IMG/VR virus record: IMGVR_UViG_3300017721_001026
Coordinates: 64,001-128,000 of that record
Origin: a virus
Lineage: Duplodnaviria > Caudoviricetes
Strand: one strand, 5' to 3'
DNA length: 64,000 bases
Shown here: in pieces, positions 1-64,000 of the stretch
Layout of the letters: the number at the start of each line of letters is the position of its first letter
Position numbering within the stretch: position 1 is the first letter of the stretch
Program-made: the position numbers and the translations under genes
The notes under the pieces: model-generated
Told to the model about the DNA's origin: nothing
Database searches by the model: none
The model's input: only the letters and a program-made list of their open reading frames with translations

Positions 1-48
1 TTACGGGTGTGGAGAGACACGCGCGGGGTCATAAAAAAACTCCACGTC

Positions 49-216
49 TTATGACGCAGAGTCCTCAACACGTTGTACGATTTCTAATTGATCTAAGTCA
101 ATATCATTCTGTTCTTCGTATCGTTCTATTGCCAACTCATGAAGAATATCTGCTGCTTCCTCATGAGTGACATTAGAATACATCTTATTACCTTGATAAA
201 AGATGTCAATATTCAT
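49..216 (-). CDS. small hypothetical protein (55 aa, MNIDIFYQGNK...)
   Basis: Hand-translated ORF below the track cutoff; the ATG lies immediately after the TGA of 218..991. Confidence 0.7.
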   Translation of the reverse strand: MNIDIFYQGNKMYSNVTHEEAADILHELAIERYEEQNDIDLDQLEIVQRVEDSAS

Positions 217-217
217 A

Positions 218-991
218 TCAGATTACCCGTGTCTTCTCATGCCCAACACGAATGCGTGGGTCACACCAGATATCGTATCCTGCTTCCTTGGCATCCAAAC
301 AGAAGGAGACATCCTCACCACACATGTCTTGTACTGCACCAGACTCAAAGACTTGCATCTTAGGAGCAAACCAGGGATACTCAAGATTCTCGAAGACACC
401 GTGCTTGATCAGTACCCATCCGAAACCTGTGTAGTCTACTGTGAATGGCTTCTTACGGTTTGGTAGTGTCTCAATGGTTTCGTGGTTCATGACTCCACCA
501 TTGGAACGGAAGTCATCCTCTTCAAGCCAGTGGGCAACAGAAGAAGTTTTTCCATCTTCTGTGAGATACCAACCAGCAACTACTTCCTTCTCTGTACCAT
601 CAGCAGCAAGAGCACTATCACAGAGTTGCCAGAACTTATCAGTGTTGAATACAATATCACTATCAATCCAGAGTTGATAATCATACTCTAGTTTGCCGTC
701 CCAGGGTTTCTGAGAGGGACCTCGGAGTACATTTGCACCAAGTACTTTACAACGTGCAAAGTTAACCATGGAAGAGTAATCCTGACTGATCTGGATACTC
801 ATGCCGTTCTGTACTAGATCGAAGCACAGTTGTACAAAGTTCTTGAGAAACGTAAATGAGCAACCACGTCCAGGTAAACAGAAGACAATCTTCTTACCCT
901 TCATCCTTTCTTTGATTGCATCGATGTCAAACTCAGCAGTTGCACTCTTTTTCTTTGGTGCATTTGCCTTAACAGTAAATCCTTTTGCCAT
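218..991 (-). CDS. GT-A fold glycosyltransferase-like protein
   Basis: WIDSDIVF (DxD), TGFGWVLIK, GEDVSFC and VGHEK motifs typical of GT2-like enzymes. Confidence 0.7.
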   Translation of the reverse strand: MAKGFTVKANAPKKKSATAEFDIDAIKERMKGKKIVFCLPGRGCSFTFLKNFVQLCFDLVQNGMSIQISQDYSSMVNFARCKVLGANVLRGPSQKPWDGKLEYDYQLWIDSDIVFNTDKFWQLCDSALAADGTEKEVVAGWYLTEDGKTSSVAHWLEEDDFRSNGGVMNHETIETLPNRKKPFTVDYTGFGWVLIKHGVFENLEYPWFAPKMQVFESGAVQDMCGEDVSFCLDAKEAGYDIWCDPRIRVGHEKTRVI

Positions 992-1039
992 AGTTTTAGT
1001 TAACCTTCAGATCAATTCTATCAGTTTATGTGTTGTTTG

Positions 1040-1231
1040 TCAATAAGATGCTTCAAGCATTTGTTGACGATTAAGTGTCACGACCTCGTATGATAAGTCG
1101 TCCTCTGTATAGTTAGTCTCTAAAAGACCAACCATAGCATTTACAGTATTCCATGTAGTCTTAAATTCTTCTTCCTTAATATTTGGGAAAAGACATTTAT
1201 GCCCTGCGTAGATATGATATAGTTTTTCCAT
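1040..1231 (-). CDS. hypothetical protein
   Basis: 63-aa ORF with ATG start, co-oriented with neighbours. Confidence 0.7.
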   Translation of the reverse strand: MEKLYHIYAGHKCLFPNIKEEEFKTTWNTVNAMVGLLETNYTEDDLSYEVVTLNRQQMLEASY

Positions 1232-1430
1232 ATAGGACCAATTTTTCCTGTGAAATTTTTTTGACGGATTCTAAAACCCATCGACGAATTATATATGCGA
1301 CCTTACAGGGACGGTTTATACCCTCGGAATTTTTTTTTCTAATCGTTATATCGAACTCTCATTGTCACCTCTGTAGGTTAGGGTCTCTATGCTTTTTTAT
1401 ATACAACCCCCATAATAACAACAACTGCTG

Positions 1431-1459
1431 TTGACGAACGAATAAGACTGTGCTATACT
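1431..1459 (+). promoter_or_regulatory. sigma70-type promoter, antisense to the early genes
   Basis: TTGACG-17 nt-TATACT with an extended -10 TG. Confidence 0.6.
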
Positions 1460-1461
1460 TA

Positions 1462-1485
1462 GGAAGGCAGAATGAACTGCCCTCC
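1462..1485 (-). terminator. 9-bp hairpin at the 3' end of the early transcript
   Basis: Minus strand GGAGGGCAG-TTCATT-CTGCCTTCC; no U-tract, so function is uncertain. Confidence 0.35.
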
Positions 1486-1511
1486 GTGTTACTTAGTGTA
1501 AGTCTTAAGTA

Positions 1512-1604
1512 TCAATACAGTGCTTCAATTGCCTCAAGAATAAGAAGAATATCATTACCATTCTGTGCGGTTTCGAGTGCAGAGAAGAGATCAGACTTAG
1601 ACAT
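1512..1604 (-). CDS. 30-aa peptide MSKSDLFSALETAQNGNDILLILEAIEALY
   Basis: Hand-translated ATG..TGA ORF with a G-poor leader like neighbouring early genes. Confidence 0.55.
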   Translation of the reverse strand: MSKSDLFSALETAQNGNDILLILEAIEALY

Positions 1605-1667
1605 GAAAAGTGTTAGATAAGGTGTTCGATTGGTGGGTTTAAAGTCATCACCAGGACTGTTGTAATC

Positions 1668-2015
1668 TTATGCGAAGATGTAACCGTTAGAGAAATCATC
1701 GACGTTGTAGACTTTGCTCTGTCCTGCCATTCCTACAAACTTTCTTACAAACCACTTATAATTCTTCTGGAATACACCCTCACCAGCAATGCAGAAGGCA
1801 TCACATAAGGCATTGAGTCTGCTCTTAGTTGTAACAGTCTGCCAACCACCGTCGAAGATAGTCATCGAATCATCGTTGATCTCTGCAATCTTGTTACCGT
1901 GAAGACGTACAACAGAGACACCAGATTCTGCGTCAAAATGTACCGAAGTGTTCGCAGACTGCCAATCTTTGTTGTTCTGAACTGCTTCGATCATTTGGGT
2001 TTCGATCTTACGCAT
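1668..2015 (-). CDS. early hypothetical protein (MRKIETQ..., GWQTVTTKSRLNAL)
   Basis: Start moved to the ATG after the AAAGGA RBS and the promoter cassette. Confidence 0.8.
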   Translation of the reverse strand: MRKIETQMIEAVQNNKDWQSANTSVHFDAESGVSVVRLHGNKIAEINDDSMTIFDGGWQTVTTKSRLNALCDAFCIAGEGVFQKNYKWFVRKFVGMAGQSKVYNVDDFSNGYIFA

Positions 2016-2028
2016 GAGAGGTGCTGTT

Positions 2029-2099
2029 CCTTTGACTCTCTTATAATACACGGAAACGACCCCCACACAACCGACCATGTGACACTTCGGCAACTGGTT
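2029..2099 (-). promoter_or_regulatory. early promoter cassette (palindrome + extended -10 + RBS leader)
   Basis: AACCAGTT-GCCG-AAGTGTCAC ... TGTATTAT ... AGAGTCAAAGGA. Confidence 0.75.
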
Positions 2100-2124
2100 T
2101 ATTTGTTTATACTTTCCTCACAGA

Positions 2125-2292
2125 TTACCAAAGTGAATCATACTTATTGGAGAGGTCCTCAATATAACTTTCTACCTTCTCTCCTCCCTGCAATTCAAAT
2201 AACTTTTCCCAGTCAATCTGATGAGGATTAAAGTCATCCATTGCTTCAATCTCAAGAGTGATGCGATACTTTGTCTTCTGTGCGAAAGGCAT
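2125..2292 (-). CDS. small hypothetical protein (55 aa, MPFAQKTKYRITLEIEAMDDFNPHQIDWEKLF...)
   Basis: Hand-translated ORF directly downstream of a consensus promoter. Confidence 0.75.
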   Translation of the reverse strand: MPFAQKTKYRITLEIEAMDDFNPHQIDWEKLFELQGGEKVESYIEDLSNKYDSLW

Positions 2293-2320
2293 TGTTCTTC
2301 GTTGAATTGAGGACTCTGTT

Positions 2321-2349
2321 ATTATAGTTCATCCTGAGTATAATGTCAA
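2321..2349 (-). promoter_or_regulatory. consensus sigma70 promoter
   Basis: TTGACA-17 nt-TATAAT. Confidence 0.8.
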
Positions 2350-2421
2350 GAATGTTATAATCAGATTTCAGAATGTTAAAGAGTATTTATATCAGGGTTT
2401 TCATATTTTTTTATCTGGGTG

Positions 2422-2450
2422 TTGACATTTTCTGCAAATCCTGATAGACT
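2422..2450 (+). promoter_or_regulatory. sigma70-type promoter facing a non-coding AT-rich region
   Basis: TTGACA-17 nt-TAGACT with an extended -10 TG. Confidence 0.6.
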
Positions 2451-2497
2451 GCAAGTTAAGATGACTATAAGATCAGGTATTTAATAGGGTATAAAGT

Positions 2498-2613
2498 GAC
2501 TCCACAGATACTCCCTAGACCCCATAAAGTACCTCCATAGAGTATTCCACAGGTTTTTCCACAGATTGTTAATAAACACTCATATACATTTAAAATAACA
2601 TTTATAATTGAAT
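2498..2613. other. candidate replication origin (DnaA-box-like 9-mers plus AT-rich tract)
   Basis: GACTCCACA at 2498, TATTCCACA at 2543 and TTTTCCACA at 2555, followed by an AT-rich run. Confidence 0.35.
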
Positions 2614-2802
2614 TTAATCAAATAATGGTACAATTTCAGTGTTTTTACACCCTAATTCCTTTACATGACGTTCCCAGAGCATAGCATCTCTTATATCAAA
2701 GAATGTTGCTTCTTGCTTACTCCAATACCCTGACTTCTTCTCTCTCTTGTATACTACACTGAAACGATTCATTCCTTTCATAATGTCGAATAACTCCTGC
2801 AA
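2614..2802 (-). CDS. hypothetical protein
   Basis: ORF track; probable start at MKGMNRF or MNRF. Confidence 0.6.
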   Translation of the reverse strand: MQELFDIMKGMNRFSVVYKREKKSGYWSKQEATFFDIRDAMLWERHVKELGCKNTEIVPLFD

Positions 2803-2938
2803 TAATAAAGCAATTGGTAATCAGATAAGAGACAAAGATGATTGTTCTAAGTAATGCGATATAGTTATCATATTCATTTGTTTTATCATCACTGAAACTC
2901 CCTAATGTATATTTCCATATCCTCCAAAGTCTTACCAT
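2717..2938 (-). CDS. small membrane protein
   Basis: One hydrophobic helix (IALLRTIIFVSYLITNCFIIAGVIRH). Confidence 0.6.
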   Translation of the reverse strand: MVRLWRIWKYTLGSFSDDKTNEYDNYIALLRTIIFVSYLITNCFIIAGVIRHYERNESFQCSIQEREEVRVLE

Positions 2939-3161
2939 ACTTATTCTTCCTTGTATGAACGTATTCTAGATCTTTCCAATAAGGTTGATGACATAATAAC
3001 AATGTATGAATATACTTATGCTTCTCATTCTTCGTATACTCACAATTAGGTTTTGGTTTAATACCTAGTTCAATTGTAATGTATAAATCATCGACAAAAT
3101 ATACCCAACCACTGAACTCTTTCCATCTTACATAATCATCAATTTGTGGTGAGTATGTCAT
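2889..3161 (-). CDS. hypothetical protein
   Basis: ATGA overlap with the upstream ORF. Confidence 0.7.
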   Translation of the reverse strand: MTYSPQIDDYVRWKEFSGWVYFVDDLYITIELGIKPKPNCEYTKNEKHKYIHTLLLCHQPYWKDLEYVHTRKNKYGKTLEDMEIYIREFQ

Positions 3162-3490
3162 GCGGAATAGAGCAATTGTTCAAGTGGATTAAGATTAAGT
3201 TGCATCGATGTATAAGGACTAGTATGATCAACTAGAACCTCTTTACCTATCTTATTTGAGTTGATGGGGGCATGGTAAGTGTTCTTAATGCCTCTCTTCT
3301 TTGTTGATTTTGTTTTGACAAATCCCCAGATGGTGCGAACAAGTTTATCATCATCACGAAAAAGATACCGACGATGATGTAATAACCAAATCGAAAGAGT
3401 GCTAGCATTGTGTTGTTCAACAAAGTAAGAATAACCGTCTGGTGGTGAATGAGGAAAGTCAGATGGGAGTTCTAAGGTCATCAAAGTCAC
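3158..3490 (-). CDS. hypothetical protein (DFPHSPPDGYSY...)
   Basis: ORF track; tightly packed operon. Confidence 0.7.
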   Translation of the reverse strand: MTLMTLELPSDFPHSPPDGYSYFVEQHNASTLSIWLLHHRRYLFRDDDKLVRTIWGFVKTKSTKKRGIKNTYHAPINSNKIGKEVLVDHTSPYTSMQLNLNPLEQLLYSA

Positions 3491-3686
3491 TGTCAGTTGG
3501 TGATAAATTACCGATCATAAAATCATGAATTTCACTTGTCTTCTCATATTGATCAAGTGCATCATCTTTTAAGATCTTTGATTCTGCTAATAACATTTCA
3601 AAGATTTGTACTGGTTCGATCTTATGATCTAAACAATCTTTGAACCAATGTCTAACTTGAATACGAAGTGATTCGTTTGGTGTCAT
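3459..3686 (-). CDS. hypothetical protein
   Basis: TAATG coupling with the upstream ORF. Confidence 0.65.
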   Translation of the reverse strand: MTPNESLRIQVRHWFKDCLDHKIEPVQIFEMLLAESKILKDDALDQYEKTSEIHDFMIGNLSPTDSDFDDLRTPI

Positions 3687-3808
3687 TACAGAAACTCCAT
3701 GATATAATACTCACAAGTACACTCTAATCGTTCTGCTTCTTGTTCAGCATACTCAATCAACTTCTCAAGTTCAATAACTTCGAGTTCATACAACTTTTCA
3801 GTCTTCAT
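3686..3808 (-). CDS. small hypothetical protein (40 aa, ...CEYYIMEFL)
   Basis: Hand-translated; translationally coupled on both sides. Confidence 0.65.
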   Translation of the reverse strand: MKTEKLYELEVIELEKLIEYAEQEAERLECTCEYYIMEFL

Positions 3809-3945
3809 AGTACAGCAGTGACGGAAATTACAGTGGCATTGGGATTACGTGCAAGAGCAACTTGTCTTGCTTCTGAATAGTTACGGGCAATGACTTCTTC
3901 TTTGAATACACTACCCGCAACATATAATTTAACCTCGCACCTCAT
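3805..3945 (-). CDS. small hypothetical protein (46 aa, MRCEVKLYVAGSVFKEEV...ARNPNA)
   Basis: Hand-translated; ATGA coupling; resembles a common cyanophage small protein (from memory). Confidence 0.7.
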   Translation of the reverse strand: MRCEVKLYVAGSVFKEEVIARNYSEARQVALARNPNATVISVTAVL

Positions 3946-4061
3946 AATTTGATAGCAATTTGTTAAACAGTGCAGGTGTTCTCACAGAGAATTGATCCTC
4001 ACAATCTTTTTGCTCTTCAATTGTCATTAACTGAAGTGCAGTCATCAAAACATTTAACTCA

Positions 4062-4250
4062 TCAGATGTGAGTTTGACTTTTGTGAATGAAACGGTCGAA
4101 CTTTTCAATTTGATAACCCTCTTTGAGTGCTTGGTTGATGATACTCGAATACGAATGTGATGTCAAGGGAATATATCTGTGAATCAGATAATCCTCACAA
4201 TCTTCTGAAAGTGCTTCTAATTCATGCTCATTAAGTGCGTCAAGATCCAT
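4062..4250 (-). CDS. hypothetical protein
   Basis: ORF track. Confidence 0.6.
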   Translation of the reverse strand: MDLDALNEHELEALSEDCEDYLIHRYIPLTSHSYSSIINQALKEGYQIEKFDRFIHKSQTHI

Positions 4251-4288
4251 GTAACAATGTTTTGATGTTCACACTAATTATAAAACTT

Positions 4289-4438
4289 TTAGTAATCATA
4301 ATCAGCAGACAAGTATTCATTCATGTTAAACTCTTTCTCATCTGCAATTTCTGGAATGTCATAGATTTCAGCAGGAAGATCCATGATTTCACGAATCTTT
4401 GCATCTGTATCAATTGCAAATGGATCAGTGTAATTCAT
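4289..4438 (-). CDS. small acidic protein (49 aa)
   Basis: Hand-translated MNYTDPFAIDTDAKIREIMDLP... Confidence 0.6.
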   Translation of the reverse strand: MNYTDPFAIDTDAKIREIMDLPAEIYDIPEIADEKEFNMNEYLSADYDY

Positions 4439-4492
4439 TGAGTAAAAAAAAGATTCAGGATGATTGGATATGTTTTGCTGTTGTAGTTTACA

Positions 4493-4645
4493 TCATCCTC
4501 CAAACATATCATCAAATAATTGTTGTCCAGAACGTTCATTTTTTTCTGCTTTCTTTGCATATTGCTTCATACGTTCGAGTGCTTCTTCACGTGAGATTGA
4601 CTCGGGAAAGTAATAGTGACGACCTGCTGGATTAGTGTAAAGCAT
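4493..4645 (-). CDS. small hypothetical protein (50 aa)
   Basis: Hand-translated MLYTNPAGRHYYFPESISREEAL... Confidence 0.6.
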   Translation of the reverse strand: MLYTNPAGRHYYFPESISREEALERMKQYAKKAEKNERSGQQLFDDMFGG

Positions 4646-4686
4646 TGGTTTGCGAATAGAAAGGTTTGAAAGTTGTTGCTTAATGT

Positions 4687-4893
4687 TCAGTTTGATGCTG
4701 CCTCCATGTATACATCATAAAATAAATCGAATGCAGGACCATCACCCGCAAAAGAGTTAATCTCTGCCTGATCACATACCCAATCGAATGCCATATCAAG
4801 GTCAGCACCTGTTTCAATCACAAAGGATTGTAAACCACGGATTGCATCAACGAATTTGGAGTTGTTGAGAAGCATTGGATTCGTTCTGTTCAT
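4687..4893 (-). CDS. early hypothetical protein
   Basis: First ORF of a promoter cassette. Confidence 0.7.
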   Translation of the reverse strand: MNRTNPMLLNNSKFVDAIRGLQSFVIETGADLDMAFDWVCDQAEINSFAGDGPAFDLFYDVYMEAASN

Positions 4894-4957
4894 GCTGTTA
4901 GTATGGCAGATTTTGAGGGCAATTGCAAGGCAGAATGGACACCTTGCTCACTGGCAC
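4894..4957 (-). promoter_or_regulatory. early promoter cassette
   Basis: GTGCCAGTG-AGCA-AGGTGTCCA, then TTGCAA-17-CATACT. Confidence 0.75.
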
Positions 4958-4959
4958 AA

Positions 4960-5154
4960 TCAATAATGATACTTACTCCCTGCATAGTTAAAGTCATCCA
5001 TTGGGTCAGATGGGTTCTCTAATGAATAATTAACAGCATTGTCCCAATCACCACGAGCAATGTCATTTAAGACATTAAGAATATCTACCTGTGTTTCTGT
5101 ATGCTCATCCAGAATCTGAATGTATGCATTGAATGTTTCTTGTGTGACTGTCAT
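4960..5154 (-). CDS. hypothetical protein
   Basis: ORF track; AC-rich leader. Confidence 0.65.
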   Translation of the reverse strand: MTVTQETFNAYIQILDEHTETQVDILNVLNDIARGDWDNAVNYSLENPSDPMDDFNYAGSKYHY

Positions 5155-5197
5155 TTTGTGTGAATTAGTGAGTGAATGAGTAAGTGTTACTTAGTGA

Positions 5198-5485
5198 TCA
5201 GAGTTCTGCCATCATTTCATTCATTTCATCAAAGTTGATTGCAGGGTCATTCCATGCAACACCGTCACCAGTTTTCTGGAGAAACTTACCAATTGTGCCA
5301 TCCATCATGCAACGGACAAACTTATCATAAGGTGTCTCATTTGCATCGCAAAATGTTACACATGCCTTTGCAGTATTGTAGAGAAACTCTTCATTACCGA
5401 TCCAAAGTGATGCGTTCCAGGTCTCATAGTTTGCCCAACCGTTGTAAGTTTCGTTTGCGGTCATGGTGGTTTCCTTGATTTCCAT
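5198..5485 (-). CDS. early hypothetical protein (YNGWANYETWNASLW)
   Basis: First ORF of a cassette; alternative start at 5464 after AAGGA. Confidence 0.75.
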   Translation of the reverse strand: MEIKETTMTANETYNGWANYETWNASLWIGNEEFLYNTAKACVTFCDANETPYDKFVRCMMDGTIGKFLQKTGDGVAWNDPAINFDEMNEMMAEL

Positions 5486-5550
5486 ACTGTTAGTATGGCA
5501 GGTTTTGAGGCATTTGGCAACCGATAGTGGACAGTTTGACCAACTGGCAC
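5486..5550 (-). promoter_or_regulatory. early promoter cassette
   Basis: GTGCCAGTT-GGTCA-AACTGTCCAC, then TTGCCA-17-CATACT. Confidence 0.8.
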
Positions 5551-5552
5551 AG

Positions 5553-5753
5553 TCATCCGTGATTTTCCATAAAATCCTTTAGTGTGTAACCTTCTCCAGT
5601 TGATGTTTCTTCTATCAATTCATCCAATGAATAACATTCTAATTTCAAACGATACTCTTCGGGAGTATCATCATCAGGATCAGGATCGTCATGGCAAAGA
5701 TAGTCCCATTCATGAACAAGTGCATCGATGAGTTGTTCTTTAGTGTAAGTCAT
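5553..5753 (-). CDS. hypothetical acidic protein
   Basis: ATGA coupling. Confidence 0.7.
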   Translation of the reverse strand: MTYTKEQLIDALVHEWDYLCHDDPDPDDDTPEEYRLKLECYSLDELIEETSTGEGYTLKDFMENHG

Positions 5754-6019
5754 AGTTTACCACCAACAACGGCAGATCCTACAACTCTAGTGTATAGATG
5801 TAGTGTGCCTTCTTGTTCACACTTAAGATGCCATCTTGTCATAATAGTGACACCATCTTTTGTGGCACCAGTAAGCATAGCACGACCCTGTTTTGTCATT
5901 GTTGAATACAAACCATAACGAGTTTTCCAGACATAGAATACATCATCAACTAATTCTGCATCATCAGGAATACCCATCTCTCGCAGGTTTGCTGTCTCTA
6001 ACATTTCTTCGTGTGTCAT
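5750..6019 (-). CDS. hypothetical protein
   Basis: ATGA coupling. Confidence 0.7.
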   Translation of the reverse strand: MTHEEMLETANLREMGIPDDAELVDDVFYVWKTRYGLYSTMTKQGRAMLTGATKDGVTIMTRWHLKCEQEGTLHLYTRVVGSAVVGGKL

Positions 6020-6303
6020 TTTGTCTCCATTAATTCTTGTTGTGATAACATATATTGCTCTTCTGTTGCTTCTTCTACTGCATCTTGAATTGTCTGATAG
6101 ATGTAATCACAATCACCAACTTGATAGAAAATATTTTCAGCAAGTTTAGAATTGTTCGTTGCAACATATTCTTGCTCACCACCATTATCAGTCAGATAAC
6201 AATCCTCAGCAGTGTAAATCCATGCGGCACAGTATGCATCTTCTCCCTGCCTTTCAATCATTCGTGATACTCGGTCTTGAAGTTGCTTGAGTGTGTAGTT
6301 CAT
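6016..6303 (-). CDS. hypothetical protein
   Basis: ORF track; AC-rich leader. Confidence 0.7.
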   Translation of the reverse strand: MNYTLKQLQDRVSRMIERQGEDAYCAAWIYTAEDCYLTDNGGEQEYVATNNSKLAENIFYQVGDCDYIYQTIQDAVEEATEEQYMLSQQELMETK

Positions 6304-6341
6304 GATTTGAATGATTTAGATGAGTGAGTGTTAGTTAGGAG

Positions 6342-6509
6342 TTAGAATACGTTGGTCCATGAATAATGCTTTGCAGAACTAATCCTGCCATCTTTGAGTA
6401 ATCCATCACAGACACGACAGAATACTTCAAACTTTTCCAATCGTGTCATGTTAGCATCAATTTTCATTGAAGTTTCACCGACGACTTTGAGAACTTGACC
6501 TTTGAGCAT
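6342..6509 (-). CDS. small hypothetical protein (55 aa, ...FCRVCDGLLKDGRIS...)
   Basis: Hand-translated ORF filling a gap. Confidence 0.65.
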   Translation of the reverse strand: MLKGQVLKVVGETSMKIDANMTRLEKFEVFCRVCDGLLKDGRISSAKHYSWTNVF

Positions 6510-6513
6510 GATG

Positions 6514-6741
6514 TTAGTTATTTGTGTTAGTTAATTTAAATTCTTGAGGTACAAATAAGACATCATTTTCACTACCTTCAATCCACTCCCACCATTCTTC
6601 TAACAATGGTTCAGTTCTTTCTTCATTATAGAATTCTCCAACTTTATCTTCTTCCATAATTGTATCAATTCTTTCTTTAGTAATCATTAGCAATTCATTC
6701 ATTTGTGAAGAAAGAGATTTATTTAATTCCATTGATGTCAA
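6514..6741 (-). CDS. hypothetical protein
   Basis: ORF track. Confidence 0.6.
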   Translation of the reverse strand: MTSMELNKSLSSQMNELLMITKERIDTIMEEDKVGEFYNEERTEPLLEEWWEWIEGSENDVLFVPQEFKLTNTNN

Positions 6742-6914
6742 ATAGCATAGGTTTGATTGATTGCATCAGTCTTAAACTTTCTGCATAGTTTAAACAGCAG
6801 TTTTAAATCATCTGCAATCACATAACGGAACGAAGATGATTCAATGATAAACTTATCATCCTCCAACCATACTTGTGGGAGTTGTTTTTTGTAGATTGGG
6901 AAGTCAGTTGGCAT
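6738..6914 (-). CDS. small hypothetical protein (58 aa, MPTDFPIYKKQLP...)
   Basis: Hand-translated ORF filling a gap. Confidence 0.6.
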   Translation of the reverse strand: MPTDFPIYKKQLPQVWLEDDKFIIESSSFRYVIADDLKLLFKLCRKFKTDAINQTYAI

Positions 6915-6969
6915 GATGAAAAGATTTAGTAAAGAATGTGAAGCGATTAGTGTGAGTTAATCGCTTCAA

Positions 6970-7224
6970 TCACCAACGAGTTTGAATCAGTGCAGAGTTG
7001 AAAAGTTGTGGTTCTGTGTGAAGATCAGTCACTTCATAGTTGTAACCATAAACACGATTGTCAACCTCTTTTTCAAACATACACTTATTGATATAAGACT
7101 TAGATTGCATGTCATTAGCAAACGTAACTGTCTTATACATTAAACGCTCACTGATACTTCCATCAGCATATTTGACGGGATAGAAATCAACAACCATGTT
7201 ACCGTGCTGTGCTGTGAGTTGCAT
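6970..7224 (-). CDS. early hypothetical protein
   Basis: First ORF of a cassette, with AAAGGA RBS. Confidence 0.75.
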   Translation of the reverse strand: MQLTAQHGNMVVDFYPVKYADGSISERLMYKTVTFANDMQSKSYINKCMFEKEVDNRVYGYNYEVTDLHTEPQLFNSALIQTRW

Positions 7225-7234
7225 GAGGTTTGTT

Positions 7235-7305
7235 CCTTTGACTCTTTAATAATACATGATTTTGGTGCCCTGTGTTGGTTTTGTGGACACCTTACCGACT
7301 GGCAC
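7235..7305 (-). promoter_or_regulatory. early promoter cassette
   Basis: GTGCCAGTC-GGTA-AGGTGTCCAC ... TGTATTATTAAAGAGTCAAAGGA. Confidence 0.75.
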
Positions 7306-7951
7306 ACCCAACTAAGTAACCCATTGCAAAACAATCTAGACTCTTTTGTGCCATATATGCCTTACGTTTTAGGCAACTAATTGCAAGTTTTTCCTGATCA
7401 TCTTTGCGTTTCTGCTTACACTCTTCATCAATAACATTTTGAATTTCATCAATGATATTCTGAAACTTTTCTTTTTCAGTACCATTAACCAGAGTTTGTG
7501 CTTTCTTCAGTTTAATCTGAATGATCTTGCGGTTTGCATAATCATCATCCAAACCACTGTTAATCTCAAACTTAGCACAATCTACAGCACTCAACAACTC
7601 ACTGATGGAGAGTTTTGTCGTCTCTACTTGATCATAACAGACTTCAATCTTGTTGAAATAGTTGATCATCTCGGGGAGAACTTTCTCCTCAAAATAATCA
7701 TTACTGAACTCAAACCACTCTCCACTAGTCTGGAACTCTTTGTAGAGTTTGTGAAAATAACCCTCATGCATATAAGCATCTTTTCCTGCCTCAAATGTGC
7801 GGATCAGATGAACTGGAAGAGGGTTGCCAGTTTGAATATCTTTGATTCTCCTTTTAGGATTGTCACTGACACCAATTTTGATGTTTACCTTATCATAAAT
7901 GCCTCGGATTTCGGCAAACATGACATAAACGTGGAGAGTAGTGGTTTTCAT
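7292..7951 (-). CDS. T5orf172/MUG113-type GIY-YIG domain protein
   Basis: VYVM..KIGVSDNPKRRIKDIQTGNP..E..FH..GEWF. Confidence 0.75.
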   Translation of the reverse strand: MKTTTLHVYVMFAEIRGIYDKVNIKIGVSDNPKRRIKDIQTGNPLPVHLIRTFEAGKDAYMHEGYFHKLYKEFQTSGEWFEFSNDYFEEKVLPEMINYFNKIEVCYDQVETTKLSISELLSAVDCAKFEINSGLDDDYANRKIIQIKLKKAQTLVNGTEKEKFQNIIDEIQNVIDEECKQKRKDDQEKLAISCLKRKAYMAQKSLDCFAMGYLVGCASR

Positions 7952-8283
7952 CAGTTAGCAGCAGTGAATTGGTTGAAGAGAATAGATTCTAAAGAATATG
8001 CTTCATTTTCTCTCTCTTCATCATCAAATTGTCCATTTTCGTTTTGAACAACGTGAACCAATTCATGCATCAATGTGGTGATATAATCCTTTTCATTCAG
8101 ATCATTGTGAATCTGAACAAATTGCTCATCACCATTAACCTCAGTGAATCCAAAGGCATTATCATCACTTAGGTCAGTGTGATAAACCTCAACGTCACTG
8201 TCAATCTCATATTTGGTTGTAAAGAATTCAAACACACTTTGAGTGAGGTGAGTGTGTTGAGACTTGCCAGAGGTGAATAACAT
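7951..8283 (-). CDS. small HExxH zinc metallopeptidase-like protein
   Basis: TLMHELVHVVQ...ENEAY; start moved to the coupled ATG at 8283. Confidence 0.65.
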   Translation of the reverse strand: MLFTSGKSQHTHLTQSVFEFFTTKYEIDSDVEVYHTDLSDDNAFGFTEVNGDEQFVQIHNDLNEKDYITTLMHELVHVVQNENGQFDDEERENEAYSLESILFNQFTAAN

Positions 8284-8546
8284 CAGTAGGAAACAATTTT
8301 GTAGGTGTTGAGATCGTCCTGAACAACTCTGTCCTTTGGTGATAACATAGACCTTTCGAGTCGCAGTTGCCAACCCTCTTGAAGATCGTTTTCTGCGATA
8401 ACAGCAAACCCGAAACATCCTGGTGTTGGCATCATAAACAGACCATGCTTTTCTGCCTCTTGAGTGTTCTCGAAACCTCTCGCAGTGATCGTCCAATCTT
8501 TACCATCAGAACCCTTGCCATAGTAAGCACAGATGAAGTCTCGCAT
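8283..8546 (-). CDS. early hypothetical protein
   Basis: First ORF of a cassette, with AAAGGA RBS. Confidence 0.75.
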   Translation of the reverse strand: MRDFICAYYGKGSDGKDWTITARGFENTQEAEKHGLFMMPTPGCFGFAVIAENDLQEGWQLRLERSMLSPKDRVVQDDLNTYKIVSY

Positions 8547-8556
8547 GGGTTGAATT

Positions 8557-8629
8557 CCTTTGACTCTTTAATAATACACGAAAACCGACCCATATCAACC
8601 GATAGTGGACACTTCGACCAACTGTCCAC
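8557..8629 (-). promoter_or_regulatory. early promoter cassette
   Basis: GTGGACAGTT-GGTCG-AAGTGTCCAC (near-perfect palindrome) ... TGTATTATTAAAGAGTCAAAGGA. Confidence 0.8.
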
Positions 8630-8734
8630 CAGTCAGGGCAAGGGATCACAAGGTGATATAAACTGATTTTTCCATATTTTAATCTGAGATGGGCATCAGG
8701 TCATCACCGACAACAAAATTATGGAGAAATCAAT

Positions 8735-9061
8735 TTACTTATCCCACCAATGTCTAGTTTTGTCCGCAATCCACCCTAAAGCACAAATTGCTCCGATAGG
8801 TACAATAATCCACCAGAACTCCATCATCAACCATGTGGCAAATACTATGCAACCAAGTACAAACCAACCACCCATATCTCCTATGTCGGAGAGTGAAGAA
8901 CCTCCACCAGAACTAACCTCATGTAGATTACTAACACGTTCAGCACCGTAGATTCTTCTAAGTTGAGAATCTGCACCATGGAAGGTGTTAGCCTCGACCT
9001 CTAAAATTTGTTCTCCAGCAGAAGAACCCAACCAACAAGATGCTCTCCAAGTTGCCATCAA
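8735..9061 (-). CDS. membrane protein with two C-terminal hydrophobic helices
   Basis: WFVLGCIVFATWLMMEFWWIIVPIGAICALGWI. Confidence 0.7.
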   Translation of the reverse strand: MMATWRASCWLGSSAGEQILEVEANTFHGADSQLRRIYGAERVSNLHEVSSGGGSSLSDIGDMGGWFVLGCIVFATWLMMEFWWIIVPIGAICALGWIADKTRHWWDK

Positions 9062-9448
9062 TTAATCCTCCCAATGTTCATAGGACCATTTGTTATTTGT
9101 CACAGAGTAATAGACATCTTTGATGCCACATTCTCTGAGGTATGCTTCACAAATTGGACAAGGTTTTGCCATTCTAAGTTCATTTTGTTTGTGACCTCCT
9201 AAACGAGCAACAACAATTTTATCTCCATCTTCTTTAGATTTAACTAAAGCAGATAATTCTGCATGAAGATAGATTTTTTGTGGTCGTCCTACTTTTTGTG
9301 CCCAATGTGCTTGAAGTGGATGAGTTTTTTTCTCATTGTTAGTTGCACAAACAAGAACACGATTCTTTTTAAGTAGAATAGCACCAACCTTTTTCTTTGA
9401 AGGTGATGATTCTGCGACCTCAGTTGCAAGTTTAAAAAGATTTTCCAT
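9062..9448 (-). CDS. CMP/dCMP deaminase-family zinc protein
   Basis: KVGAIL, HAE and PCPIC motifs; start moved to the coupled ATG at 9448. Confidence 0.8.
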   Translation of the reverse strand: MENLFKLATEVAESSPSKKKVGAILLKKNRVLVCATNNEKKTHPLQAHWAQKVGRPQKIYLHAELSALVKSKEDGDKIVVARLGGHKQNELRMAKPCPICEAYLRECGIKDVYYSVTNNKWSYEHWED

Positions 9449-9747
9449 CAACAATCGTCCGACGAGATTTCTTCTTCTGTAGAGTTCCAAAAATCTTCCC
9501 AATCGTCCGCAGATGCATCTCTGACTGCATTCAATTTATCGAGTAGATTTGCACATTTTTTCTCATATCTTGCAAAGTATTCATGACTATCACGAACCTC
9601 TGCAATAATATCATCAAATAGTTCTTCCATTCCCGTTTCTTCGTCTGAAATGTAGTCAAAGATGGCAACATTTAGACGTTCACGACGTTGATCAGAGTAA
9701 GACATTTGATTGTAGTCCATAGGTGATTGGATAGTAGGATAACACAT
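9448..9747 (-). CDS. hypothetical protein
   Basis: ORF track; start uncertain. Confidence 0.6.
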   Translation of the reverse strand: MCYPTIQSPMDYNQMSYSDQRRERLNVAIFDYISDEETGMEELFDDIIAEVRDSHEYFARYEKKCANLLDKLNAVRDASADDWEDFWNSTEEEISSDDC

Positions 9748-9778
9748 TGTAATTTAGTACGAAAGTTCTTCGGAAGGA

Positions 9779-9964
9779 TTACTCAAAGCATGGGATTTTT
9801 GACTTTGCTTCTTCTTCATACTTTTCAGCATAAACACCAGCAATCCATTCAGATTCAAGTTGTGTTGGTTGATCACCGTATCCAATTTGTGGACCTAAAT
9901 CAGATTTACGACCAATCCAGACACGTTGACGAGTTTGAAGATTTGATGCTTGTGAGAGGATCAT
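9779..9964 (-). CDS. early hypothetical protein
   Basis: Start moved to the ATG after the cassette RBS. Confidence 0.7.
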   Translation of the reverse strand: MILSQASNLQTRQRVWIGRKSDLGPQIGYGDQPTQLESEWIAGVYAEKYEEEAKSKIPCFE

Positions 9965-9972
9965 GGTGTTTT

Positions 9973-10043
9973 CCTTTGACTCTTTAATAATACACGACTG
10001 AGAGGCATCTACAAGGGTCTGTGTGCCACTTGTTTCATCGTCC
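9973..10043 (-). promoter_or_regulatory. early promoter cassette (degenerate palindrome)
   Basis: GGACGAT-GAAAC-AAGTGGCAC ... TGTATTATTAAAGAGTCAAAGGA. Confidence 0.65.
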
Positions 10044-10934
10044 AGGTGTCTCCCACCGTTTTGGCATGTTAAAGTTGAACATCGAGAAAATTTCACGATC
10101 TACAAGTTTAATCACCATCCCAGAATCATCGGCAATAGTGAAACCCTCCTGCTTGATTTGCAGAGACCCAATGAAAGACTTGGGACAATTTGTGATCTTG
10201 AAACTATCCATCAGATCCTCTTTCATCTCAATGACAGTGAGATAAAGACTTGCAAGTTTAGGACAATCAAACACCAACGTCAGCAATTCATGTGTCAGTG
10301 CTTTTTGTTCTCGAATGAAAGCATTGATGATTTTCTTACAACAATCTGCTGTACGTTGATCTAGAAACTTAACCTCACTGACATCAATTCGTGGTGTTTC
10401 TGGTCCTCGCATCCAATCGACACAAGGTTGAACCCACTTAACCTTTTGATTGTCAATAAAATGTTCTTTAAGTGGAGATGCTACAGCATTGCGAAGATCA
10501 TCTTCTGCAAAGTATTCTGTATGAGGTGCAACAATGAACTTTTGTGTCACATACTCGGGAAATTCATAAGAGATAGTATTCTGAGTAAAGATACGTTCAG
10601 CACCCCAACCAAGGAAGTCACCTTGAAAGATTCTATCAGTGCGAGGGAGAAACTGATAAGCAAGATGAAGAATCTCTGCCATCTCACCATCATAAAAGAA
10701 TTCAATCTCTTCGGGAGAGTGTGCAATACGGATCTTTTTCTTGTTGAAAACTGCTTTGTTACCAACGAAGAATGTGCCAGTGGCAGGATCTTTGCCCCAA
10801 ACAATAGCAATACCATCCATCTTCACACTTGCATGTGTGAAATTGTAGAGTAGATCAATGGCAGATAGATCACCAGTCAGGATCTCATCTTCGGGATGCT
10901 CTTGGTGCTTGTTTTGCATGGTTGTGTTTTTCAT
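10035..10934 (-). CDS. RNA-ligase-like covalent nucleotidyltransferase (DUF6267-like)
   Basis: VKMDG (motif I), FQGDF, QEGF (IV) and IKLVDR (V); start at 10934 or 10919. Confidence 0.6.
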   Translation of the reverse strand: MKNTTMQNKHQEHPEDEILTGDLSAIDLLYNFTHASVKMDGIAIVWGKDPATGTFFVGNKAVFNKKKIRIAHSPEEIEFFYDGEMAEILHLAYQFLPRTDRIFQGDFLGWGAERIFTQNTISYEFPEYVTQKFIVAPHTEYFAEDDLRNAVASPLKEHFIDNQKVKWVQPCVDWMRGPETPRIDVSEVKFLDQRTADCCKKIINAFIREQKALTHELLTLVFDCPKLASLYLTVIEMKEDLMDSFKITNCPKSFIGSLQIKQEGFTIADDSGMVIKLVDREIFSMFNFNMPKRWETPGR

Positions 10935-10999
10935 ACTGTTAGTATGGCACGGAACGACAGGGAAATCAAGTGATAGTGGACACTTCAACCAACTGGCAC
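10935..10999 (-). promoter_or_regulatory. early promoter cassette
   Basis: GTGCCAGTT-GGTTG-AAGTGTCCAC, then TTGATT ... TGCCATACT. Confidence 0.8.
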
Positions 11000-11086
11000 A
11001 CTCAAAAACCACTCAGTAAAGAATAAGTTAATCGAGTTCCCCAATTCATCATGATGAAGAATGAACTTATGAATAAAAGTTTTTCC

Positions 11087-11638
11087 TTAGAAGTCAAGAT
11101 AACCCTCGATTGCTTTGTTGATAGCATCAGACAGATATGATGGTGGTTGAGTAACATCATACTCACCCAGATCACACTCATAATAGTCACCCAACTTCAG
11201 TTCAATCATGGCACCGTCAGCACCTTCCTGATAGAGTGATCTTGCCTTCTCATCTTCAACAATCACCACACGACGTGCTGTAAGATCCATCACCATCATG
11301 TAGTCAAATGTTTTTATTTGCTTGAAATCTTCTACAGTTTTAGTCTCACTCAGGAAAGATTTGACTTTGAACTTTTTTGTGGCATTGACATCTTTACGTT
11401 TATAGAATAAATTCTTACCCATCTTCAGTTCTACTTTCTTATCACCGAAGAGAAAATCATAACCAGTTTGATCAACACGTTCAAGATCTGAGAACTTTGC
11501 AATTCCTTTCTCTACAGCAGTTGCACGAGCAAAGTTATCAGCATTGGAGGTGAATCCTTTGTCACTGTAGAGAGAATCTACAATACCGAAGATCTTTCCC
11601 CAGTCAGTTTTTGTTTCGAGAGAGTCAATCAGGTGCAT
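11087..11638 (-). CDS. PD-(D/E)xK nuclease-like protein
   Basis: E...GYDF...VELK motif spacing; start moved to MHLIDS. Confidence 0.5.
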   Translation of the reverse strand: MHLIDSLETKTDWGKIFGIVDSLYSDKGFTSNADNFARATAVEKGIAKFSDLERVDQTGYDFLFGDKKVELKMGKNLFYKRKDVNATKKFKVKSFLSETKTVEDFKQIKTFDYMMVMDLTARRVVIVEDEKARSLYQEGADGAMIELKLGDYYECDLGEYDVTQPPSYLSDAINKAIEGYLDF

Positions 11639-11846
11639 TGTTTTGTTGAGAAAAAGTTTTTTCTGTGATAGAGTGCATGTCACTCAGAATCTGTAACTCT
11701 TTAAGATGCCATGAAGAAAGATTTGAGATAGCATGATTCATACAGTGCTGAAGAACCTCTGCCCCATCATCATACTCACATAATTCGCAGAATGTGTCTG
11801 CAAACCACGTTTCGTAATCTTTCTTGACCTTATCTGGAGTTTTCAT
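11625..11846 (-). CDS. hypothetical protein
   Basis: ORF track. Confidence 0.65.
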   Translation of the reverse strand: MKTPDKVKKDYETWFADTFCELCEYDDGAEVLQHCMNHAISNLSSWHLKELQILSDMHSITEKTFSQQNNAPD

Positions 11847-12242
11847 TTACGAACCCTGATAGTATGCATTACGATAGAGATAACCACCAGACCATTCACA
11901 GTTATCCAACACAAACTGACGTTCTTGCATGATCAAGAGATTGAAACGTACACCTTTTGCAGGTGCCTTGATTGATGCTGGTTTATACATCTCACCAGTC
12001 TTCTTATCAATGAAGGCATGAATTGAATCTTGCTTACCATTTTTAGTCATGAAGATCTTGTGATACTTACGACCCATGGAGTCAAGATAGAAACCTATGT
12101 TACTACCAGTTTTTGGTGCAGTTTGTGTTAGTGCATCACACAAAATAAGACAATACTTAGTAATGTTCAGTCGAATAGTGTTTTGTGCATCCTTCTGAGC
12201 ACAGAAATCAGAAAATTCTTTGTTCACTGGTGTGGTGGTCAT
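11847..12242 (-). CDS. early hypothetical protein (HAFIDKKTGEMYKPAS..APAKGVRFNL)
   Basis: First ORF of a cassette. Confidence 0.75.
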   Translation of the reverse strand: MTTTPVNKEFSDFCAQKDAQNTIRLNITKYCLILCDALTQTAPKTGSNIGFYLDSMGRKYHKIFMTKNGKQDSIHAFIDKKTGEMYKPASIKAPAKGVRFNLLIMQERQFVLDNCEWSGGYLYRNAYYQGS

Positions 12243-12264
12243 CTGGTTTCTTCAGAACAAATAT

Positions 12265-12322
12265 AATATAAGGTATTTCTGGGGCAAAGTCAAGACCTAG
12301 TGGACACCTTGCCAACTGTCCT
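12265..12322 (-). promoter_or_regulatory. early promoter cassette
   Basis: GGACAGTT-GGCA-AGGTGTCCAC, then TTGACT-17-TATATT. Confidence 0.75.
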
Positions 12323-12917
12323 ACTTTTTGTCTGACGTGCAACAAACAAATTTTGTGACAGCATATCTTTCATTCTCGATAACATCTGTAACACTGTGCT
12401 CAACCCATCCAGGAAATATAATTGTTCTATTATTTTTTGTTTCTATTTCTAGATCTTGCTTGGGAAAGTATAAATTTCCACCAGAATCCTCTTTATAGCA
12501 TAATGTGGTACTAATTAAAGCATGAACCCAATAGTCTGTATGTGGTTCATATCCATCACCAGGATAATATCTCCTAACTTTGGTATAATCTGTATCAGAT
12601 TTTTCATATGTCACCCAATATTGATTATTTTGTATCAAATCATCAAAAAATTTATCATCATTAAAGAAAATATCTCCAGTAATGTTTAGAATGTCGGAGA
12701 CAGATCTTTGACTATACAGTGCATCCAATGACATACCTTTTGCTGTTGTCATGTAGTTTCCATTTTCATCCTTTGCAGCATAATACTTTTCTGGATCATT
12801 CAATTTATCGAGAAGAAATTCAAGTTCTCTCCAAATCAGTTTTAGTTGTTCTGCATCGAAGGTATCTTCTATGATAATGTATGGAAATGGTTCGTTAAAA
12901 ATCTGGTAATTCATCAT
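12321..12917 (-). CDS. 2OG-Fe(II) oxygenase
   Basis: HTD ... GGNLYF ... IIFPGWVEHSV ... RYAV. Confidence 0.85.
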   Translation of the reverse strand: MMNYQIFNEPFPYIIIEDTFDAEQLKLIWRELEFLLDKLNDPEKYYAAKDENGNYMTTAKGMSLDALYSQRSVSDILNITGDIFFNDDKFFDDLIQNNQYWVTYEKSDTDYTKVRRYYPGDGYEPHTDYWVHALISTTLCYKEDSGGNLYFPKQDLEIETKNNRTIIFPGWVEHSVTDVIENERYAVTKFVCCTSDKK

Positions 12918-13110
12918 TCTGCTCCTCCAATAAGTCCTTCATAGTATCCATAAACTCATCTGCATGTCCTAAAGTATCTAAGGCATGGATCATTTCACCC
13001 AATGTCTTAACAATAAAAGGTTTCTCATTTCTTGCAGCAAATGCTAATGCTTCACGAAGATGTGTCTGAGCAGAGTCTAATTCGTCTTTAACTTGATCTG
13101 ATAGTGCCAT
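12895..13110 (-). CDS. hypothetical helical protein (HLREALAFAARNEKP)
   Basis: ORF track; coupled. Confidence 0.7.
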   Translation of the reverse strand: MALSDQVKDELDSAQTHLREALAFAARNEKPFIVKTLGEMIHALDTLGHADEFMDTMKDLLEEQNDELPDF

Positions 13111-13763
13111 TAGTTTTTTCTTCCTGTGTAGATTTTCTTTTCATTATCCCATTCAAAATGGTCAACCATTTCAACATCATCGTCACTTAAGTATAAACCC
13201 CATCCAGTTGCAATATATTTACTGCAAGAATATACGGGATTTCCACGATGAGTATGAGTGTAGAATGCTGGCCAAATTAACATCGTACCTGCCTTTGGTT
13301 GTACTCTGAGACCTTGCCAAAGAAACTCAGTTTCACCTTCACCTTCAGGAATGTCATTCAAATATAACATCCATGCAACACATCTGTCAACGACTCCTAG
13401 ATCATTTACCTCACAATGCCAATCATGAAATCCACCTCTAGGTGAAGTCTTTTGTATTTTTACCTCATCAAAATAGACATCAATATAATCAGAAACCCAA
13501 TACTTTTTACGGTATTGTTCCCAACAATGATCAACAACTTTTAGGACAAGATCTGCACAAGGATTGCCTGATTCCAAGTACCATTGTTCATCATGACGAG
13601 CAAGATAACCTCTCTCACTTTCATCTGAACCATATCCTGCTTTTATTTTACAATCAGAATCGTCGGGATGTTTATAGTTAGATTCAAAGTATTCAATAAC
13701 ATTGTCACATGTAGATTTATCTAATGAATTTAGATAAACACCAATAAAATCACTATCCTTCAT
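13110..13763 (-). CDS. 2OG-Fe(II) oxygenase
   Basis: WHCE ... MLYLND ... GETEF ... IWPAFYTHTHRGNP ... KYIATGW. Confidence 0.85.
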   Translation of the reverse strand: MKDSDFIGVYLNSLDKSTCDNVIEYFESNYKHPDDSDCKIKAGYGSDESERGYLARHDEQWYLESGNPCADLVLKVVDHCWEQYRKKYWVSDYIDVYFDEVKIQKTSPRGGFHDWHCEVNDLGVVDRCVAWMLYLNDIPEGEGETEFLWQGLRVQPKAGTMLIWPAFYTHTHRGNPVYSCSKYIATGWGLYLSDDDVEMVDHFEWDNEKKIYTGRKN

Positions 13764-15121
13764 ACAATCCAGGTTATGATAGAATATCTAGTTCCTTCAG
13801 TTACAGGTAAAATCTCATGTGGGTACATAAAATTAGATGGGAAAACTAATACATCACCAGCATTGAGTTTATACACTAATTCACGGTTGAATAGTGCAAC
13901 TTCACCACCTTCATAACCATCATTCATTGACATAATGACAGTCAATGCTCTAGGTTGGTCTTTAAATGAATCAGTATGCTGAATATAAAAGTCACCTTCT
14001 TCATACTTTAGTAGTTCATATCCACTATCTTCTTGAATCTCCAATTCAAATTCAGGATAACTTTCCTGATATTCTTCAATGATACCTTTTACAACATTAA
14101 AGAGATAATTATCAATTTCTCTCCTACCCTCTTGATTATTTTCCTCAATAACTGCTTGATCTGAAATTGGAATAAACTCACATCTTCTTGCATCTGGATC
14201 ATGCCCAGCACCAGTTAATGTACTCTCCCAATAGTTAGTTGGAGCATATTCTTCCAAAAGTTTATCGCAAAAATCTGGATCAATAAACTCTTCTTTGTGC
14301 CAGACAAAATGCTCCAAACTAAAACGACTTAATTCCTTTGTTTTAGTTTGTATTTCTGGTGTATTCTTAGGTTTAAGGAACTTTTCATATTTACTATTTG
14401 CTATAACAACGTCATCAAAATTGATATATTGTTCTGTTTCATCATCCTGTTCAATAATATCTAATGAGGATGACTGTTGATCTCTATATTTTTTAGGGAG
14501 AATTGTTTTTGTGGATACATGGTCAAATTTGTTTTTCATTTCATCATACTCCTTTTGTAGTGCTTCATGATCTTCAATGTCTTCTGTGATTAGTCTATCA
14601 AAATATGTGCAACCATACATTCCTCTACTTCTCACATAGTGTAAGAAGATTTGTGCATAATAGTCACCTTCAAATCTACCTCTCCAGTGTGGAGAAACAC
14701 AACCTAAGTATAACACAGCATCACCAGGATTCAAAGTGATGCATTTTTTTACACTTTCTGGTGTCTCAATCCAGATTGCCCAAGGTTTATCACCACCAAG
14801 ATGTACTGTCATTGATATTTCACAAGCAGGACGATCTGTGTGCCTCTTAAGAACACTGTCGTTGCGATATATTCTGGAGTAAGTATATGTTGGTAGAACA
14901 GTTTCACCGATAAGTTCACTAACTGTGCTAGTTTTATTGGTGAGTAATTCTATAGCAGGATGAAAGTTAAAGCATGATGAAGAGTTTGGTGCCTGTTCAT
15001 CACCTTCAAACTTAAATTGTGCGTCTGTTACGATAAACTCTGTTTCTAATCTTTTAGCATAATCTAAATCAATAAAACCAGGAACAACAATGTAGTTGTT
15101 TTTCAATAATTCAAGTTTCAT
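13760..15121 (-). CDS. tandem two-domain 2OG-Fe(II) oxygenase
   Basis: Domain 1: RHTDRPACEIS..HWR. Domain 2: QHTD..GGEV..FPSNFMYPHEI..RYS. Confidence 0.85.
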   Translation of the reverse strand: MKLELLKNNYIVVPGFIDLDYAKRLETEFIVTDAQFKFEGDEQAPNSSSCFNFHPAIELLTNKTSTVSELIGETVLPTYTYSRIYRNDSVLKRHTDRPACEISMTVHLGGDKPWAIWIETPESVKKCITLNPGDAVLYLGCVSPHWRGRFEGDYYAQIFLHYVRSRGMYGCTYFDRLITEDIEDHEALQKEYDEMKNKFDHVSTKTILPKKYRDQQSSSLDIIEQDDETEQYINFDDVVIANSKYEKFLKPKNTPEIQTKTKELSRFSLEHFVWHKEEFIDPDFCDKLLEEYAPTNYWESTLTGAGHDPDARRCEFIPISDQAVIEENNQEGRREIDNYLFNVVKGIIEEYQESYPEFELEIQEDSGYELLKYEEGDFYIQHTDSFKDQPRALTVIMSMNDGYEGGEVALFNRELVYKLNAGDVLVFPSNFMYPHEILPVTEGTRYSIITWIV

Positions 15122-15127
15122 ATGTCA

Positions 15128-16474
15128 TTACTTATCGTTTTTATCTAGAACTTCTTTTAATGCAGCAAACCATTTAACTGCCTTATCTAGAGGCATTCCA
15201 TTACCATCGTCTCTCTCATCATCTGTAAGAGTAGTGTATAGTTTTTCTGGATCAATTTCATCCATGAGTGACAAAATGTCATCAACACTATATTCTTGAC
15301 CACTCTCAATTTCTTGTCTCTCTATACTTTCTTTAGCAAGTTTAGATAGTTGACTTGGATCAGTGTTTTCTGCCTTATGTGATTCAAGAAGTTTTGCTCT
15401 TTGCACTTCTCTATACTCTTTCTCTGCCCTATCAAATTCTCTCTCTAATGCATCATCAAGTTCATCATATGTCTGTTCAATATCCATTTTCTTAAGAACT
15501 TCTTCATGAGATCTCATGATAATATCCATCTCATGATCAACTTCCTGTTGGAATTTTTTCTGTTCCAACTCATGATCAAGTTTCATTTTTTCTCTCTCAC
15601 GCACAACTTCTTCCATTGTAAATTGTGCATCACCCCATGCAGTTTCAAGTCCTTGCTTTTGAAGTTCAAGTTCCATTCTAGAAATTTCAATTTGTTCTAG
15701 TTCAAGTTCACGAACTTTATCATCATTTGCTCTCTTAAGTTCTTTTTCTTGCTCATCTTCAAGAATGTTCTTTTCGAGAAGTTCTGTTTCTCTTTCCATC
15801 TTATCACGTTCCATCTGAAGCAGTTCTTGATACTGCTTTCTTTCCTCAATAAATTCTTCCTTTTCTTTTTCAAAACTATGATAAAGTTCATCATACTTTT
15901 TAGAAAGTTCTAAAGACTTTTTCTGAAAGAATTCATCTGCTTTTTGTTGTTCAAGTGCTGCAACTTCTCTTTCTCTTGCTGCTTTTTCTCTCTCAAGTTC
16001 CATCAGAGTGGTTTGCCTATCATAGACACTTTTCTGTTCTTCTTTAGATTTTAGATCGTAAAGTTTTTCTTTCTCACTACGAAGTTCTTCATTTTGCTTT
16101 TGAAGATCATTAATGATGACAAGTTGTGCTTCTTTCTCAAGTTTATCAATGTTCAATTCTTCAATCTGCTTAGAAAGATTTTCCTCTTCTTCTAATGCCG
16201 CAGCAAGTTCTCTCTGCTCATAGATTGACAAGAATGTATTAAAATAGTCTAGATATGGTTGAACAATAGTATCAAATTCATCTTCACTAAAAATTTTATT
16301 TGGTACAGGATCTTCACCAATGACATCTTCATATTCTAATTCACCTCTGCCATCTCTCCACTGAATTGCATGGACAGTTTCATCATCAAAGTCCCAAGGT
16401 GCATTATCCTCAAGATCAACAGTCTTACCATCTACAATAATTTTTTTATCTTCTGGGATGATGGAAATTTTCAT
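15128..16474 (-). CDS. fibre-associated HAIQW-domain protein with a long acidic coiled coil (putative chaperone)
   Basis: ~85-aa N-terminal domain (IIPEDKKIIVDG..VHAIQW) plus ~300 aa of E/K/Q/L-rich helix; hand count 129 D+E vs 69 K+R. Confidence 0.55.
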   Translation of the reverse strand: MKISIIPEDKKIIVDGKTVDLEDNAPWDFDDETVHAIQWRDGRGELEYEDVIGEDPVPNKIFSEDEFDTIVQPYLDYFNTFLSIYEQRELAAALEEEENLSKQIEELNIDKLEKEAQLVIINDLQKQNEELRSEKEKLYDLKSKEEQKSVYDRQTTLMELEREKAAREREVAALEQQKADEFFQKKSLELSKKYDELYHSFEKEKEEFIEERKQYQELLQMERDKMERETELLEKNILEDEQEKELKRANDDKVRELELEQIEISRMELELQKQGLETAWGDAQFTMEEVVREREKMKLDHELEQKKFQQEVDHEMDIIMRSHEEVLKKMDIEQTYDELDDALEREFDRAEKEYREVQRAKLLESHKAENTDPSQLSKLAKESIERQEIESGQEYSVDDILSLMDEIDPEKLYTTLTDDERDDGNGMPLDKAVKWFAALKEVLDKNDK

Positions 16475-16857
16475 TGTTGTTCCTCGTCAGATTCGGGTAG
16501 TAAATTTTCTTCTTCATTATCTATACCTTCGATTTGTTCAATGTATTCAGAAACATTGACACCCTGTGCTTCACACATATCAAGATACATATTGCCAACG
16601 GCATCTAACATGTTCTGATTAGTTTCATGTGCCTTTGTCATTTCATTACGGAATGATTCAACAGCAGAACTTGTAGATCTTTGTTGTTGACTATTTTCAA
16701 TCATCAACATTGGCATCCATTGAACTGCACAAGACCAATGATCTACTGGATTTCCAGTGTTAGGATCTTGCCCAGTGATATGTGTATACCATGCACACTT
16801 ATGTTCGACACAATCTTTTTTAATAAGCGGACACCACTTGCCAGTTGATTTAGTCAT
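16471..16857 (-). CDS. Cys-rich fibre-associated protein
   Basis: CPLIKKDCVEHKCAWY...WSC, then ...AVESFRNEM helix. Confidence 0.65.
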   Translation of the reverse strand: MTKSTGKWCPLIKKDCVEHKCAWYTHITGQDPNTGNPVDHWSCAVQWMPMLMIENSQQQRSTSSAVESFRNEMTKAHETNQNMLDAVGNMYLDMCEAQGVNVSEYIEQIEGIDNEEENLLPESDEEQQ

Positions 16858-16876
16858 AAGATAAAATTCAGTGTAT

Positions 16877-16884
16877 TATTTATT
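16877..16884 (-). promoter_or_regulatory. T4-type late promoter
   Basis: AATAAATA within ATAAATAATACAC, a 13-mer identical to the one at 18731-18743. Confidence 0.6.
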
Positions 16885-16893
16885 ATAGCACGA

Positions 16894-18156
16894 TCAATCC
16901 AAACTGCAAAGAATCACATCAATATATTGAACTCTCAATGGTGATAATCCTGCTGTAAATGATATTGGAGATCCAGTAAATGGATGAACGTGTGCTTGAC
17001 CACCACCAGTTGATGATGTTGCAGGTGCTTGAGTATTATTTGCCCTGATAGTACCACCAGGACTCAAAGTTCTCAATGGGAATCTTATACTCGTAACTTG
17101 AGGATATCTTTGAGGTGTACGATATGCTCTTGGTTGTCTATAGGATGCAGGATTTCTTTGAGGAACTGTTATTCTAAACGGAATATCCACTCGGAAACCA
17201 TTTCTCTGCCTGAATGAATATCTCACTCTAAATGTTCTCGGTTGCCTCTGTCTAAAATCTCTTCTCTGCCTACCATTTCTGGGTTGTCTAAAGTTACGAG
17301 GTTGACGGAAAGATCTTCTCTGTCTTCCAGATACAGGTCTTCGAGTTTGCCTTCTTTGCCTATAACTTGTATTTCTAGGTTGTCTTCTTACTGCTCTTCT
17401 TGGGAATCTATCGTTTCTTCTACGTCTCCCTCCTCTTCTTCTTGGTTCTCTATCATTCCTTCTTACACCAACACGGAAAGAGTTTGGAATTGGTCTTCTA
17501 CTTCTTCCACCACCCTGACGGAAACTAAATGGTGCTCTAGATCTTAATGGAACACGGAAAGGAACAGGAACTCTGAAAGTAAATGGATTTCTAGAACGTG
17601 TTTGATATCTAACTCTAAAGTTTCTTGGTTGTCTCTGTCTAAGTGGAACTCTCTGCCTTTGTGGTTGTCTATAGTTAAGAGGTTGTCTTACATTTGTTGG
17701 TTGTCTAAAATCGACACTAACTCTAGTGTCTAGAACAATTCTAGTTGATGCTCTAATATTATATCCACGTGGTTGTCTATTATTTTGTCTAAATGGTGAA
17801 GAACCTTCGGAAGATCTATATGAATTAGGATTACTTCCAGTGTTATGTGTATGTGCAGGAAGTTGATCTGTTGTTAATGTTGTTGGTCCAGTGCTTCCTG
17901 AAAGAGTTGAAGAAACAGTGCTGTCTGCACCAGAATCATTAAATAATGTAGTGAAACTTACAGATCCAGCAGATGATCCACCAGTACCATCAACAACTCT
18001 AAGTGATTTATCGTTTTCTGATATATCTTTAGTCCAACCAGTTGGTGCTGCCGCCTGGTAAAATACCATCGTAGAGGATTGAGGAATAATCCCGTAAAAA
18101 CTATTTAACTGACTGCCACCACCAAACTGAATTCCGTCTGCCTTTAAAATTGACAT
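16894..18156 (-). CDS. short tail-fibre/collar-type protein with an Arg-rich hexapeptide-repeat insert
   Basis: FYQAAAPTGW collar motif, LTTDQLPAHTH ... GGGQAHVH, YIDVILC; ~75 Arg in residues 121-371. Confidence 0.7.
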   Translation of the reverse strand: MSILKADGIQFGGGSQLNSFYGIIPQSSTMVFYQAAAPTGWTKDISENDKSLRVVDGTGGSSAGSVSFTTLFNDSGADSTVSSTLSGSTGPTTLTTDQLPAHTHNTGSNPNSYRSSEGSSPFRQNNRQPRGYNIRASTRIVLDTRVSVDFRQPTNVRQPLNYRQPQRQRVPLRQRQPRNFRVRYQTRSRNPFTFRVPVPFRVPLRSRAPFSFRQGGGRSRRPIPNSFRVGVRRNDREPRRRGGRRRRNDRFPRRAVRRQPRNTSYRQRRQTRRPVSGRQRRSFRQPRNFRQPRNGRQRRDFRQRQPRTFRVRYSFRQRNGFRVDIPFRITVPQRNPASYRQPRAYRTPQRYPQVTSIRFPLRTLSPGGTIRANNTQAPATSSTGGGQAHVHPFTGSPISFTAGLSPLRVQYIDVILCSLD

Positions 18157-18166
18157 ATCTTATACC

Positions 18167-18703
18167 TCAACTAAAACGACAGAGAATGACATCAATATAT
18201 TGAACTCTCAGATCAATACTTCCAGAATATGGTGATGCTCCACCAGAAAATGGGTGAGTATGTGATGTTCCACCACCAGTTGGTGATGTTGCAGGTGCAT
18301 CAGAATTTACAGCACGTCCACCAATACCAGGAGATCCAGGACTTACGTTAACTTGAGAACCCGCATTGTGTGTATGTCCAGGAATTTGCTGAGTGGTCAA
18401 TGTTGTTCCTCCAACAGTACCAACAGCAGTTACAGTTCCACTAATTGGACGAGTTGATGTGGGAAATATGGTAGAGAATGGTTGTCCACCAGGACCAGCA
18501 GTTCCACCAGAACCAAATCCTCCACCAGAACCAGATACAACTCTAAGTGCTTTATTATTATGAGTGGTTACTTGTGCCCATCCACTGGGTGCTGATGGTT
18601 GATAAAACACTGCTACACTATTCTGAGGAATAATGCCATACTTAGAGTTTAAAACAGTATTATCAAGTCCAAATTGTATACCACTCGTTTGCAGAATAGA
18701 CAT
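18167..18703 (-). CDS. short tail-fibre/collar-type protein (paralogue without the insert)
   Basis: FYQPSAPSGW, LTTQQIPGHTH, GGGTSHTH, LRVQYIDVILC. Confidence 0.75.
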   Translation of the reverse strand: MSILQTSGIQFGLDNTVLNSKYGIIPQNSVAVFYQPSAPSGWAQVTTHNNKALRVVSGSGGGFGSGGTAGPGGQPFSTIFPTSTRPISGTVTAVGTVGGTTLTTQQIPGHTHNAGSQVNVSPGSPGIGGRAVNSDAPATSPTGGGTSHTHPFSGGASPYSGSIDLRVQYIDVILCRFS

Positions 18704-18736
18704 ATTATACCAATTACTAACAACGGATACGTGTAT

Positions 18737-18744
18737 TATTTATC
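18737..18744 (-). promoter_or_regulatory. T4-type late promoter
   Basis: GATAAATA about 35 nt upstream of the ATG. Confidence 0.6.
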
Positions 18745-19402
18745 CAATATTAAATGCGATAGATATTCTCTCATTGTCACTAAAATGTGGTGTAACATAA
18801 TGCCCAACTGTAGAAGGCATTAAATACAACCTATTTACCTCAGGTTTAATTACCCATTCACAATGATTGGGGACATCGGCAAATGCAGCATTATGATTTG
18901 ATGGATCAGTTCTGAGAATAGTTAAGTTTCCCTCGTTTTCTTCAAGATTATCAGGAATCATTGGATAATAGATTCCAATAACTGAGCAACCAGGATGTGT
19001 ATGAAAGACGTTGTAACCCATTCCTTTGTTGATGTTAATCCACCAACCAATTTGCTCATCACTAACTCTTGACCCAGAACCACAATCTTCTAACATATCA
19101 TTTGTCAGGTCAATAACATTTCTAGCAAGATTTTGGATTGCAGGTGTAACTCCTCTCCGTATTTCACATAATTCAAAAACTTGACTTTGCCACCCATCTG
19201 CAAAGTTAGATTTCCTAACTCCATTCGGATACTTATCTTTTAGTTCAAAACACTCATCAACAATTTCTTGATTATCAAAATCTAATTTATAATCAAAAAA
19301 TGGTGTGGTGAACAATTCAATTCTATCCCTAGTTTCTACTTCTATAGGAACAAAATTATCATCATTTGGTTTTACTTCTGGTCTAAATCTATGCTCTGTC
19401 AT
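18740..19402 (-). CDS. 2OG-Fe(II) oxygenase (TIGR02466-like)
   Basis: WININ..YNVFHTHPG ... PS..GHYV ... RISIAFN. Confidence 0.8.
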   Translation of the reverse strand: MTEHRFRPEVKPNDDNFVPIEVETRDRIELFTTPFFDYKLDFDNQEIVDECFELKDKYPNGVRKSNFADGWQSQVFELCEIRRGVTPAIQNLARNVIDLTNDMLEDCGSGSRVSDEQIGWWININKGMGYNVFHTHPGCSVIGIYYPMIPDNLEENEGNLTILRTDPSNHNAAFADVPNHCEWVIKPEVNRLYLMPSTVGHYVTPHFSDNERISIAFNIG

Positions 19403-20133
19403 TATTCTCTTGCCCTAGGATTCCTGAAGAAAAATACTTGATTAATTCTAAACTCAGCATCACTATAGTGATCCGCAAAGTAATTTTTACCCGTAAGATC
19501 CATACTGTGATAATAGTAAGATCCCTCAAACATAACAAATCGATTGAACTTTGATCGAAATCTAACTACAATTTCCCACAAATCTTTAGGTGTCCATGGA
19601 ATAGCATGTTCATCTCTCACACCACCATTCTCATCTAAGGGTAAAATTTTTGGATTGTCAGTAACAGTTGGTTTATATAAATTTGTTCCAATCTCTTCTT
19701 TCTTTGAAAGATAGCAGATACCATTATATCCTCCATCGTGATGTGGCCACCAAAAATGAGTGTCATGTGGGTTTTCTTTAACTTTCGAGAATCTTGTGAA
19801 ATTAGTTACAATCTCATCATCTAGAGGTTGTTGATTACAAATATTGCTAAGTTTATTATATAATGAACAGATACCAGGATGTTTCATCATATGTCTGCGA
19901 TCTTCAAAGTATTTGGTATTAAGAGTTCCTCTACCTAAATCCCATTCTGGTCCAACTTTCCATAGTGGTGGTTCAATCGAAAGTAAGTAACTATAAACAT
20001 CATCAGGTCTTTTATAAAAGTTATCCATCCAATAAAGATTAGATACTCTATTACCATCAACAAACTCAATAATATTCATATTTGAGAAATCATTAGTCTC
20101 AAATAGTGTTGGATCTCTTCTCAAATCTCTCAT
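19402..20133 (-). CDS. 2OG-Fe(II) oxygenase-like protein (DUF6445-like)
   Basis: DNFYKRPDDV, PHHD..ICYL..GTNLY, FNRFVMF..YHS, RINQVFF. Confidence 0.7.
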   Translation of the reverse strand: MRDLRRDPTLFETNDFSNMNIIEFVDGNRVSNLYWMDNFYKRPDDVYSYLLSIEPPLWKVGPEWDLGRGTLNTKYFEDRRHMMKHPGICSLYNKLSNICNQQPLDDEIVTNFTRFSKVKENPHDTHFWWPHHDGGYNGICYLSKKEEIGTNLYKPTVTDNPKILPLDENGGVRDEHAIPWTPKDLWEIVVRFRSKFNRFVMFEGSYYYHSMDLTGKNYFADHYSDAEFRINQVFFFRNPRARE

Positions 20134-20693
20134 AAAAATATTTCTCCTATCTTTTCATCGTCTAAACAAAAACCAAACACCCATAGTATTCTAGGATTAT
20201 CACCTTTGGTTACAGTAACTTCATGGTGAATTTCAGATACTTGATATATTAAAAGATCTGTAGGATCTAAGTCAGTATATTCTACACCACCAATGATAGT
20301 ATGTCCACCCCTATCGGCATGTTGTGTAATGGCATTAAAATGAACTGTTTTCGTATCTGGATAATATGTAGGATCAATATGTTCTTCTATTCTTCCACCA
20401 GAATATCCAATACCATTTACAATCCCATGACTATATGATGGAGGACTTTTGTATTCATACAAGTCAAAGTAATTTATAATTCTTTGTCTGGCAATGTATG
20501 CGGCATCAGGATAATCTATACTTGGAGCAACTGATTCATTTGGAAACCGAGTTGTAAACCTTGTTCCAGAATTATCAGGATCCATGTTAGCATCCTCAAA
20601 GAACTCTTGACAGCAGTTATCAATAGTCCATTGATTTAGTTTTCTTACATCATCTTGAAATAGAAAGTTTCTGAGAACAAATGATTTAGACAT
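20130..20693 (-). CDS. 2OG-Fe(II) oxygenase
   Basis: EHIDP ... GG ... SEIHHEVT ... RILWVFGF; start moved to MSKSF. Confidence 0.75.
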   Translation of the reverse strand: MSKSFVLRNFLFQDDVRKLNQWTIDNCCQEFFEDANMDPDNSGTRFTTRFPNESVAPSIDYPDAAYIARQRIINYFDLYEYKSPPSYSHGIVNGIGYSGGRIEEHIDPTYYPDTKTVHFNAITQHADRGGHTIIGGVEYTDLDPTDLLIYQVSEIHHEVTVTKGDNPRILWVFGFCLDDEKIGEIFL

Positions 20694-21354
20694 CGGTTGT
20701 GCAGTATTCACTTGAATTTTGACTTTCTTCTTCAAATGAAAAGATTTCATACTCCGTATTAACATTAAATGATAAAATTATTCTATCTACATCACTTTGA
20801 TTTGGTGCAGTATAGTGGAGAACATATGATGGAAAAAATATCATTGATCCCTCTCTAATTCCAGGTGGAATAATATTACAGGTTTCAACATCTGCCAGAT
20901 TAGGATTCAAAAAGATAGTTGGTGTATGATGTTTTGGATCAAATTGAACAAAACAAACTGCACTGAATCCTTGAGACCCATGGTTATGAACTTGATGAAA
21001 CTTAGTGGTTGATGCTTTCTCAAACCATGAAGTACAAACTTCTACACCACATTCAAATGTATCAGCAAGTGCTTCTAACTCATCCCTAAAAAGATCCATG
21101 ATTAGTTCATCATAGGTCTCTCCATGGTCATGATTAAAATGATAATCAGTCTCTACATCTAAACTGGTTTCACTTCCTGTGGCAACTTTAAATTTAGATT
21201 TATCAGATTTTCTTCTCTCATACATTTCAAGAAGTTCTTTTTTCTTTTCCTCCCAATTTTCTATCTTAAGATGTAGAAGTGGAGTAGAGAACATAGGAAT
21301 TAAATATTCTTCATTTCCATTTGGTACATCACCATAAATTGCAAATTCAGTCAT
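20686..21354 (-). CDS. 2OG-Fe(II) oxygenase (TIGR02466-like)
   Basis: HQVHNHG ... FFPSYVLHYT ... RIILSFN. Confidence 0.8.
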   Translation of the reverse strand: MTEFAIYGDVPNGNEEYLIPMFSTPLLHLKIENWEEKKKELLEMYERRKSDKSKFKVATGSETSLDVETDYHFNHDHGETYDELIMDLFRDELEALADTFECGVEVCTSWFEKASTTKFHQVHNHGSQGFSAVCFVQFDPKHHTPTIFLNPNLADVETCNIIPPGIREGSMIFFPSYVLHYTAPNQSDVDRIILSFNVNTEYEIFSFEEESQNSSEYCTTDV

Positions 21355-21355
21355 A

Positions 21356-21583
21356 CTATTTCTTTTTTTGTTTCTTAAGGTGTCTTTTTTGCAATTTTAA
21401 CACTGCTGACAATGCTGTGTCAAAGTTACGATATAATGTTCCTGTTGGTTTTCCTTCAATGATAGTAGTGTATTTCTTTTTCTTACCTGCTATCGGAATC
21501 ACAACAAAATTACCATCATCAGAACAAAATTGCTTACGATATACAGATTGTAAGATTGATGAGTTAGTGTATGTATACTTCAT
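21356..21583 (-). CDS. hypothetical basic protein
   Basis: ORF track. Confidence 0.65.
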   Translation of the reverse strand: MKYTYTNSSILQSVYRKQFCSDDGNFVVIPIAGKKKKYTTIIEGKPTGTLYRNFDTALSAVLKLQKRHLKKQKKK

Positions 21584-21586
21584 AAA

Positions 21587-22834
21587 TTACTTCTTAATTA
21601 CGGAAACAGCAGCAGCACCTTGCTCAAACACAATGTCAACAACATTCTGAATCTTTTGAGCAGTCTGAATACCAACTTTGTTATAAGCAGGAATACAAAC
21701 CAAACCATAAGATTTGGTATACTGATCAAGTTTACCTGGAACAATAGTTCCATTGCGAAGACCAGCAGCATCATCTTTATGCAATCGAATCACACGACCG
21801 ATAGTCTGACTGATGCCAATGTAATTCATTGACCTCATAAAAATAACAGAATTAAGACCAGAGACGTTGATACCTTCTGAGAGGATGCTGTGATGAAGCA
21901 CAACAAACTTTTTAGTATCATCCTTACCCCAAGCACTCAAAGTGTCAAAGAACTTCTCACGGTTGACCTTACGACCATCGATGATAGCACCAGTCTTAGC
22001 AGTGATATACATGTAAGAATAACCACGCAATTCTAGTTGAAAAGTAAAGTCAGACTGACCAATCAAATTGATAATGTTCTGCGTAGATTTAGAACAGATC
22101 AATGCTTTATCAGCACCAGTCTCGTCAATAGTCTTAATTAGATGTGTAGAATCCCGAACAGGAACATCAGGGTAAAGATCTACATTATCTAATTGATTGA
22201 CAACAACCTTAGGAGGAATGATAAAACCACCATTCACAAGTTCAGGAGCAGGAACCTGACAAATAACCTGACCGTAAACTTCAGGATCATTCATGCCAGG
22301 TTTCATCACTGTGATAGAATGCTTTGGAGTTGCAGTAAAGAAGTAGCAACGATCAGCATTATGACTGAAAAACTCAGTAGGAGGAAAAAAGTTACGAGTC
22401 ACAGAATTGTGTGCTTCATCAAAATAGATGTTGTTTACCTCAATATCTGCTTCCATAACACGATGGAGAGAATGATATGTGGTAAAAATGATGCAGTTCT
22501 CACCTACTGCACGTGCAGTATTAGCAAACATGTGGATTTGATCTGCTTTAGTGGTGCTGAAATGCTGTGTCTCACCACTATGAACATGCATCACATGTGT
22601 ATGAGTTGTATCAATCAACTCAAGGAATTCAGAGCACAGTTGTTCTGCCAACAGAATACGTGGAGCAACAACAACAGTCGTCATTCCGTTGTCAATATAC
22701 TTACAATTCTCTATGACATCTTGAATCATACAGATAGTTTTACCACCACCTGTAGGAACAATGATTTGACCGATGTCATGCTTAAGCATAGCATCACAAG
22801 CACGTTTCTGATGAGGACGAAGAGTGATGGTCAA
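21587..22834 (-). CDS. SF2 (DEAH) helicase/ATPase
   Basis: LRPHQ, PTGGGKT, FDEAH, TATP, LSEGIN and QTIGRVIR motifs. Confidence 0.9.
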   Translation of the reverse strand: MTITLRPHQKRACDAMLKHDIGQIIVPTGGGKTICMIQDVIENCKYIDNGMTTVVVAPRILLAEQLCSEFLELIDTTHTHVMHVHSGETQHFSTTKADQIHMFANTARAVGENCIIFTTYHSLHRVMEADIEVNNIYFDEAHNSVTRNFFPPTEFFSHNADRCYFFTATPKHSITVMKPGMNDPEVYGQVICQVPAPELVNGGFIIPPKVVVNQLDNVDLYPDVPVRDSTHLIKTIDETGADKALICSKSTQNIINLIGQSDFTFQLELRGYSYMYITAKTGAIIDGRKVNREKFFDTLSAWGKDDTKKFVVLHHSILSEGINVSGLNSVIFMRSMNYIGISQTIGRVIRLHKDDAAGLRNGTIVPGKLDQYTKSYGLVCIPAYNKVGIQTAQKIQNVVDIVFEQGAAAVSVIKK

Positions 22835-22857
22835 ATGCTTTCCGTATCAATGTATAT

Positions 22858-22915
22858 ACTATAAAGCACCCAGACCCTAAAGTCAAGGTGCTTGTGACAG
22901 TTTAAGAACTGTTCC
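22858..22915 (-). promoter_or_regulatory. early promoter cassette upstream of the helicase
   Basis: GGAACAGTT-CTTA-AACTGTCAC, then TTGACT-17-TATAGT. Confidence 0.7.
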
Positions 22916-22917
22916 TA

Positions 22918-23082
22918 TCAGAGAAATTTAAGTGTTTCTTGTTGTTTAAAATATAATTTTATATATGACTTAAGAGCCGTTCTTAGTTCTTCAATATCCT
23001 CAATTTTATCGATATCTCTTGAAAGTCTTTCATACTCAAAAGATTTTGATGGAGTTCTTAAAGAAATCTCAGATGGGTTCAT
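22918..23082 (-). CDS. nblA: NblA-like phycobilisome degradation protein (54 aa)
   Basis: MNPSEISLRTPSKSFEYERLSRDIDKIEDIEELRTALKSYIKLYFKQQETLKFL; two-helix pattern resembling NblA; AAAGGA RBS. Confidence 0.5.
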   Translation of the reverse strand: MNPSEISLRTPSKSFEYERLSRDIDKIEDIEELRTALKSYIKLYFKQQETLKFL

Positions 23083-23152
23083 GAAAATATATCCTTTAGT
23101 AATTTTCTATTATTATATAGATGATTACTCTGAATTGTCTAGAGCTATCTTT

Positions 23153-23199
23153 TCTAACCCTGACAAACGTAGTCTAGCAGGGTTTAGATATCTTGTCAA
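23153..23199 (-). promoter_or_regulatory. sigma70 promoter embedded in a hairpin
   Basis: TTGACA-17-TAGACT; inverted repeat AACCCTG...CAGGGTT encloses the -10 box. Confidence 0.6.
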
Positions 23200-26100
23200 T
23201 AGAACCCAGCATCCATCTCAACATTTACAATATTCAGAACTTCTTTAACTTCTTCACCAGTGTCAACTGTTGCTGCTTCAAAGATTGTAGTAAGTCCAAG
23301 AGTATTGTTTATATTAATATAGAGATTCTGTAACTCCATCTCTGATGGAAGTCCTTGAGGTAGAACATAACGATCTCTTCCAATTTCACCAGTGCCAGGA
23401 TCGGGATCTACATCAGTGCGAATTGCAACTCTTCCTGCGGATTGATCATAGAAAATACCAGCATACTTATGAGTTGAAAGACCAACATCATAACGTGCCA
23501 TCAAAATACCAGCATCACCAGTATTTCCTACTGCTACATTAGGTGGAATGAGTGTACCTTCATTGAGTGGATCTTCAATGAGACCAAGTGTGAGAAGGTT
23601 ATCTCTAATGTTGACATCCTGAACATTCAGTCTTGCTTCAATACCATTAAAGAATGCACTATTAGCAGTAACATCACTTGAAATTGCAACACTACCAGTT
23701 CCATCTTCCATTGCAATACAAATAGTTCCACCACCAGCACGCATGGTGCCTGTGCCCACCTGTAAATCACCTGCAACAGTCGTTTTTACATCACTGTCCA
23801 TTGTGATATTATCTTGACCATTACTTGCACGAATGATATCACCATTGACTTGAATTGGTCCAGCAAATATGGTATTATTATTTGCTACCATAGTGATATT
23901 AGTATCACCAGTACCTGCTAAGATATTATTACCTTCAACTCTAATATCACCAGTAAAACTTGTTAATTCTTGATCATCAAACATCAAGATATTAACTGTA
24001 CTGTCAGATGCTAGAATTTGATTTCCACGAACTTCTAGATCACCATAAAGAATAGTTTTACTATCACCAATCATCTGGATGTTAGTAATACCAAACCCAG
24101 TTTGAATGTCATTACCACCAACAATTAAATCACCAGTAGTTTCTACATACGTTCCAGCAGTACCGACTGTAATCGCAGTTGCCCCATCATCTGCCTGAAT
24201 AGTGTTCTTACCAAGTCTTAGGAAACTAAAAATTTCGGTAACATTACTTCTGATAGTGGTAACACCAATATCATTTCCACCAATTACAATATCAGTTGCA
24301 CTTTTAAATAGGTCTGCTCTTAATGATGTATCTGCGATATTGATATCGTTTTGATCACACTTAATATAAGTACCACCAATTTGTACCCAACCAGAAATTG
24401 CTACATATGTGTTATCGAAAAGTCTAATTGCTGTGTCACCAGTAGATGCCTGAATATCATTTTGCGAAAGTCTAAGTCTCGTTAGTTCAGTTACATTACT
24501 TCTAATAGATGTAAATCCACCATCGGCACTTTCTGCTTCACCAATATCAATAAATCTTGCATTACTTGCAAGATTGAGTTCTTTAACACCATAATTTAAT
24601 AGGTCAAATCTTAAATCAACTTCAGATTCGTCTGCATTAATTGCAGTACCAAGAACATTCAGGTTGTTATGTACGAATAGACTTGTACTAAATGCATCCA
24701 AGTAGAAACCTGGGTTGACAAATAGTTGGCCACCAGCAGCAGTTTGATTTTGTCCAGAGTTACCCATTGCTGGATAGAAGAACTCAGGATTTATACTATT
24801 ATTTTCGTCTTGCTTATATAAATCTACGTTATTTGCTTGGAAAGCAGTAGCTACATATGCATTATTGTAACTATCACTAATAACATTTAAAAATCCAGTG
24901 ATTGTTGCGACACCAACATGACTAAAGAAACCTGCACTATCAACATTGGCAAATGTTGCTTTACCTGGACCAACATCTAGATAAACTTCATTCTCATCAG
25001 TTCCACCTCCCGCACCAGCAACAGATAAGTAAGCAATAGTTGCACCCAGACCAACGTCTAGGTTTACCATATTTACCTGACTGTCTGTTCCAAGAGGACC
25101 AATATCTAAGAAGTGGAAGAAACCAGTTTCCCAACGTCCACTTTCAGATCCAATGAACGCATGTGGTCTACCATCAGCAATCTTTGGTAATAAGTCTGTG
25201 AGTGTTGATGTACCAAAGTTAATACTTGTTCTATTTCCATTGGCAGCAGCACTTCCATCTACAAATCTTTTATCACCAGAATCAATTCCTACATAAACTT
25301 CTGGAACTCTAAATGCAGTATTATTAAAGAAAGTGTTCTCTGATGCACCTATTGGGTTACTATAATCAATACTAGAACCAACTGAAATGGAACCATCAAT
25401 TTTAGTAGATTTACCGACACCTAAGTTACAATCAACTTGAAGACCACCACTAGTATAAATTGCTGGTTTTGCAAAATTGTCAGAGATTCCAATACCAGGA
25501 TTATTCTCAAATTCTGGACTTAAAACTCTTAATGTTGGACGAACACTGGCACCTTCTGCTGGAACAACATCAACACCTTCCATGAAGGTTGCTGTGTCAT
25601 AGAATATTGAACCTGGAACAACAACAAATTCTGTTCCAAGTCCTGGTTGACCAGATATTACAGGATCAGTACCATTGAAATGTACTCTACCAGCAACATA
25701 TAATGCACTTTCTTTAGGATCATCTGATCCAACATTATCAATAACAACTAGAGCATGTGCTACGCTATCACTATCAGCATATGAACCACCACCAGGACCA
25801 ACAGGACTGAGACCAAAATCTGCGTTACCATTTGATGGATCACTACCTTGAGCATTTGCAACAGGAACTGACGGTTGTCCAATATAAACCGTTCCCATTC
25901 CAGTGTCACGGGAAAGAGTAGTAACTCCAGTAACTACAAGATCCCTAGTTGTTGTTAGTCCACCTACGTTTAACTTGGGGAATGTAGCACCAAAACCAGT
26001 TACAGAACCACTAGATCCATTATCAATATTTAAGTTTCCTTCAATATAAACATCATCTAACAAATATGACTCATTAAAGTTGATCAGTGAGTCATTGGCA

Positions 26101-26264
26101 TTAGAACCTCTTGATGTTCTCTCTGTTAGATAGTCACCGACCGTGCTACCGATACCCACACCACCCAACATCACTATAGATGTTGACAATCCTATGTTTT
26201 GATTAGCATCTCTAATTTCAACAAAAGATGCAAATTGAGATAATTCTCTACTATTTCTAGTCAT
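23196..26264 (-). CDS. virion structural / tail-associated protein
   Basis: 1022 aa with beta-rich repeats (GDLxVxGNxI); late promoter ACTAAATA at 26297-26304. Confidence 0.7.
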   Translation of the reverse strand: MTRNSRELSQFASFVEIRDANQNIGLSTSIVMLGGVGIGSTVGDYLTERTSRGSNANDSLINFNESYLLDDVYIEGNLNIDNGSSGSVTGFGATFPKLNVGGLTTTRDLVVTGVTTLSRDTGMGTVYIGQPSVPVANAQGSDPSNGNADFGLSPVGPGGGSYADSDSVAHALVVIDNVGSDDPKESALYVAGRVHFNGTDPVISGQPGLGTEFVVVPGSIFYDTATFMEGVDVVPAEGASVRPTLRVLSPEFENNPGIGISDNFAKPAIYTSGGLQVDCNLGVGKSTKIDGSISVGSSIDYSNPIGASENTFFNNTAFRVPEVYVGIDSGDKRFVDGSAAANGNRTSINFGTSTLTDLLPKIADGRPHAFIGSESGRWETGFFHFLDIGPLGTDSQVNMVNLDVGLGATIAYLSVAGAGGGTDENEVYLDVGPGKATFANVDSAGFFSHVGVATITGFLNVISDSYNNAYVATAFQANNVDLYKQDENNSINPEFFYPAMGNSGQNQTAAGGQLFVNPGFYLDAFSTSLFVHNNLNVLGTAINADESEVDLRFDLLNYGVKELNLASNARFIDIGEAESADGGFTSIRSNVTELTRLRLSQNDIQASTGDTAIRLFDNTYVAISGWVQIGGTYIKCDQNDINIADTSLRADLFKSATDIVIGGNDIGVTTIRSNVTEIFSFLRLGKNTIQADDGATAITVGTAGTYVETTGDLIVGGNDIQTGFGITNIQMIGDSKTILYGDLEVRGNQILASDSTVNILMFDDQELTSFTGDIRVEGNNILAGTGDTNITMVANNNTIFAGPIQVNGDIIRASNGQDNITMDSDVKTTVAGDLQVGTGTMRAGGGTICIAMEDGTGSVAISSDVTANSAFFNGIEARLNVQDVNIRDNLLTLGLIEDPLNEGTLIPPNVAVGNTGDAGILMARYDVGLSTHKYAGIFYDQSAGRVAIRTDVDPDPGTGEIGRDRYVLPQGLPSEMELQNLYININNTLGLTTIFEAATVDTGEEVKEVLNIVNVEMDAGFY

Positions 26265-26317
26265 CTATTTCTTTAGCTAGGTGGATCTCTTAAGAGTATT
26301 TAGTTTTTAATAATCTG

Positions 26318-26548
26318 CTATTTATTATATACACCTCTGGGATACATCTGACCAGACTGTGGTCTCCCTGGTGCATTCCACCCACGTTGCTGTGTAGTTA
26401 ATCCCACAACAGAAAAATTAACACCAAGTAAATTTGCATCACGAAATATAGGATTTAATGTTATTGTTGTTACTTTTGTTGATTGAAAACCAGTAGATAA
26501 ACCAGAAGATTGAACTGATCCTAATGATGGGATAGAATAATCTGCCAT
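26318..26548 (-). CDS. small structural partner protein (copy 2)
   Basis: MADYSI...RPQSGQMYPR; paralogue of 28259..28537. Confidence 0.7.
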   Translation of the reverse strand: MADYSIPSLGSVQSSGLSTGFQSTKVTTITLNPIFRDANLLGVNFSVVGLTTQQRGWNAPGRPQSGQMYPRGVYNK

Positions 26549-28242
26549 CAGACTCTCCTTGCACAGAGTGCAATACCTGAGGTTTCTGTATGTTGATTAT
26601 AAGAAGCCTGAATTATCTCATAAACTTCAGAACCACTAATTGTGATTGTGTCACCTTGTGTAAAGTTTGTTTCACTAGTAGAGTATTTAAAATCAATTAA
26701 AACAAAATCATCTGGTAGATAATATGGACAAGGAACCATTTTGGAGCAAACTGGAATTCCTTTGATAACAGAATTATAATCTAATTCTGCGGGAGAACTT
26801 ACACTATCTGGATAAGTTGCTTTGGTATGATTTGAAGTTCTTGCATATATTGCATTTGGACCACCAATATTGCTTTCATGATAACCATATGCTTGTGAGG
26901 TCTGCCCATTATAATCATTATTAGTGGCAGACGTTGATGACATTGTACTTCGATACTGATCTGCAAAAACAGTTCTTCCGATGGAATCGGAATTACTTCT
27001 CGCATTCATATAACCAACAAATGCAGATCTTAAATTTGCAACTCCATTCATAGTATCAAGTGGAGATGACTCAGTGTAATAGTTATAAAAGTTTCCATGA
27101 GTTAGTGTGTCAAAATTTATTTGTGAAAAATTTCCATAAATTGTATTAGTACAACGTTGTGGTCGAATAATAGTTATTGCATTATTATAGCAATAATCAT
27201 AATCCCATAGTGATGAAGTGTAATTATGGAAAAAGAATGTTAGAAATACATTATTATCAATTGATGAACCTGCTAATGTTGGTTGACTAAAAGAAAATAT
27301 TGCAAATTTAGGATCAAGAGCAGACTGATATATCCTTAATTTTAAGTCATGGGTTGACGGAGAACTTGTTGTTGCAAATCTGAGAGCATTTGCAAATGAA
27401 GTATTATAATTTGGATTGCAAGATCCCACTTGGTTACTTCTAAATGCTGTATGGTAAGTGTTGCTAGTGGGATCATATCCATCATTTGAAGTTACATTAT
27501 ACCATGCTGATGAGGCACTAGTTACTACGTCACTACCACTAACACCAGTAGTGTCTACAAGATATTGACCAGCAAATCTATATTGAAATCCAGAAGAACC
27601 ATCAGTTGTGTTAGATGCCTGCGACTGTGATGGATTATTGTCATTGTCAGTATCAGTATATTTTGGTGAATATGGATGGAATGCACTCCCTACAGCAAAT
27701 GATAAATTAAAGTCAGACCAAACTTGAAATCCTCTATAAGTTGTACCATATTTTTTACCAGACTCAATTTCATGCCTTAAGACAGCAAAAGGATATTCAC
27801 TTCCAACTCCAACATGTTTTTGATAAAATGTAGTTGTAGATCCATATGATGTTGGTGAACCATTTCCAGCAACACTTACAGTAATACCTAATCCAATAGC
27901 AGCACCACCACCAATTAAAGATGGATCAAAAGTTAAATACTCACCATCAATATATCCATATCCAGGACGATTTACGTGTATATCAATAATTACACCACTA
28001 CTTCTGTAAATATCAAAAGTTGCACCAGTACCAATTCCAGATGTTGTTGATGCTTCAACGTTATAATAATCGTCCTCATTTGCAGTTAATTCACCACCAT
28101 TTCTCTGAGTAACAAAGGTGACAATACCTGTTAGAGTTTCACCATGAAACTCTACAATTTCAAATGCTTCTTCAAGTGCAAGAACGACATCAGATCTTGC
28201 CCAACCTGCTGATTTTGTAATTGTGCTGATGGATACTGCCAT
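26548..28242 (-). CDS. virion structural protein (copy 2)
   Basis: C-terminus VIKGIP..PCPYYLPDDFVLI..CARRV shared with 28537..30495; late promoter at 28260-28267. Confidence 0.75.
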   Translation of the reverse strand: MAVSISTITKSAGWARSDVVLALEEAFEIVEFHGETLTGIVTFVTQRNGGELTANEDDYYNVEASTTSGIGTGATFDIYRSSGVIIDIHVNRPGYGYIDGEYLTFDPSLIGGGAAIGLGITVSVAGNGSPTSYGSTTTFYQKHVGVGSEYPFAVLRHEIESGKKYGTTYRGFQVWSDFNLSFAVGSAFHPYSPKYTDTDNDNNPSQSQASNTTDGSSGFQYRFAGQYLVDTTGVSGSDVVTSASSAWYNVTSNDGYDPTSNTYHTAFRSNQVGSCNPNYNTSFANALRFATTSSPSTHDLKLRIYQSALDPKFAIFSFSQPTLAGSSIDNNVFLTFFFHNYTSSLWDYDYCYNNAITIIRPQRCTNTIYGNFSQINFDTLTHGNFYNYYTESSPLDTMNGVANLRSAFVGYMNARSNSDSIGRTVFADQYRSTMSSTSATNNDYNGQTSQAYGYHESNIGGPNAIYARTSNHTKATYPDSVSSPAELDYNSVIKGIPVCSKMVPCPYYLPDDFVLIDFKYSTSETNFTQGDTITISGSEVYEIIQASYNQHTETSGIALCARRV

Positions 28243-28258
28243 TGGTTTTTATTTTTAG

Positions 28259-28537
28259 TTATTTATTAAATCTAGGATACATCTGACCATTTGGTGGTCT
28301 ATCTTGAGAATCATTTGGACTTACAAATGATTTGGAATCTGGAAGATAAAGTGTTTTTGTTTCTTCAAAACTAATTGAACCAAGTCTTTTGGTTCCATTC
28401 ATTACAATTTTAATAACACTTCCATCTCTTTGCCAAATATAGTCATATGTTGTACCAATAACTGCATCAACATTTAATGCTGTTGATGCAATCCCAGTAA
28501 CTGTGGTTGTTAAATTTGCAATAGACCAGTCTGCCAT
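28259..28537 (-). CDS. small structural partner protein (copy 1)
   Basis: MADWSI...RPPNGQMYPRFNK. Confidence 0.7.
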   Translation of the reverse strand: MADWSIANLTTTVTGIASTALNVDAVIGTTYDYIWQRDGSVIKIVMNGTKRLGSISFEETKTLYLPDSKSFVSPNDSQDRPPNGQMYPRFNK

Positions 28538-30495
28538 TAAACTATCCTCGCACAGAATAAAATTCCTCTTGTCCTGGTGGTCTGATTATATGATGCTTCA
28601 ATTACTTTATAAATTTCAGAACCACTAATTGTGATAGTATCTCCTTGCTGAATATTTGCACCTGTTTGATTATAGTCAAACTGAATAAGAACAAAATCAT
28701 CTGGTAGATAATAGGGGCAAGGTATCATTTTTGTTGAAAGTGGAATACCTTTAATTACCGCATTAAAATCGGTAGAAGGATCCAGTTTATCTGGACCTGC
28801 TTGGGAGATACCACCAGTTGTTCTCTTGTCAGTACCTCCTGGTCTATAGTAAATACTTACAGTATTTGTAGAAAGTGTCTGTTCATAAGTCTTTGCTTCA
28901 TAGGTATCTTCAAAAAATGTGTCAGATGTATCACCATAATATTGATCATAACCAAATTCTGCAGATCTTTTTGATGGATAGTTAGTACCTTCATGAATTC
29001 CTTCAAGATAAGTTTTAAATTTTATTTTAGGATCAGTTGTATTTCCTCCTTCACCATCAATTACTGTCACTCCACTCAAATATAGATAATCCAAATCCCA
29101 AACATTAGTTGTATAATTACTGAAGAAGAATGTACTTTTAGTTGTCGTATCAAATACTGTACTAGAAGCAGTTGGTTTGAAGAAAGAAAATACTGCAAAA
29201 TTCGGATCAATACCAGATCTGTAAACAATTAAATTGAGTTCATATGTAGTAGAACCACCTGTACTCAAAGATGTTTGACCCTGCTGATACAGATTGCCAG
29301 TTTGTAATAGTTTTGATTCAGAACCGTGTATCACATCAAGATTACTCCAATCTAAGTATGGTGTTCCAGAAAAACGTCTTCCATAACCATGACCACCAGT
29401 TGCAGTTTTAGAAGTTGTACTATTATTTGCTTGTGTAGGTGTTGGGTTATAACCAGAACCTGCTAAAAGATATAATGTTGAATTACTATTGTTAAATACA
29501 AATCCTCTCCAAGTTGTTCCATATCTCTTATTTTCATCTATAACTTGTTTCCAAACTGCGGAAGAAGTACTTCCGTTTCTGTAAGCATCATAAAATGTTG
29601 TAGTAGAACCATATCCAGTTGTTGAAATGTTTCCAGCATCTGCAGGTTCTACAATGATTGTTGGGTGTAATGCTTCATCAGTTGCAATAGTCGTACTATC
29701 TCTAAGTGGTTTTACATAATATGTTCCTCTCTGACCCCATTCTGGTGTCCAAATCACTGTTGCGTTTGCATCATTACTGTATCCATTTGAATAATGAACA
29801 TCTACTGCATGATCAACATTGTCTACAACAGATGTTTGATAACAACCCGCTAAACTTCCACCAAAAGTTCCAGAGTCAACGATTCCCATATAATATCTAG
29901 CACTACTACTTCCCATATTACCCACAAGAGTTAAGGTATCACCTTCTTTAATGGTAATTGTAGTTCCAGGACCAAGAACTGAACCATTTCTATCTTCACC
30001 AGTTGCATACCAATAATCAACATTGGTTGTAAATGTTACTGCATATGAAACACCACCAGAAATTGTTGAATCAACAATAACTTGAGCTGTAACATGATCT
30101 TGATCATAAGTTCCACCAAAGTAAGATGAAGGTATTTTTATAACTTCTCCACCCACATAATTTTTTCCACATCTATTAACTTGGAAAAAAGTTAATTCAC
30201 CATTATGGTCGTAAAAACCGTCAATATTATTAGTTATTCTATGTCCATAAAGTTCGGCACCTGTTCCAATTCCAGTTGTTTCGGTTACATATGCCTCAAA
30301 ATATTCATTATCTGATCCAGTAAGTACATTATTACCAACGTTTACACTACTTATTCCAGAAACTAATCCATAATCAGTATCACCATGCCATTCTAACCAA
30401 GTTAGTTGTTGTTCTAGTAAGTTAATAACGTCTTCACCATTCCAGGTGCCTACGTCGGCAGTATTGACTCCTACTGTATTGATTGCGACTGCCAT
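28537..30495 (-). CDS. virion structural protein (copy 1)
   Basis: S/T/G-rich; paralogue of 26548..28242. Confidence 0.75.
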   Translation of the reverse strand: MAVAINTVGVNTADVGTWNGEDVINLLEQQLTWLEWHGDTDYGLVSGISSVNVGNNVLTGSDNEYFEAYVTETTGIGTGAELYGHRITNNIDGFYDHNGELTFFQVNRCGKNYVGGEVIKIPSSYFGGTYDQDHVTAQVIVDSTISGGVSYAVTFTTNVDYWYATGEDRNGSVLGPGTTITIKEGDTLTLVGNMGSSSARYYMGIVDSGTFGGSLAGCYQTSVVDNVDHAVDVHYSNGYSNDANATVIWTPEWGQRGTYYVKPLRDSTTIATDEALHPTIIVEPADAGNISTTGYGSTTTFYDAYRNGSTSSAVWKQVIDENKRYGTTWRGFVFNNSNSTLYLLAGSGYNPTPTQANNSTTSKTATGGHGYGRRFSGTPYLDWSNLDVIHGSESKLLQTGNLYQQGQTSLSTGGSTTYELNLIVYRSGIDPNFAVFSFFKPTASSTVFDTTTKSTFFFSNYTTNVWDLDYLYLSGVTVIDGEGGNTTDPKIKFKTYLEGIHEGTNYPSKRSAEFGYDQYYGDTSDTFFEDTYEAKTYEQTLSTNTVSIYYRPGGTDKRTTGGISQAGPDKLDPSTDFNAVIKGIPLSTKMIPCPYYLPDDFVLIQFDYNQTGANIQQGDTITISGSEIYKVIEASYNQTTRTRGILFCARIV

Positions 30496-30498
30496 TTA

Positions 30499-32820
30499 TT
30501 ATGCCTCTAATTGGAGAATGGTTAGGTTTGCGTTAATTGATTGTGTACTTCCAGATAGATTTGTAATTGCCATATAGATTATGGTATCAACTGGATCATC
30601 CATGTTTCCACCCATTGTGAATGGAGAGATTTTTTGTTCAGTAGAGATGCCTGTCGTTACAACTTCAGCAATAACTCCACTTCCTGCTGCTGGATCTTCC
30701 CCAACACTTCTACTAGAATCAGTAGTTCTAGATTCACTATCAGTATATATTCTAATCCAACCTGCCGTAGATAAACCAACTTTCATCAGTGCATAAGACT
30801 TAAATCCAGTAACTGTTACAAGACCTACAGCATTATCAGCAATAGATCCTGTGGATGCAGAAACTATTGTTCTATTTTGTAGTGAACCACCAGATGCAGT
30901 AACAGTAGCAATACCAGAACTGTAACTAACATCTAGACCAGCATCAAAGTTGATAGTCTTTGCAGAACCAACGTTTGATCCACTGTTTTCAACAACAACA
31001 CCATCACCAGTTGCATTAACATTGAGTAGTGCAGATCCGTCAATAGCAGGTAATACACCAGTAAGTTCACCTGAAGGAATACTTGTGAGACCAGCACCAG
31101 AACCAACAAATTCTGAACCAGAACCAGAAAGTGTTACATCACCATAAACAGTAATTCCGTTAGTTGCAGTTTCAAGTCTTAATGTATTGTTATAATAAAG
31201 ATCAACTGCACCATCGGAATGTGCAAGTAATCTTTTACTTCCATTTTTATCAATTTTGGTATCTCCATCAGAACGAATAAACAATGTTCCTGTTCGTTGA
31301 TAAGCAATACCAACATCACTGCCAGTTTCGTAAATATAAAGATCATCATCTACACCAACCTTCAATCCAGAACTGAAACCGTCACCAGTACTCACACTTG
31401 TTGCTTCTACACTCTGGAATGTAGAAACACCAGAAACCTTCAGAGTATCAGTTTCAATATGTCCAGTTACATCAATACCAGTGCTAGTAATATCACTAAA
31501 TCCTGAAGTTCCTGTTGTGCTGATACCAGGAATAGCTGCTGTAACTGTAACAACACCAGCAGATACTGGAGATACATCTAAACCAGTAGAGAAATCAACT
31601 GTTGAAGCAGCACCAATTGATGAACCACTATCCTTGATTTCAATACCAGATCCAACAGCAGATACACCAGTAAGTGCAGAACCATCGAGTGCAGGTAATA
31701 CTCCTGTAAGTTGTCCAGCAGGCAATCCTGTAAGTCCAGAAGCAGCACCAGAGTAAGATGTGGCAGTAACACTACCACCAACAGTTAGCATGTCTGTGAG
31801 AACTGTTGTATTGATACCAGTTCTTCCTTCATTATTAATGTATTGTCTAATATTTCCTTCACCATCAGCAATAACAACTCGATTAGATAGACCTCTAATG
31901 TCTAGACTACCAGAGTTACCGTCATATCCACCAACAACAATGTTATATTGTCCATTAGTAATCAGTTGTCCTGCTTTAATACCTAGACCAACATTATATC
32001 CACCAGAGTTTACATTATTAAGTGACAGTTCACCAATACCAATGTTTCTACCATTACCGCTAGAGAGTGAACCTAGAACCTGATCACCAATTGCAATATT
32101 TCTACCACTACCAGATCCAGCAGCAATATTACCAAATCTTAGGTTAGATGAAGCATTTGCTTGAATTCTTCCTTGACTGACTGTAAGAGTACCACTAACA
32201 TTTACGTCAGTATATGATGGACTGACCTCATCTTCACCTAGAATATAAATTGGACCACCCATATTTGGGTGAGCAGTACACTGATAGTAAAGAATTTTTG
32301 GAGAATCAAGCTGAACATCCCAAACTAGAGTTCCGTTAGTTACATTATTATTTGTAATACCATCATCATATTGTGTTCCAGCAGATCCATTGGGATCACT
32401 TTGAATTCTAAATGGGTGAGCACCCATATTATTAGTGAAATTATATGTCTGACCTCTTACTAAGTAAAGTGTAGGATCATTCTCTGCTCCAGTTAAACCA
32501 GGACCAGTGAATGTATAGTTACTGACACCATCAGCACCTAATGTCCAGGTTCCAGTTGTTCCACCAGCACCTGCTCCACCACCACTTACAGTTGCAATAC
32601 CTACATCATCATACTCTATGAAAAATGAACTATCAAAGTTTAATGTAGTTGTAGCACCAACTGGAACATCAGCACTTGATATTACAACAGATGATGCATT
32701 ATAATTTACTGTAAGATCAGTAGCATATCCTACCCATGCGGTTCCATTCCAAATGTAGGCACTACCTCCAAAATTGAAAATTTCACTTAATGATGGTGAA
32801 TTAGGAAAATCTATTGCCAT
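30499..32820 (-). CDS. tail fibre protein with a cupredoxin-like domain
   Basis: AHPF...YYQCTAHPNM; fibre repeats LPAxDGSAL; late promoter at 32839-32846. Confidence 0.75.
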   Translation of the reverse strand: MAIDFPNSPSLSEIFNFGGSAYIWNGTAWVGYATDLTVNYNASSVVISSADVPVGATTTLNFDSSFFIEYDDVGIATVSGGGAGAGGTTGTWTLGADGVSNYTFTGPGLTGAENDPTLYLVRGQTYNFTNNMGAHPFRIQSDPNGSAGTQYDDGITNNNVTNGTLVWDVQLDSPKILYYQCTAHPNMGGPIYILGEDEVSPSYTDVNVSGTLTVSQGRIQANASSNLRFGNIAAGSGSGRNIAIGDQVLGSLSSGNGRNIGIGELSLNNVNSGGYNVGLGIKAGQLITNGQYNIVVGGYDGNSGSLDIRGLSNRVVIADGEGNIRQYINNEGRTGINTTVLTDMLTVGGSVTATSYSGAASGLTGLPAGQLTGVLPALDGSALTGVSAVGSGIEIKDSGSSIGAASTVDFSTGLDVSPVSAGVVTVTAAIPGISTTGTSGFSDITSTGIDVTGHIETDTLKVSGVSTFQSVEATSVSTGDGFSSGLKVGVDDDLYIYETGSDVGIAYQRTGTLFIRSDGDTKIDKNGSKRLLAHSDGAVDLYYNNTLRLETATNGITVYGDVTLSGSGSEFVGSGAGLTSIPSGELTGVLPAIDGSALLNVNATGDGVVVENSGSNVGSAKTINFDAGLDVSYSSGIATVTASGGSLQNRTIVSASTGSIADNAVGLVTVTGFKSYALMKVGLSTAGWIRIYTDSESRTTDSSRSVGEDPAAGSGVIAEVVTTGISTEQKISPFTMGGNMDDPVDTIIYMAITNLSGSTQSINANLTILQLEA

Positions 32821-32880
32821 GTTCTTTAAGATTTTAAGTATTTATTGTAAGATAATAAGTCAAGTAACCTATTTAGATGA

Positions 32881-35667
32881 TTATGAATGATTCGTAACTT
32901 GAACTGCAAGTGAACCAGTGTTTACTCCCACATTATCACTTTGTTTATTAATTGTGAAGTCTACATGTGTAGTAGATCTTGCGGCACCAACATATGCAGA
33001 AAAACCTTGATCCATTGGTTGAGTTAGAACAAAGTAATCATCAACATCAGTATAAGAAGATGTGAATGTTAAACGATACTCTCCTTGACCTTGTTGTGAA
33101 ACAGTAACACCAGATGTTCCTGTCCAAGTTGGAGAAGTTCCAAGTCCAATCTCACCATACTTATCTCCTGGTGGATTAACTGTAGTTGTAAGTGTTCCTG
33201 AAGTTGGATATGCTTCAGTTGGTGGTGTAAATGTTGTTGTAGTAGCACTACCAATAGAAGTATATCTTGCAACGGTAGAAATTCTTAAGTCATCAATTAC
33301 TCCATCCCAGTCATCTTGACCAGATAACGTAGGATTCTTACCAAGATATATCTTTGCACTACTATCAGTCTGTATGTTATTATCAATAACTTGATCATTT
33401 ATTGTTTTTTCAGATTCAACTCCATTAAAGTAAAAGTGAATTGAACCATTATCAGGTTCTCTAACAACAGCAATGTGATTCCAACTTTGGAATATAGAAG
33501 ATTCAGTTACTGATCCAATTCCTACACCACCATATGAAGAACCATGTTTTTCATGATTCCACCATTTAAAATCAGTGTAACCAGTATTTCCTGAATCTTC
33601 CGCAAGAATGGCCCAACTGTTAGCTGCTCCACCATCAGTTTTTGATATTAAAACATCTGCATTTGATATATCATTAATAGGTATTGCATCAAAATAGAAC
33701 CATCCTTCTATAGTCCACTCTCCAGTAAAATTATAGTTAGATACATGAGGATATGAAGCATAACCTGCTTGAAGTCTTAGTGCTTTTGCTCCATATTTAA
33801 CAGGAGATGTGACTAGTGATGCATTAGCAATAGCATCAATATTATTACTACTTTTTGATACATCACTATAATCGGTATCAAAAGTAGATCTAAGGATGAC
33901 ATTATCCCACTCGGTGTCTTCAGCATCAGTAACTGTTGTTCCACTAGCAAGAGAAAATTCTCTCCAAGAAGATCCATCATAGAAGAATGGAGCACCACCA
34001 ATCATCTTAATATCACCAGTTGAACCAGCAGTACCTGCAATTGTTGCATTATTAACTGTAAGATTTACAGCACCATCAACTAATATGGTTGAAGCAAATG
34101 AAACATTATCATTAAATGTAGAAATACCAGTAACATCAATTCCAGCACCATCTGTTGTTATTCCAACTTCAGTAATACCAGTAATTCTTCCATTATTATC
34201 AACTGTTATTCGTGCGGATCTATCAAAATTACCATATGTACCCGCAGCAGCACCTGTTAATGCAGTGAATTCTGCACCAGAAGCACCAGCAGTAATAAAT
34301 CCTGAAATTTGCCCAGTAGTTACAATTCCTAATACAGCATTATCAACATATCCTTCAGTAGCATATCCAACTAAAGATGTTGGGGTAAATGCAAAAGTTC
34401 CTGATGAATTATTGTATGATAATGCATTTGTTCCTGCTGGATTTGATGTTACAGATAAATCTGTGAGACTAATACCAGATCCACCATCAGCAGTCAAGTC
34501 TGATGCAGGTGCCCAAAGAGATCCATTCCACTTAAGAACTTGTCCTGAAGATGGAGTAGTGCTACTGACATTAGAAAGACTTGAAATTTCTGTGTCAGCA
34601 ATTACTTCTTCTAATACTGAACCAAAATATGGTGGATCAACTGGACCACTTAAAGTTCCTGAAGTTGGATATGCTTCAGTTGGTGGAGTAAAACTTCCTT
34701 CCGTACTAATATATCTTGCAACAGTAGAAATTCTTAAGTTATCGATTAATCCATCCCAGTCATCTTGACCATCACCGTGGATAGGATTACTACCCAAATA
34801 TATTGATGCACTACTATCATTCTGTATGTTATTGTCAATCACACTACTATTAGTTGTTATTCCAGATTCAACTCCATTAAACCAGAAATGAATTGAACCA
34901 TCCGTAGATTCCCTAGTGACGGCAATGTGATTCCAACTTTGGAATATAGAAGATTCAGTTACTGATCCAATTCCTATACCACCATATGAAGAACCATGTT
35001 TTTCATAATTAAACCATTTAAAATCAGTGTAACCAGCATTTGGTGAATCTTCCGCAAGAATGGCCCAAGTGTCAGCTGCTCCACCATCAGATTTTGATAT
35101 TAAAACATCTGCATATGTAGCTATATTAACAGGTATTGAATCAAAATAAAACCATCCTTCTATAGTCCAATCACCCTCAAAGTCATATTCAGATCTATGG
35201 TTATATGTAAGATAACCATTTTGTGGAATTCTTAGTGATCCTGTTCCAAATTTTCGTGGTGCTGCAACGACATCTGTATTAACGGCACTGAATGCATTGA
35301 TGGAAAATTTTGAATCAAAATAATTTGATTCTTTATTAAAAGGAGTCAAAAGGACGACATTATCCCATTCAGTATCTGCAGATTCAGTTACTGGTACACC
35401 TTCTTTAAGAAAGAACTCTCTCCAAGCAGTTCCATCATGCATAAATGGAGCACCATGAAACATTTTAATGTCACCAGTTGTCCCTGATGTTCCTGCAAGA
35501 CTAGTATTAACACCAACTAATTGTAGACCATCACCAACAGATAGTGTTGCTCCAACAGCAACTGTTGAAGCACTAAGATTTAGATTACTAGAACTCTTAA
35601 TTGATGGAGTGCTAGTACCTATGCCTATAACACTCAGTTCTCTTACACCAGAAGACTTTTCTGCCAT
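32881..35667 (-). CDS. tail fibre protein with two LamG/ConA-like domains
   Basis: Twice: WTIEGWFY..WNHIAV.R..GxIDxLRIS; late promoter at 35679-35686. Confidence 0.8.
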   Translation of the reverse strand: MAEKSSGVRELSVIGIGTSTPSIKSSSNLNLSASTVAVGATLSVGDGLQLVGVNTSLAGTSGTTGDIKMFHGAPFMHDGTAWREFFLKEGVPVTESADTEWDNVVLLTPFNKESNYFDSKFSINAFSAVNTDVVAAPRKFGTGSLRIPQNGYLTYNHRSEYDFEGDWTIEGWFYFDSIPVNIATYADVLISKSDGGAADTWAILAEDSPNAGYTDFKWFNYEKHGSSYGGIGIGSVTESSIFQSWNHIAVTRESTDGSIHFWFNGVESGITTNSSVIDNNIQNDSSASIYLGSNPIHGDGQDDWDGLIDNLRISTVARYISTEGSFTPPTEAYPTSGTLSGPVDPPYFGSVLEEVIADTEISSLSNVSSTTPSSGQVLKWNGSLWAPASDLTADGGSGISLTDLSVTSNPAGTNALSYNNSSGTFAFTPTSLVGYATEGYVDNAVLGIVTTGQISGFITAGASGAEFTALTGAAAGTYGNFDRSARITVDNNGRITGITEVGITTDGAGIDVTGISTFNDNVSFASTILVDGAVNLTVNNATIAGTAGSTGDIKMIGGAPFFYDGSSWREFSLASGTTVTDAEDTEWDNVILRSTFDTDYSDVSKSSNNIDAIANASLVTSPVKYGAKALRLQAGYASYPHVSNYNFTGEWTIEGWFYFDAIPINDISNADVLISKTDGGAANSWAILAEDSGNTGYTDFKWWNHEKHGSSYGGVGIGSVTESSIFQSWNHIAVVREPDNGSIHFYFNGVESEKTINDQVIDNNIQTDSSAKIYLGKNPTLSGQDDWDGVIDDLRISTVARYTSIGSATTTTFTPPTEAYPTSGTLTTTVNPPGDKYGEIGLGTSPTWTGTSGVTVSQQGQGEYRLTFTSSYTDVDDYFVLTQPMDQGFSAYVGAARSTTHVDFTINKQSDNVGVNTGSLAVQVTNHS
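33470..33662. repeat. 193-bp direct repeat, copy A
   Basis: About 10 mismatches vs 34922..35114 by hand alignment. Confidence 0.85.
34922..35114. repeat. 193-bp direct repeat, copy B
   Basis: About 10 mismatches vs 33470..33662. Confidence 0.85.
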
Positions 35668-35689
35668 TGTTTTTTACTTATTTATTGGG

Positions 35690-37681
35690 TTAGACTAATG
35701 ATTGTTTGCTATATCTGTAAGTTGTAATTCCATTTACTCCAGTTTCGGTAGTTAATGAAAGACTTACAGTTCCTCCAGAAATTGTTGCTCCAGCACCTAT
35801 TAGAAGAGTATTGCTAAAGAAAATGTCAGACTCTTGTGTGTATACATCATTATCATCGTGCATAATGATTACTTTTTGTGATTGAATACCATTTGCATGT
35901 TGTATCCACAATTTGTATTCAACAACCTTATAATCTGAAGCACTAAATGATGCTACATTTGTTGATACTCCAGCAGAAGCAGTAAAGGTTCCTAAACCAG
36001 AAGCAACTTCATAGGAATCTCCAACCTTTAATTTAGTTGTTGATTTAATGTTTCCACCAACTGTTAAAGTATCTGTAATAAATGTAGTATTAATACCAGT
36101 ACGTCCATCAGAATCGCAAAGGTATCTTACATCACCAAGTCCATTTGCAAGAACAATATATCCACTATTTGATGGACTATATGATAAATCCAATCCACCT
36201 TCATTTCCATCAAATTTACCTATAATAACATTACCATAACTTGTTGTTAAATCATTACCCGCATAGGAACCAAGAAATACATTATTACTATGGTTTGAAG
36301 TTCCTGCTAAATATCCTGCTCTATATCCAACAAAAGTATTAGTGAATGTAGAGTTGGTGCCACCAGTTTCTCTTCCAACTTTTACAGCATAGTTGGTTCC
36401 AAAGTTATCACCAAATATAACTCTTGAATTACCGTAACTATTAAGTCTGATCTCACTAGCTTCAATATCACCAGAAACATCTAGATCACCATTAATATCA
36501 ACATCATTTTGGAATGTAGAAAGACCAGAAACTCTTAAAGTATCAGTCTCAGTGTGACCCGTTACATCAATACCAGTACCAGTGGTCTCAAACTTCGTAG
36601 CACCAGCATAATGAAGCTTAACACCAGCATTTGATAAGCATTCAATCCATGCTTGATTAGCATTGGCATTGTCTTGAATGTATAGTTCCGTACTTCTGAT
36701 GTAAAGATCACCAGTGCTATTATTTTGAAGCATTGTATGATATCCACCAGCACCATCAGAACTGCTTGAGATAATTGTATTATTGCTTACTGTAAGGGTT
36801 CCCGTTACATCTACACCAGCAGAAGTAGTTTCAAGTTTCTTGGAGTTATCATAGAAGAGTTCTACCTGTCCATCTTCATATGCGATAATTCCATCTTCAC
36901 CAGATTTTGGTTGAATGAAGATTCTATTAGTTCCAGATGCGTTAGTATCTCTAATGTATAATTCACCAGTAGCATTATCAATATAACCATCAGATCCATT
37001 ATGATAGATTTCAAAATCATCATCAGCACCGAAGACTGCTTTATCACCGTCTCCAAGATTCACATCACTAGTAAAGGTTGATACACCAGAAACACTTAGA
37101 TTAGTTAAATTTGATTGATTACTAACATCTATATTTGTGAAATATGAATTTCCTGAAGTAGAAAGACCTACAATATTACCTGATCCTCCTCCACCAGATG
37201 GTGAGAATTCCACCCATTGTGAAGAATTGCCGTCATTATAACGAATAAATCCTTTAGCAAGATCACTGCTCCACCATAAAGTATTATCAGTTGCTGGAGA
37301 TGGTGCTGCATCACCAATAGATACGTTAGCAATACCACTTAGAGTAGATCCATCTCCATAATATGATACTGCAGTGATAATACCAGTAACAATATTTGCA
37401 GTATCTCCAGCACCGACTACACTACCATCAGACTTTACAAAAGTAGTAGCACGAATTGTTCCACTAACATCAAGTGCTTGTTGCGGAAAAGTGCTACCAA
37501 TACCTACAGAATATCCACTCCCAACAATGACATCTGATTGAACTTTACCTCCAATCGTAACATCCGTACTAATCGCAACAGTACTTGCGTTTAGGTTTAG
37601 GTTAGTTGGACTAGTTAAATTTGGGGTGCCAGATGAACCAATAAGTTCTATCTTCTTTACACCAAAATCCTTATTGGCCAT
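35690..37681 (-). CDS. tail fibre protein
   Basis: YYGDGSTLSGI and KFETT..GIDVTG repeats; C-terminal domain shared with 40617..43931; late promoter at 37696-37703. Confidence 0.75.
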   Translation of the reverse strand: MANKDFGVKKIELIGSSGTPNLTSPTNLNLNASTVAISTDVTIGGKVQSDVIVGSGYSVGIGSTFPQQALDVSGTIRATTFVKSDGSVVGAGDTANIVTGIITAVSYYGDGSTLSGIANVSIGDAAPSPATDNTLWWSSDLAKGFIRYNDGNSSQWVEFSPSGGGGSGNIVGLSTSGNSYFTNIDVSNQSNLTNLSVSGVSTFTSDVNLGDGDKAVFGADDDFEIYHNGSDGYIDNATGELYIRDTNASGTNRIFIQPKSGEDGIIAYEDGQVELFYDNSKKLETTSAGVDVTGTLTVSNNTIISSSSDGAGGYHTMLQNNSTGDLYIRSTELYIQDNANANQAWIECLSNAGVKLHYAGATKFETTGTGIDVTGHTETDTLRVSGLSTFQNDVDINGDLDVSGDIEASEIRLNSYGNSRVIFGDNFGTNYAVKVGRETGGTNSTFTNTFVGYRAGYLAGTSNHSNNVFLGSYAGNDLTTSYGNVIIGKFDGNEGGLDLSYSPSNSGYIVLANGLGDVRYLCDSDGRTGINTTFITDTLTVGGNIKSTTKLKVGDSYEVASGLGTFTASAGVSTNVASFSASDYKVVEYKLWIQHANGIQSQKVIIMHDDNDVYTQESDIFFSNTLLIGAGATISGGTVSLSLTTETGVNGITTYRYSKQSLV

Positions 37682-37701
37682 AAGTCTTTTTTAGTTATTT
37701 A

Positions 37702-40617
37702 TTAGAATGTGAAAGTAATGCCTTCTAGAGATAATTTAGGTTTCGCAGCAAGACCAAATGTAGGCAATTGCTCAGTATAATTTGTTTCCACTTCAGCATC
37801 AGTAAATGCTCTTCTATAGAATCTTATAGCACCAATGGTTCCATTAAATGAATAGGAACCAGAAGCTGAATATTTTCCAATTAAAACATCTGAGAGTGTT
37901 GCATTTATATTTGGACTATAAATTTTAGTTGTTTCATCTTTAACATTATCAAGATAAAAACTAATCATATTGCCAGATCTAGTTACTACAGCATGATGCC
38001 AAGTGTTAAGAGAAACTGTGTTTGAATGACCAGCTGTCATTCCACCATAAGTTTCACTATTATCTAATTCATACACAAGTGTATTACTATTATTGACATA
38101 AAATATAAACTTATTACTGCTATTATTAAATGTTGACCAACTAGAGAATAATGCAGATGGATAAGCTCCATTTGGAGTTGCAGTCATATAGAACCATGTT
38201 TCAAATGTAAAGTCACCTATTGTTTGAAAATCAGATGTTTTTGCAAATGATCCATAGTTACCATTACTAAAGACATAACCATATCCATTATAAGTTACAC
38301 CAGAAGTTAAAGTTACATGATGACTATTTTTAGCACTGTTATACCAACTGGTTGTATTCGATGAGTGATTTCTACCATCCAATTCAAGAACTAAATCTTG
38401 CCTACTAGCAAGTTGTTCTTCAAGTCTAATAGTTACTGTCATTAGTGATGATTCATCACTTGGTGCATTGCCAGTTAATGCATCCCAAAGAATTTTTCTA
38501 GGACCACCTTGTAAATTTATTTCAGAATTCCAATTAGAACTACTTGATGTCGTAGCTTCAGTTCCTTGGTAAAAAAGATCATCACTTGATTGATCTGTAA
38601 CTTCAGTTTCTAACCAATTCTTAAGATTTGCCCAAGTCCAATCTCTGTTGTACTGCATCTTGGTAGCAAATAGTCCCGCACCAACAGGACAGGCAGAACT
38701 TGTACCATTAAAAAATTTATCATATGATGTAAGAGATTGTGTACCACCAGATTCCACTATATTATAATTTGAATCCAATCTATAACTATTATCATTTCTT
38801 TGATATCCACTAGATGACTCACCTCCTTGAGCACCAATAGAACCATCACCAATAGTATAAAAATCTACAGCATTTCCCATATTACTATATGTTGCTTTCT
38901 GTTCTTGATAAGTACCATCAAAGTTATTGTCAGTATCATCGTCAAGAGCACCAACATTGAATGTACGATATACATCTATTCCAGTACCATTATAATTTTG
39001 TACGCATCCAATACAAGCAGGATTTCCAGGACGATTGACCATTTCTTCATTTGACTCTGCACTTGATAGTGTTCTAGCACTTGAAGAACTTACATAATTA
39101 TTATAATCTGGATGATCACCTTTAACCTGTTTGTTGTTATTATTTCCTGAAGAAGAAAGCCATATTACTCCAGAATCGAGCATTGCTGCTCCTTCAATCA
39201 TTGTACTGTCACTAGGTGGATACCATCTAGCATGTTTGTTACCACTATAAAAATATCTTAACCAATTTGGAGAACTAACGTTGCTTCCTGATACACTAAT
39301 TGTTTCTTCACCAGTTCCATTACCAGGAGTACGAAAATAAGCATAACTACCATTATAAAAAGATCTTGTGCTACCCCAACTATTAGAAGAAATTGTGGGA
39401 TTTTTTGTATTATCAGATGTTCTATTTGGTTTTAAATCATGAAAAACTTTTATTACTTCGTACAATTTATCTGTGCTTATTGCTCCAAAAGACCAAATTA
39501 TACTAATATACCATTTATTGGAATTGTAAGCCCACCCATGAGTTTTTCCAAATGCTTGTGACATACATGGAGTGCCATGAGTTGCTGTAGTACCATCATA
39601 ATTGCCTGTATGTAAAGTATCAAGATCTCCATTATGTCTTGCTTCAGTATAATTCGACGAAACATTTATTTCACCAAAATCTTCATTACTTCCTATAACA
39701 GCAGTTCCACCAGATATATTTGAACTCACATACTTTGCAGATCTATATGTTGTACTTTCATTCCCCCACCAATCTACTGCTGCAGATTCAACAGGAAGAG
39801 TAGTCCCATCCCAACGAACCCTTAATCTATTACCAGCATCTGCTTCAAAAAAATCTGGGTCAATATAATAAGGTGCAGATAAAATTACATCCAATACACC
39901 ACATACTCCTGTTGTAGCAGAAGGAGCAAATCCACTTTTTAATACATTTGTTCCGACAAAATTGGTTGGTTCTCCTACACCAGTTTTTATGAATTCAATA
40001 TGACCTAACCATGCTGCACTATCACAAACAATAAGATCAACGTCAGTTCCATCTCCATACTGTTCAGGATTGTCTGTAATAATATTATTATCACTTTGAG
40101 TTTTCCAAGGATTATCTAAAGTTTGATGTCTATAAATTTGAGCGGCAGTTTTAGATAACCAAGTACTATCAACTCCAGTATAATATCCAGATGCTGAGTT
40201 ATCTCTTGAAATTTTTACATCGCCACCATATCTAGGAGTTTTACTTGAGGGATCTGACATTAAAAAAGTATCACGACCCTTGTAAGTGCCTTCATAATAT
40301 CCTTCATCAATATTAACACCAATAACTTTTGGGTGATTTTTTAATTGCTCTGCTTCTGCGTCTGACATCTCATATGATCCAATCCTATCACAAGTTTTCT
40401 TTGGATTGATACAATCTATTTTTCTATTTGGAATACCATCAATTTCATTTTCATTAATGATGTAATTGTGAATTTCATTCCAATCTCCTGCATTAACACA
40501 TGCCACACAAAAAACTTTTGGTCCAGTTTCTGGAACAAAAAGCAATCCTTCTGCTTTAGCAGATTCTATTCTTCTTTCTTCATATGCATCATAATCAAAA
40601 TCAGTTGTTATAGACAT
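37702..40617 (-). CDS. S8 subtilisin-like peptidase with a C-terminal LamG domain
   Basis: IVCDS, HGTPC, SSGN and NGTSSACP catalytic motifs; FTFETW..WHHAVVTR LamG. Confidence 0.8.
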   Translation of the reverse strand: MSITTDFDYDAYEERRIESAKAEGLLFVPETGPKVFCVACVNAGDWNEIHNYIINENEIDGIPNRKIDCINPKKTCDRIGSYEMSDAEAEQLKNHPKVIGVNIDEGYYEGTYKGRDTFLMSDPSSKTPRYGGDVKISRDNSASGYYTGVDSTWLSKTAAQIYRHQTLDNPWKTQSDNNIITDNPEQYGDGTDVDLIVCDSAAWLGHIEFIKTGVGEPTNFVGTNVLKSGFAPSATTGVCGVLDVILSAPYYIDPDFFEADAGNRLRVRWDGTTLPVESAAVDWWGNESTTYRSAKYVSSNISGGTAVIGSNEDFGEINVSSNYTEARHNGDLDTLHTGNYDGTTATHGTPCMSQAFGKTHGWAYNSNKWYISIIWSFGAISTDKLYEVIKVFHDLKPNRTSDNTKNPTISSNSWGSTRSFYNGSYAYFRTPGNGTGEETISVSGSNVSSPNWLRYFYSGNKHARWYPPSDSTMIEGAAMLDSGVIWLSSSGNNNNKQVKGDHPDYNNYVSSSSARTLSSAESNEEMVNRPGNPACIGCVQNYNGTGIDVYRTFNVGALDDDTDNNFDGTYQEQKATYSNMGNAVDFYTIGDGSIGAQGGESSSGYQRNDNSYRLDSNYNIVESGGTQSLTSYDKFFNGTSSACPVGAGLFATKMQYNRDWTWANLKNWLETEVTDQSSDDLFYQGTEATTSSSSNWNSEINLQGGPRKILWDALTGNAPSDESSLMTVTIRLEEQLASRQDLVLELDGRNHSSNTTSWYNSAKNSHHVTLTSGVTYNGYGYVFSNGNYGSFAKTSDFQTIGDFTFETWFYMTATPNGAYPSALFSSWSTFNNSSNKFIFYVNNSNTLVYELDNSETYGGMTAGHSNTVSLNTWHHAVVTRSGNMISFYLDNVKDETTKIYSPNINATLSDVLIGKYSASGSYSFNGTIGAIRFYRRAFTDAEVETNYTEQLPTFGLAAKPKLSLEGITFTF

Positions 40618-43600
40618 CAGAGCATTGTCTCCCTTACTACTCTATATGTAACAATACCACTAACTCCTGTCTGTGGAGTCCATAGTAATTCACAAGTTCC
40701 AGAAGTGATAGATGCACCAACAGAAACTAAAAGATCATTATTATACATGATAGCATATTCTTGAGCATATGCTGTGCTTCCATCATTCATCACAAGAACT
40801 TTCTGAGATTGAATTCCAGAAGAATGTTGGAAATATAATGTATATTCTGCAGTCTTGAAGTCATCAGTTGCAATTACCCAAGAAGCATCACCCGTTGTAG
40901 TAACACCAGAAGATGCTGTGAATGTTCCATAGTCAGTGTAAACACCATAGACTTCTTCAACTTGTAGAGGTGTTCTTGGATTGGTGGTTCCGAGACCAAC
41001 ATGAGCTGCTGTTGTATGTATACCAGCATTAGTCTGGTTGTTATCGAAGTATCCAGTTCCACTTCCACCACCAGCAATAATACCAGTTAGATTTGATCCA
41101 TCACCATAGTAAGTTGTTGCAGTTACAGCACCACCAACAGTTAGAGTATATGTTTCAGATGCATCTGTACCAACACCAACTCTTCCATCATCAATAGATA
41201 ATCCTAGAACACTAGATGGACCTGTTTTAAACAACCACTCATCATCGGCATAATTGTAAAATGCCATCTGTTGCTGGAAAACTCCAGTGTTATCAGTTTT
41301 TTCTATGGCAAAATATTGTTCTGATGGTGGATTATTATTGAGGTGTACTAACTGAGTTCCATTTGAAGAGTTTAGAAGTTCAACTCTTGAACCTCTAAAT
41401 TGAGATGTATTATTTGTATATAAAGTTAATTCTGGATCACTTTTTGACGTACTATTATTTGTTAGTAGTGCAGTTTGATTAATTCCATTATCAATTGTAA
41501 CATCACTTGTAAATGTTGTAATGCCACTGAAACGGAAACTTCCATTTACATTGATGTTACCAGTTCCGTTGATGGTTCTGCTATTGAGATCTAAGTTACC
41601 ACCAAGTTGTGGTGTGGTGTCATTAATAACCTCTGCAGATGCAGCAGTAACAGTAACAACACCAGCAGTTGAAGAGGATACAGTAATTCCAGAACCAAAG
41701 TTAATTGTTCCAGCAGTACCTACAAGATTATCATTATCTTCAATGATGACTTCGGTGCCTCCACCACCACCTCCTCCACCTCCTCCAGAGATGAGAGTTG
41801 CAGTAATGCCAGTAATTCTTCCATCAGTCACCTCTATCTGTGGTGATACAGTAGAACCACCATAGGTTCCATCTGCAACATCAACTGTTGCAGTTAGACC
41901 AATACCTGATCCATAGAACGATACTGCAGAAGAAATACCCGTAACGTATGTACCGTTAGGAGTTGTTCCAAATTTTTGAGAATTAGAATAATAAAGTCTT
42001 GTTGATCCATTTTCTGTACTAGAAAGAACACTATCACCGTTTACCCTTAAATGTATATTAGCACCAGCATCAATAATCATGTTGGAATTTGAATCAGTCT
42101 CAATGCTGGCAATATTGCCATCATGACTGCTGAATCTCATGTAGACGCCATAAGGATTACCTGAGGCATGAGAAATTGATAGACTACCACCAGGATTTGT
42201 ATCACTAAGGAAACGAACTTCACTTCCAGATCCATAATAACCCATGGTAAATGTAGTCATTCCAGACACATTCAGTCCATCTGTCTCAACATTACCAGTT
42301 ACATCAATACCATCCGAAGTAGTTTCAAACTTCTTAGAATTATTATGGAAGAGACTTACACCAGCACCCACTCTAAAGGATGCCATTTCTTCAGTAGTTC
42401 CATACTGACCAATCGTGACTGATGGGTTTGCTTCAATATTAAGACCACCAGTTCCTTGATCTTGGATGTAACTATTTGCACCATCAAAGTAAATCCTTAA
42501 GTCATTACCTGCACCAAAGATTGCTTGATCATTATTTCCGAGTTGAATATTACCTTGGAAAGTTGCAGAATCTGTAAATGTTGATATACCATTTACTTGT
42601 AATCCACGAGTGCTAGTAACACCAAGATTAGAAAGTTGAGCAGATGATGGATTATATTGTAATTTTCCACCTAGATCAAATCTATTAAATGTATGTCCAC
42701 CTTGTTCTGGATCTAGGAATAGTGCAATATCATAGTCATCACTATTAGATACACCTGCAGTAAATACTTTGTGTTGACCAACTAAGTCACCATCAAATCC
42801 TGTTGCAGTAACAATACCAGTAATTTGTAGGTTTGCAGTTTGAGTGATTGTGTCTGCAGATAGTGTGAAACCAGCACCAATTCTGATCTCATCATTAATA
42901 CCATCAATTGCAATACTAGAAGAACCAACAGTCAGAATACCAGTGATTCTTGCATCACCATTGACCAATAGTTGTGTTCCAGCAGCACCTACATGTCCAA
43001 TTTCTACTTGGACTCGTGGATTTGTTGTGCCAAGACCAACTGCAGCACTGTCAGTGAAGATACCAACAGCAGAATCATCATTAAGTAATCCAAATACTCC
43101 TGATGGACCATCAGCACCTCCACCTAGTCCAAGACCATATCCAGTAATATTAAGAGTAGAGATACCAGTGATATTAGAACCATCACCATGGAATTCTGTT
43201 GCAGTGACAACACCTACACCAGCAATACCATTGTTGTTTAGATCTAAGTATCCACCAAGTTGTGGTGTTGGGTCATTAATAACAGCAGTTAGACCACCAG
43301 AGTCGATGTATGCTGTAACCAGACCTGTTGTTCCATCTAGGGTGACACCTAGACCAACGAAGTCAATAATATTAATTCTACCAGCAGTTCCACTATCGAT
43401 ACCTGCCTTTCTGACAGAAACACCAAGGATACCAGTGCTTCCTGCTCCTACACCAGCAGCACCATGAGCAATAACTTCAATCTCTTCTCCACCAAATGCA
43501 GCAGCAAATAGTGTTATCGATCCACCACCCGAATTGATAGCATAATCACCTTCAGTAAGTTTTACACCATCTAGAAATATACTAGACAGTGGATACTCTG

Positions 43601-43931
43601 TAAGTAAGAAACTACCAAAACTTCCCGTAGCAGGAACTCTTGTTTGTCCTGCGGTGAGTGTAATTCTTTGTGCTTGTCTATTGACGGGAAATGACTCCCA
43701 TTTCCACTTGTCTCCAGTTGATTGTAAATATTGACCACTTACACCACTAGTTCCACCAGTTGATACTGGTGAGTATAAACCACCATCAATCTGTGCATCA
43801 CCAATAACGTCTAATGCATGTTCAGGTGTTCCTGAGTTAATGCCAACACGATTAGTTTCATCATTTGCATATAACAAGGTATTCGCAACTTCAAGACCAT
43901 TGCGAACGACAAAATTCTTGTTAATACCCAT
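40617..43931 (-). CDS. long tail fibre protein
   Basis: VGLGTTNP, DxTPQLGGxLDLN (twice) and YGDGSNLTGI fibre motifs; late promoter at 43980-43987. Confidence 0.8.
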   Translation of the reverse strand: MGINKNFVVRNGLEVANTLLYANDETNRVGINSGTPEHALDVIGDAQIDGGLYSPVSTGGTSGVSGQYLQSTGDKWKWESFPVNRQAQRITLTAGQTRVPATGSFGSFLLTEYPLSSIFLDGVKLTEGDYAINSGGGSITLFAAAFGGEEIEVIAHGAAGVGAGSTGILGVSVRKAGIDSGTAGRINIIDFVGLGVTLDGTTGLVTAYIDSGGLTAVINDPTPQLGGYLDLNNNGIAGVGVVTATEFHGDGSNITGISTLNITGYGLGLGGGADGPSGVFGLLNDDSAVGIFTDSAAVGLGTTNPRVQVEIGHVGAAGTQLLVNGDARITGILTVGSSSIAIDGINDEIRIGAGFTLSADTITQTANLQITGIVTATGFDGDLVGQHKVFTAGVSNSDDYDIALFLDPEQGGHTFNRFDLGGKLQYNPSSAQLSNLGVTSTRGLQVNGISTFTDSATFQGNIQLGNNDQAIFGAGNDLRIYFDGANSYIQDQGTGGLNIEANPSVTIGQYGTTEEMASFRVGAGVSLFHNNSKKFETTSDGIDVTGNVETDGLNVSGMTTFTMGYYGSGSEVRFLSDTNPGGSLSISHASGNPYGVYMRFSSHDGNIASIETDSNSNMIIDAGANIHLRVNGDSVLSSTENGSTRLYYSNSQKFGTTPNGTYVTGISSAVSFYGSGIGLTATVDVADGTYGGSTVSPQIEVTDGRITGITATLISGGGGGGGGGGTEVIIEDNDNLVGTAGTINFGSGITVSSSTAGVVTVTAASAEVINDTTPQLGGNLDLNSRTINGTGNINVNGSFRFSGITTFTSDVTIDNGINQTALLTNNSTSKSDPELTLYTNNTSQFRGSRVELLNSSNGTQLVHLNNNPPSEQYFAIEKTDNTGVFQQQMAFYNYADDEWLFKTGPSSVLGLSIDDGRVGVGTDASETYTLTVGGAVTATTYYGDGSNLTGIIAGGGSGTGYFDNNQTNAGIHTTAAHVGLGTTNPRTPLQVEEVYGVYTDYGTFTASSGVTTTGDASWVIATDDFKTAEYTLYFQHSSGIQSQKVLVMNDGSTAYAQEYAIMYNNDLLVSVGASITSGTCELLWTPQTGVSGIVTYRVVRETML

Positions 43932-44006
43932 CGATTCTCCTGGGGTTCACTCTCCCCCCGATTTAAATTTTACTAATGCTATTTATGCTAATTCAATCAG
44001 AAGAAA

Positions 44007-47000
44007 CTATTTCAGTTTAGTATAGGAATTTCCACAGTTATCTCTGTTATTGGTTGATTTAGTTCCTTTAATAGAATTTGAAATAGCACTATACAGAGCA
44101 TTTAAAGTTTGATAATTCTGTGGTTGGTCTCTATATCTATTGTACCAGGTTCCCATTTCAGGACCAGTTGGTGGGTAGTTTCTTGTATCCCAGTATGCCG
44201 CACCAATTTTTAAGAACACCTGAACTTTAGTTGCTTTTTCATATGAAATAGTATATTTAATAGCTACAGCACCATGACCACCACTTCCTCCACCATTGCC
44301 ACATCCACCACCAGATCCACCTCCACCAAAGTCTTGTCCACGAGCTCCTTCTTCTCTTCCTCGATCCTGTCTATTACTTCCATTACACTCACCTCCGAAA
44401 CCAGAACCTTGTCCTGGTCCACCTTGATCGCATGGTCTTGAACCCCTATCGGCTACTCCACTAGAACATGCTCCACCATATATTCTTCCAGCACCTCCAC
44501 CATGTCCACCTTCATCACCTCTTCTACTACCACCATTATCTCCACTTCCAGCACCACGTCCTGAACCACCTCTGCCTCCACCTCTTTCATCTCCACCACC
44601 ACCTCCATCTGCTTGAGCTGTGTCTCTCTGTCTTGTTCCTCGGATTTGAATATAAGAACTTTCTCCACTTTCACCAGATCTTCCACCACCATTACCACCC
44701 CTACCTGCTCGGAAGATAATTGTATCACCACCTTCTGCTTGATTCCATTCTTTTTTGAAGGCACCACCACCTCCTCCTCCACCTGCTCCTTCTTCAGTGT
44801 TCTCTTTACCACCAGCTCCACCACCAGCAATACCTTTTGCCTCTACTGCTATTGTTCCTGCTGGTAGAATAAATGATGTATTTTTTTGATTTTGAAATCT
44901 ATCAATACGACCAGTTGTAGTAGTCTCTCTTTTTCCACCAGTTGTTCCATTACAATTACTAACACCAGTTACACCCATTCTATTATCACCTTGAGTTCCA
45001 CGGAATCTTGTAGTATTTAATGTACATCCACCAACTGAATATGTACCTCTTTCTACTTTACAATCTTTTGTTTTTACCTTGAAGGTTTTACTAACTCCAC
45101 CAATGTTCATTGTGGCAGTTTTTGTAGTGTTGAAAGAATTGGATGCATTCATCTTAATTCTTAGATCGTTACAAGAAGTTCCATTAGATACAGTTTTTGT
45201 TGTAGATCCATTAAGGAATGTAGCACCACCACCACTAACTTTAGCAGTTACACTGATACCAGGAGATAGACCATGAACAGAATTTGTGGGAGAAGAAGTA
45301 AATTTTGGTTGAGATTCTCTTTTTTCACCAAGATTTCGGTTAGTTTCACTTGATGGATTCATATTATAATTATCAATTGTTGTATCATCAACTACTGTTA
45401 CCGAGTCATTACCATTATCGGTTTCACCAGTCCCATCATCTTTAACGGTGATTGACCAATTGTAATTACCATTGTTCGGCATATTTACCGATGTACTACC
45501 AGATAATGCAGTAATATTATTAAAACCTAGTCCACTACTAGATATTACTTTATCAGCATCAATAGAAGACCATGTAATTGTTACATTGTTTCCAGTAGTT
45601 ACGTTTCCTGGAGTTGCAGTAAGAGTTACTGATGGTTTGAATCTGAATGTAACAGATTTAGAAACTGTTTGTGGATTTACTCCAGCACCAAATGCTTTGG
45701 CAGTATAAACTTCACCATCAGATGAAGGTGTTACAGTATCATTTCCACTTTGCTTATCATTAGTATTAAATCCAGTTCCTTTCGTTGCTTGGACTTTAAC
45801 TGCATTAGTTGAAGACCAATACAATTTTGTACTATTATTTCTCTTAATATTAAAAGTGGTTGCACAACTACTTGTGGGAGGATTTTTGTTTACACAGAAG
45901 AATAATGTCGGTGCTGGCGGAGTTCCAGTAATAACATTGATTGAATCTGTTGTAGTTCCAGTACAATTAGAAACCGATAATGTAAATGTGCTTTGTCCAC
46001 TTTGTAAATTACTTACATTTCTAGTTCCAGTTTTTGTTTGATCACCAAGAGTTGTTACACTAATTGAAGATAGATTACCAAATCCACCAGGACCAGTAGC
46101 ATTTACTGAACTATCTGTAACATGAGTATATTCATACTGAACCGTCGTACTTCCACCATCAGGGAAAACAAATGGTGGATTTAAATTGGTAGCAGATAGA
46201 TTTAATGTTGGTTTTGGTGGTGAAGGTGGTGATATTGTCCAGTTTGCAGTTTGTGAAGAACCTGAAGTTGTAAATGCTGCAGATAGAGATACTGTTGTAG
46301 TTCTGGTTTCGCAGAAATACGGAGTTATCATATAAACTTCAATAATATCTCCTATTTTTACATCATTTAACGTTGTTCCTTGCAGATTAGTTCCTTTTTT
46401 CTTAAGGAATGAGTTAGAATTTGATGTAGTTGCGATAATATTACAATCAAATTCAAATGTCCCACCAACCGTAAATTCTACTTTTGCTTGATCACCAGGA
46501 TTTAACGTTGATGATGCCTGAGATACATTTGGTAAATTAAATGCACTTATACCACAATCTCTAGACTTTGATGTTACGTTCCAGGTATCCGTTGTAGATC
46601 CATTAACTCCACTGAGAATTGTAAATGTATTTGTACCAGAAACAGTGAAAGTAGCACTTGCAGTGCCTTGAGATTGTGTTGCTGATAATAATCTCAGTTG
46701 AATTTGATCACCAAGTTGAACTCCAAATGATCCATTAGTCCAACTTTGTACTATTGAACCATTTCTGGTGACTTGATACCTTGCATCGGATCCAGTAGAT
46801 CCAGAGATACTTGCAGTGCCCTCATCACCAAAAGCAGTCATACCTGCTAAGGTGATTGTGTTACTATAAATTAATTCGTTTCTTAATACGTTTGTTTGAT
46901 CATTAAATGTGAATGCATTTGGAATCGTATCAACTGGTCTTGGTCGTGTTCCTACTGAAAAAGTATCTGATTGATTTGCAACAGACAATGTTGCATCAGT

Positions 47001-48068
47001 CTGTGTACTATAATTTCCAGATGCTGTTTGCTTTAATTGAATTACATCACCATTATTACAAGTAGATGGAGATAGATCTGTATAATCTACTATTACCGTT
47101 CCATTTCGTGTAATTTGATATTCACCATTACCAGTAAAAGTTAATGGTAATGGGTTATTTCCACCAATATTATTATCTGCACCACTAATTGTAATTGAAT
47201 TGCTTTCATGAATTGTTCCGATGTCTACATTATCAACATCAGTAAATACAAAAGCATTAATTGTGGTATCTGCAGCTCTTGTTCTTATTTTAAATGTAGC
47301 TTGGAAAACACCTAGTTGTACTGTCGTGACTATAGTTCCATCACTACTTCCATTAGTAGATGCAAATGATTCACCTGGATCTTGATAGAAATTGGAAGTT
47401 GTATTTCTTAATTGTAATGTATCTCCATCAAATATCTTTCCCGAACTTACAAATGCACCACCATTAATACTTAATTCACCAGAACCTACGATAAAAATAT
47501 CGACACCAATCGTAGCATCAATACCAGTTACAGTAACAACATCACTATTAGTTAGGGTACTGATTTCTAGATTATCTAAGTCGATGAAATCAAATGGATC
47601 TGGATCGTCATCAAGTTCTCTAGTTTTAGCAACCCAACCTTCTGGTCCTCTTTTACCGATATTAACATCTACTGAATACGTTGCATTAAATGCAGCTATA
47701 CCAATAGATACTGGTAGAGTAAGCACTTCAAGTTCAATCTTATCCTTATTACGGACAATAACCCTATTATTCGGATCATTGCCAGGTAAAAAGGGTCCTG
47801 TGGGACCATATGAATCAGTTTCTTCAATATATGGAGTAACTCTAACAGAAGCAGCAATTCCTGCAGCAATTGCACCAGATGGTTGCTGTAGTTCCGCAGT
47901 TACTAGTGCCTTATAGTTAATTCCAGTAATAGTTACTGGAGTACAAGTCGCAGCTGTTCCTGGAAATACTTCTTCAACTTGTACAAAACTAAATGCGTCT
48001 GGATATTCATCCAGATTACCTCTCCATGATATATTAGATCCAGGACCCTGAGCACCAATTAAAGGCAT
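44007..48068 (-). CDS. virion adhesin-like protein (Ig-like repeats, Gly-rich C-terminus)
   Basis: Repeated PDxFxF..SNxITxxG units; AGGGAGG..GGGGGGA Gly-rich domain. Confidence 0.7.
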   Translation of the reverse strand: MPLIGAQGPGSNISWRGNLDEYPDAFSFVQVEEVFPGTAATCTPVTITGINYKALVTAELQQPSGAIAAGIAASVRVTPYIEETDSYGPTGPFLPGNDPNNRVIVRNKDKIELEVLTLPVSIGIAAFNATYSVDVNIGKRGPEGWVAKTRELDDDPDPFDFIDLDNLEISTLTNSDVVTVTGIDATIGVDIFIVGSGELSINGGAFVSSGKIFDGDTLQLRNTTSNFYQDPGESFASTNGSSDGTIVTTVQLGVFQATFKIRTRAADTTINAFVFTDVDNVDIGTIHESNSITISGADNNIGGNNPLPLTFTGNGEYQITRNGTVIVDYTDLSPSTCNNGDVIQLKQTASGNYSTQTDATLSVANQSDTFSVGTRPRPVDTIPNAFTFNDQTNVLRNELIYSNTITLAGMTAFGDEGTASISGSTGSDARYQVTRNGSIVQSWTNGSFGVQLGDQIQLRLLSATQSQGTASATFTVSGTNTFTILSGVNGSTTDTWNVTSKSRDCGISAFNLPNVSQASSTLNPGDQAKVEFTVGGTFEFDCNIIATTSNSNSFLKKKGTNLQGTTLNDVKIGDIIEVYMITPYFCETRTTTVSLSAAFTTSGSSQTANWTISPPSPPKPTLNLSATNLNPPFVFPDGGSTTVQYEYTHVTDSSVNATGPGGFGNLSSISVTTLGDQTKTGTRNVSNLQSGQSTFTLSVSNCTGTTTDSINVITGTPPAPTLFFCVNKNPPTSSCATTFNIKRNNSTKLYWSSTNAVKVQATKGTGFNTNDKQSGNDTVTPSSDGEVYTAKAFGAGVNPQTVSKSVTFRFKPSVTLTATPGNVTTGNNVTITWSSIDADKVISSSGLGFNNITALSGSTSVNMPNNGNYNWSITVKDDGTGETDNGNDSVTVVDDTTIDNYNMNPSSETNRNLGEKRESQPKFTSSPTNSVHGLSPGISVTAKVSGGGATFLNGSTTKTVSNGTSCNDLRIKMNASNSFNTTKTATMNIGGVSKTFKVKTKDCKVERGTYSVGGCTLNTTRFRGTQGDNRMGVTGVSNCNGTTGGKRETTTTGRIDRFQNQKNTSFILPAGTIAVEAKGIAGGGAGGKENTEEGAGGGGGGGAFKKEWNQAEGGDTIIFRAGRGGNGGGRSGESGESSYIQIRGTRQRDTAQADGGGGGDERGGGRGGSGRGAGSGDNGGSRRGDEGGHGGGAGRIYGGACSSGVADRGSRPCDQGGPGQGSGFGGECNGSNRQDRGREEGARGQDFGGGGSGGGCGNGGGSGGHGAVAIKYTISYEKATKVQVFLKIGAAYWDTRNYPPTGPEMGTWYNRYRDQPQNYQTLNALYSAISNSIKGTKSTNNRDNCGNSYTKLK

Positions 48069-48088
48069 TTATCAAATCCTCCGAAGTA

Positions 48089-51000
48089 TTATTGATATTG
48101 AGATTGAGAATATAGAACGTCAAAGTCATTTACTGGATCACCAGTACTGTTCTTTCTGACTAACACATAAGTATATAGATCTATACTGTTCGCATTTCCA
48201 GTATTTATAGCCAATGAACCGTAATATCTTGGAGACATTCTGATATCATCGATATAAACTTCATCATTGTAATATGGTGTTGGACCTTGTTTCGTGGTTA
48301 TAGCAACGGTAATAGATTCACTAACTTCTAAGAACTCAGTTAGTGCAAGTCCTGCACGTGCTCTCATGTTCACTGCCCAGTTAGCACCAGCATCTTGTGT
48401 GAAGTAGTAGATAGAAGATCTATCTAGATCAACCTCAACAATTGTAGTACCAATACCGATGACTGTAGAGTTATCTAGAGTGGTGTTTTCAATGATTTCA
48501 AACACCTTCATGGTGCCTCTGATTTCTGCATTGCCTTGAACATACATGGCAACGTCTGGTTTGGAACTATTCGTAGAACCAAAACCTACATTACGAGTGG
48601 TATGAATACCTGTTGCATCAATTGCCCAGATGTCAGACACGTCAGTGAGACCAGATCCATCACCTGTAAATGTACCGATGAAGTATCCACCAATCTCAAA
48701 TACATCTGTTTTATTGGAAATAGCACCCCAAGGATACCAATCATTATCAGTTGTGTAGCACCAACCAGCATTTTGACCTCTGAATGGGTTGCCGTTGAAG
48801 ATAATATCACCTGGGTTTCCTGCACCTTCTCCGACAAGTTCTACAGAAGATGCTGGTTGGGTAACACCTACAGTGTACTTTCTAGAAACCGTCTCATTAC
48901 CTTGTAGGAATAGACTTGGAGATTCTAATCCTTTATTTGATGTAACAGTAAGTTTATTATTAACAAGAAGTGGACCATCAAACTGTGAAATAGTAGTTTT
49001 ACTATCACCACCATCAACTCTTACAGCATCAGAGACATTAACTTCAGATGCTTTAATGACATTGAATCCAAGTTTAGTGTCTGGAATCTGTTTAGATTCA
49101 CCTCTAAATCTGGGACGTGGTGTGGAGAACACTTCTTCATCACCTGCAGTAGTAATGACTCTCTTATTAGAGATATAGAAGTCACCATCACTATTCATAC
49201 CAGTATAAACAACAAATCCACCTTCTTCTTGGAATGATTGGGAAAGAACTTCTTCTGAAGCACTCAACTGACGATCATGACGATCTGGGAATGCAGTAGA
49301 GTAGTTACCAGGACCATAACCAAGATATTCAAAAGTATGACCAGATGCACGAATAATAGAGTGCCTTCTAAACTCAATTGGTTTTGATATGATTCTTCTG
49401 AGTGCAGATCCACTGGTATGTGCTTCTGCTTGTGTTCCTAAAAGACCTCTGTAAACTTTAACTGGGTTTCCAGTCACAGTTTGCTTAATCCTCATAATTT
49501 CACTATCAATTATAATATAATCACCAATTTCTAAATCTAGATCATCTAGATCAGTGACATTCATATTTGTATCAAGTTTTGTCATTGCAAGTGCAAGACT
49601 TCCATAAAGATTACCATATGGAGTTGAGAGTCTACTGCTGAAACTTTCATCACCAGTAGTAATTTCTCCACCTTTAGCACCTAACGTAGTAGGATATATT
49701 ACTGGTGATCCACCAAGAGTAATAGATGGTAGTGTTGAAACACCGACATTAATAACAAGTTCAGATAGGGAATCAACTCTCTGAATTAAGAATGGTCCGT
49801 TGAATGCTTCACTGTCTCCTGTTGCACCACCAATAAAGACCTTATCATTAACTTGCAATCCATGTGGATTGATTCCTGTGGTGAATGTGGCAATACCTGT
49901 TGCTGGAGTGAAATCTGATGCAGTGATATTAAATGATGGTCCATTCAAATATGCAAATGCATCAGATGCGTTTGTTTCACCAATACCACCAAGTGTCGAT
50001 CCAATACCAACTGGAGTCGAAGATATTACATCAAAACTTCGAGTTTCACCATCGTCAACAGTATTAATTTCATATGTTGTATTATAATCATGATACAATT
50101 CACTAATTCTTTCTAGTGTGAGTGAGTCACCAATGTTACTGTAAACTTTGGTTACTCTTACAGTACCTGCAGTATGTCCAGTTGTTGTAGCAATACCAAC
50201 AACAGACATAGTGTTTCCTACACCATATGCAGAACCACCATCCATGATAAAGACACTAGAAAGTGTTCCTGCAGATGACACCTGCACCCTTGCTGTTGCA
50301 TTTTCACCAGTAATCGATCCACCAAAACCAACTAATTTTGCATTATAGAGGTTTTCAGTAACACCAATACCAGTTCCGTAGTTTGTTCCTGGGTCAACAA
50401 CTTCAACTTTAACAATTCTGTTTAAACCATGATCATTTTTAGTGAAGATTGTATGTCTGTAACCATCAACTTCATCTTCAGAAAGAATGTCAGTGACACC
50501 AATACCAACACCATAATTTTCTAGAGTAGAAATTACTGTTTCTTTTGTAATACTCTTCTCTGGATCATTGATGACAACCTTACCAATTGGATCTGCAACA
50601 GCAAAACACTTAGAAGCATATGGATCAGAGTTTGGATTATCTCTATCATATTCTGGATATAGATTATCAAGAGGTTGTAACAGTTTTACATTATTAAATG
50701 GTGATACATTTGGTGTGCTTGAAGAATTAACAACAGTTAGATGATATACACCATCCTGTTCATTTTGCACATACCTCTGGATTTCATCAGATTTGTAAAC
50801 AACGAAAGTTCCTTCGTGCTTTTTCTTCTTCAGTTTTGGAAGGTTTTGATTGCGAATGGAAGTATCTGATGTGAAATCACCAGGATTTGTTGCAACACTA
50901 ACCTTAAATTCCTTTCTACTTATAATATCTGATACATCAAATGTTCCATTAAATCCTATATTTGCTTTTCCTGTGGTATTAAATCCACTGGTTGTATTAG

Positions 51001-53650
51001 TGATTTCTACCTGAGATCCAGAAGTTAAATTGTGTGGAAGTTCAGTTCTAATAGTTGCTTTACTATCAATAGAACTCCATTCAGCATCTGCAATGAACTT
51101 AAAGTTTCTGAACTCGGTTGAATTTGATAGTGTTTGACTATCAAAACTTAGATACTTTTCAACTTCTGCATTAGATGTACCATCGATGTTATTTGATTCC
51201 TGTAGGATAAATCCATCAACAGGAGGTCTACCTAATATTGGAGAATCTTTTGGTAGAACATAACGCATCTTATAGATGCTTGCTTCAATGTTTCTATCAG
51301 TTGGTTTTCTTAAGACGAAAGTTCTTGGAGTCGTCTCACCCAATTCTGCAACACCTCTGTCGAAAAGTTGCTTATAAATGCTTGCATCAGTGCTACCAGT
51401 TGATACATTAATATACCATTGACTCTGTGTTGCATCCCACTGAACTGGGTGTCCAAGATCTCCTGCAGATTTGTCAGATACTCTACTTACAACACTAAGA
51501 ATACCACCAGTGTTATTAAGAGTAATTGGGATATCATTGTTTGCATCATTTAGAGTTGCAGCAAGTTTTAATTGATTTGCTCCAAGTGCTGGATTAGGAG
51601 CAATTGCTGTAGTAATTACATGATATACTCTTTCTTCTTCAACACCATCAGGTAGTCCACCATTTTCACTAATAACTCTAACTGTTTCTCCATTTAGGAA
51701 AGTATGATTTCCCTGTAGAGTGATTGTGTTAGATGAAATGACGTTTACGCCAGCAGTTTGCTTAACTTTATGAATTTTTTCAGATATCTTTTCATCACTA
51801 GTGTCTTCTGTGTTGGGCATTACAACTTTAGAGTGATAAGTTGTAATTTCGTTTCCTTCTGCAAGAAGAACTTTTAGTGCTTCATTTTTATTAGAACCAA
51901 CACGATATCCATCAATAACTGTTGCTGGTGGAACATCAAAGTTATTCTCTTCATACAAGAAGAGTTTACTGGTTGTTGCAATACCTACAGAAGTAGTGAC
52001 TCCTACGTCAATACCTAGGAATTCGATACCTGCCTCAACAGACTCAATTTCTTTTGGTGAAACTACGTGTGAAATATAACCAATATCGTCTCTTGCGAAT
52101 GCATCTGGACGGAATCCTCTAGAAACAAGAGCTTTAGCACCAAAGTTAGAGTTGGAGTTAGTGATAGACGCATCACCACCAGACTCTAATAAGAAGTGGT
52201 TATTGAAACCAATTGCAAAGACCGAAACGATCTGTAGTAGTGAATTGTTACTACACTTAATATGGAAGTTTTCGTATGATGGTTTAAATCTTGCTTCGGA
52301 GTCTGTATGAATATTTTCATTACCTGCAGCAAGAGTTCCTTCATATAATCCAGTAGTTGAATTATACTTAACAAACGCATTATCATCTTTCTGAAGTCCA
52401 ATTCCCGTGAATTGAGCTAGAACCATGGATTTGAATCCAGTTGCCTTAGATCCATCTGCATGAAGACCACACATACCAAAAACAGATCTCAAAGATATGT
52501 TAAAGATATATGGTGATGCAGAAGTAACAGTGTCAACAGAGATATTCAGAGTTGCACCTGAAGTTGTTGCTGGTAGTGCATTATCTGGTGGAACAGATAC
52601 TTGATACTTAATCTCTGTAGTTGACAGAACTTCAAATACAGCAAATTGACCGTCATATCCAGAATCAGCAATACCTTCAATACGAATTGGAGTATTTACA
52701 TCTAGTCCAGGAACTGCATTCTCTAAGGTGACTGTAATTTCTGTTGTGGATATAGCACCATCACCTGCCTTAATACTGGTAATTCCTACTTCAGCACCAG
52801 TAGAACCAACAATACGAAATTCATCAATCTTTGGTTCAATGTCTAGAGTATCGGAAGGATAATCGGGAGAAACTTCTCTTCCAGATGGTTTACCATATGC
52901 GAAACCAACCTTTTGATAATACATCTCAAGGTCAGTATTTGAATCATCATAGACTAGGAAGTCATCATTGATAGATACACCGTTTACACCATCAGCATAC
53001 TCAAAACAAGCGAGTTTGTGGTGTGAGAAGTTGGGAACAAATGCGTTAGTTGTGTAATCTTTATATACCGTACCAGTCTGATCACCATCAAAGATGGAGA
53101 ACTGCCACATATAACAAGCACCAGTTAAACGGAAGACAGCACTTCTTGCAACCTGGTCGTTTTCTGGATTGGGAACATATTTGGGAATAATTTTAGTCTT
53201 TCTTAGGTCAAGACCTACAAGTGATGTACCTCTAGGAATGATAACACCACCATGAACACTGTTAATTTTATATAATGCATTATTAGGACTGTCTAAATCA
53301 AAATTACTGTTAACATCTAGTGGTGGGAAATCATCAGAAGTAGTACCAGACCTAAGTCTATATGTATTTGCTATTTGATCTTGAATTGGTATCCATCCTG
53401 GTCTATTATCTACGACGTGCTCACCAGGATATAGTAGAATAGTAGTTCTACCAAATCTATCGTTATTTTCTCCTGCTTGATAGGAGAATCGTGCTGCTTC
53501 TAGCAGTGCTCTTTGAATTGTTTTAAATGGTCTTGCTAAAGAGTTTCCTTTATTCTCAATACTATCAGTAGAATCCAAACTTGAAGGATCTACATAAAGA
53601 ATCTCACCTTTGGTACTCTTTAGAAAATTATCCAGACGACTAAGACCCAT
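48089..53650 (-). CDS. large virion structural / baseplate-tail protein
   Basis: 1853 aa; ILYVDP..RPFKTIQRAL beta-helix-type N-terminus; HGL/GDxV repeats; late promoter at 53680-53687. Confidence 0.75.
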   Translation of the reverse strand: MGLSRLDNFLKSTKGEILYVDPSSLDSTDSIENKGNSLARPFKTIQRALLEAARFSYQAGENNDRFGRTTILLYPGEHVVDNRPGWIPIQDQIANTYRLRSGTTSDDFPPLDVNSNFDLDSPNNALYKINSVHGGVIIPRGTSLVGLDLRKTKIIPKYVPNPENDQVARSAVFRLTGACYMWQFSIFDGDQTGTVYKDYTTNAFVPNFSHHKLACFEYADGVNGVSINDDFLVYDDSNTDLEMYYQKVGFAYGKPSGREVSPDYPSDTLDIEPKIDEFRIVGSTGAEVGITSIKAGDGAISTTEITVTLENAVPGLDVNTPIRIEGIADSGYDGQFAVFEVLSTTEIKYQVSVPPDNALPATTSGATLNISVDTVTSASPYIFNISLRSVFGMCGLHADGSKATGFKSMVLAQFTGIGLQKDDNAFVKYNSTTGLYEGTLAAGNENIHTDSEARFKPSYENFHIKCSNNSLLQIVSVFAIGFNNHFLLESGGDASITNSNSNFGAKALVSRGFRPDAFARDDIGYISHVVSPKEIESVEAGIEFLGIDVGVTTSVGIATTSKLFLYEENNFDVPPATVIDGYRVGSNKNEALKVLLAEGNEITTYHSKVVMPNTEDTSDEKISEKIHKVKQTAGVNVISSNTITLQGNHTFLNGETVRVISENGGLPDGVEEERVYHVITTAIAPNPALGANQLKLAATLNDANNDIPITLNNTGGILSVVSRVSDKSAGDLGHPVQWDATQSQWYINVSTGSTDASIYKQLFDRGVAELGETTPRTFVLRKPTDRNIEASIYKMRYVLPKDSPILGRPPVDGFILQESNNIDGTSNAEVEKYLSFDSQTLSNSTEFRNFKFIADAEWSSIDSKATIRTELPHNLTSGSQVEITNTTSGFNTTGKANIGFNGTFDVSDIISRKEFKVSVATNPGDFTSDTSIRNQNLPKLKKKKHEGTFVVYKSDEIQRYVQNEQDGVYHLTVVNSSSTPNVSPFNNVKLLQPLDNLYPEYDRDNPNSDPYASKCFAVADPIGKVVINDPEKSITKETVISTLENYGVGIGVTDILSEDEVDGYRHTIFTKNDHGLNRIVKVEVVDPGTNYGTGIGVTENLYNAKLVGFGGSITGENATARVQVSSAGTLSSVFIMDGGSAYGVGNTMSVVGIATTTGHTAGTVRVTKVYSNIGDSLTLERISELYHDYNTTYEINTVDDGETRSFDVISSTPVGIGSTLGGIGETNASDAFAYLNGPSFNITASDFTPATGIATFTTGINPHGLQVNDKVFIGGATGDSEAFNGPFLIQRVDSLSELVINVGVSTLPSITLGGSPVIYPTTLGAKGGEITTGDESFSSRLSTPYGNLYGSLALAMTKLDTNMNVTDLDDLDLEIGDYIIIDSEIMRIKQTVTGNPVKVYRGLLGTQAEAHTSGSALRRIISKPIEFRRHSIIRASGHTFEYLGYGPGNYSTAFPDRHDRQLSASEEVLSQSFQEEGGFVVYTGMNSDGDFYISNKRVITTAGDEEVFSTPRPRFRGESKQIPDTKLGFNVIKASEVNVSDAVRVDGGDSKTTISQFDGPLLVNNKLTVTSNKGLESPSLFLQGNETVSRKYTVGVTQPASSVELVGEGAGNPGDIIFNGNPFRGQNAGWCYTTDNDWYPWGAISNKTDVFEIGGYFIGTFTGDGSGLTDVSDIWAIDATGIHTTRNVGFGSTNSSKPDVAMYVQGNAEIRGTMKVFEIIENTTLDNSTVIGIGTTIVEVDLDRSSIYYFTQDAGANWAVNMRARAGLALTEFLEVSESITVAITTKQGPTPYYNDEVYIDDIRMSPRYYGSLAINTGNANSIDLYTYVLVRKNSTGDPVNDFDVLYSQSQYQ

Positions 53651-53713
53651 TGTATTAACGCGTTAAATTCCTATAGGTCTATTTATCAATATAATTATAG
53701 TAATAATTTATAA

Positions 53714-53806
53714 TGGAAGTGGTGGGACTCGAACCCACAACCGCGCACTAATCTGGTGCATACAGAAGGTATAAGCTTCTCGCTCTGCCAATTGAGCTAC
53801 ACTTCC
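53714..53806 (-). tRNA. tRNA-Ile(UAU) with a 25-nt variable region; CCA not encoded
   Basis: GGAAGTG/CACTTCC acceptor, GCTC/GAGC D-stem, AGAAG-CTTATAC-CTTCT anticodon arm, GTGGG-TTCGAGT-CCCAC T-arm. Confidence 0.85.
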
Positions 53807-53811
53807 GAAAT

Positions 53812-54369
53812 TTATTTGAACCGTGGTCCACCCATCCAACCAACTAAAGAAAATCTATTTCCACTTTTTATTTTCCTAACTCTATGTTGTATTATTGATG
53901 GAAACACCAACACATCACCACAATCAAGTTTAAATGAATCTTTGAATTCAGATGCTGGATAAAATATTTCAAGTTCACCACCTTCATAATCATCCTTTGA
54001 TGATAAGCACATTACAACACTCAATTTTCTAGTGAATTCTTGAGATAAAATCTCAATGTCTGCATCTATGTGCCAGTTGTAAAAATCACCTTCGTTATAT
54101 TGAGTAAATTGTATTTTCTTTCGATACCCATCAATGTCAAAGTTAAAATAATGTTTATTTGCACTAAGTACAAAATGTGACATCATTCCAGCAATCCAAC
54201 TATCATTATCAATCCAATTAACTTTAGACTTCCTATGTTTTGGATTTACATTACCGTCACCAAGTCCAACATAAGCATCTTCTAAATCAATTCGATATTC
54301 TTTGATAATTTCATCACAAATACTTTTAGGAATTTGTGATGGGATTTGGTAGTAATTGAGGAGTGTCAT
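53812..54369 (-). CDS. 2OG-Fe(II) oxygenase (prolyl-hydroxylase-like)
   Basis: YNWHID..RKLS..YEGGEL..FPS..HRV..RFSLVGW. Confidence 0.85.
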   Translation of the reverse strand: MTLLNYYQIPSQIPKSICDEIIKEYRIDLEDAYVGLGDGNVNPKHRKSKVNWIDNDSWIAGMMSHFVLSANKHYFNFDIDGYRKKIQFTQYNEGDFYNWHIDADIEILSQEFTRKLSVVMCLSSKDDYEGGELEIFYPASEFKDSFKLDCGDVLVFPSIIQHRVRKIKSGNRFSLVGWMGGPRFK

Positions 54370-54520
54370 CTATTTTCCAAGTGGGTGGGTGAAAAACACA
54401 GTATTCATTAAATGTTATTTTCATTTCCTTTTCTGTTAATCCACAATTTTTTGCTGCTTTTGGAAGATTCCATTTTGCCGAAAATAGCATTTCCATTGAC
54501 TCTCTTGTTTCTGGTCTCAT
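54326..54520 (-). CDS. hypothetical protein (WNLPKAAKNCGLT, HTH-like)
   Basis: ORF track. Confidence 0.7.
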   Translation of the reverse strand: MRPETRESMEMLFSAKWNLPKAAKNCGLTEKEMKITFNEYCVFHPPTWKIDDTPQLLPNPITNS

Positions 54521-54580
54521 AATTTTGAAAACCTCTCATATGAAAAAATTGTGGGGATTTTTTTGCCCCGATTTTTGGAT

Positions 54581-55039
54581 TTAAAACCCGTTTTCCTTTT
54601 GGAGTTCATAATATGTTGGTGAACCCCACTCAAGTTTACTGCCTTTCCATCCTTGATCCATACTACGATAAGTATATCCATCAAATTCTACGAAACTTTT
54701 AAGTGTTGTTTCACGAATGCTTGGATCTGGATTAATCAATTCACCTTTATAGAACGTATCTGTAAGTATGAACTTCATATCGAATATAGGATTATGAGTC
54801 CAAGAGATTCCCCAGTTCTCAACAATGATAGAATCATCTTTTGCCACGATCTTATGGCATCGAGAACGATAGGGTCTTGATTCTCCCTCATGATCATACC
54901 ATTGTTTAATGGTCATCCTACCTCCTTCACGAAGGTCTGTCCACTCAATATGAACATGAGAGTGATCTCTGGGACTTGATTGTGCTTGTCTTAAATTATT
55001 ATACTTTCCTGCTAATTTTGATATGAACTCTTCAATCAT
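54581..55039 (-). CDS. cpeT: CpeT/CpcT-type phycobiliprotein lyase
   Basis: LAGKYNN..QA..P..H, QWY..PYR, SMDQG..WGS..YE. Confidence 0.8.
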   Translation of the reverse strand: MIEEFISKLAGKYNNLRQAQSSPRDHSHVHIEWTDLREGGRMTIKQWYDHEGESRPYRSRCHKIVAKDDSIIVENWGISWTHNPIFDMKFILTDTFYKGELINPDPSIRETTLKSFVEFDGYTYRSMDQGWKGSKLEWGSPTYYELQKENGF

Positions 55040-55224
55040 GCTGCTACATTTGGTTTGGTGTAGAAAATCATTTCTTCGTCAACCTTATCACGGACAACCT
55101 TGAAAACATTCATAAACTCATCATATGTATTACACTCAATAACTTTCTCATTGCCTTGGGTTGAGAACAAAGTGAAATGCCTCTTACTCATATCGATGAG
55201 GACTGAATTGATGTACTCTTCCAT
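55036..55224 (-). CDS. hypothetical protein
   Basis: Start moved to MEEYINS; ATGA coupling to cpeT. Confidence 0.7.
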   Translation of the reverse strand: MEEYINSVLIDMSKRHFTLFSTQGNEKVIECNTYDEFMNVFKVVRDKVDEEMIFYTKPNVAA

Positions 55225-55259
55225 GGTGTTCCCTGGTTTACCCACGTATTATAGCAGGA

Positions 55260-55883
55260 TCAGGGATCCGTGTCAACCTCTGCTTGCTCGATGACTAGTG
55301 AATCGATATCCTTACGTTCTCCGTAGATATGATAGAAACAGTCTATTGGCATACCACCTTGTGCTTGAAGATGTACTTTTTCGGCATCAAGTCTTTTTAT
55401 AATAACATTTTGATGAGCACCAATGGGTGTTAGTAAAACAGTCATTGTCCTAACATCTACAAGATCTTTCCAATATGCAGGGAGACTAATTTCTTTCTGA
55501 TTGGTTACTCGACCACGAACATATACACCATATTCTGGTCCTTCAAGGCATCCGTGCCATAACCGAACACCTTCTTTATTAGGTGATGGGTGTGGAATAT
55601 TGAATGCTTTCGAGTTTGAACTGAATGATCCAGCAGACACTAAACCAGAAAATGTTGCAGTTGTTCCTGTTAAAGGACCAGCAAGAGTTAGTGATGTAGT
55701 AACTGTAAAATTATCAATCTTTGCAGTGGAATAATATCTATTTGGACAAGCCTCTGTTGGATAATCCTCTTCTGCAAGTAGAAACTGTTTAGTAATGTAC
55801 TGATCAAGAGCAGATGGAACTCCATATGCTGCTCTATCTGCACAATCGGGACCATCAGGTCTGCTTCCTGGTGTAAATGTCAT
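55260..55883 (-). CDS. tail/baseplate protein with an intramolecular-chaperone-like C-terminal domain
   Basis: FNIPHP..RLWHGCLEGPE.GVY.RG..LP.YW. Confidence 0.65.
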   Translation of the reverse strand: MTFTPGSRPDGPDCADRAAYGVPSALDQYITKQFLLAEEDYPTEACPNRYYSTAKIDNFTVTTSLTLAGPLTGTTATFSGLVSAGSFSSNSKAFNIPHPSPNKEGVRLWHGCLEGPEYGVYVRGRVTNQKEISLPAYWKDLVDVRTMTVLLTPIGAHQNVIIKRLDAEKVHLQAQGGMPIDCFYHIYGERKDIDSLVIEQAEVDTDP

Positions 55884-56716
55884 TATTTTTCCTCAATGTT
55901 GTTTAAATTTTCTTTAACCATGTCTTTAATCAATCCTTCAACATAGTTATGTTCAAAGTTGAATGAGTATCCTTCGTTTCCTCCAGGATAATCTTCATGT
56001 GATTCACCCTCATATTCTACTATAAGATCGTCATCAAGTCTACGGGCAACAATGTGGTAATCACCACTGATAGGTCCACCAAGATTATTTCTTACAACAA
56101 CTTGCCTTCCCCATCTAATTTCTTGAACGAATAGTTCTTGCCAAGTTCCAAACGGTGTTAAATTAATGGACATATCTTCTTTATTGACGAGACCATCCCA
56201 GAAAGATGGAAGTTCAATAACACCATTTGGTGGAATCTTTCCTCTACAATATACAGCAATCTCTGGACCTTCTATACAAACGTGCCTCAATCTCCACCCA
56301 TCTTTATTTGGATGAGGCATATCAAATGGCAAATCCTTCTTAAGTGCAAGAACATGTCTTCCACAACTACCTATAACCATTCCTTGTGCTAAAACGTTAG
56401 CACCTACGACTGCATTGGTGGCAACATTAAGATCACCCAGAATACCAACACTACCCAAGACTGCTAATGAGAATGGGTTTGCGGGTGGTCCATAGCAGAA
56501 CCCACCAGGAATGAATGGTGGTGGTGAATCGGGATTGATTAGAGGACCAATATTGACTGTACCAAAACAAAGAGGGAATGGTGTGCCAACATTCATTGGT
56601 CCTTCAATGAATGCGGAACCTCGAACTCGTGCAGGTCCAAGTCCAAAAAATGGAACGACACCTAGACCAACGTTGAGTTGATGTTGAATAGTTAAATCAT
56701 CGACTGACCATGCCAT
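55883..56716 (-). CDS. tail/baseplate protein with an intramolecular-chaperone-like C-terminal domain
   Basis: FDMPHP..RLRHVCIEGPEIAVY.RG..LP.FW; paralogous to the neighbour. Confidence 0.65.
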   Translation of the reverse strand: MAWSVDDLTIQHQLNVGLGVVPFFGLGPARVRGSAFIEGPMNVGTPFPLCFGTVNIGPLINPDSPPPFIPGGFCYGPPANPFSLAVLGSVGILGDLNVATNAVVGANVLAQGMVIGSCGRHVLALKKDLPFDMPHPNKDGWRLRHVCIEGPEIAVYCRGKIPPNGVIELPSFWDGLVNKEDMSINLTPFGTWQELFVQEIRWGRQVVVRNNLGGPISGDYHIVARRLDDDLIVEYEGESHEDYPGGNEGYSFNFEHNYVEGLIKDMVKENLNNIEEK

Positions 56717-56722
56717 AATTAT

Positions 56723-57313
56723 TTAAACGTAAGATGATAGTGTTGTGAAATCTGCGACATTCAACGGATCTGTTTTACCGATTAGTTTGGAAGAGGCACA
56801 TGTTAATCCTTTAATAAAGTTTGATACTATTTTCATTTCAGTATTTGCTACAATTTTTGCAACGTTTGGTGTAAAAAGTCTATATCCTACTTCTGCTTTT
56901 AAATCAAAAGATCCATCACATTTGAGTTTGATATCTTGGTTTGCTTCTATTTTAACATGACCTCTTCCAGTGGTCTCACCATTTGCTAGAATATCAATAT
57001 CCCTAGCAACCAGTCTAATACGACCATTGTCTGCTGTCAAGTTTATGTCACCATTAAGGCAATGAATATCTATTCCAGGTTCTGTACCATTTACAGTGTC
57101 ACCACACTTTATCTGAAAAACACCAGGATTTCTTAAAGAAGTCCATCCTGCTCTATTTCCATCATTATCCATATGTAGATAGTGTAATGGATGGAAAGCT
57201 TCTAATCCAGCACCAGTAACTACACCGTCACCGCACTGAGTTCCAAGTAACAAATCACCTTGAGGGTTAGTTTTCTTTACCTGAACATGCCTTAATGCTT
57301 TTGAATCTGACAT
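56723..57313 (-). CDS. gp5 C-terminal-like beta-helix spike protein
   Basis: NGDINLTADNGRIRLVARDIDI repeats; follows the gp5-like gene; late promoter at 57330-57337. Confidence 0.6.
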   Translation of the reverse strand: MSDSKALRHVQVKKTNPQGDLLLGTQCGDGVVTGAGLEAFHPLHYLHMDNDGNRAGWTSLRNPGVFQIKCGDTVNGTEPGIDIHCLNGDINLTADNGRIRLVARDIDILANGETTGRGHVKIEANQDIKLKCDGSFDLKAEVGYRLFTPNVAKIVANTEMKIVSNFIKGLTCASSKLIGKTDPLNVADFTTLSSYV

Positions 57314-57332
57314 ACTATGTTTTTATCTGTAT

Positions 57333-60182
57333 TTAGTATCCACCTCCACCACTTCCACTACTATATCCACCACTAGATGGTGGTGGTGTGGGTGTTGGTG
57401 CAGGAGGTGGTGTAGGTGCTGGTGTTGGTTGAGGAACCGTAGTAGTAGTCGTTGTTGCAGTTGGTGTAGGTATTGGATCTACAACCACACCTTCTGCAGA
57501 TTCTTGTTCTTCATCAGCAGGAATTGGTTGAATAGCATTTCCAACTTTTGGAGTTGGTTTTGCGTATGGATCTCTCAAACTTTCTTCTGGAGTATCATAG
57601 ATGTAGGAATGATTTATCGGACTATGAAGTCTTCCAACCATCTTTCTTCCTTTATGTTTATGGTATGGTCCATAATATGGTTGTCCATTCACATAACCAA
57701 TAACCAATCTACCAATACAATCATCAACAGTAATAATTCTGTCACCAGAAAGAGTTTTTGCATTATCATCAGGATTTTCATCAATTCTCTTCTTAAATAT
57801 TGGTAAGATTATTGCATTAATACCTGTATTTGATCTTATGTAGATATCTGGATATGAACTAAACGTAGAACCAGGATCTTGAATTACAACTTCAATAAGT
57901 TGACCAATATCATTGAAAACTGGAACTAATTTTAAACCAGTATCTGATCCTCGTTTTTCTCCACCACCATCAACTACAATTACATCACCCTGCTTATAAT
58001 TAAATCCAGGATTGTAAATATACACTGCATCTAGTATAATATCTGCCCTCTCACCACCACTGATAGGTCTATTATCACGTGGTCCTTTTATAAGTCTCCA
58101 TTTGCCACCATCCCAAATTGATTTATCTCCTTCTCTAACATCTTCACCAACAAATCCTTCCCAGTTACCAGTACCGTTTGTAACATTAGTATATGGAGAA
58201 TTGATTTGAGGATCTGTAGGTGCAGTTCCAGTAAAATCTGCAGGACCTAGTTCATTCTTAAATGTATTTGTAGGAGTTGGAACTGTAAGTGACCCACCAT
58301 TACACATTAAAATAGGACTTGTTGGTCCTTGACCACTAATAACTTGAATTACATTCCCATCTGGATCAAATACTTCAACTTCTGTATCTACTGGTAATGT
58401 AATACTGGGACAACGATCATATCCTTCTGCCTTATAAGGTATTTCAATTGCATCATCAGGTTTCTTTACTTCCCATTTACCAGTTTGATCTCTAAGAATT
58501 GCTTCTTCTGGTTTACTAATATTTGTAGAACCATCTGGTTCATCTAGATAACCATTGCCAGGTTGAACTACGAGAGCACCAACAATTTGAATATCATCAC
58601 CTTGTTTTAGTGATGTATCTGCTGGACTATCTGGATTATTCGCATCATTAGTAATAAGTTCAATTTTATAACCACCACCATTTCCGCAAGCATCTGTGAT
58701 ACTAATTGTTGGTGTGTAAGTATACCCACTACCAAAACTACTAAAGTCAACACCCATGATCTGACCACCAAAGGTAATTAGATCAGCAGCAAGACCTTGA
58801 CCACCTCCACCACTGAAAGAAATACTAGGAGGACCACAAGGTAATTGTGATGTATTACATTCTGGACCGACTTCACCAGGGATTGCTTTGGAAATGTCAT
58901 CCATAATGCCCGCAATTCCCTCAGACACATCTGCTGATAAACTAGATCCGTCCCAGAAACTCCACTGATCTTTATACTCACAGTTTGGAGTAGAATCACA
59001 TTTTAAGAAATTAAGAAGACCTTGAATAATTTCAAGAACAGAGAATGCCTGACTAACTATTCCTGCTCCCTGTCCAACTAAACCAGCAATACCACTTACT
59101 GCACTATTAACAGCACCAGTAATCTCACCAAGAATATTACCAAGCATATCACCGACCATCTTCTCGGCAGCACACATTGGTGCCATCACATAATTATCAA
59201 CCAACTGCTCGAACATACCCTTTGCCATCTGAAAGAGTGTATCCATAATTTTTTGGAATACACAAGCAAGAGTATCGGTAGTGGTTGATGCACCACCAGA
59301 GAATATCTGTCTCAAGTTTGGTGGTAACAACTCTCCAACATCTTTAAGACCAGCATTGATTTTGTTGAGGATAAATCCTCTCATCTTACCAACAATCATC
59401 TTAAAGAGACTTGCAACTGCACCAGCAACTTGATTTGTAATGTTCTGTATGTTTGCTAGGATACTATTTGCAGTCTCAATCGCAGTTGATGCGAATAGTT
59501 TTATTCTTTTAATAGTTGCAAGAGCTCTTTGGATAAATCCTTGAACACCTTTTACTGGTCCAGCACCACCTTCACACTCAATATTTCTTTTTCTAGGTGA
59601 TCCTTCCTTACCATCTGCCGTTTGTATAAGTTCCTTTTTTGTTTTTTGGGAAGAATCTGCACTGAATGATTCAATGATTTGCTTGTCTCCAGCTGCTGGT
59701 GCAGTGGGGATGGATGGTTCTTTTATGGATTTCGGTCCAGTCTTACCATCATAACCAGTTCTACCAACATATCCTTCTTCAGGATCTCCACCAAACAGTG
59801 CAGTATTTGGGTCGTTAGGAAGAGCTCCTAAAATGACTGGTTGTCTACCTTCAACCCCATCCCAGAACCAACCTACAACCCAGGATCCTTGAGCCAGACA
59901 AATAGTTTCACTATAACCACCATGACCAGTACCTGCAGTTACAGGGAGAATGACATCCGCCATATCCAGTTGTTGATCTGGGACAACTTTTACCTCAGAA
60001 TCTCTACCGAATATTCTTACACGATATCTTGTACCATGACCTTTTTTATCTTGGCGATCATGGTTTTCTAGGACTTGATTTCCAATCCAAGTAGACTCGT
60101 CAACAATTTGACCAGTCCACCAGTACATTTGGTTTTTTGAAAGTCCAGTTGAATTATACTGGTTTGTTAACTGTCTGACCAT
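57333..60182 (-). CDS. gp5-like baseplate hub protein (OB-fold N-terminus)
   Basis: WWTGQI..YRVRIFG..WVVGWFWDG..QPVILG. Confidence 0.75.
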   Translation of the reverse strand: MVRQLTNQYNSTGLSKNQMYWWTGQIVDESTWIGNQVLENHDRQDKKGHGTRYRVRIFGRDSEVKVVPDQQLDMADVILPVTAGTGHGGYSETICLAQGSWVVGWFWDGVEGRQPVILGALPNDPNTALFGGDPEEGYVGRTGYDGKTGPKSIKEPSIPTAPAAGDKQIIESFSADSSQKTKKELIQTADGKEGSPRKRNIECEGGAGPVKGVQGFIQRALATIKRIKLFASTAIETANSILANIQNITNQVAGAVASLFKMIVGKMRGFILNKINAGLKDVGELLPPNLRQIFSGGASTTTDTLACVFQKIMDTLFQMAKGMFEQLVDNYVMAPMCAAEKMVGDMLGNILGEITGAVNSAVSGIAGLVGQGAGIVSQAFSVLEIIQGLLNFLKCDSTPNCEYKDQWSFWDGSSLSADVSEGIAGIMDDISKAIPGEVGPECNTSQLPCGPPSISFSGGGGQGLAADLITFGGQIMGVDFSSFGSGYTYTPTISITDACGNGGGYKIELITNDANNPDSPADTSLKQGDDIQIVGALVVQPGNGYLDEPDGSTNISKPEEAILRDQTGKWEVKKPDDAIEIPYKAEGYDRCPSITLPVDTEVEVFDPDGNVIQVISGQGPTSPILMCNGGSLTVPTPTNTFKNELGPADFTGTAPTDPQINSPYTNVTNGTGNWEGFVGEDVREGDKSIWDGGKWRLIKGPRDNRPISGGERADIILDAVYIYNPGFNYKQGDVIVVDGGGEKRGSDTGLKLVPVFNDIGQLIEVVIQDPGSTFSSYPDIYIRSNTGINAIILPIFKKRIDENPDDNAKTLSGDRIITVDDCIGRLVIGYVNGQPYYGPYHKHKGRKMVGRLHSPINHSYIYDTPEESLRDPYAKPTPKVGNAIQPIPADEEQESAEGVVVDPIPTPTATTTTTTVPQPTPAPTPPPAPTPTPPPSSGGYSSGSGGGGY

Positions 60183-60189
60183 GAGTTAC

Positions 60190-60417
60190 TCAGTCCTCAT
60201 ATACTAGGCATTCTGGTTCTGATGGGTTAGCATCACAATACAGTTCTAGTGGTGATGGATCATGATGATCACCTGCTTCAATTTCTTTCTTGTGATGCTC
60301 TGCATAATCTTCCAACTCGTGCAACTCACCTTCAATATGACGACGTTGTTGTGGTGAGATGGTAGGATTCTCAAGAATCTTTTTATCTGTTTCGATGTGC
60401 GTTTCTATGTTTTCCAT
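60190..60417 (-). CDS. cp12: CP12 Calvin-cycle regulator (phage type)
   Basis: C-terminal LELYCDANPSEPECLVYED; alternative start at 60435. Confidence 0.85.
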   Translation of the reverse strand: MENIETHIETDKKILENPTISPQQRRHIEGELHELEDYAEHHKKEIEAGDHHDPSPLELYCDANPSEPECLVYED

Positions 60418-60424
60418 GTTTAAA

Positions 60425-61720
60425 TTATTCGACAATAGAGTCTCTGATAATATTTAGCTTGGTGTAGCAACCTTCTGCAGCAATTAAATGTGCAACGTCT
60501 GCTACTAAGTATTTTCCAGATTTTTTCTTAGATATATCTTTTCTTTTTTGATTGGCAGAAATTTCTGGAAAGTCACAATATACTACATCACCAGGGAAAA
60601 TGCCAAAATCACCATCTATCTTAAGATTTACATGAAATAAATTAGACTGATAGTATCTTTTTGCTGCAATCTGAGGTATTTCGTCATGGTTGAATGATGG
60701 TTCTTGTGCTGCATTAAGTTGTTTATCAAGAGTTGGTCCTGTTGGTTGAACACCAGTGTCTCTAAATTTGTGAGAAATATTCCCAGTAACTTTATCGGGT
60801 AATCCTAAATGTGTACCAACTTGTGGTTTATCAGCACTTAAATTATTATCTCCTTGATACGAATCATCACTCGCATGTGAGGTTTGTGTGTATAAATGTG
60901 AATATGGATCTATTGTTCTTGTTTTAGTATTTTGCAATGCACCAAGATGTAAAGTATCAATTATGTTTGTGTTGTTTGAAAATTCAACACTCAAAATTTT
61001 ATTACTATATCCAGGAGGAAGTTTGGTAGTTTCTGTTAACAACATTCTTCTCTTTGGTTCCTGACTAAACATGACATCAATAGATCTAAAGTTTAATCCA
61101 TTGTAAGTATCAAATAAAAAGTAACCAGCAGATTTAGGAAACTTTTCTGGTTGTGCTTTGTTGCATAGTGTAGTAACAAAATCTAAAGGTCTTTCAGTAC
61201 AACCCTTAACTGGTAATTCAGTTACAGTTGGATCAATGGCAATTGGTCTCTGAGTAATTTTAGAAAGAACTTGATTTACAGTATCACTTATCTTCTGGTC
61301 GAACCTAGAAACAACATAGTTTTCTTCTAACTCATTTAATATAAAATCATCCATACACAAATCAATTCTGTGCATTTCTTTCATGGTATTTGTTGCCGAT
61401 GATATCACTTCAGCAATAGTAAACTCAGATGCTCCAGTGAATACTAATTCAACTTGATTTTCATCTACAACAGTTAGATCAACTTTTTCTCCCGTGATAA
61501 GATTTATTTCTCCAGATTGATCGGCAGATATTGTACCATCTTTTCCATCTATTCTTATTCCACTATCAAACATTTCAAAAGTAGCACGGACGGAATGATC
61601 AAAAATACTTTGAAAGATTAAAATATGTGAAAATGCACCTTCCCCCAACAAACTAAGATCACTACCGTAGTTTGATGTAATCGTAAATTTCTTTACGTTA
61701 TGTACTAAGGGTTTTGTCAT
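60425..61720 (-). CDS. baseplate hub / tail protein (gp27-like)
   Basis: GYFLFDTYNGLNFRSID, IDGD..I.PGD, SGKYLV..V.H; lies upstream of gp5. Confidence 0.6.
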   Translation of the reverse strand: MTKPLVHNVKKFTITSNYGSDLSLLGEGAFSHILIFQSIFDHSVRATFEMFDSGIRIDGKDGTISADQSGEINLITGEKVDLTVVDENQVELVFTGASEFTIAEVISSATNTMKEMHRIDLCMDDFILNELEENYVVSRFDQKISDTVNQVLSKITQRPIAIDPTVTELPVKGCTERPLDFVTTLCNKAQPEKFPKSAGYFLFDTYNGLNFRSIDVMFSQEPKRRMLLTETTKLPPGYSNKILSVEFSNNTNIIDTLHLGALQNTKTRTIDPYSHLYTQTSHASDDSYQGDNNLSADKPQVGTHLGLPDKVTGNISHKFRDTGVQPTGPTLDKQLNAAQEPSFNHDEIPQIAAKRYYQSNLFHVNLKIDGDFGIFPGDVVYCDFPEISANQKRKDISKKKSGKYLVADVAHLIAAEGCYTKLNIIRDSIVE

Positions 61721-64000
61721 TTATGTATAGTATTTGCTACCTGAGGTGCTTACTTTTTGACTGTTATTTGTATTACTATCAATTATATATGGTTGATTTA
61801 TAAGAACTATCTTAGTACCATCTTCTTCATAATCAGCATGACTTCTTAATTTATCATCACTATTTAGATTGACTGGAGTAATATTACTGGGACTTACAGA
61901 ATTTGAACTTGGTTTATTGAAAAATTGTGATTGTTGGCCAGCAGAAGTTGCTGCATGTTCTCTTGCACCCGCAAATATATCAGTGAATCCACTGGTTCCT
62001 TGTAGTGATGAGAAGTTTGCTTGCTGACTATCCTCATTTTGAGTAGTTTCTTTTTCTTTCTTTGAGGGAATTATAGGTGGTCCTTTAGTAATTGTTGGAG
62101 TTTTAACTGGTTTTGCATCAACTCCATACTTACTAGAAAGTAATGCACTCACCTTTTCTGCATCAAATTTAGGTTTTTCTCCAGCTGGTGCCAGTGACTC
62201 TGGACCATCAGCATCACTGATCCCTCTTATAGAATCAGTTTCGGAAGTTTTATTTGCTAATTCTGCTTTGAAGTTTCTAAAATGTTTTTTAACCATATCA
62301 CGAATAATTGGACCACCACTTCCAGGTTTTCCACCTTGCTTGATCATCCATAAATCCCATCTTGCACCAAGACCTCCCCATGCCGTAGGACCATAATTAT
62401 CAGGTTGTCCATCTCCATCCGAATCAGCATGACCTGCCAATCCTCTTGGATCATAACCAGAACCTGCCTCAGCATGAGTCCAAATATTTTTATCAATATC
62501 ACCTTCACCCCATCCCCATTTAATTGCAAGTCTTGCCGCTTCAGCAGACATTTGATTTAACTGTTCATGTGTAACTGGTTTGCTGCCAAAATTATTCGGT
62601 GTGGCACCAGCCATTGCAGCAAGTGATAGTCCTACAGAATTACCATTCTTACCTTCAGTGTGCTTTCCTGTCACATCATAATCTTTATTTCTATAAACAC
62701 TACCATCACCTCCAAATATTGTATGGTATCCATAACTTTTACTTGCATCATTATAATTTCCAGCAGTCCAATGTAAGTAAATTTGAGTATCCTTACCTCT
62801 TGTTTTTCCTGGAGTAAAGTTTGGATCACCAAATTTAACTGGAGTAATTGTTCCAGTTCCAGATGGAAGGCTACGTCTACCACTACCTTGACTTACTGTC
62901 GGTCCACTTCCTCCAGGACTTTGAGATTCATCACCTTCAGAATCGTTGGTTCCTCGTTTATCAGTGGCAATAGATTTACTATAAACTGAACCTTCATTAT
63001 TTGGATCCGATTCGGAGAAGAATGCTGTTCTTAAAACATTAAACTTTTTAACTAGATTATACTCTAAAGGATTTAATAAAGTAGCCCAACCACCAAGTTT
63101 TATCTTACCAAGATTTAAGAAGGGAACCCATGATAAATCAATTTGTGGTCCATCTTGTTTTTGGATATTACTAATACCCTTCATCATCCATTCAGAAAAT
63201 AATTTAGCACCATTTACAACTTTTAAAATATCATTTTTCAGTCTCTTTCCAACCGCAGATGCACCTCCACCATTCAATAGTTCATACATCAGATCACCGA
63301 CATATTCACCAGCAAGTGTTCCAATGATTGTTCCTAAGAATGGAATTGGGATAAATGAACCAAGGAATCCACCAAGTGCAGAACCACCTACCTTAAACAA
63401 TGCTCTATCAAGTTTACCATCTTCCATATAGGAAGCAATACCAATCATAAGTGGACCAATAATTGGTATTCTACCTAGAGGTCCAGAACTAACTTTGGCA
63501 AATTTACTTGCAAGTCTTGCTCCTGATCTATTCAAACCAAGTCTTGCACCACGACCCATAATTCTGGTCTGAAGACGACTTCCAGATTTTGCAAGTCCTC
63601 TTCTAAAAACACCACCCGCTCTTCCAGATGCTGGTCTTCCTCCAGCACCTGTTCCAAGACCAGGACCTGATGGTTTAGGAACAAACTTTTTGTTCCTAAT
63701 CATCTTATCCACATTTGCTTTTGCTCTCCTTGCTGCTTGAGTTGGAGTCTTACCAGATTTTATAGCATCATCATATGCATTCTGATATGCTCTAGCAGCA
63801 TCATTACCATACTTTCTTTCAAATAATTTTGCCTGCCGACCACGATTCATATATTCCGAAGTCTTACTTGCTCCTGATGCTGGTTTTCCACCAGGTGATA
63901 GTTTAGTTTGAGGTTGTACTCCAGGTTTTGCTCCAGGAGTCATACCATTAAGAGGAACTCCAGACATTGCCAAGATCATTGCAATGTTGATAAACTTGTT
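61721..64000 (-). CDS. tail protein with an N-acetylmuramoyl-L-alanine amidase domain (5'-truncated)
   Basis: Frame is open to the window edge; IYLHWTAG..YH..HTEGKN..SVG..THAE amidase_2 motifs; hydrophobic GGxLG helices. Confidence 0.7.
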   Translation of the reverse strand, partial: NKFINIAMILAMSGVPLNGMTPGAKPGVQPQTKLSPGGKPASGASKTSEYMNRGRQAKLFERKYGNDAARAYQNAYDDAIKSGKTPTQAARRAKANVDKMIRNKKFVPKPSGPGLGTGAGGRPASGRAGGVFRRGLAKSGSRLQTRIMGRGARLGLNRSGARLASKFAKVSSGPLGRIPIIGPLMIGIASYMEDGKLDRALFKVGGSALGGFLGSFIPIPFLGTIIGTLAGEYVGDLMYELLNGGGASAVGKRLKNDILKVVNGAKLFSEWMMKGISNIQKQDGPQIDLSWVPFLNLGKIKLGGWATLLNPLEYNLVKKFNVLRTAFFSESDPNNEGSVYSKSIATDKRGTNDSEGDESQSPGGSGPTVSQGSGRRSLPSGTGTITPVKFGDPNFTPGKTRGKDTQIYLHWTAGNYNDASKSYGYHTIFGGDGSVYRNKDYDVTGKHTEGKNGNSVGLSLAAMAGATPNNFGSKPVTHEQLNQMSAEAARLAIKWGWGEGDIDKNIWTHAEAGSGYDPRGLAGHADSDGDGQPDNYGPTAWGGLGARWDLWMIKQGGKPGSGGPIIRDMVKKHFRNFKAELANKTSETDSIRGISDADGPESLAPAGEKPKFDAEKVSALLSSKYGVDAKPVKTPTITKGPPIIPSKKEKETTQNEDSQQANFSSLQGTSGFTDIFAGAREHAATSAGQQSQFFNKPSSNSVSPSNITPVNLNSDDKLRSHADYEEDGTKIVLINQPYIIDSNTNNSQKVSTSGSKYYT

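Follow-up and report, generated by a model that had tools for sequence, protein, structure and literature searches.

A late tail-fibre cassette with a two-domain 2OG oxygenase in an S-SCSM1-like cyanomyovirus

Why the tail-fibre genes of a cyanophage should stand among so many genes for 2OG oxygenases, and whether any of these enzymes acts on the fibre, is the question raised by the locus described here. It lies in a window of 64,000 nucleotides from a 153.8-kb contig and is part of an S-SCSM1-like T4-type cyanomyovirus, within its late tail-fibre module. All twelve ORFs of the locus lie on the minus strand, at the coordinates given by a first-pass annotation; of the eight PF13640/PF13759 matches that Pfam detects on the contig, five fall in the 9-kb stretch that they occupy. 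The annotation saw in them a single module in which an Arg/Pro-rich fibre is folded by its own chaperone and hydroxylated by a battery of oxygenases; as a whole, its observations are partly confirmed and its interpretation is partly supported. The best overall explanation, and one we hold to be somewhat probable, is a five-gene late fibre cassette whose oxygenase hydroxylates a protein encoded by the cassette itself. The conserved core consists of two paralogous fibre tips, a Cys4 partner, a Tfa-like chaperone and a two-domain Fe(II)/2OG oxygenase.

Fibre tips and the polycationic insert

The two fibre genes, fib178 (18167..18703, minus strand, as are all features below) and fib420 (16894..18156), are indeed paralogues with common N- and C-terminal parts. 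Their family profile matches the solved tail fibres 9qgo (1.4e-11) and 9nxk (1.3e-7), and in the family alignment H110, H112, H148 and H150 are invariant; each of the two proteins is a tail-fibre tip domain, marked by a pair of invariant HxH motifs. The common N-terminal part would serve in docking, and the C-terminal part, which holds the two HxH motifs, in trimerisation and putative metal binding. HxH motifs also occur in the trimeric fibre ends of T4 gp12 and gp37; unlike these, fib178 is a bare (collar-like) tip domain with no shaft, and the large loop of fib420 is without counterpart there. In S-SCSM1 the fib178 orthologue, ORF244, was noted as a virion protein (PMC9602691), and the authors' supplement gives T4 gp12 as the HHpred match (99.2%) for ORF245, the orthologue of fib420. 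The Arg-rich ORF245-type fibre is absent from the reported S-SCSM1 virion proteins; a tryptic digest would be nearly blind to such a protein.

What sets fib420 apart is an insert of 284 residues (16993..17844) in the loop that joins one HxH motif to the other, with 76 Arg, no Lys, 31 Pro, 27 Gln and a net charge of +68. Its DNA shows no tandem repeat; in the protein, Arg recurs with periods of 6 and 12, a lag-2 alternation marks the hydrophobic residues, and the stretch 173-184 returns as a direct repeat at 302-313. Purifying selection acts on the insert (dN/dS 0.31-0.42, near the value of the tip domain), and its length is constant at 284 residues in many orthologues. Every insert lineage has 8-15 copies of the motif [R/Q][Q/N]P, including those in which Arg drops to 11-13%. 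One fibre of the insert-bearing clade may be pictured as having gained an Arg/Gln/Pro-rich, beta-patterned insert at its distal loop, which would probably form an extended polycationic tip that binds anionic polymers of the host surface.

The Cys4 protein and the acidic chaperone

Behind the fibres lies cys128 (16471..16857), the small Cys-rich protein of the earlier description, which has five Cys, four of them invariant (C9, C16, C21 and C43), and a conserved AVESFRNE block. The family comprises 2886 clusters and has no Pfam model, and the podovirus CRP-361, P-SSM2 and proteobacterial prophages likewise have a member of it behind a fibre gene. A survey was built on 91 unique cys sequences, with loci taken as the best 80 matches per scan; since these loci share ancestry, their counts are not counts of independent events. 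A fibre-tip gene adjoins cys upstream in 86 of 86 loci, which makes cys the universal partner of this fibre-tip family, and a homologue of the N-domain of the next gene, cc448, adjoins it in 70 of 70.

cc448 (15128..16474) consists of a Tfa-like N-domain, about 300 acidic helical residues and a short conserved C-terminus; it is Pro-free over residues 74-372 and has a net charge of -60. It had been called an acidic coiled-coil protein; the acidity is borne out, but with so weak a heptad signal (a lag-7 autocorrelation of 0.07) it is safer to speak of a 'long charged helix' than of a coiled coil. The idea of a dedicated fibre chaperone gains from homology of the N-domain to that of the PF16778 proteins CRP-361 gp41 and PSSM2_030 (P-SSM2 gp030), tail-assembly chaperones in the same gene position. 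As in the PF16778/Tfa modules of Mu, P2 and lambda type, the helper gene is directly behind the fibre. In contrast to PF16778 proteins, cc448 lacks the PF16778 C-domain and has its acidic helical residues instead, and in contrast to those modules the Cys4 protein always stands between fibre and chaperone, a component for which no counterpart has been described there.

The proposal of a charge-matched partner is also supported, as the charge of cc448 homologues covaries with that of the fibre (Pearson r -0.78, n=16), also after phylogenetic correction (independent contrasts -0.74, p ~0.001). Loci L027-L030 deviate from the trend, with fibres of +40 to +49 against -26 to -30. The acidic tail is not tied to the insert: it is older, and carries -19 to -54 beside neutral fibres. 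In the favoured explanation the chaperone would have gained a long acidic helix with a charge tracking that of the insert, and the most likely role of this helix is to shield the polycation while folding and assembly proceed.

Oxygenase genes and their linkage to the cassette

Judged against the curated Pfam cut-offs, five of the seven proposed 2OG oxygenases stand, and two are weakly tied to the fold. Above the cut-off, ox198 (12321..12917, the final gene of the run; 2.5e-9), ox217 (13110..13763; 1.2e-10) and the C-domain of ox453 (13760..15121; 8.3e-16) match PF13640, hhalign scoring ox198 against ox217 at 100%; ox220 (18740..19402; 2.8e-14), directly upstream of the fibre genes, and ox222 (20686..21354; 3e-10, and phrog_81 at 2.5e-38) match PF13759. 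The two weaker cases are ox243 (19402..20133), which matches DUF6445 at 9.6e-4, under the cut-off, and phrog_1644 at 6e-31, and aligns to ox198 at only 14%; and ox211 (20130..20765), which has neither a Pfam nor a PHROG match. The latter aligns to ox198 at 22%, has a HID motif at residue 129 and an Atlas feature match of 0.95 with a cluster in which PF13640 makes up 59%; its true start is probably Met25 (~20693), and its Atlas record begins at residue 25. The N-domain of ox453 has no match in Pfam. It does match phrog_2954/3531 and shows an HxD...H pattern invariant across 12 homologues, a pattern kept in both domains of ox453, and the count of eight oxygenase domains is therefore plausible. 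Where at least four sequence types had been claimed, five are seen: PF13640-type, PF13759-type, ox453N-type, ox243 and ox211. Between ox217 and ox198 lies p71 (12895..13110), a small acidic helical protein that matches phrog_1179 (6e-22) and travels with the cassette; jackhmmer finds its relatives in 63 loci, mostly directly behind one or more oxygenases.

Late-promoter-like ATAAATA motifs (AATAAATA and GATAAATA), each followed by ATACAC, are present at 16877-16883 ((A)ATAAATA, before cys128) and 18737-18743 ((G)ATAAATA, before fib178), as had been stated, although neither is an exact TATAAATA. In 62 of 79 related loci the 90 nt ahead of the first fibre gene hold the same motif, whereas none of the 79 has it ahead of the oxygenase. 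The reported run-on from the chaperone gene is confirmed: ox453 begins 6 nt behind cc448 and is followed by overlaps of 4 nt (with ox217), 1 nt and 23 nt, and it is packed tightly behind the fibre's late promoter with no late motif of its own. Across related loci the median spacing is a 4-nt overlap from cys to Tfa and a 17-nt gap from Tfa to the oxygenase. In the favoured explanation ox453 is transcribed from the late promoter of the fibre. The four upstream genes (ox222, ox211, ox243 and ox220) stand ahead of that promoter and behind sigma-70-like sites, one of which (TTGACA-18-TAAAAT, 21423-21394) is just 5' of ox222, and this speaks against a single module of all oxygenases with the fibre.

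One alternative is that the oxygenases are auxiliary genes that accumulated in a hyperplastic island beside the fibre genes, act on host metabolites, on host proteins such as translation factors or on secondary metabolites, and owe their position to inherited synteny with no functional link to the cassette. Several observations fit this account. The genome of S-SCSM1 has 24 2OG genes at scattered positions, to which a metabolic role is usually ascribed (PMC9602691), and for the Syn9-type tandem arrays, which count ten dioxygenases in Syn9 and have halogenases and a JmjC/MINA member among them, synthesis of metabolites was proposed (PMC2938197). Those arrays resemble the present one in having several dioxygenase families in a row, but the present one is interrupted by fibre genes and partly co-transcribed with them. 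Part of the oxygenase set does occur in phages that lack these fibres: ox220-, ox243- and ox453-type families are found in 136, 37 and 191 phage records, against 8 for the fibre and 13 for cys, with all 37 ox243 records lacking the fibre, and S-T4 carries OX3-OX2d-OX3 downstream of the same helicase, within an 11-kb stretch free of fibre, cys and Tfa. In the PDB, the C-domain of ox453 is closest to PPHD, whose structure was determined with EF-Tu (4iw3).

Against this account stands the linkage of ox453 itself. An ox453-type gene follows cys-Tfa in 94% of unique loci, where about 10% would be expected; within 3 kb downstream of cys, OXn is found in 65 and a PF13640-type gene in 66 of 70 unique loci, the background being 10 oxygenase ORFs in 266.6 kb of flanking DNA beyond a distance of 5 kb. 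The reverse survey finds a fibre tip upstream in 44 of 45 ox453N-anchored loci. The two oxygenase domains are fused in some loci and encoded by neighbouring genes in others. In two long contigs, of 138 kb and 84 kb, the sole PF13640 match is the ox453-like gene inside the cassette, and this gene, with no promoter motif of its own, stays in place while the genes downstream vary from extra oxygenases to p71/DUF7717, glycosyltransferase arrays or another fibre. We regard the island account as possible, if on the unlikely side; its plausibility is highest for the six flanking genes and lowest for ox453, the one oxygenase that proves a faithful member of the cassette across the surveyed loci.

Candidate substrates and known parallels

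The fuller form of the earlier model, in which seven oxygenases hydroxylate Pro and/or Arg in RQP-type repeats of the fibre, appears quite improbable. Its better points are that ox243 and ox220 lie directly upstream in all insert-bearing loci and only in those, with ox217 downstream in most; that the [R/Q][Q/N]P motif persists at low Arg content; and that ox217 weakly matches prolyl 4-hydroxylases of PBCV-1 and B. anthracis in the PDB (4e-4 to 5e-4). The PBCV-1 enzyme acts on Pro-rich repeats. However, the six flanking oxygenases are limited to the insert-bearing clade, and their co-occurrence with the insert, coming from one clade, is effectively one event. Moreover, ox217 and ox198 are missing from some insert-bearing loci (L014, L017 and L022) with the insert unchanged, neither ox211 nor ox243 is an established oxygenase, and the late operon does not include the four upstream genes. 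Nor is the suggestion of a YcfD-type arginyl hydroxylase supported: the Pfam and PDB profile matches of the oxygenases hold no YcfD/JmjC signal, the weak PDB relatives being prolyl hydroxylases and PiuC, while those closest to ox220 (3bvc and 2rg4) are of unknown function. The link with the oxygenase does not depend on the Arg/Pro insert either, as fibres that lack it have the same cys-Tfa-ox453 set.

The enzyme might instead act on cys128 or the chaperone, or be an assembly switch that senses O2, Fe or 2OG, with no decoration of the fibre. S-SCSM2R carries cys-Tfa-ox453, with glycosyltransferase-like genes, and no adjacent fibre gene, and cys is better conserved than the fibres (mean column identity 52% vs 42%); yet cys is equally conserved in cassettes that have no oxygenase. 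We know of no precedent for an oxygenase in either role and consider this very improbable. Some observations speak against the favoured explanation as well. Oxygenase-free cassettes, seen in CRP-361, S-B05, L141/L145/L148/L150 and almost every one of some 45 prophage loci of bacteria, imply that the oxygenase is dispensable for this fibre type; two-domain genes like ox453 lie away from any fibre, cys or Tfa in S-T4 and ACG-2014f; and neither the tip scaffold nor cys has a residue whose conservation is confined to cassettes with an oxygenase.

Hydroxylation of a cassette-encoded protein by ox453 remains the favoured explanation, with the fibre as the best guess for its target and the other six oxygenase genes as clade-specific additions around the cassette. 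In insert-less lineages the oxygenase is followed by arrays of GT25-like genes, by a DegT aminotransferase and by a carbamoyltransferase, and such transferases and sugar-modifying enzymes would fit a hydroxylate-then-glycosylate route. Iyer, Abhiman, de Souza and Aravind (2010) predicted proteins of the tail-collar family as substrates of linked 2OG dioxygenases, with hydroxylation preceding further modification, as a prediction only (PMC2938197). The bacterial operons that pair a dioxygenase with tail-collar or collagen-like proteins are cellular and combine a beta-hydroxylase/PhyH with sulfotransferases, whereas the present cassette lies in a virion module, has cys and Tfa partners and a different, two-domain oxygenase, and is joined by GT25-like transferases in sister lineages.

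That a phage chemically modifies its own host-binding parts is suggested, not proven, by this arrangement, and the literature searched yielded no instance of virion hydroxylation in a phage. Parallels exist in other viruses. The PBCV-1 prolyl 4-hydroxylase (5c5t), the structure that ox217 matches at 4e-4, is a P4H-like 2OG oxygenase beside Pro-containing repeat proteins, and the collagen hydroxylase/glycosyltransferase of mimivirus is a virus enzyme acting on the virus's own structural proteins; in the sister loci, the glycosyltransferase-like family has a match to mimivirus R655 (9crz) with a value of 8.7e-4. Both are giant viruses of eukaryotes, with substrates that are collagen or of (PAPK)n type. 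Among the surveyed fibres, collagen repeats occur in that of P-SSM2 only, where the gene order is identical: collagen-repeat fibre, cys, PF16778 chaperone and PiuC.

Layout and late promoters of the cassette

The window belongs to a 153.8-kb IMG/VR viral contig whose nearest isolate is Synechococcus phage S-SCSM1, with 79.7% nucleotide identity across the whole stretch and an identical gene order over ORF240-251. The minus strand carries all of the genes, and the order of transcription is ox222, ox211, ox243 and ox220 (oxygenase-type genes), the paralogous fibre-tip genes fib178 and fib420, cys128 (a four-cysteine, or Cys4, protein), cc448 (a Tfa-like chaperone with an acidic helix), the two-domain oxygenase gene ox453, ox217, the small acidic p71, and ox198. 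From sequence comparison, a defensible proposal is that a conserved late cassette is embedded in this array, comprising the fibre tip(s), the Cys4 protein, the Tfa-like chaperone and the two-domain oxygenase; it is likewise defensible that the polycationic tip and acidic chaperone are this clade's elaboration of that cassette.

The first-pass annotation had placed late promoters at 16877 and 18737. On the minus strand, ATAAATA followed by ATACAC is indeed found at 18737-18743, directly before fib178, and at 16877-16883, directly before cys128, although a motif search showed that the exact TATAAATA is absent from both sites, where ATAAATA alone was present. The window contains 11 ATAAATA sites, 11 of 11 on the coding (minus) strand, whereas shuffled sequences average 22; the restriction of this depleted motif to the coding strand fits a functional late-promoter element. 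One copy, at 26319, lies just upstream of the gene for a 1022-aa virion protein. Among related loci, 62 of 79 have the late motif in front of their leading fibre gene and 0 of 79 have it in front of the oxygenase; the cys and Tfa genes overlap by 4 nt, and the gap from Tfa to oxygenase has a median of 17 nt. The four upstream oxygenase-type genes precede the late motif and sit behind sigma-70-like sites at 22886-22858 and 21423-21394, upstream of the ox222-ox220 block; scans for intrinsic terminators and sigma-70 sites gave no enrichment over shuffles. A 54-aa ORF at 22918-23082 (minus strand) occupies the position where S-SCSM1 is annotated with a phycobilisome degradation protein (nblA), and a TTGACA-17-TAGACT site lies upstream of it at 23199-23171.

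The polycationic fibre tip and its partners

Both ends are common to fib178 and fib420, and two HxH motifs (H110, H112, H148 and H150) are invariant in A1, an alignment of 30 fibre sequences, and at least 90% conserved in 173 and 39 further fibres. The A1 profile matches a Photorhabdus eCIS/injection-system tail fibre (9qgo_A, 1.4e-11) and the tail fibre of phage Pa223 (9nxk_A, 1.3e-7). The tips have no Pfam match at E < 0.1, to the tail-collar family PF07484 or any other, and the AlphaFold monomer model of fib178, of low confidence (pLDDT 65), retrieves nothing from the PDB with Foldseek at E <= 0.001, a result that says little about a trimeric fold. In S-SCSM1 the fib178 orthologue is annotated as a 'virion protein' and the fib420 orthologue bears no such note; for the latter, the authors reported an HHpred match to T4 gp12 (PMC9602691).

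Between its two HxH motifs fib420 carries an insert of 284 residues, including 76 Arg, 0 Lys, 31 Pro and 27 Gln, with a net charge of +68. There is no tandem repeat at the DNA level; the protein shows Arg periodicity at 6 and 12, a lag-2 alternation of hydrophobic residues, and a single direct internal repeat with a spacing of about 129 residues. A mirror-symmetric hairpin was considered and rejected, since mirror identity (16%) is about that expected by chance for the composition. The dN/dS of the insert (0.31-0.42) is similar to that of the flanking tip domain, its length is constant at 284 aa over many diverged orthologues, and each insert lineage repeats an [R/Q][Q/N]P motif, including those in which Arg is down to 11-13%. 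The insert is thus a structural element under constraint as opposed to drifting low-complexity sequence.

The neighbourhood of these genes was surveyed in loci anchored on fib178 (70 loci), on cys128 (80 loci) and on the N-domain of ox453, and annotated with jackhmmer families. IMG/VR contains more than 593 cys-anchored loci; because the survey took the 80 top-scoring loci of each scan, and these share descent, the fractions obtained show conserved synteny and not independent events. The cys128 family comprises 2886 clusters, lacks a Pfam model, and is marked by four invariant cysteines and a conserved AVESFRNE helix; the AlphaFold monomer model of cys128 is of low confidence (pLDDT 58). Of the unique loci among the best-scoring 80 per scan, 86 of 86 have a cys gene placed directly after a fibre-tip gene. 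The same order is seen in the Roseobacter podovirus CRP-361, in P-SSM2 and S-B05, and in prophage regions (L228-L279) of Mesorhizobium, Nitratidesulfovibrio, Undibacterium, Variovorax and others, these prophage loci nearly always lacking oxygenases. The Cys4 family is a widespread, unnamed accessory or partner of the fibre-tip family.

Modules that pair a fibre with a Tfa protein are textbook knowledge. Over its first 50-80 residues cc448 shares homology with the N-domain of its positional counterparts, CRP-361 gp41 and P-SSM2 gp030 (residues 1-49 against gp41, blastp 1.8e-7; jackhmmer unites both sets), and a cc448 homologue adjoins cys in 70 of 70 loci among the best-scoring 80 per scan. PF16778 is present in gp41 (3.3e-20) and PSSM2_030 (8e-12). 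No Pfam match, and so no PF16778 domain, was found in cc448; in place of the PF16778-type C-domain it has about 300 residues rich in Glu, Lys and Leu and free of Pro, and its overall net charge is -60. Given the weak heptad signal, this protein is as likely to form a single charged helix as a coiled coil. Fibre and chaperone charge are inversely correlated across 16 unique insert-bearing loci (Pearson r -0.78), as they are by independent contrasts on a tree of the other cassette proteins (-0.74, p about 0.001). N-domain homology, position and this covariation all uphold the earlier suggestion that the charged fibre is served by a dedicated, charge-tracking helper. Acidic chaperone tails (-19 to -54) are also found beside neutral, insert-less fibres, which implies that the acidity of the chaperone predates the insert. 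A further cassette member may be p71 (phrog_1179; 12895-13110, minus strand), a small acidic helical protein whose gene lies after the cassette oxygenase(s) in 63 loci, insert-less ones included.

Oxygenases linked to the fibre

Genes for 2OG-Fe(II) oxygenases rank with the most frequent unexplained genes in marine cyanophages and are as a rule classed with host metabolism. The first-pass annotation had instead assigned all seven oxygenases of this stretch to the hydroxylation of Pro and Arg in the fib420 repeats. A link between an oxygenase and the fibre is well supported for ox453. Nearly all of the fib178- and cys128-anchored loci have the order fibre(s)-cys-Tfa-oxygenase; of 70 unique loci, 65 have an ox453N-type gene and 66 a PF13640-type gene less than 3 kb downstream of cys (both among the best-scoring 80 per scan), the background being 10 oxygenase ORFs in 266.6 kb of distant flank. 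When the N-domain of ox453 was used as the anchor, a fibre tip was found upstream in 44 of 45 unique loci, again among the best-scoring 80 per scan. The two domains of ox453 are fused in some loci and encoded by adjacent separate genes in others, and in two contigs of 138 kb and 84 kb the cassette oxygenase is the sole PF13640 match. P-SSM2 has the cassette order as well, with a collagen-repeat fibre, cys, a PF16778 chaperone and PiuC.

The assignment of all seven enzymes to the Arg/Pro repeats was an over-reach. The oxygenase link is kept in lineages whose fibres lack the insert, and the repeats therefore cannot explain it. The P-SSM2 fibre has 35 GXY triplets and the insert of the window has [R/Q][Q/N]P repeats, but neither is present in most oxygenase-bearing cassettes; collagen-like GXY runs were rejected as a general substrate, since only the P-SSM2 fibre has them. 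No residue conserved only where the oxygenase is present was found in the tip scaffold or in cys. Cassettes free of oxygenase occur in CRP-361, in S-B05, at several IMG/VR loci and in nearly every bacterial prophage locus. Two-domain paralogues of ox453 (about 35% identity) lie in ACG-2014f and S-T4 at a distance from any fibre gene, in S-T4 with oxygenase types in the order OX3-OX2d-OX3 behind the same helicase.

Any tie of the six flanking oxygenases to the fibre is putative. Both ox243 and ox220 are adjacent on the upstream side in all insert-bearing loci and in no insert-less locus, and the insert-bearing loci form a single clade; some insert-bearing loci lack ox217 and ox198; the oxygenase families of the stretch are represented in 37 to 191 phage records and the fibre in 8; and the upstream four lie ahead of the late motif.

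The first-pass observation as a whole was largely right. Five oxygenase genes pass Pfam, with PF13640 above its gathering score in ox198, ox217 and the C-domain of ox453, and PF13759 above it in ox220 and ox222, and five of the eight PF13640/PF13759 matches of the whole contig fall within this 9-kb stretch. The Pfam 2OG-FeII_Oxy gathering score is not reached by ox243, ox211 or ox453N, and the first two are only weakly tied to the fold: ox243 through DUF6445 at 9.6e-4, below the cut-off, and ox211, which has no family match, through Atlas features and hhalign (22%). Iron-triad motifs are HTD in ox198 and ox453C, HHD in ox243 and HID in ox211; the PF13759 pair shows an HxE or HxH pattern only, as a candidate triad. 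The N-domain of ox453 is without a Pfam model, its H94, D96 and H145 are invariant across homologues as HxD...H, and a PDB profile search with it gave nothing significant (best 0.33, Tet-like enzymes). The start of ox211 is probably Met25 (at the 20693-20765 end of the listed ORF), where the Atlas record and the 187-aa S-SCSM1 ORF241 begin; the overlap with ox222 would then fall from 80 nt to 8 nt.

The weak PDB relatives of ox453C and ox217 are protein prolyl hydroxylases and PiuC (ox453C against PPHD 4iw3 at 3.4e-4 and PiuC at about 0.01; ox217 against the P4Hs 5c5t/3itq at 4e-4 to 5e-4), and those of ox220 are structures of unknown function. There is no signal of a JmjC/YcfD-type arginyl hydroxylase: none of the seven oxygenase-type proteins matches JmjC, Cupin_4 or Cupin_8 at E < 0.1. 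The ox453 N-domain family (phrog_2954/3531) is named 'ferrochelatase' in RefSeq and PHROG (S-PM2, Syn30, ACG-2014f and others), which looks like an inherited misannotation, given the HxD...H oxygenase-type pattern and the absence of a ferrochelatase Pfam match.

Sister lineages and a possible route of fibre modification

Downstream of their oxygenase, insert-less cassettes encode three to five paralogous proteins (about 270 aa) that share 38-67% identity with S-SCSM2R gene products bearing a glycosyltransferase annotation. Next in line are a DegT-type aminotransferase, an AspH-like protein and a carbamoyltransferase. Such oxygenase plus GT25-like arrays lie at L043:12589-20366, L099:3991-9276, L100:3540-5916 and L078:8060-12237. 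Matches of the paralogues are weak: 6 of 13 match PF01755 (GT25; best 5.8e-5), the family profile matches the mimivirus glycosyltransferase R655 (9crz) at 8.7e-4, and there is no NCBIfam match and no single-sequence PDB match. None of these sister genes (GT-like, DegT, AspH-like or carbamoyltransferase) was found in the contig of the window. The GT25-like array may represent a glycosylation arm of the same module, and by their gene content the sister arrays fit a hydroxylate-then-glycosylate route.

Cyanophage dioxygenase arrays were described by Iyer et al. 2010, who predicted for bacterial operons that co-encoded tail-collar/collagen-like proteins are dioxygenase substrates (PMC2938197). The S-SCSM1 paper counted the present genes among 24 2OG oxygenases and interpreted them as metabolic (PMC9602691). 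Literature searches retrieved no report in which a phage fibre is hydroxylated. For ox453, fibre hydroxylation would be the likeliest role, an assignment that we hold tentatively and at well below even chances. Taken jointly, it is possible, if rather doubtful, that aquatic myoviruses hydroxylate their own receptor-binding fibre tips by means of a dedicated two-domain 2OG oxygenase of the assembly cassette, that sister lineages then glycosylate them, and that the substrate here would be a polyarginine beta-needle of about 40 nm, whose solubility would be maintained by a co-evolving polyanionic helical chaperone.

If true, this joint reading would provide the first case in which a phage virion protein is hydroxylated by an enzyme, and a function for part of the very abundant, unexplained 2OG oxygenase genes of cyanophages. 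The cassette offers a concrete alternative to the host-metabolism reading, testable in cultured S-SCSM1 (Synechococcus WH7803), namely that one or more oxygenase lineages are built into the assembly of tail fibres. Were fibres hydroxylated or glycosylated, host-range prediction from sequence only would miss a layer, and virion quality could depend on how well the infected cell is supplied with oxygen, iron and 2OG. Standing independently of this are the Arg-only polycationic tip with its charge-tracking acidic chaperone, as a clean natural case of co-evolving charge complementarity, and the Cys4 protein as a widespread unnamed fibre-tip partner.

In S-SCSM2R, a cys-Tfa-ox453-GT set with no adjoining fibre gene lies 38 kb from ORF232-235 (L280:2995-6168), where three small proteins (about 180 aa), fibre-tip-like or 'baseplate', precede a wcaG RNA and a 2OG oxygenase of 530 aa.

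Follow-up and report, generated by a model that had tools for sequence, protein, structure and literature searches.

The gene P0001 encodes an acidic HAIQW-helix protein of 448 aa whose long form was found, among the cassettes that we sampled, only behind fibre proteins with an arginine-rich insert. The reading to which we give about an even chance is that P0001 is a fibre-assembly helper, and that its added acidic helix and C-terminal domain go along with and shield, and perhaps also template, the polycationic insert of the fibre protein encoded two genes upstream. The anatomy of the protein, the homology of its N-domain, the gene cassette, the strict co-occurrence with the insert and the covariation in charge are directly supported by the analysis given below.

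Anatomy and relatives of P0001

P0001 lies at 15128..16474 on the minus strand of the window, by which we mean the whole stretch of 64,000 nucleotides that was analyzed, and it is read as a single ORF from 16474 down to 15128. The translated protein has 85 E and 44 D to 46 K and 23 R, or 129 D/E to 69 K/R and a net charge of -60, in exact agreement with a count made by hand in the original prediction. The HAIQW motif occupies residues 35-39. In a word-indexed search among 5.8 billion proteins we found 48 clusters of homologues at 35-81% identity, all of them 440-470 aa long and all aligned end to end, and because these are full-length homologues, P0001 is a real, conserved gene. The nearest match in an isolate is ORF247 of Synechococcus phage S-SCSM1 (Kyanoviridae), at 71% identity, and P0001 is the one HAIQW gene in the whole 153.8-kb IMG/VR virus record. 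The source of the gene is a marine cyanophage of the cyanomyovirus lineage.

We modeled the structure with AlphaFold2 from a 27-sequence alignment, and four parts can be told apart. The N-terminal HAIQW beta domain, defined by the predicted model and by profile matches, takes up residues 1-71 (16262..16474, minus strand; net -14), with beta strands predicted within residues 2-63 and a short helix at 64-70, and reaches a pLDDT of 91 when modeled alone. It is followed by a single long charged helix at residues 72-366 (15377..16261, minus strand; pLDDT ~90), which is predicted to run uninterrupted for 295 residues, or ~44 nm at 1.5 A per residue, and carries a net charge of -35. Residues 367-397 (15284..15376, minus strand; net -3) form an acidic linker that is predicted to be disordered, with a pLDDT below 50, and is rich in indels in the alignment. 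The last part, residues 398-448 (15131..15283, minus strand; net -8), is a small helical C-terminal domain supported by the model and by its conservation, with three helices predicted in 398-447. The original prediction had described a HAIQW domain followed by a helix of about 300 aa and about 45 nm, and to this extent it agrees well with the model; what it had overlooked were the disordered linker and the conserved C-terminal domain of ~50 aa.

Conservation is uneven along the protein. The mean pairwise identity in the family is 75% in the N-domain, 54% in the first half of the helix and 60% in the C-domain. The second half of the helix falls to 27%, yet the length (130-150 aa) and the acidity (-14 to -29) of this half are kept. 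The C-domain has the family motif DPEKLYT.LT...FP..KAVKWF.ALK, with invariant positions at P409, L416, T417, K431, A432, W435, F436, L439 and K440. The same motif occurs in distant long forms of 420-434 aa, and long forms of 472-491 aa have a looser version of it together with a C-terminal extension.

The composition of the helix bears on what kind of rod this could be. Bulky hydrophobic residues (LIVMFYW) make up 29% of it and charged residues 46%. Its hydrophobic periodicity peaks at 3.6 residues (z = 5.7 for conserved positions across the family), and the power at 3.5 residues is no higher than in shuffled sequences (z about 0). The best heptad a/d occupancy is 0.38-0.62 with registers that keep drifting, and there is an excess of opposite-charge pairs at i,i+4, with 44 found vs 28.9 +/- 4.4 in shuffles. 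The coiled coil of the original prediction is therefore not borne out as a canonical heptad one, on account of the period of 3.6 rather than 3.5 and the shifting registers. Given these properties and the excess of i,i+4 pairs, the predicted rod is better described as a long charged amphipathic helix, which may form a straight or hendecad-type bundle.

Scans of Pfam and PHROG gave nothing usable for the N-domain and no match for the whole protein or the C-terminal 56 aa even at E <= 10, and the C-terminal chaperone domains PF16778 and DUF4376 are missing from P0001 in the Pfam scan. Searches by fold were similarly unproductive. No solved fold clearly matched the N-domain model in Foldseek against the PDB (best E = 0.5) or in VIA-align wide (best Z = 3.7), a fold search of BFVD with the same model found uncharacterised phage homologues only, the only match in a sequence profile search of the PDB was a condensin at chance level (E = 0.06), and a feature search of the ESM Atlas had no usable match.

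An exhaustive profile search with the N-domain was more informative, and found 153 clusters of mostly short phage proteins. Among the 145 of the 153 clusters that were listed, 126 are shorter than 200 aa and 10 are 420-491 aa long, with the bulk at 60-200 aa, which bears out the statement in the original prediction that HAIQW proteins next to phage fibres are usually short. When 144 representatives of the N-domain were scanned against Pfam, 19 matched PF16778 (Phage_tail_APC) and 8 matched DUF4376, the only other match being a single DUF7936. The PHROG 4912 family, annotated as tail fiber assembly, was matched by 30 of the 144, and all the annotated PHROG matches of these representatives were to tail-fibre or fibre-assembly families. 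Aligned with hhalign against the PF16778-type proteins, the P0001 family matched over residues 1-52 with a probability of 98% and an E-value of 1.5e-13. By these profile comparisons the N-domain of P0001 is homologous to the N-domain of tail-fibre assembly chaperones.

The fibre cassette and its long helper proteins

P0001 is part of a minus-strand cluster that is transcribed in the order of four ORFs (21354-18740, minus strand; two of them match 2OG-Fe(II) oxygenase Pfam families), P0004, P0002, P0003, P0001, a 453-aa protein with a 2OG-Fe(II) oxygenase domain, and further oxygenases. The order is identical in S-SCSM1. P0004 (18167..18703, minus strand) is a 178-aa fibre-tip protein that, by alignment, is the insert-less paralogue of P0002, and in sequence it has a weak match (E = 5e-4) to the PDB 9QGO tail fibre. 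P0002 (16894..18156, minus strand) is a 420-aa gp12-like fibre-tip protein in which alignment with P0004 reveals an arginine-rich insert of ~284 aa. The insert sits between two HxH motifs, with both halves of the gp12-like tip retained, and has the apex RRRGGRRRR at its midpoint. P0002 has 78 R and a net charge of +63, with +68 in the insert alone. P0003 (16471..16857, minus strand), whose stop overlaps the start of P0001, is a 128-aa four-cysteine protein with an acidic C-terminal tail; in its family alignment C9, C16, C21 and C43 are invariant, together with the motif AVESFRNE. The oxygenase-domain protein (13760..15121, minus strand; PF13640, E = 8e-16) is directly downstream of P0001, and a homologue of ~390-500 aa also follows the HAIQW gene in cassettes with no insert, which makes it part of the general cassette.

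A trio of gp12-like fibre tip, 4-Cys protein and HAIQW protein, in this order, recurs in unrelated phage contigs. There the fibres range from 160 to 1274 aa and end in VQY[IV]D..I.C, the Cys protein has ~110 aa with four invariant cysteines and AVESFRNE, and the HAIQW partner is short. In IMG/VR, relatives of the 4-Cys protein turn up in no fewer than 590 stretches. Because the trio recurs so widely in viral contigs, P0003 and P0001 are the two accessories that go with gp12-like fibre tips, in keeping with a role in fibre assembly. The idea in the original prediction that P0001 is an accessory of the fibre thus gains support both from the homology of its N-domain to assembly chaperones and from its conserved position in the cassette.

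The length of the HAIQW protein follows the type of fibre. We collected 55 distinct cassettes in which the fibre gene is followed by those of the Cys protein and the HAIQW protein. Behind a fibre with an arginine-rich insert the HAIQW protein always has 436-493 aa (31 of 31), and behind a complete insert-less fibre it always has 81-297 aa (20 of 20). Long forms (at least 420 aa) beside an insert-less fibre, an occurrence that the original prediction had set against itself, were looked for among the 55 cassettes and not found (0 of 20). Two long helpers in this sample are uninformative, as the fibre upstream is cut by the end of the contig. Gene order is also the same in the distant long forms (N-domain matches at E-values of ~1e-9 to 1e-6), where the insert-bearing fibres have 434-514 aa. 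This exclusive pairing of the long helper with arginine-insert fibres suggests that the addition to the helper serves to shield the insert.

How much weight the pairing can bear depends on how often it arose. A count of origins on the N-domain tree, which gave 6 state changes, was set aside. Since this tree is poorly resolved and fragments were mis-scored on it, we used an AU test instead, and monophyly of the long forms is not rejected by the N-domain data (p = 0.177). The long forms also all share the C-terminal motif. From these sequence comparisons the long architecture probably arose once, and the co-occurrence therefore amounts to about one evolutionary event and has little statistical weight; the perfect pairing may be one gain that was long kept.

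Charge relations and the proposed role of the helix

Our proposal for the helper is the following. The HAIQW beta domain would be a module common with the short chaperones, and together with the 4-Cys protein it would serve the gp12-like tip. In the cyanomyovirus lineage an arginine-rich insert of ~280-360 aa would have been added to the tip protein, an acidic tail to the Cys protein, and to the helper both an acidic amphipathic helix of ~295 residues and a C-terminal domain that is likewise acidic and small. Paired one to one with the nascent polycationic insert, the helix of ~44 nm would then run alongside it, supplying counter-charge and a straight hydrophobic stripe, and would prevent the insert from binding nucleic acids or aggregating during fibre trimerisation. 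The helper would leave before the virion is completed. Physical binding, the geometry of helix on insert, release and stoichiometry are all proposed here. When the full-length arginine fibre was co-folded with P0001, the ipSAE was 0.00 in two runs made without controls, a value that weighs on neither side of the question of binding. A stoichiometric template chaperone or removable sheath is a picture that we entertain only tentatively; in it the HAIQW domain would anchor at the tip, the helix would span a folded-back poly-arginine hairpin of ~44 nm, the C-domain would cap RRRGGRRRR, and the charges would be co-tuned.

Charges do covary between fibre and helper. The correlation is r = 0.84 (n = 18) for insert charge vs helper charge and r = 0.81 (n = 25) for the net charges of the whole fibre and the helper. 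In phylogenetically independent contrasts, computed on a tree built from trait-free columns, fibre and helper charge still correlate with r = 0.64 (p ~0.003), and 13 of the 18 contrasts have the same sign. The charge of the Cys protein also tracks that of the fibre (r = 0.85-0.86), and its acidic tail is present only in the insert-bearing cassettes. The charge of the downstream oxygenase tracks the insert less well (r = 0.49). The sum over fibre, Cys protein and helper ranges from -20 to +7. With these relations an insert-neutralising role of P0001 is plausible from sequence.

The main competitor, which we regard as possible though rather doubtful, is that P0001 is an ordinary fibre-assembly chaperone in which the helix is an oligomerisation rod or spacer, for example a trimeric bundle that holds the N-domains in register, and that the match in charge is a by-product of family acidity multiplied by length. 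It is helped by HAIQW proteins of short and intermediate length that go with neutral, insert-less fibres of 170-190 aa and are equally or more acidic: one of 258 aa has -54, one of 269 aa -47, one of 178 aa -43 and those of ~150 aa have -25 to -33. This corresponds to -0.17 to -0.24 per residue vs -0.13 for P0001. Strong acidity is a trait of the HAIQW family, and the trait that is specific to the insert lineage is length. Because acidity is common to the whole family, the net charge of -60 is roughly the family-typical density multiplied by the length of P0001, and the helix, with -35 vs +68 for the insert, offsets only about half. This weakens the argument from matched charges in the original prediction; the covariation holds in the raw and the contrast correlations.

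Length also speaks for a rod or spacer. The coil is fixed at ~300-308 aa while the inserts span 271-364 aa, with no covariation between them, so that a helix tuned in length to the insert was ruled out. The lengths of the whole proteins do correlate, only because a distant clade has a longer C-terminal extension, and the sole outlier among the coils (L069, at 358 aa) is a misplaced C-terminal boundary. Additionally, there is no tracking of charge within the clade of 472-493 aa, where the fibre/helper charges are +37/-52, +45/-22 and +40/-26, and known chaperones trimerise via helical domains (PMC9608196). Against these points, the long forms are always found with an insert-bearing fibre in 31 cassettes, the contrasts retain a correlation in the compensating direction, the Cys protein gained its acidic tail in the same lineage, and the periodicity of 3.6 with shifting registers disfavors a classical supercoiled bundle.

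The proteome of S-SCSM1 helps to judge the readings that place P0001 elsewhere. In the GenBank record of this phage 45 proteins detected by MS are labelled as virion protein (PMC9602691). ORF244, the homologue of P0004, has this label, and ORF245, ORF246 and ORF247 are without it; the labels come from one tryptic proteome, that of a related phage. For ORF245 the missing label is uninformative about the arginine fibre, because trypsin would shred the insert. ORF247, the homologue of P0001, is unlabelled despite its many tryptic sites, which favors a non-structural role. ORF245 was annotated as T4 gp12-like by its authors using HHpred (PMC9602691), and this HHpred row was all that was found in the supplement when it was looked through for protein accessions and names of ORFs 244-247. 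P0002 itself, whose homologue ORF245 lacks the label, is therefore a putative structural protein of the particle.

It is improbable, in our assessment, that P0001 is a structural partner whose helix remains bound to the arginine-rich hairpin of the virion, serving as a sheath or as half of a two-part device for host contact, and is displaced at the cell surface. The near-neutral charge sum of the trio would suit such a complex, the conserved length of the helix suggests a fixed structure, and the conserved acidic C-domain could cap the RRRGGRRRR apex at the midpoint of the insert. This is countered by the unlabelled ORF247, which is rich in tryptic sites in a proteome where ORF244 was detected, and by the rest of the superfamily, which are assembly chaperones.

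The T4-type late promoter motif TATAAATA was looked for and does not occur near the cluster nor is it enriched in the window, and upstream of the cluster the site that most resembles a promoter is of the sigma-70 type and not a T4-type late motif. Least probable of all, and very improbable, is that no fibre device is involved and the arginine-rich protein does its work within the host cell during infection, where it might, for instance, bind nucleic acids of the host or attach to the envelope from the inside, with P0001 as its inhibitor, nucleic-acid mimic or storage partner; the missing labels of both ORF245 and ORF247, the position among oxygenase and helicase genes and the sigma-70-like promoter point that way, but promoter-like sites are no commoner than in shuffled sequence, the arginine protein retains both gp12-like tip halves with their HxH motifs, its insert-less paralogue is a virion protein in S-SCSM1, and both accessory proteins are elsewhere found in cassettes that follow large genuine tail fibres.

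Comparison with known chaperones and charged proteins

The HAIQW family is recognisable, and the architecture of P0001 and its pairing with an arginine-rich insert are undescribed in the literature and libraries searched. The insert of P0002 is among the most arginine-rich long segments seen in phage structural-type proteins. If the acidic rod shields or templates this polycation, it would be a new answer to the problem of making an extreme polycation in a cytoplasm filled with nucleic acids, and if the shielding is true it could give a handle for producing such fibres in other hosts. An electrostatic mechanism of ruler and shield, if true, has been described for no phage fibre. The analysis also defines two widespread unnamed phage families, the HAIQW N-domain with its 153 clusters and the 4-Cys partner with its viral stretches numbering at least 590. 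Both accompany gp12-like fibre tips, and better annotation of the host-recognition modules of cyanophages can be expected from them.

The closest known systems are the tail-fibre assembly chaperones of PF16778, DUF4376 and PHROG 4912. P0001 shares with them a homologous N-terminal HAIQW beta domain, and the gene is likewise found just 3' of the fibre, usually after the gene of the 4-Cys protein. It differs in that the 295-residue acidic helix, the linker and a different C-domain of 50 aa replace the PF16778 or DUF4376 domain, and in its length, 3-4 times that of a typical member of this class. The usual tail-fibre chaperones are small and act at the tip only, whereas P0001 is a member of the chaperone family stretched into a predicted acidic rod of 44 nm. 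The T4 chaperone gp57A is a small acidic helical oligomer of ~80 aa that is needed for the gp12, gp34 and gp37 fibres; it has no beta domain and serves several fibres. P0002, the putative client of P0001, is gp12-like at its tip, and no homology of P0001 to gp57A was seen in the Pfam and PHROG scans.

A precedent with a solved structure is gp25 of the freshwater myocyanophage Pam3, a tail-fibre chaperone seen by cryo-EM to consist of a beta domain and a helical domain and to embrace the distal fibre gp24 with 3:3 stoichiometry (PMC9608196). Pam3 gp25 and P0001 have in common an N-terminal beta and C-terminal helical layout and a gene that adjoins the fibre. However, gp25 lacks a long charged rod and its fibre lacks a polycationic insert, and no match to P0001 was found in sequence or fold, the searches of PDB folds with the N-domain having given nothing clear.

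Outside of phage chaperones, the helix of P0001 may be compared to the ER/K single alpha-helix domains, with which it shares the 46% of charged residues, the excess of opposite-charge pairs at i,i+4 and a single isolated rod as predicted by AlphaFold2. It is far more hydrophobic than a typical ER/K helix, with its 29% of bulky residues and a stripe at 3.6 residues, and its net charge is strongly negative (-35) and not balanced. In function the proposed analogy is to nucleoplasmin and prothymosin-alpha, acidic chaperones of histones with largely disordered acidic tracts. These are unrelated to P0001 in sequence, fold and biology, and P0001 is a predicted rigid helix, but the logic we propose is the same, that of a polyanion which shields a polycation during assembly.

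The four-cysteine protein and promoter-like sites

The gp12-like fibre tips are adjoined by a small protein (window 16471-16857, minus strand; L043:4675-5004 and L052:5945-6274 in two other viral stretches) in which C9, C16, C21 and C43 and an AVESFRNE motif are invariant, and which probably binds metal. It matched no Pfam or PHROG family, and its phage family is very common, with relatives in at least 590 IMG/VR stretches. An acidic tail of about 25 residues is found on this protein in insert-bearing cassettes only. Just upstream of its gene lies a sigma-70-like promoter match (TTTGCA-17-TATAAT with TG; window 16882-16910, minus strand), and another (TTGACA-18-TAAAAT with TG; 21394-21423, minus strand) is found immediately 5' of the cluster's first ORF, which encodes a 222-aa oxygenase-family protein. 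Both are good matches. Promoter-like sites overall were no commoner than chance, and no T4-type late motif was found nearby.

Variation in the HAIQW domain and its cassettes

HAIQW proteins of intermediate length (258-307 aa; L090:3836-4645, L110:3839-4615 and protein P0094) carry a helical segment of about 100 residues and, after it, a low-complexity tail that is extremely acidic, the net charge reaching -72. Their neighbours are two neutral short fibre paralogues. These HAIQW proteins may represent intermediate steps in the evolution of the long form. In P0106, a further HAIQW protein of 1122 aa, 11 separate stretches match the domain profile, so this domain can be tandemly repeated as well. 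One viral contig holds two side-by-side cassettes (L047:832-8031), in the order 1274-aa fibre, Cys protein, 164-aa putative HAIQW chaperone, 176-aa short fibre, two ORFs, second HAIQW protein and second Cys protein; the gene order of the second pair is reversed.

The Arg insert and the adjacent oxygenase

Directly 3' of the HAIQW gene is an oxygenase-domain protein of about 390-500 aa (window 13760-15121, minus strand; L089:4297-5496; L090:4685-5896; L110:4631-5797). Since it occurs too where the cassette fibres lack the Arg insert, the insert is unlikely to be its only substrate, which bears on the idea of a "hydroxylase array". At the insert midpoint, the 420-aa fibre has a near-mirror motif, NDR-EPRRR-GG-RRRR-NDR-FPRR (residues ~240-262; window 17380-17450, minus strand), a pattern consistent with a fold-back hairpin that would turn at the GG. 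In the virion proteome labels of Synechococcus phage S-SCSM1 (L001, ORF244-247), the Arg-insert paralogue carries no detection mark, and the insert-less tip paralogue alone is marked as detected.

What the first reader, a model, noticed from the sequence alone, without database searches (positions are those of the whole stretch)
17044..17796. Lys-free, ~30% Arg hexapeptide-repeat insert with mirror layout between two HxH motifs
Seen (hand count): residues 121-371 contain ~75 Arg, no Lys and 7 acidic residues (net about +68). Arg recurs every 6 residues at 139-187 and 189-213, and again at 266-302 and 304-346 ((F/Y)RQPxN-type units). These runs flank an apex, RRNDR-EP-RRRGGRR-RRNDR, whose GG (242-243) lies near the midpoint of H104 and H389. 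The paralogue has only ~23 residues at this position. Established: HxH motifs coordinate metal in trimeric fibre needles (T4 gp37/gp12), where each chain runs out and back. Inference: a ~45-nm beta-hairpin needle (about 135 residues per arm at ~3.3 A) with a poly-Arg tip. The absence of Lys in an AT-rich genome implies selection for guanidinium, for example to bind polyanionic or sulfated cell surfaces or LPS, or to penetrate membranes.
Basis: partly seen in the sequence, partly recalled or inferred. Interest (0 to 1): 0.85.

Follow-up and report, generated by a model that had tools for sequence, protein, structure and literature searches.

The report
Arginine-rich hairpin on a cyanophage fibre tip
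A marine cyanophage tail-fibre tip protein carries a conserved, ~245-residue lysine-free arginine-rich stretch that most likely folds back on itself as a ~40-nm beta-hairpin, and its charge is mirrored across relatives by a neighbouring acidic helical protein, pointing to an undescribed two-part host-contact device.

Summary
Residues 121-371 of the 420-aa ORF (window 16894..18156, minus strand) have 75 Arg, 0 Lys and 7 acidic residues, with Arg every sixth residue in the stated runs. It is not an artefact. The isolate S-SCSM1 keeps it (76 of 78 Arg; dN/dS 0.32), and about 90 metagenomic protein clusters down to ~31% identity carry it.

The flanks belong to the gp12/Pvc13-type fibre-tip family (PDB 9qgo, E=6e-9), and both HxH motifs are invariant. 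The insert sits at the distal loop of the 178-aa paralogue.

Three results support an out-and-back beta-hairpin:
- Mirror symmetry about G242-G243 (34/120 identities versus 23.9±1.7 in shuffles).
- Covariation concentrated on antidiagonals i+j=485-491.
- AF2 strands 139-197 and 290-348 at pLDDT 70-85.

One face is Arg/Pro/Asn and the other is aromatic/aliphatic/Gln.

New here: the downstream acidic protein (448 aa, net -60) is long only where the insert exists. Its net charge tracks the insert's (r=-0.88, slope -1.0; phylogenetic contrasts r=-0.75). A double 2OG oxygenase tracks more weakly.

Trimer state, metal binding, virion presence and target are untested. S-SCSM1 proteomics flagged the short paralogue only.

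The parts
16894..18156 (-). CDS of the Arg-insert fibre-tip protein (420 aa, P0001)
   Evidence: ORF list and translation. The orthologue SSCSM1_245 in S-SCSM1 is 421 aa and is annotated 'short tail fiber protein'. About 90 homologous clusters carry the insert.
17854..18156 (-). N-terminal conserved domain (residues 1-101), shared with the short paralogue and with the C-terminal receptor-binding region of Pvc13
   Evidence: BLASTP against the paralogue gives 47% identity over residues 1-118. The profile hit to 9qgo_A covers residues 243-354 of that chain.
17845..17853 (-). First HxH motif (H102-T-H104), preceded by TTLTTDQLPA
   Evidence: Invariant in 79 homologues. It aligns with HYH of 9qgo_A. 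By eye it matches the SYHKH segment of T4 gp12.
17434..17796 (-). Ascending arm of the hairpin (residues 121-241). Odd positions are R/P/N (R-x-P-x-N-x) and even positions are hydrophobic or Gln.
   Evidence: Counts. AF2 strand 139-197 at pLDDT 70-85. Covariation with the descending arm.
17395..17463 (-). Arg-dense apex (residues 232-254) with the G242-G243 turn. It is the most variable part in length and sequence.
   Evidence: Mirror centre at 242.5. Indels among homologues cluster here. dN/dS is 0.54 here against 0.27 in the arms. AF2 pLDDT is below 50.
17059..17427 (-). Descending arm of the hairpin (residues 244-366). Even positions are R/P/(N,D,T) and odd positions are hydrophobic or Gln.
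   Evidence: AF2 strand 290-348. Antidiagonal covariation at i+j=485-491.
16984..16992 (-). Second HxH motif (H389-V-H391) within GGGQAHVHPF
   Evidence: Invariant in 79 homologues. It aligns with GGGQGHNHP of 9qgo_A.
16897..16938 (-). C-terminal strand LRVQYIDVILCSLD, the family signature shared with many other phage fibre tips
   Evidence: Y411, D413, I415 and C417 are invariant. The same C-terminus occurs in unrelated-length fibre proteins P0087-P0124.
18167..18703 (-). Short paralogue (178 aa, P0002) with 35 residues between its HxH motifs
   Evidence: The S-SCSM1 orthologue SSCSM1_244 is flagged 'virion protein'.
16471..16857 (-). Conserved small Cys-bearing protein (128 aa; Cys at 9, 16, 21, 43 and 95), present in every cassette
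   Evidence: Found in 22/22 long and 22/22 short loci. No significant Pfam hit and no PHROGs family.
15128..16474 (-). Acidic protein (448 aa, net -60). It has an N-domain (1-73), a Pro-free highly charged presumably helical region (74-372, window 15359-16255), and a C-terminal part.
   Evidence: Composition. It is long only in loci with the Arg insert, and its charge tracks the insert's.
13760..15121 (-). Double-domain 2OG-Fe(II) oxygenase (453 aa). It is part of the core cassette, and its net charge also tracks the insert's.
   Evidence: PF13640 hit with E=8e-16. Present in 19/22 long and 20/22 short loci. Phylogenetic contrasts give r=-0.65, p=0.009.
18740..21354 (-). Four upstream oxygenase-like genes, found only in the clade with the insert
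   Evidence: PF13759 and DUF6445 hits. Homologues occur in 15-19 of 22 long loci and 0-1 of 22 short loci. The short-class locus L060 has talC and a radical-SAM gene upstream instead.

Best explanation
The gene encodes a gp12/Pvc13-type phage fibre-tip protein. Its distal loop, between two invariant HxH motifs, has been expanded into a ~245-residue amphipathic beta-hairpin that is mirror-symmetric about a GG turn. Each arm has about 122 residues, which is about 40 nm if extended.

One face of the two-stranded ribbon carries Arg, Pro and Asn in an R-x-P-x-N-x pattern, mirrored on the return strand. The other face carries Phe, Tyr, Val, Ile and Gln.

By homology the protein is a trimer. The three ribbons would then bury their aromatic/Gln faces and expose about 225 guanidinium groups. 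This step is inferred.

The hairpin does not work alone. The acidic, Pro-free, presumably helical protein encoded two genes downstream arose in its long form in the same lineage. Its length is comparable (about 300 residues, about 44 nm) and its net charge follows the insert's roughly one-for-one.

The most likely role of the acidic protein is a charge-matched chaperone or removable sheath. It would keep the polycation folded and away from nucleic acids in the cell. The acidic protein would then be displaced, leaving the Arg face free to bind polyanionic material of the cyanobacterial envelope. This role is also inferred.
For: Shown:
- Composition and period-6 and period-2 Arg pattern.
- Mirror symmetry centred on G242-G243.
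- 27% of the top 150 covarying column pairs lie on i+j=483-491, against 3.3% background, with z up to 11. Odd sums dominate, as expected for same-face pairs in an antiparallel ribbon, and the pairs run from the base to near the apex.
- AF2 with a 79-sequence alignment gives strands 139-197 and 290-348 at pLDDT 70-85.
- Length variation is confined to the apex.
- Purifying selection: dN/dS 0.32, with 76/78 Arg conserved against S-SCSM1.
- Fibre-tip homology: 9qgo_A E=6e-9 and 9nxk_A E=2e-5, with Pvc13 described as an intertwined trimer whose C-terminus is homologous to phage short-tail-fibre host-binding domains (PMC12546770). The S-SCSM1 paper reports HHpred 99.2% to T4 gp12.
- Partner link: in 22 of 22 non-redundant loci with the insert the acidic protein is 423-500 aa. 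In 22 of 22 without it the protein is 101-316 aa, mostly 138-178.
- Within the insert clade, insert net charge against acidic-protein net charge gives r=-0.88 with slope -1.0. Independent contrasts give r=-0.75, p=6e-5. The partial correlation after removing GC is -0.84, and three other neighbouring proteins show no correlation.
- The Pro-free span is 41-50 nm against hairpin arms of 39-56 nm.
- The acidic orthologue ORF247 has 26 predicted detectable tryptic peptides but is not flagged in the S-SCSM1 virion proteome. This fits a chaperone rather than a structural partner.
Against: - The Arg-insert orthologue ORF245 is also not flagged as a virion protein, whereas the short paralogue ORF244, with a similar number of usable tryptic peptides (5 against 6), is. 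Presence on the virion is therefore unproven.
- The long state arose once on the tree, so the presence/absence association is a single evolutionary event. Only the charge tracking has replication.
- Acidic homologues of intermediate length (214-316 aa, net -54 to -64) occur next to short fibres with no basic ORF nearby. Acidic extension therefore does not strictly require an Arg partner.
- The acidic region has no clear heptad signal (a/d occupancy 0.51 against 0.48 in shuffles), so 'coiled coil' is not established.
- The apex (213-276) has AF2 pLDDT below 50.
- No structural analogue was found.
- The binding target is pure inference.
Confidence: 0.55

Rival explanations
1. Heteromeric structural fibre. 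The acidic helices and the Arg hairpins co-assemble permanently, for example helices lying in the grooves of the ribbons or forming the core. The result would be a roughly neutral ~40-45 nm appendage on the virion, and the acidic protein would be a structural subunit rather than a chaperone.
For: Near one-for-one charge tracking and comparable lengths. Conserved synteny at 33-44% identity. As an analogy only, T4 has gene 12 followed by wac, a 487-aa fibrous protein.
Against: The acidic orthologue ORF247 should give about 26 detectable tryptic peptides but is not among the flagged virion proteins of S-SCSM1. The acidic N-domain family consists mostly of 70-220-aa proteins of unknown role. The heptad signal is weak.
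Confidence: 0.17
2. The insert is an intrinsically disordered polycationic loop of the protamine or RGG type, with no fixed hairpin. It would act as a flexible tether binding any polyanion.
For: Low-complexity composition (R, Q, P, N). AF2 mean pLDDT is only 58, with the apex below 50. No structural match.
Against: Strict period-2 amphipathic alternation on both arms. Mirror symmetry. Position-specific antidiagonal covariation. Length is conserved at 284 residues across many clusters, with indels only at the apex. dN/dS is 0.27 in the arms. pLDDT is 70-85 over two 59-residue strands.
Confidence: 0.08
3. The Arg protein is not a virion component. It would act inside the infected cell as a fibre-tip paralogue recruited as a scaffold, a nucleic-acid or polyphosphate binder, or a substrate or platform for the oxygenase array. 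The acidic protein would be its regulator.
For: It is not flagged in the S-SCSM1 virion proteome, although the short paralogue is. It is surrounded by 2OG oxygenases rather than by baseplate genes. The double oxygenase's charge tracks the insert's.
Against: It keeps every invariant residue of the tip fold, including both HxH motifs and the C-terminal strand, under purifying selection equal to that on the insert. Only 53 of 421 residues fall in usable tryptic peptides, so non-detection is weak evidence. The cassette directly follows the late structural module in S-SCSM1.
Confidence: 0.12
4. Assembly or annotation artefact: a frameshifted or chimeric low-complexity stretch.
For: None found.
Against: The same architecture occurs in a sequenced isolate, in about 90 protein clusters from ENA, JGI, Tara and Logan, and in 22 non-redundant IMG/VR and ENA loci with conserved synteny. 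The other frames are closed. Logan contigs are identical at 200-290x.
Confidence: 0.01

Closest known systems
T4 gp12 short-tail-fibre receptor-binding domain and its homologue in Photorhabdus Pvc13 (PDB 9QGO); Pseudomonas phage Pa223 tail fibre (PDB 9NXK)
   Same: Profile-level homology of the N-domain, the TLTxxQ(L/I)PxHxH segment, the GGGxxHxHP segment and the C-terminal strand. HHpred 99.2% to gp12 is reported for the S-SCSM1 orthologue. The insert sits where these proteins carry their distal, host-facing part.
   Different: Those proteins have about 40-70 residues between or after the HxH sites, forming a compact head. Here 245 extra residues form a long Arg-rich hairpin. No known member has such an insert or a charge-matched acidic neighbour. 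There is no long shaft N-terminal to the tip domain.
T4 gp37 long-tail-fibre needle domain (from memory: PDB 2XGF, chains run out and back, Fe ions held by HxH motifs)
   Same: Out-and-back topology, with HxH motifs on both the outgoing and the returning segment at the base.
   Different: The gp37 needle is stapled along its length by several HxH-metal sites and ends in a small head domain. This hairpin has no His at all between residues 105 and 388, is several times longer, and is polycationic.
Fibre assembly helpers encoded next to fibre genes (T4 gp57A, gp38, fibritin/wac; Tfa proteins; the Pam3 fibre chaperone, PMC9608196 seen)
   Same: A small or fibrous helper gene lies immediately downstream of the fibre gene. 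The acidic protein is apparently absent from virions.
   Different: No sequence or profile similarity was found. None of these helpers is known to scale its charge and length with its client.
Acidic chaperones of polycationic proteins (histone chaperones, prothymosin-alpha/H1-type pairs), as a functional analogy from general knowledge
   Same: Charge neutralisation of a strongly basic partner by a strongly acidic one.
   Different: Those pairs are largely disordered and nuclear. Here the cation is a patterned beta-hairpin on a viral fibre scaffold and the anion a long Pro-free helix-like segment.

Membership tests
gp12/Pvc13-type phage fibre-tip (receptor-binding) domain | Significant profile similarity to solved members over the N-domain and both HxH segments | tested here: met
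   A4 (short paralogues) against PDB gives 9qgo_A E=6.2e-9 over 154 profile positions and 9nxk_A E=2.1e-5. A2 (insert-bearing) against 9qgo_A gives E=6.5e-6 in two stretches.
gp12/Pvc13-type phage fibre-tip (receptor-binding) domain | Conserved HxH motif(s) for a six-His metal site on the three-fold axis | tested here: met
   H102, H104, H389 and H391 are invariant in 79 sequences. The motif is present, but metal binding itself was not tested.
gp12/Pvc13-type phage fibre-tip (receptor-binding) domain | Intertwined homotrimer | not testable with these tools
   Monomer AF2 models of the tip domains are low-confidence. Inferred only from homology to the Pvc13 trimer.
gp12/Pvc13-type phage fibre-tip (receptor-binding) domain | Virion component | tested here: inconclusive
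   The S-SCSM1 record flags ORF244 (short paralogue) as a virion protein but not ORF245. ORF245 yields only 6 usable tryptic peptides covering 53 aa.
gp37-type metal-stapled needle | Repeated HxH motifs along the out-and-back strands | tested here: not met
   There is no His between residues 105 and 388. Only the two basal motifs exist.
gp37-type metal-stapled needle | Chain runs out to a tip and back antiparallel | tested here: met
   Mirror symmetry, antidiagonal covariation and AF2 strands.
Intrinsically disordered Arg-rich region (protamine/RGG-like) | No persistent secondary-structure periodicity or long-range covariation; free length variation | tested here: not met
   Period-2 and period-6 pattern, long-range covariation, and fixed 284-residue length in many clusters.
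Canonical coiled coil (for the acidic neighbour) | Heptad a/d hydrophobic occupancy well above composition-matched shuffles | tested here: not met
   0.51 against 0.48±0.02. The region is Pro-free and 47% charged, so it is better described as a charged helix-like segment.
Known fibre chaperone families (Pfam/PHROGs/PDB) for the acidic and Cys proteins | Profile match | tested here: inconclusive
   No significant Pfam, PHROGs or PDB hit for the acidic protein, its N-domain profile or its relatives. The Cys protein has only sub-threshold Pfam hits. The N-domain family has 2007 representatives of unknown function.

The most novel reading that the evidence does not exclude
A three-part viral host-contact device with no described precedent. 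The parts are (1) a ~40-nm polyarginine beta-needle grown from a fibre tip, (2) a dedicated acidic helical sheath or chaperone whose charge is tuned residue-for-residue to the needle, and (3) a dedicated acidic double 2OG-Fe(II) oxygenase that hydroxylates the exposed R-x-P-x-N face. Arg, Pro and Asn are exactly the residue types known to be hydroxylated by this enzyme superfamily. This would give cyanophage 2OG oxygenases a structural, collagen-like role rather than a metabolic one.
Probability: 0.15. Interest if true: 0.9.

Novelty: new variant of a known kind. Interest (0 to 1): 0.72.

Why it matters
**Host recognition.** How marine T4-like cyanophages recognise their hosts is poorly understood, and their gp12-like proteins are barely annotated. 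This work defines a widespread but almost uncultured clade. Only S-SCSM1 among 50,697 phage records carries the gene, while dozens of ocean metagenome clusters do. In this clade the fibre tip carries a very long, patterned polycationic hairpin.

**Protein structure.** A 120-residue-per-arm beta-hairpin with an all-Arg, Lys-free face would be an unusual architecture. It would also be a natural test case for guanidinium-specific binding in high-salt, sulfate-rich seawater.

**Testable partnership.** The near one-for-one charge tracking with a neighbouring acidic protein, and more weakly with a 2OG oxygenase, gives a concrete hypothesis about partnership. It also offers a first possible structural substrate for the many cyanophage 2OG oxygenases. 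Their proposed roles so far are metabolic or in DNA repair (PMC3037559).

Tried and rejected
- **Homotrimer prediction:** residues 95-400 in three copies plus 2 Fe gave 'no answer' (score 0.00). This is not evidence either way.
- **Foldseek:** the AF2 model against PDB gave no match.
- **VIA-align wide search:** the best hit was Z=2.1 to 3gw6_A, which is not meaningful.
- **AF2 of the short paralogue:** mean pLDDT 55, too poor for a fold search.
- **hhalign against T4 gp12:** the short-paralogue profile against the single gp12 sequence gave no significant alignment. The single-sequence target gives low power. The gp12 link rests on PDB hits to gp12-like domains and on the published HHpred result.
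- **Pfam and PHROGs:** nothing for the two fibre proteins. For the acidic and Cys proteins, PHROGs gave nothing and Pfam gave only sub-threshold hits on the Cys protein.
- **ESM Atlas:** a feature search with the acidic N-domain gave no usable hit.
- **PDB profile search with the acidic N-domain:** nothing significant.
- **RNA evidence:** no RNA holder is listed among public runs.
- **DNA tandem repeats in the insert:** none of note, so recent slippage expansion is rejected.
- **T4 late promoter:** the exact TATAAATA is absent near the genes. A GATAAATA lies about 30 nt upstream of the short paralogue, but its significance was not tested.
- **GC-driven compositional drift as the cause of the charge correlation:** rejected. 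The partial correlation is -0.84 and three control proteins show none.
- **Literature:** a search for 'arginine-rich' + 'tail fiber' + 'cyanophage' returned no paper.
Full report
**What is there**

The finding lies inside a 420-aa ORF on the minus strand (window 16894..18156). It is immediately preceded by a 178-aa paralogue (18167..18703). Downstream come a 128-aa Cys-bearing protein (16471..16857), a 448-aa acidic protein (15128..16474) and a 453-aa double-domain 2OG-Fe(II) oxygenase (13760..15121). Four more oxygenase-like genes lie upstream.

The window is 82% identical in DNA to Synechococcus phage S-SCSM1, a T4-like cyanomyovirus of the Kyanoviridae. S-SCSM1 has the same gene order, ORFs 240-249. 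Public-run look-up indicates that the window comes from a marine metagenome.

**Check of the observation**

- A script count gives residues 121-371 as 75 Arg, 0 Lys, 6 Asp, 1 Glu and no His. The four His of the protein are H102, H104, H389 and H391.
Arg autocorrelation peaks at lags 6, 12 and 18. 56 of the 75 Arg use the codon AGA.
- The other five reading frames of the insert are closed (4-31 stops). There is no DNA-level tandem repeat, so this is an old repeat maintained at the protein level.
- Against the S-SCSM1 orthologue, 76 of 78 Arg are conserved. dN/dS is 0.32 in the insert and 0.35 in the flanks, with arms at 0.27 and the apex at 0.54.
- Logan contigs from two runs cover the gene with no differences at 200-290x. 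Those runs may be the source sample.
- One detail of the finding is wrong. BLASTP places the 246-residue insert (119-364) at a single point (SPG 124-126) of the paralogue, which has 35 residues between its HxH motifs rather than ~23 at the position.

**A family, not a singleton**

A search of 5.8 billion proteins returned 170 hits. About 90 clusters, 411-527 aa and down to ~31% identity, align over the full length and keep an Arg-rich segment between the two HxH motifs.

Across them the inter-HxH segment is 275-379 residues and 13-30% Arg. It has 0-1 Lys in most clusters, with a maximum of 6 in this set. The dominant Arg periodicity is 2.0, with 3 and 6 also seen. Lys avoidance and Arg on alternate residues are therefore family traits.

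Among 50,697 deposited phage genomes only S-SCSM1 has such a gene. The clade is common in ocean metagenomes but almost uncultured.

**What the scaffold is**

Pfam and PHROGs give nothing. Profiles built here hit solved fibre tips:
- The short-paralogue alignment A4 matches chain 9qgo_A at E=6e-9 over the N-domain, the TLT..Q.P.HxH segment and the GGGxxHxHP segment. It matches 9nxk_A at E=2e-5.
- The insert-bearing alignment matches 9qgo_A at E=6.5e-6 in two stretches that flank the insert.

9QGO is the Pvc13 fibre of a Photorhabdus contractile injection system. It is described as three intertwined chains whose C-terminal region is homologous to the host-binding domains of phage short tail fibres (PMC12546770). 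9NXK is a tail fibre of Pseudomonas phage Pa223.

The S-SCSM1 authors obtained HHpred 99.2% to T4 gp12 for ORF245, and gp10/gp37/gp12 hits for ORF244 (PMC9602691 supplement).

H102, H104, H389, H391, Y411, D413, I415 and C417 are invariant in 79 sequences. The protein is a member of the gp12-type tip family by sequence. Trimer state and metal binding are inferred from that membership, not tested.

**Is the insert a hairpin?**

Four independent results say yes.

1. Mirror symmetry. Folding the sequence on itself, the best antidiagonal is i+j=485, centred between G242 and G243. It gives 34 identical pairs of 120, against 23.9±1.7 in shuffles that keep odd and even positions apart. None of 500 shuffles reaches it. 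The ascending R-x-P-x-N-x unit is mirrored by x-(D/T/N)-x-P-x-R on the way back.

2. Covariation in the 79-sequence alignment (Neff about 44). 27% of the 150 strongest APC-corrected mutual-information pairs lie on i+j=483-491, against 3.3% of all pairs. The antidiagonals 485, 489, 491 and 487 have z-scores of 11.3, 9.9, 8.6 and 8.4, while even sums score about half that. This is what same-face neighbours in an antiparallel ribbon would give. The pairs run from the base (107-385, 121-366) through the arms (139-346, 173-312) to near the apex (214-275, 233-261).

3. AF2. With that alignment AF2 predicts two 59-residue strands, 139-197 and 290-348, at pLDDT 70-85. The apex 213-276 is below 50.

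4. Length variation. Among homologues it is concentrated at the apex, as expected if both arms must stay in register.

In both arms the residues alternate. Odd positions ascending and even positions descending are Arg/Pro/Asn. The others are Phe, Tyr, Val, Ile, Leu and Gln (read). With an odd i+j the two Arg/Pro/Asn faces fall on the same side of the ribbon.

Pro at every sixth residue on that face fits the non-hydrogen-bonded pair positions of a two-stranded ribbon. This last point is inference from beta-sheet geometry.

With about 122 residues per arm the fully extended length is about 40 nm.

**What the hairpin is not**

It has no His, so it cannot be a gp37-style needle stapled by metal along its length. 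Only its base is flanked by HxH motifs. Structure searches gave no analogue.

**The neighbour that changes the picture**

Following a lead in earlier scan notes, I compared 83 related loci. A core cassette is conserved in all: one or two short HxH tip genes, the Cys protein, a protein with the acidic protein's N-domain, and the double oxygenase.

In all 22 non-redundant loci with an Arg insert the acidic protein is 423-500 aa. In all 22 without, it is 101-316 aa, mostly 138-178.

On a tree of the Cys protein the long state is one clade with 99% support. Presence/absence is therefore a single event and proves little by itself.

Within the clade, however, the insert's net charge (+37 to +83) and the acidic protein's net charge (-27 to -72) correlate:
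- Pearson r=-0.88, slope -1.0.
- Independent contrasts on the Cys tree give r=-0.75, p=6e-5, slope -0.72.
- After removing locus GC the partial correlation is -0.84.
- Three other neighbouring proteins show none (r=-0.03, -0.30, +0.17).

The double oxygenase also tracks (raw r=-0.78; contrasts r=-0.65, p=0.009, n=14). The Cys protein tracks only in the raw data.

The Pro-free span of the acidic protein is 274-338 residues, or 41-50 nm as a helix. The hairpin arms are 39-56 nm.

The region is 47% charged and lacks a heptad signal. It should be called a charged helix-like segment, not a proven coiled coil. Its N-domain belongs to a large family (2007 representatives) of mostly 70-220-aa proteins with no known function.

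**Limits and counter-evidence**

- The S-SCSM1 GenBank record marks virion proteins found by tryptic LC-MS/MS. ORF244, the short paralogue, is marked. ORF245, 246, 247 and 248 are not.
- ORF245 would give only 6 peptides of 7-30 residues covering 53 aa, but ORF244 gives only 5 and was found. ORF247 would give 26. The acidic protein is probably not a major virion component. Whether the Arg protein is on the virion stays open.
- Acidic homologues of 214-316 aa (net -54 to -64) occur beside short fibres with no basic ORF nearby. Acidic extension is therefore not exclusive to the Arg partner.
- The tree used for contrasts rests on a protein of about 130 aa.

**Most likely mechanism**

Shown:
- A gp12-type tip scaffold.
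- A conserved, selected, mirror-symmetric amphipathic hairpin at its distal loop.
- A lineage-specific, charge-tracking acidic neighbour.

Inferred:
- Three hairpins bury their aromatic/Gln faces around the three-fold axis and display about 225 Arg.
- The two His triads clamp the base.
- In the cytoplasm the acidic protein shields the polycation from RNA, DNA and polyphosphate and helps it fold.
- On the virion or at adsorption the acidic protein is displaced, leaving the Arg face free to bind anionic envelope polymers.
- The exclusive use of Arg would suit bidentate binding of sulfate, phosphate or carboxylate, and guanidinium stacking on a beta face, in high-salt seawater.
- The acidic double oxygenase may act on the exposed R/P/N face.

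**Comparison, novelty and score**

By sequence it is a member of the gp12/Pvc13 tip family. By topology it resembles the gp37 needle but fails that family's defining repeated HxH feature. The insert, its Lys-free patterned face and the charge-matched neighbour have no described counterpart in the literature searched. The S-SCSM1 paper has no occurrence of 'arginine' in its main text.

I classify it as a new variant of a known kind.

Noticed in passing
window 13760-15121 (-) and homologues in L002-L082: The double-domain 2OG-Fe(II) oxygenase is part of the conserved fibre cassette in both short and long classes (19/22 and 20/22 loci). Its net charge ranges from -11 to -46 and follows the Arg insert's charge (contrasts r=-0.65, p=0.009). 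This hints that fibre-cassette proteins, not metabolites or DNA, may be its substrates.
   Followed up: partly
window 18740-21354 (-): Four consecutive oxygenase-like genes (PF13759, DUF6445) upstream of the fibre pair have homologues in 15-19 of 22 insert-bearing loci and in 0-1 of 22 short-class loci. The short-class locus L060 has talC and a radical-SAM gene there instead.
   Followed up: partly
window 16471-16857 (-): A 128-aa protein with Cys at 9, 16, 21, 43 and 95 (homologue of P-SSM2_029 according to the S-SCSM1 supplement) lies between fibre and acidic genes in every locus examined (44/44). It has no significant Pfam or PHROGs match. Its start overlaps the end of... rather, its stop overlaps the acidic gene's start by 4 nt.
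   Followed up: partly
L061:3642-4592, L077:8328-9104, L064:4108-4752: Acidic-protein homologues of intermediate length (316, 258 and 214 aa; net -64, -54 and -56) stand next to short fibre paralogues, with no strongly basic ORF on the same strand of the locus. Their partner, if any, is unknown.
   Followed up: partly
proteins P0077, P0085, P0086, P0105 (577-593 aa): Distant relatives sharing the C-terminal YxDVIxC strand carry 11-12 HxH motifs arranged in three repeated blocks of about 190 residues. They look like triple tandem tip modules or a gp37-like multi-metal needle.
   Followed up: no
L083 (T4 NC_000866) 4550-7593: In T4, gene 12 is directly followed by wac (fibritin, 487 aa). The cyanophage cassette has a gp12-like tip gene followed, after one small gene, by a 448-aa elongated acidic protein. 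This is a positional parallel only, and no sequence similarity was tested.
   Followed up: no
window 18738-18745 (-): GATAAATA lies about 30 nt upstream of the short paralogue's ATG, resembling the T4-type late promoter core. The exact TATAAATA occurs only twice in the whole window, fewer than in shuffles.
   Followed up: partly
S-SCSM1 versus window, residues 237 and 251 of P0001: The two direct-repeat copies RRNDR(E/F)P at the apex have E then F in the window and F then E in S-SCSM1. This is a reciprocal swap across the GG turn.
   Followed up: no
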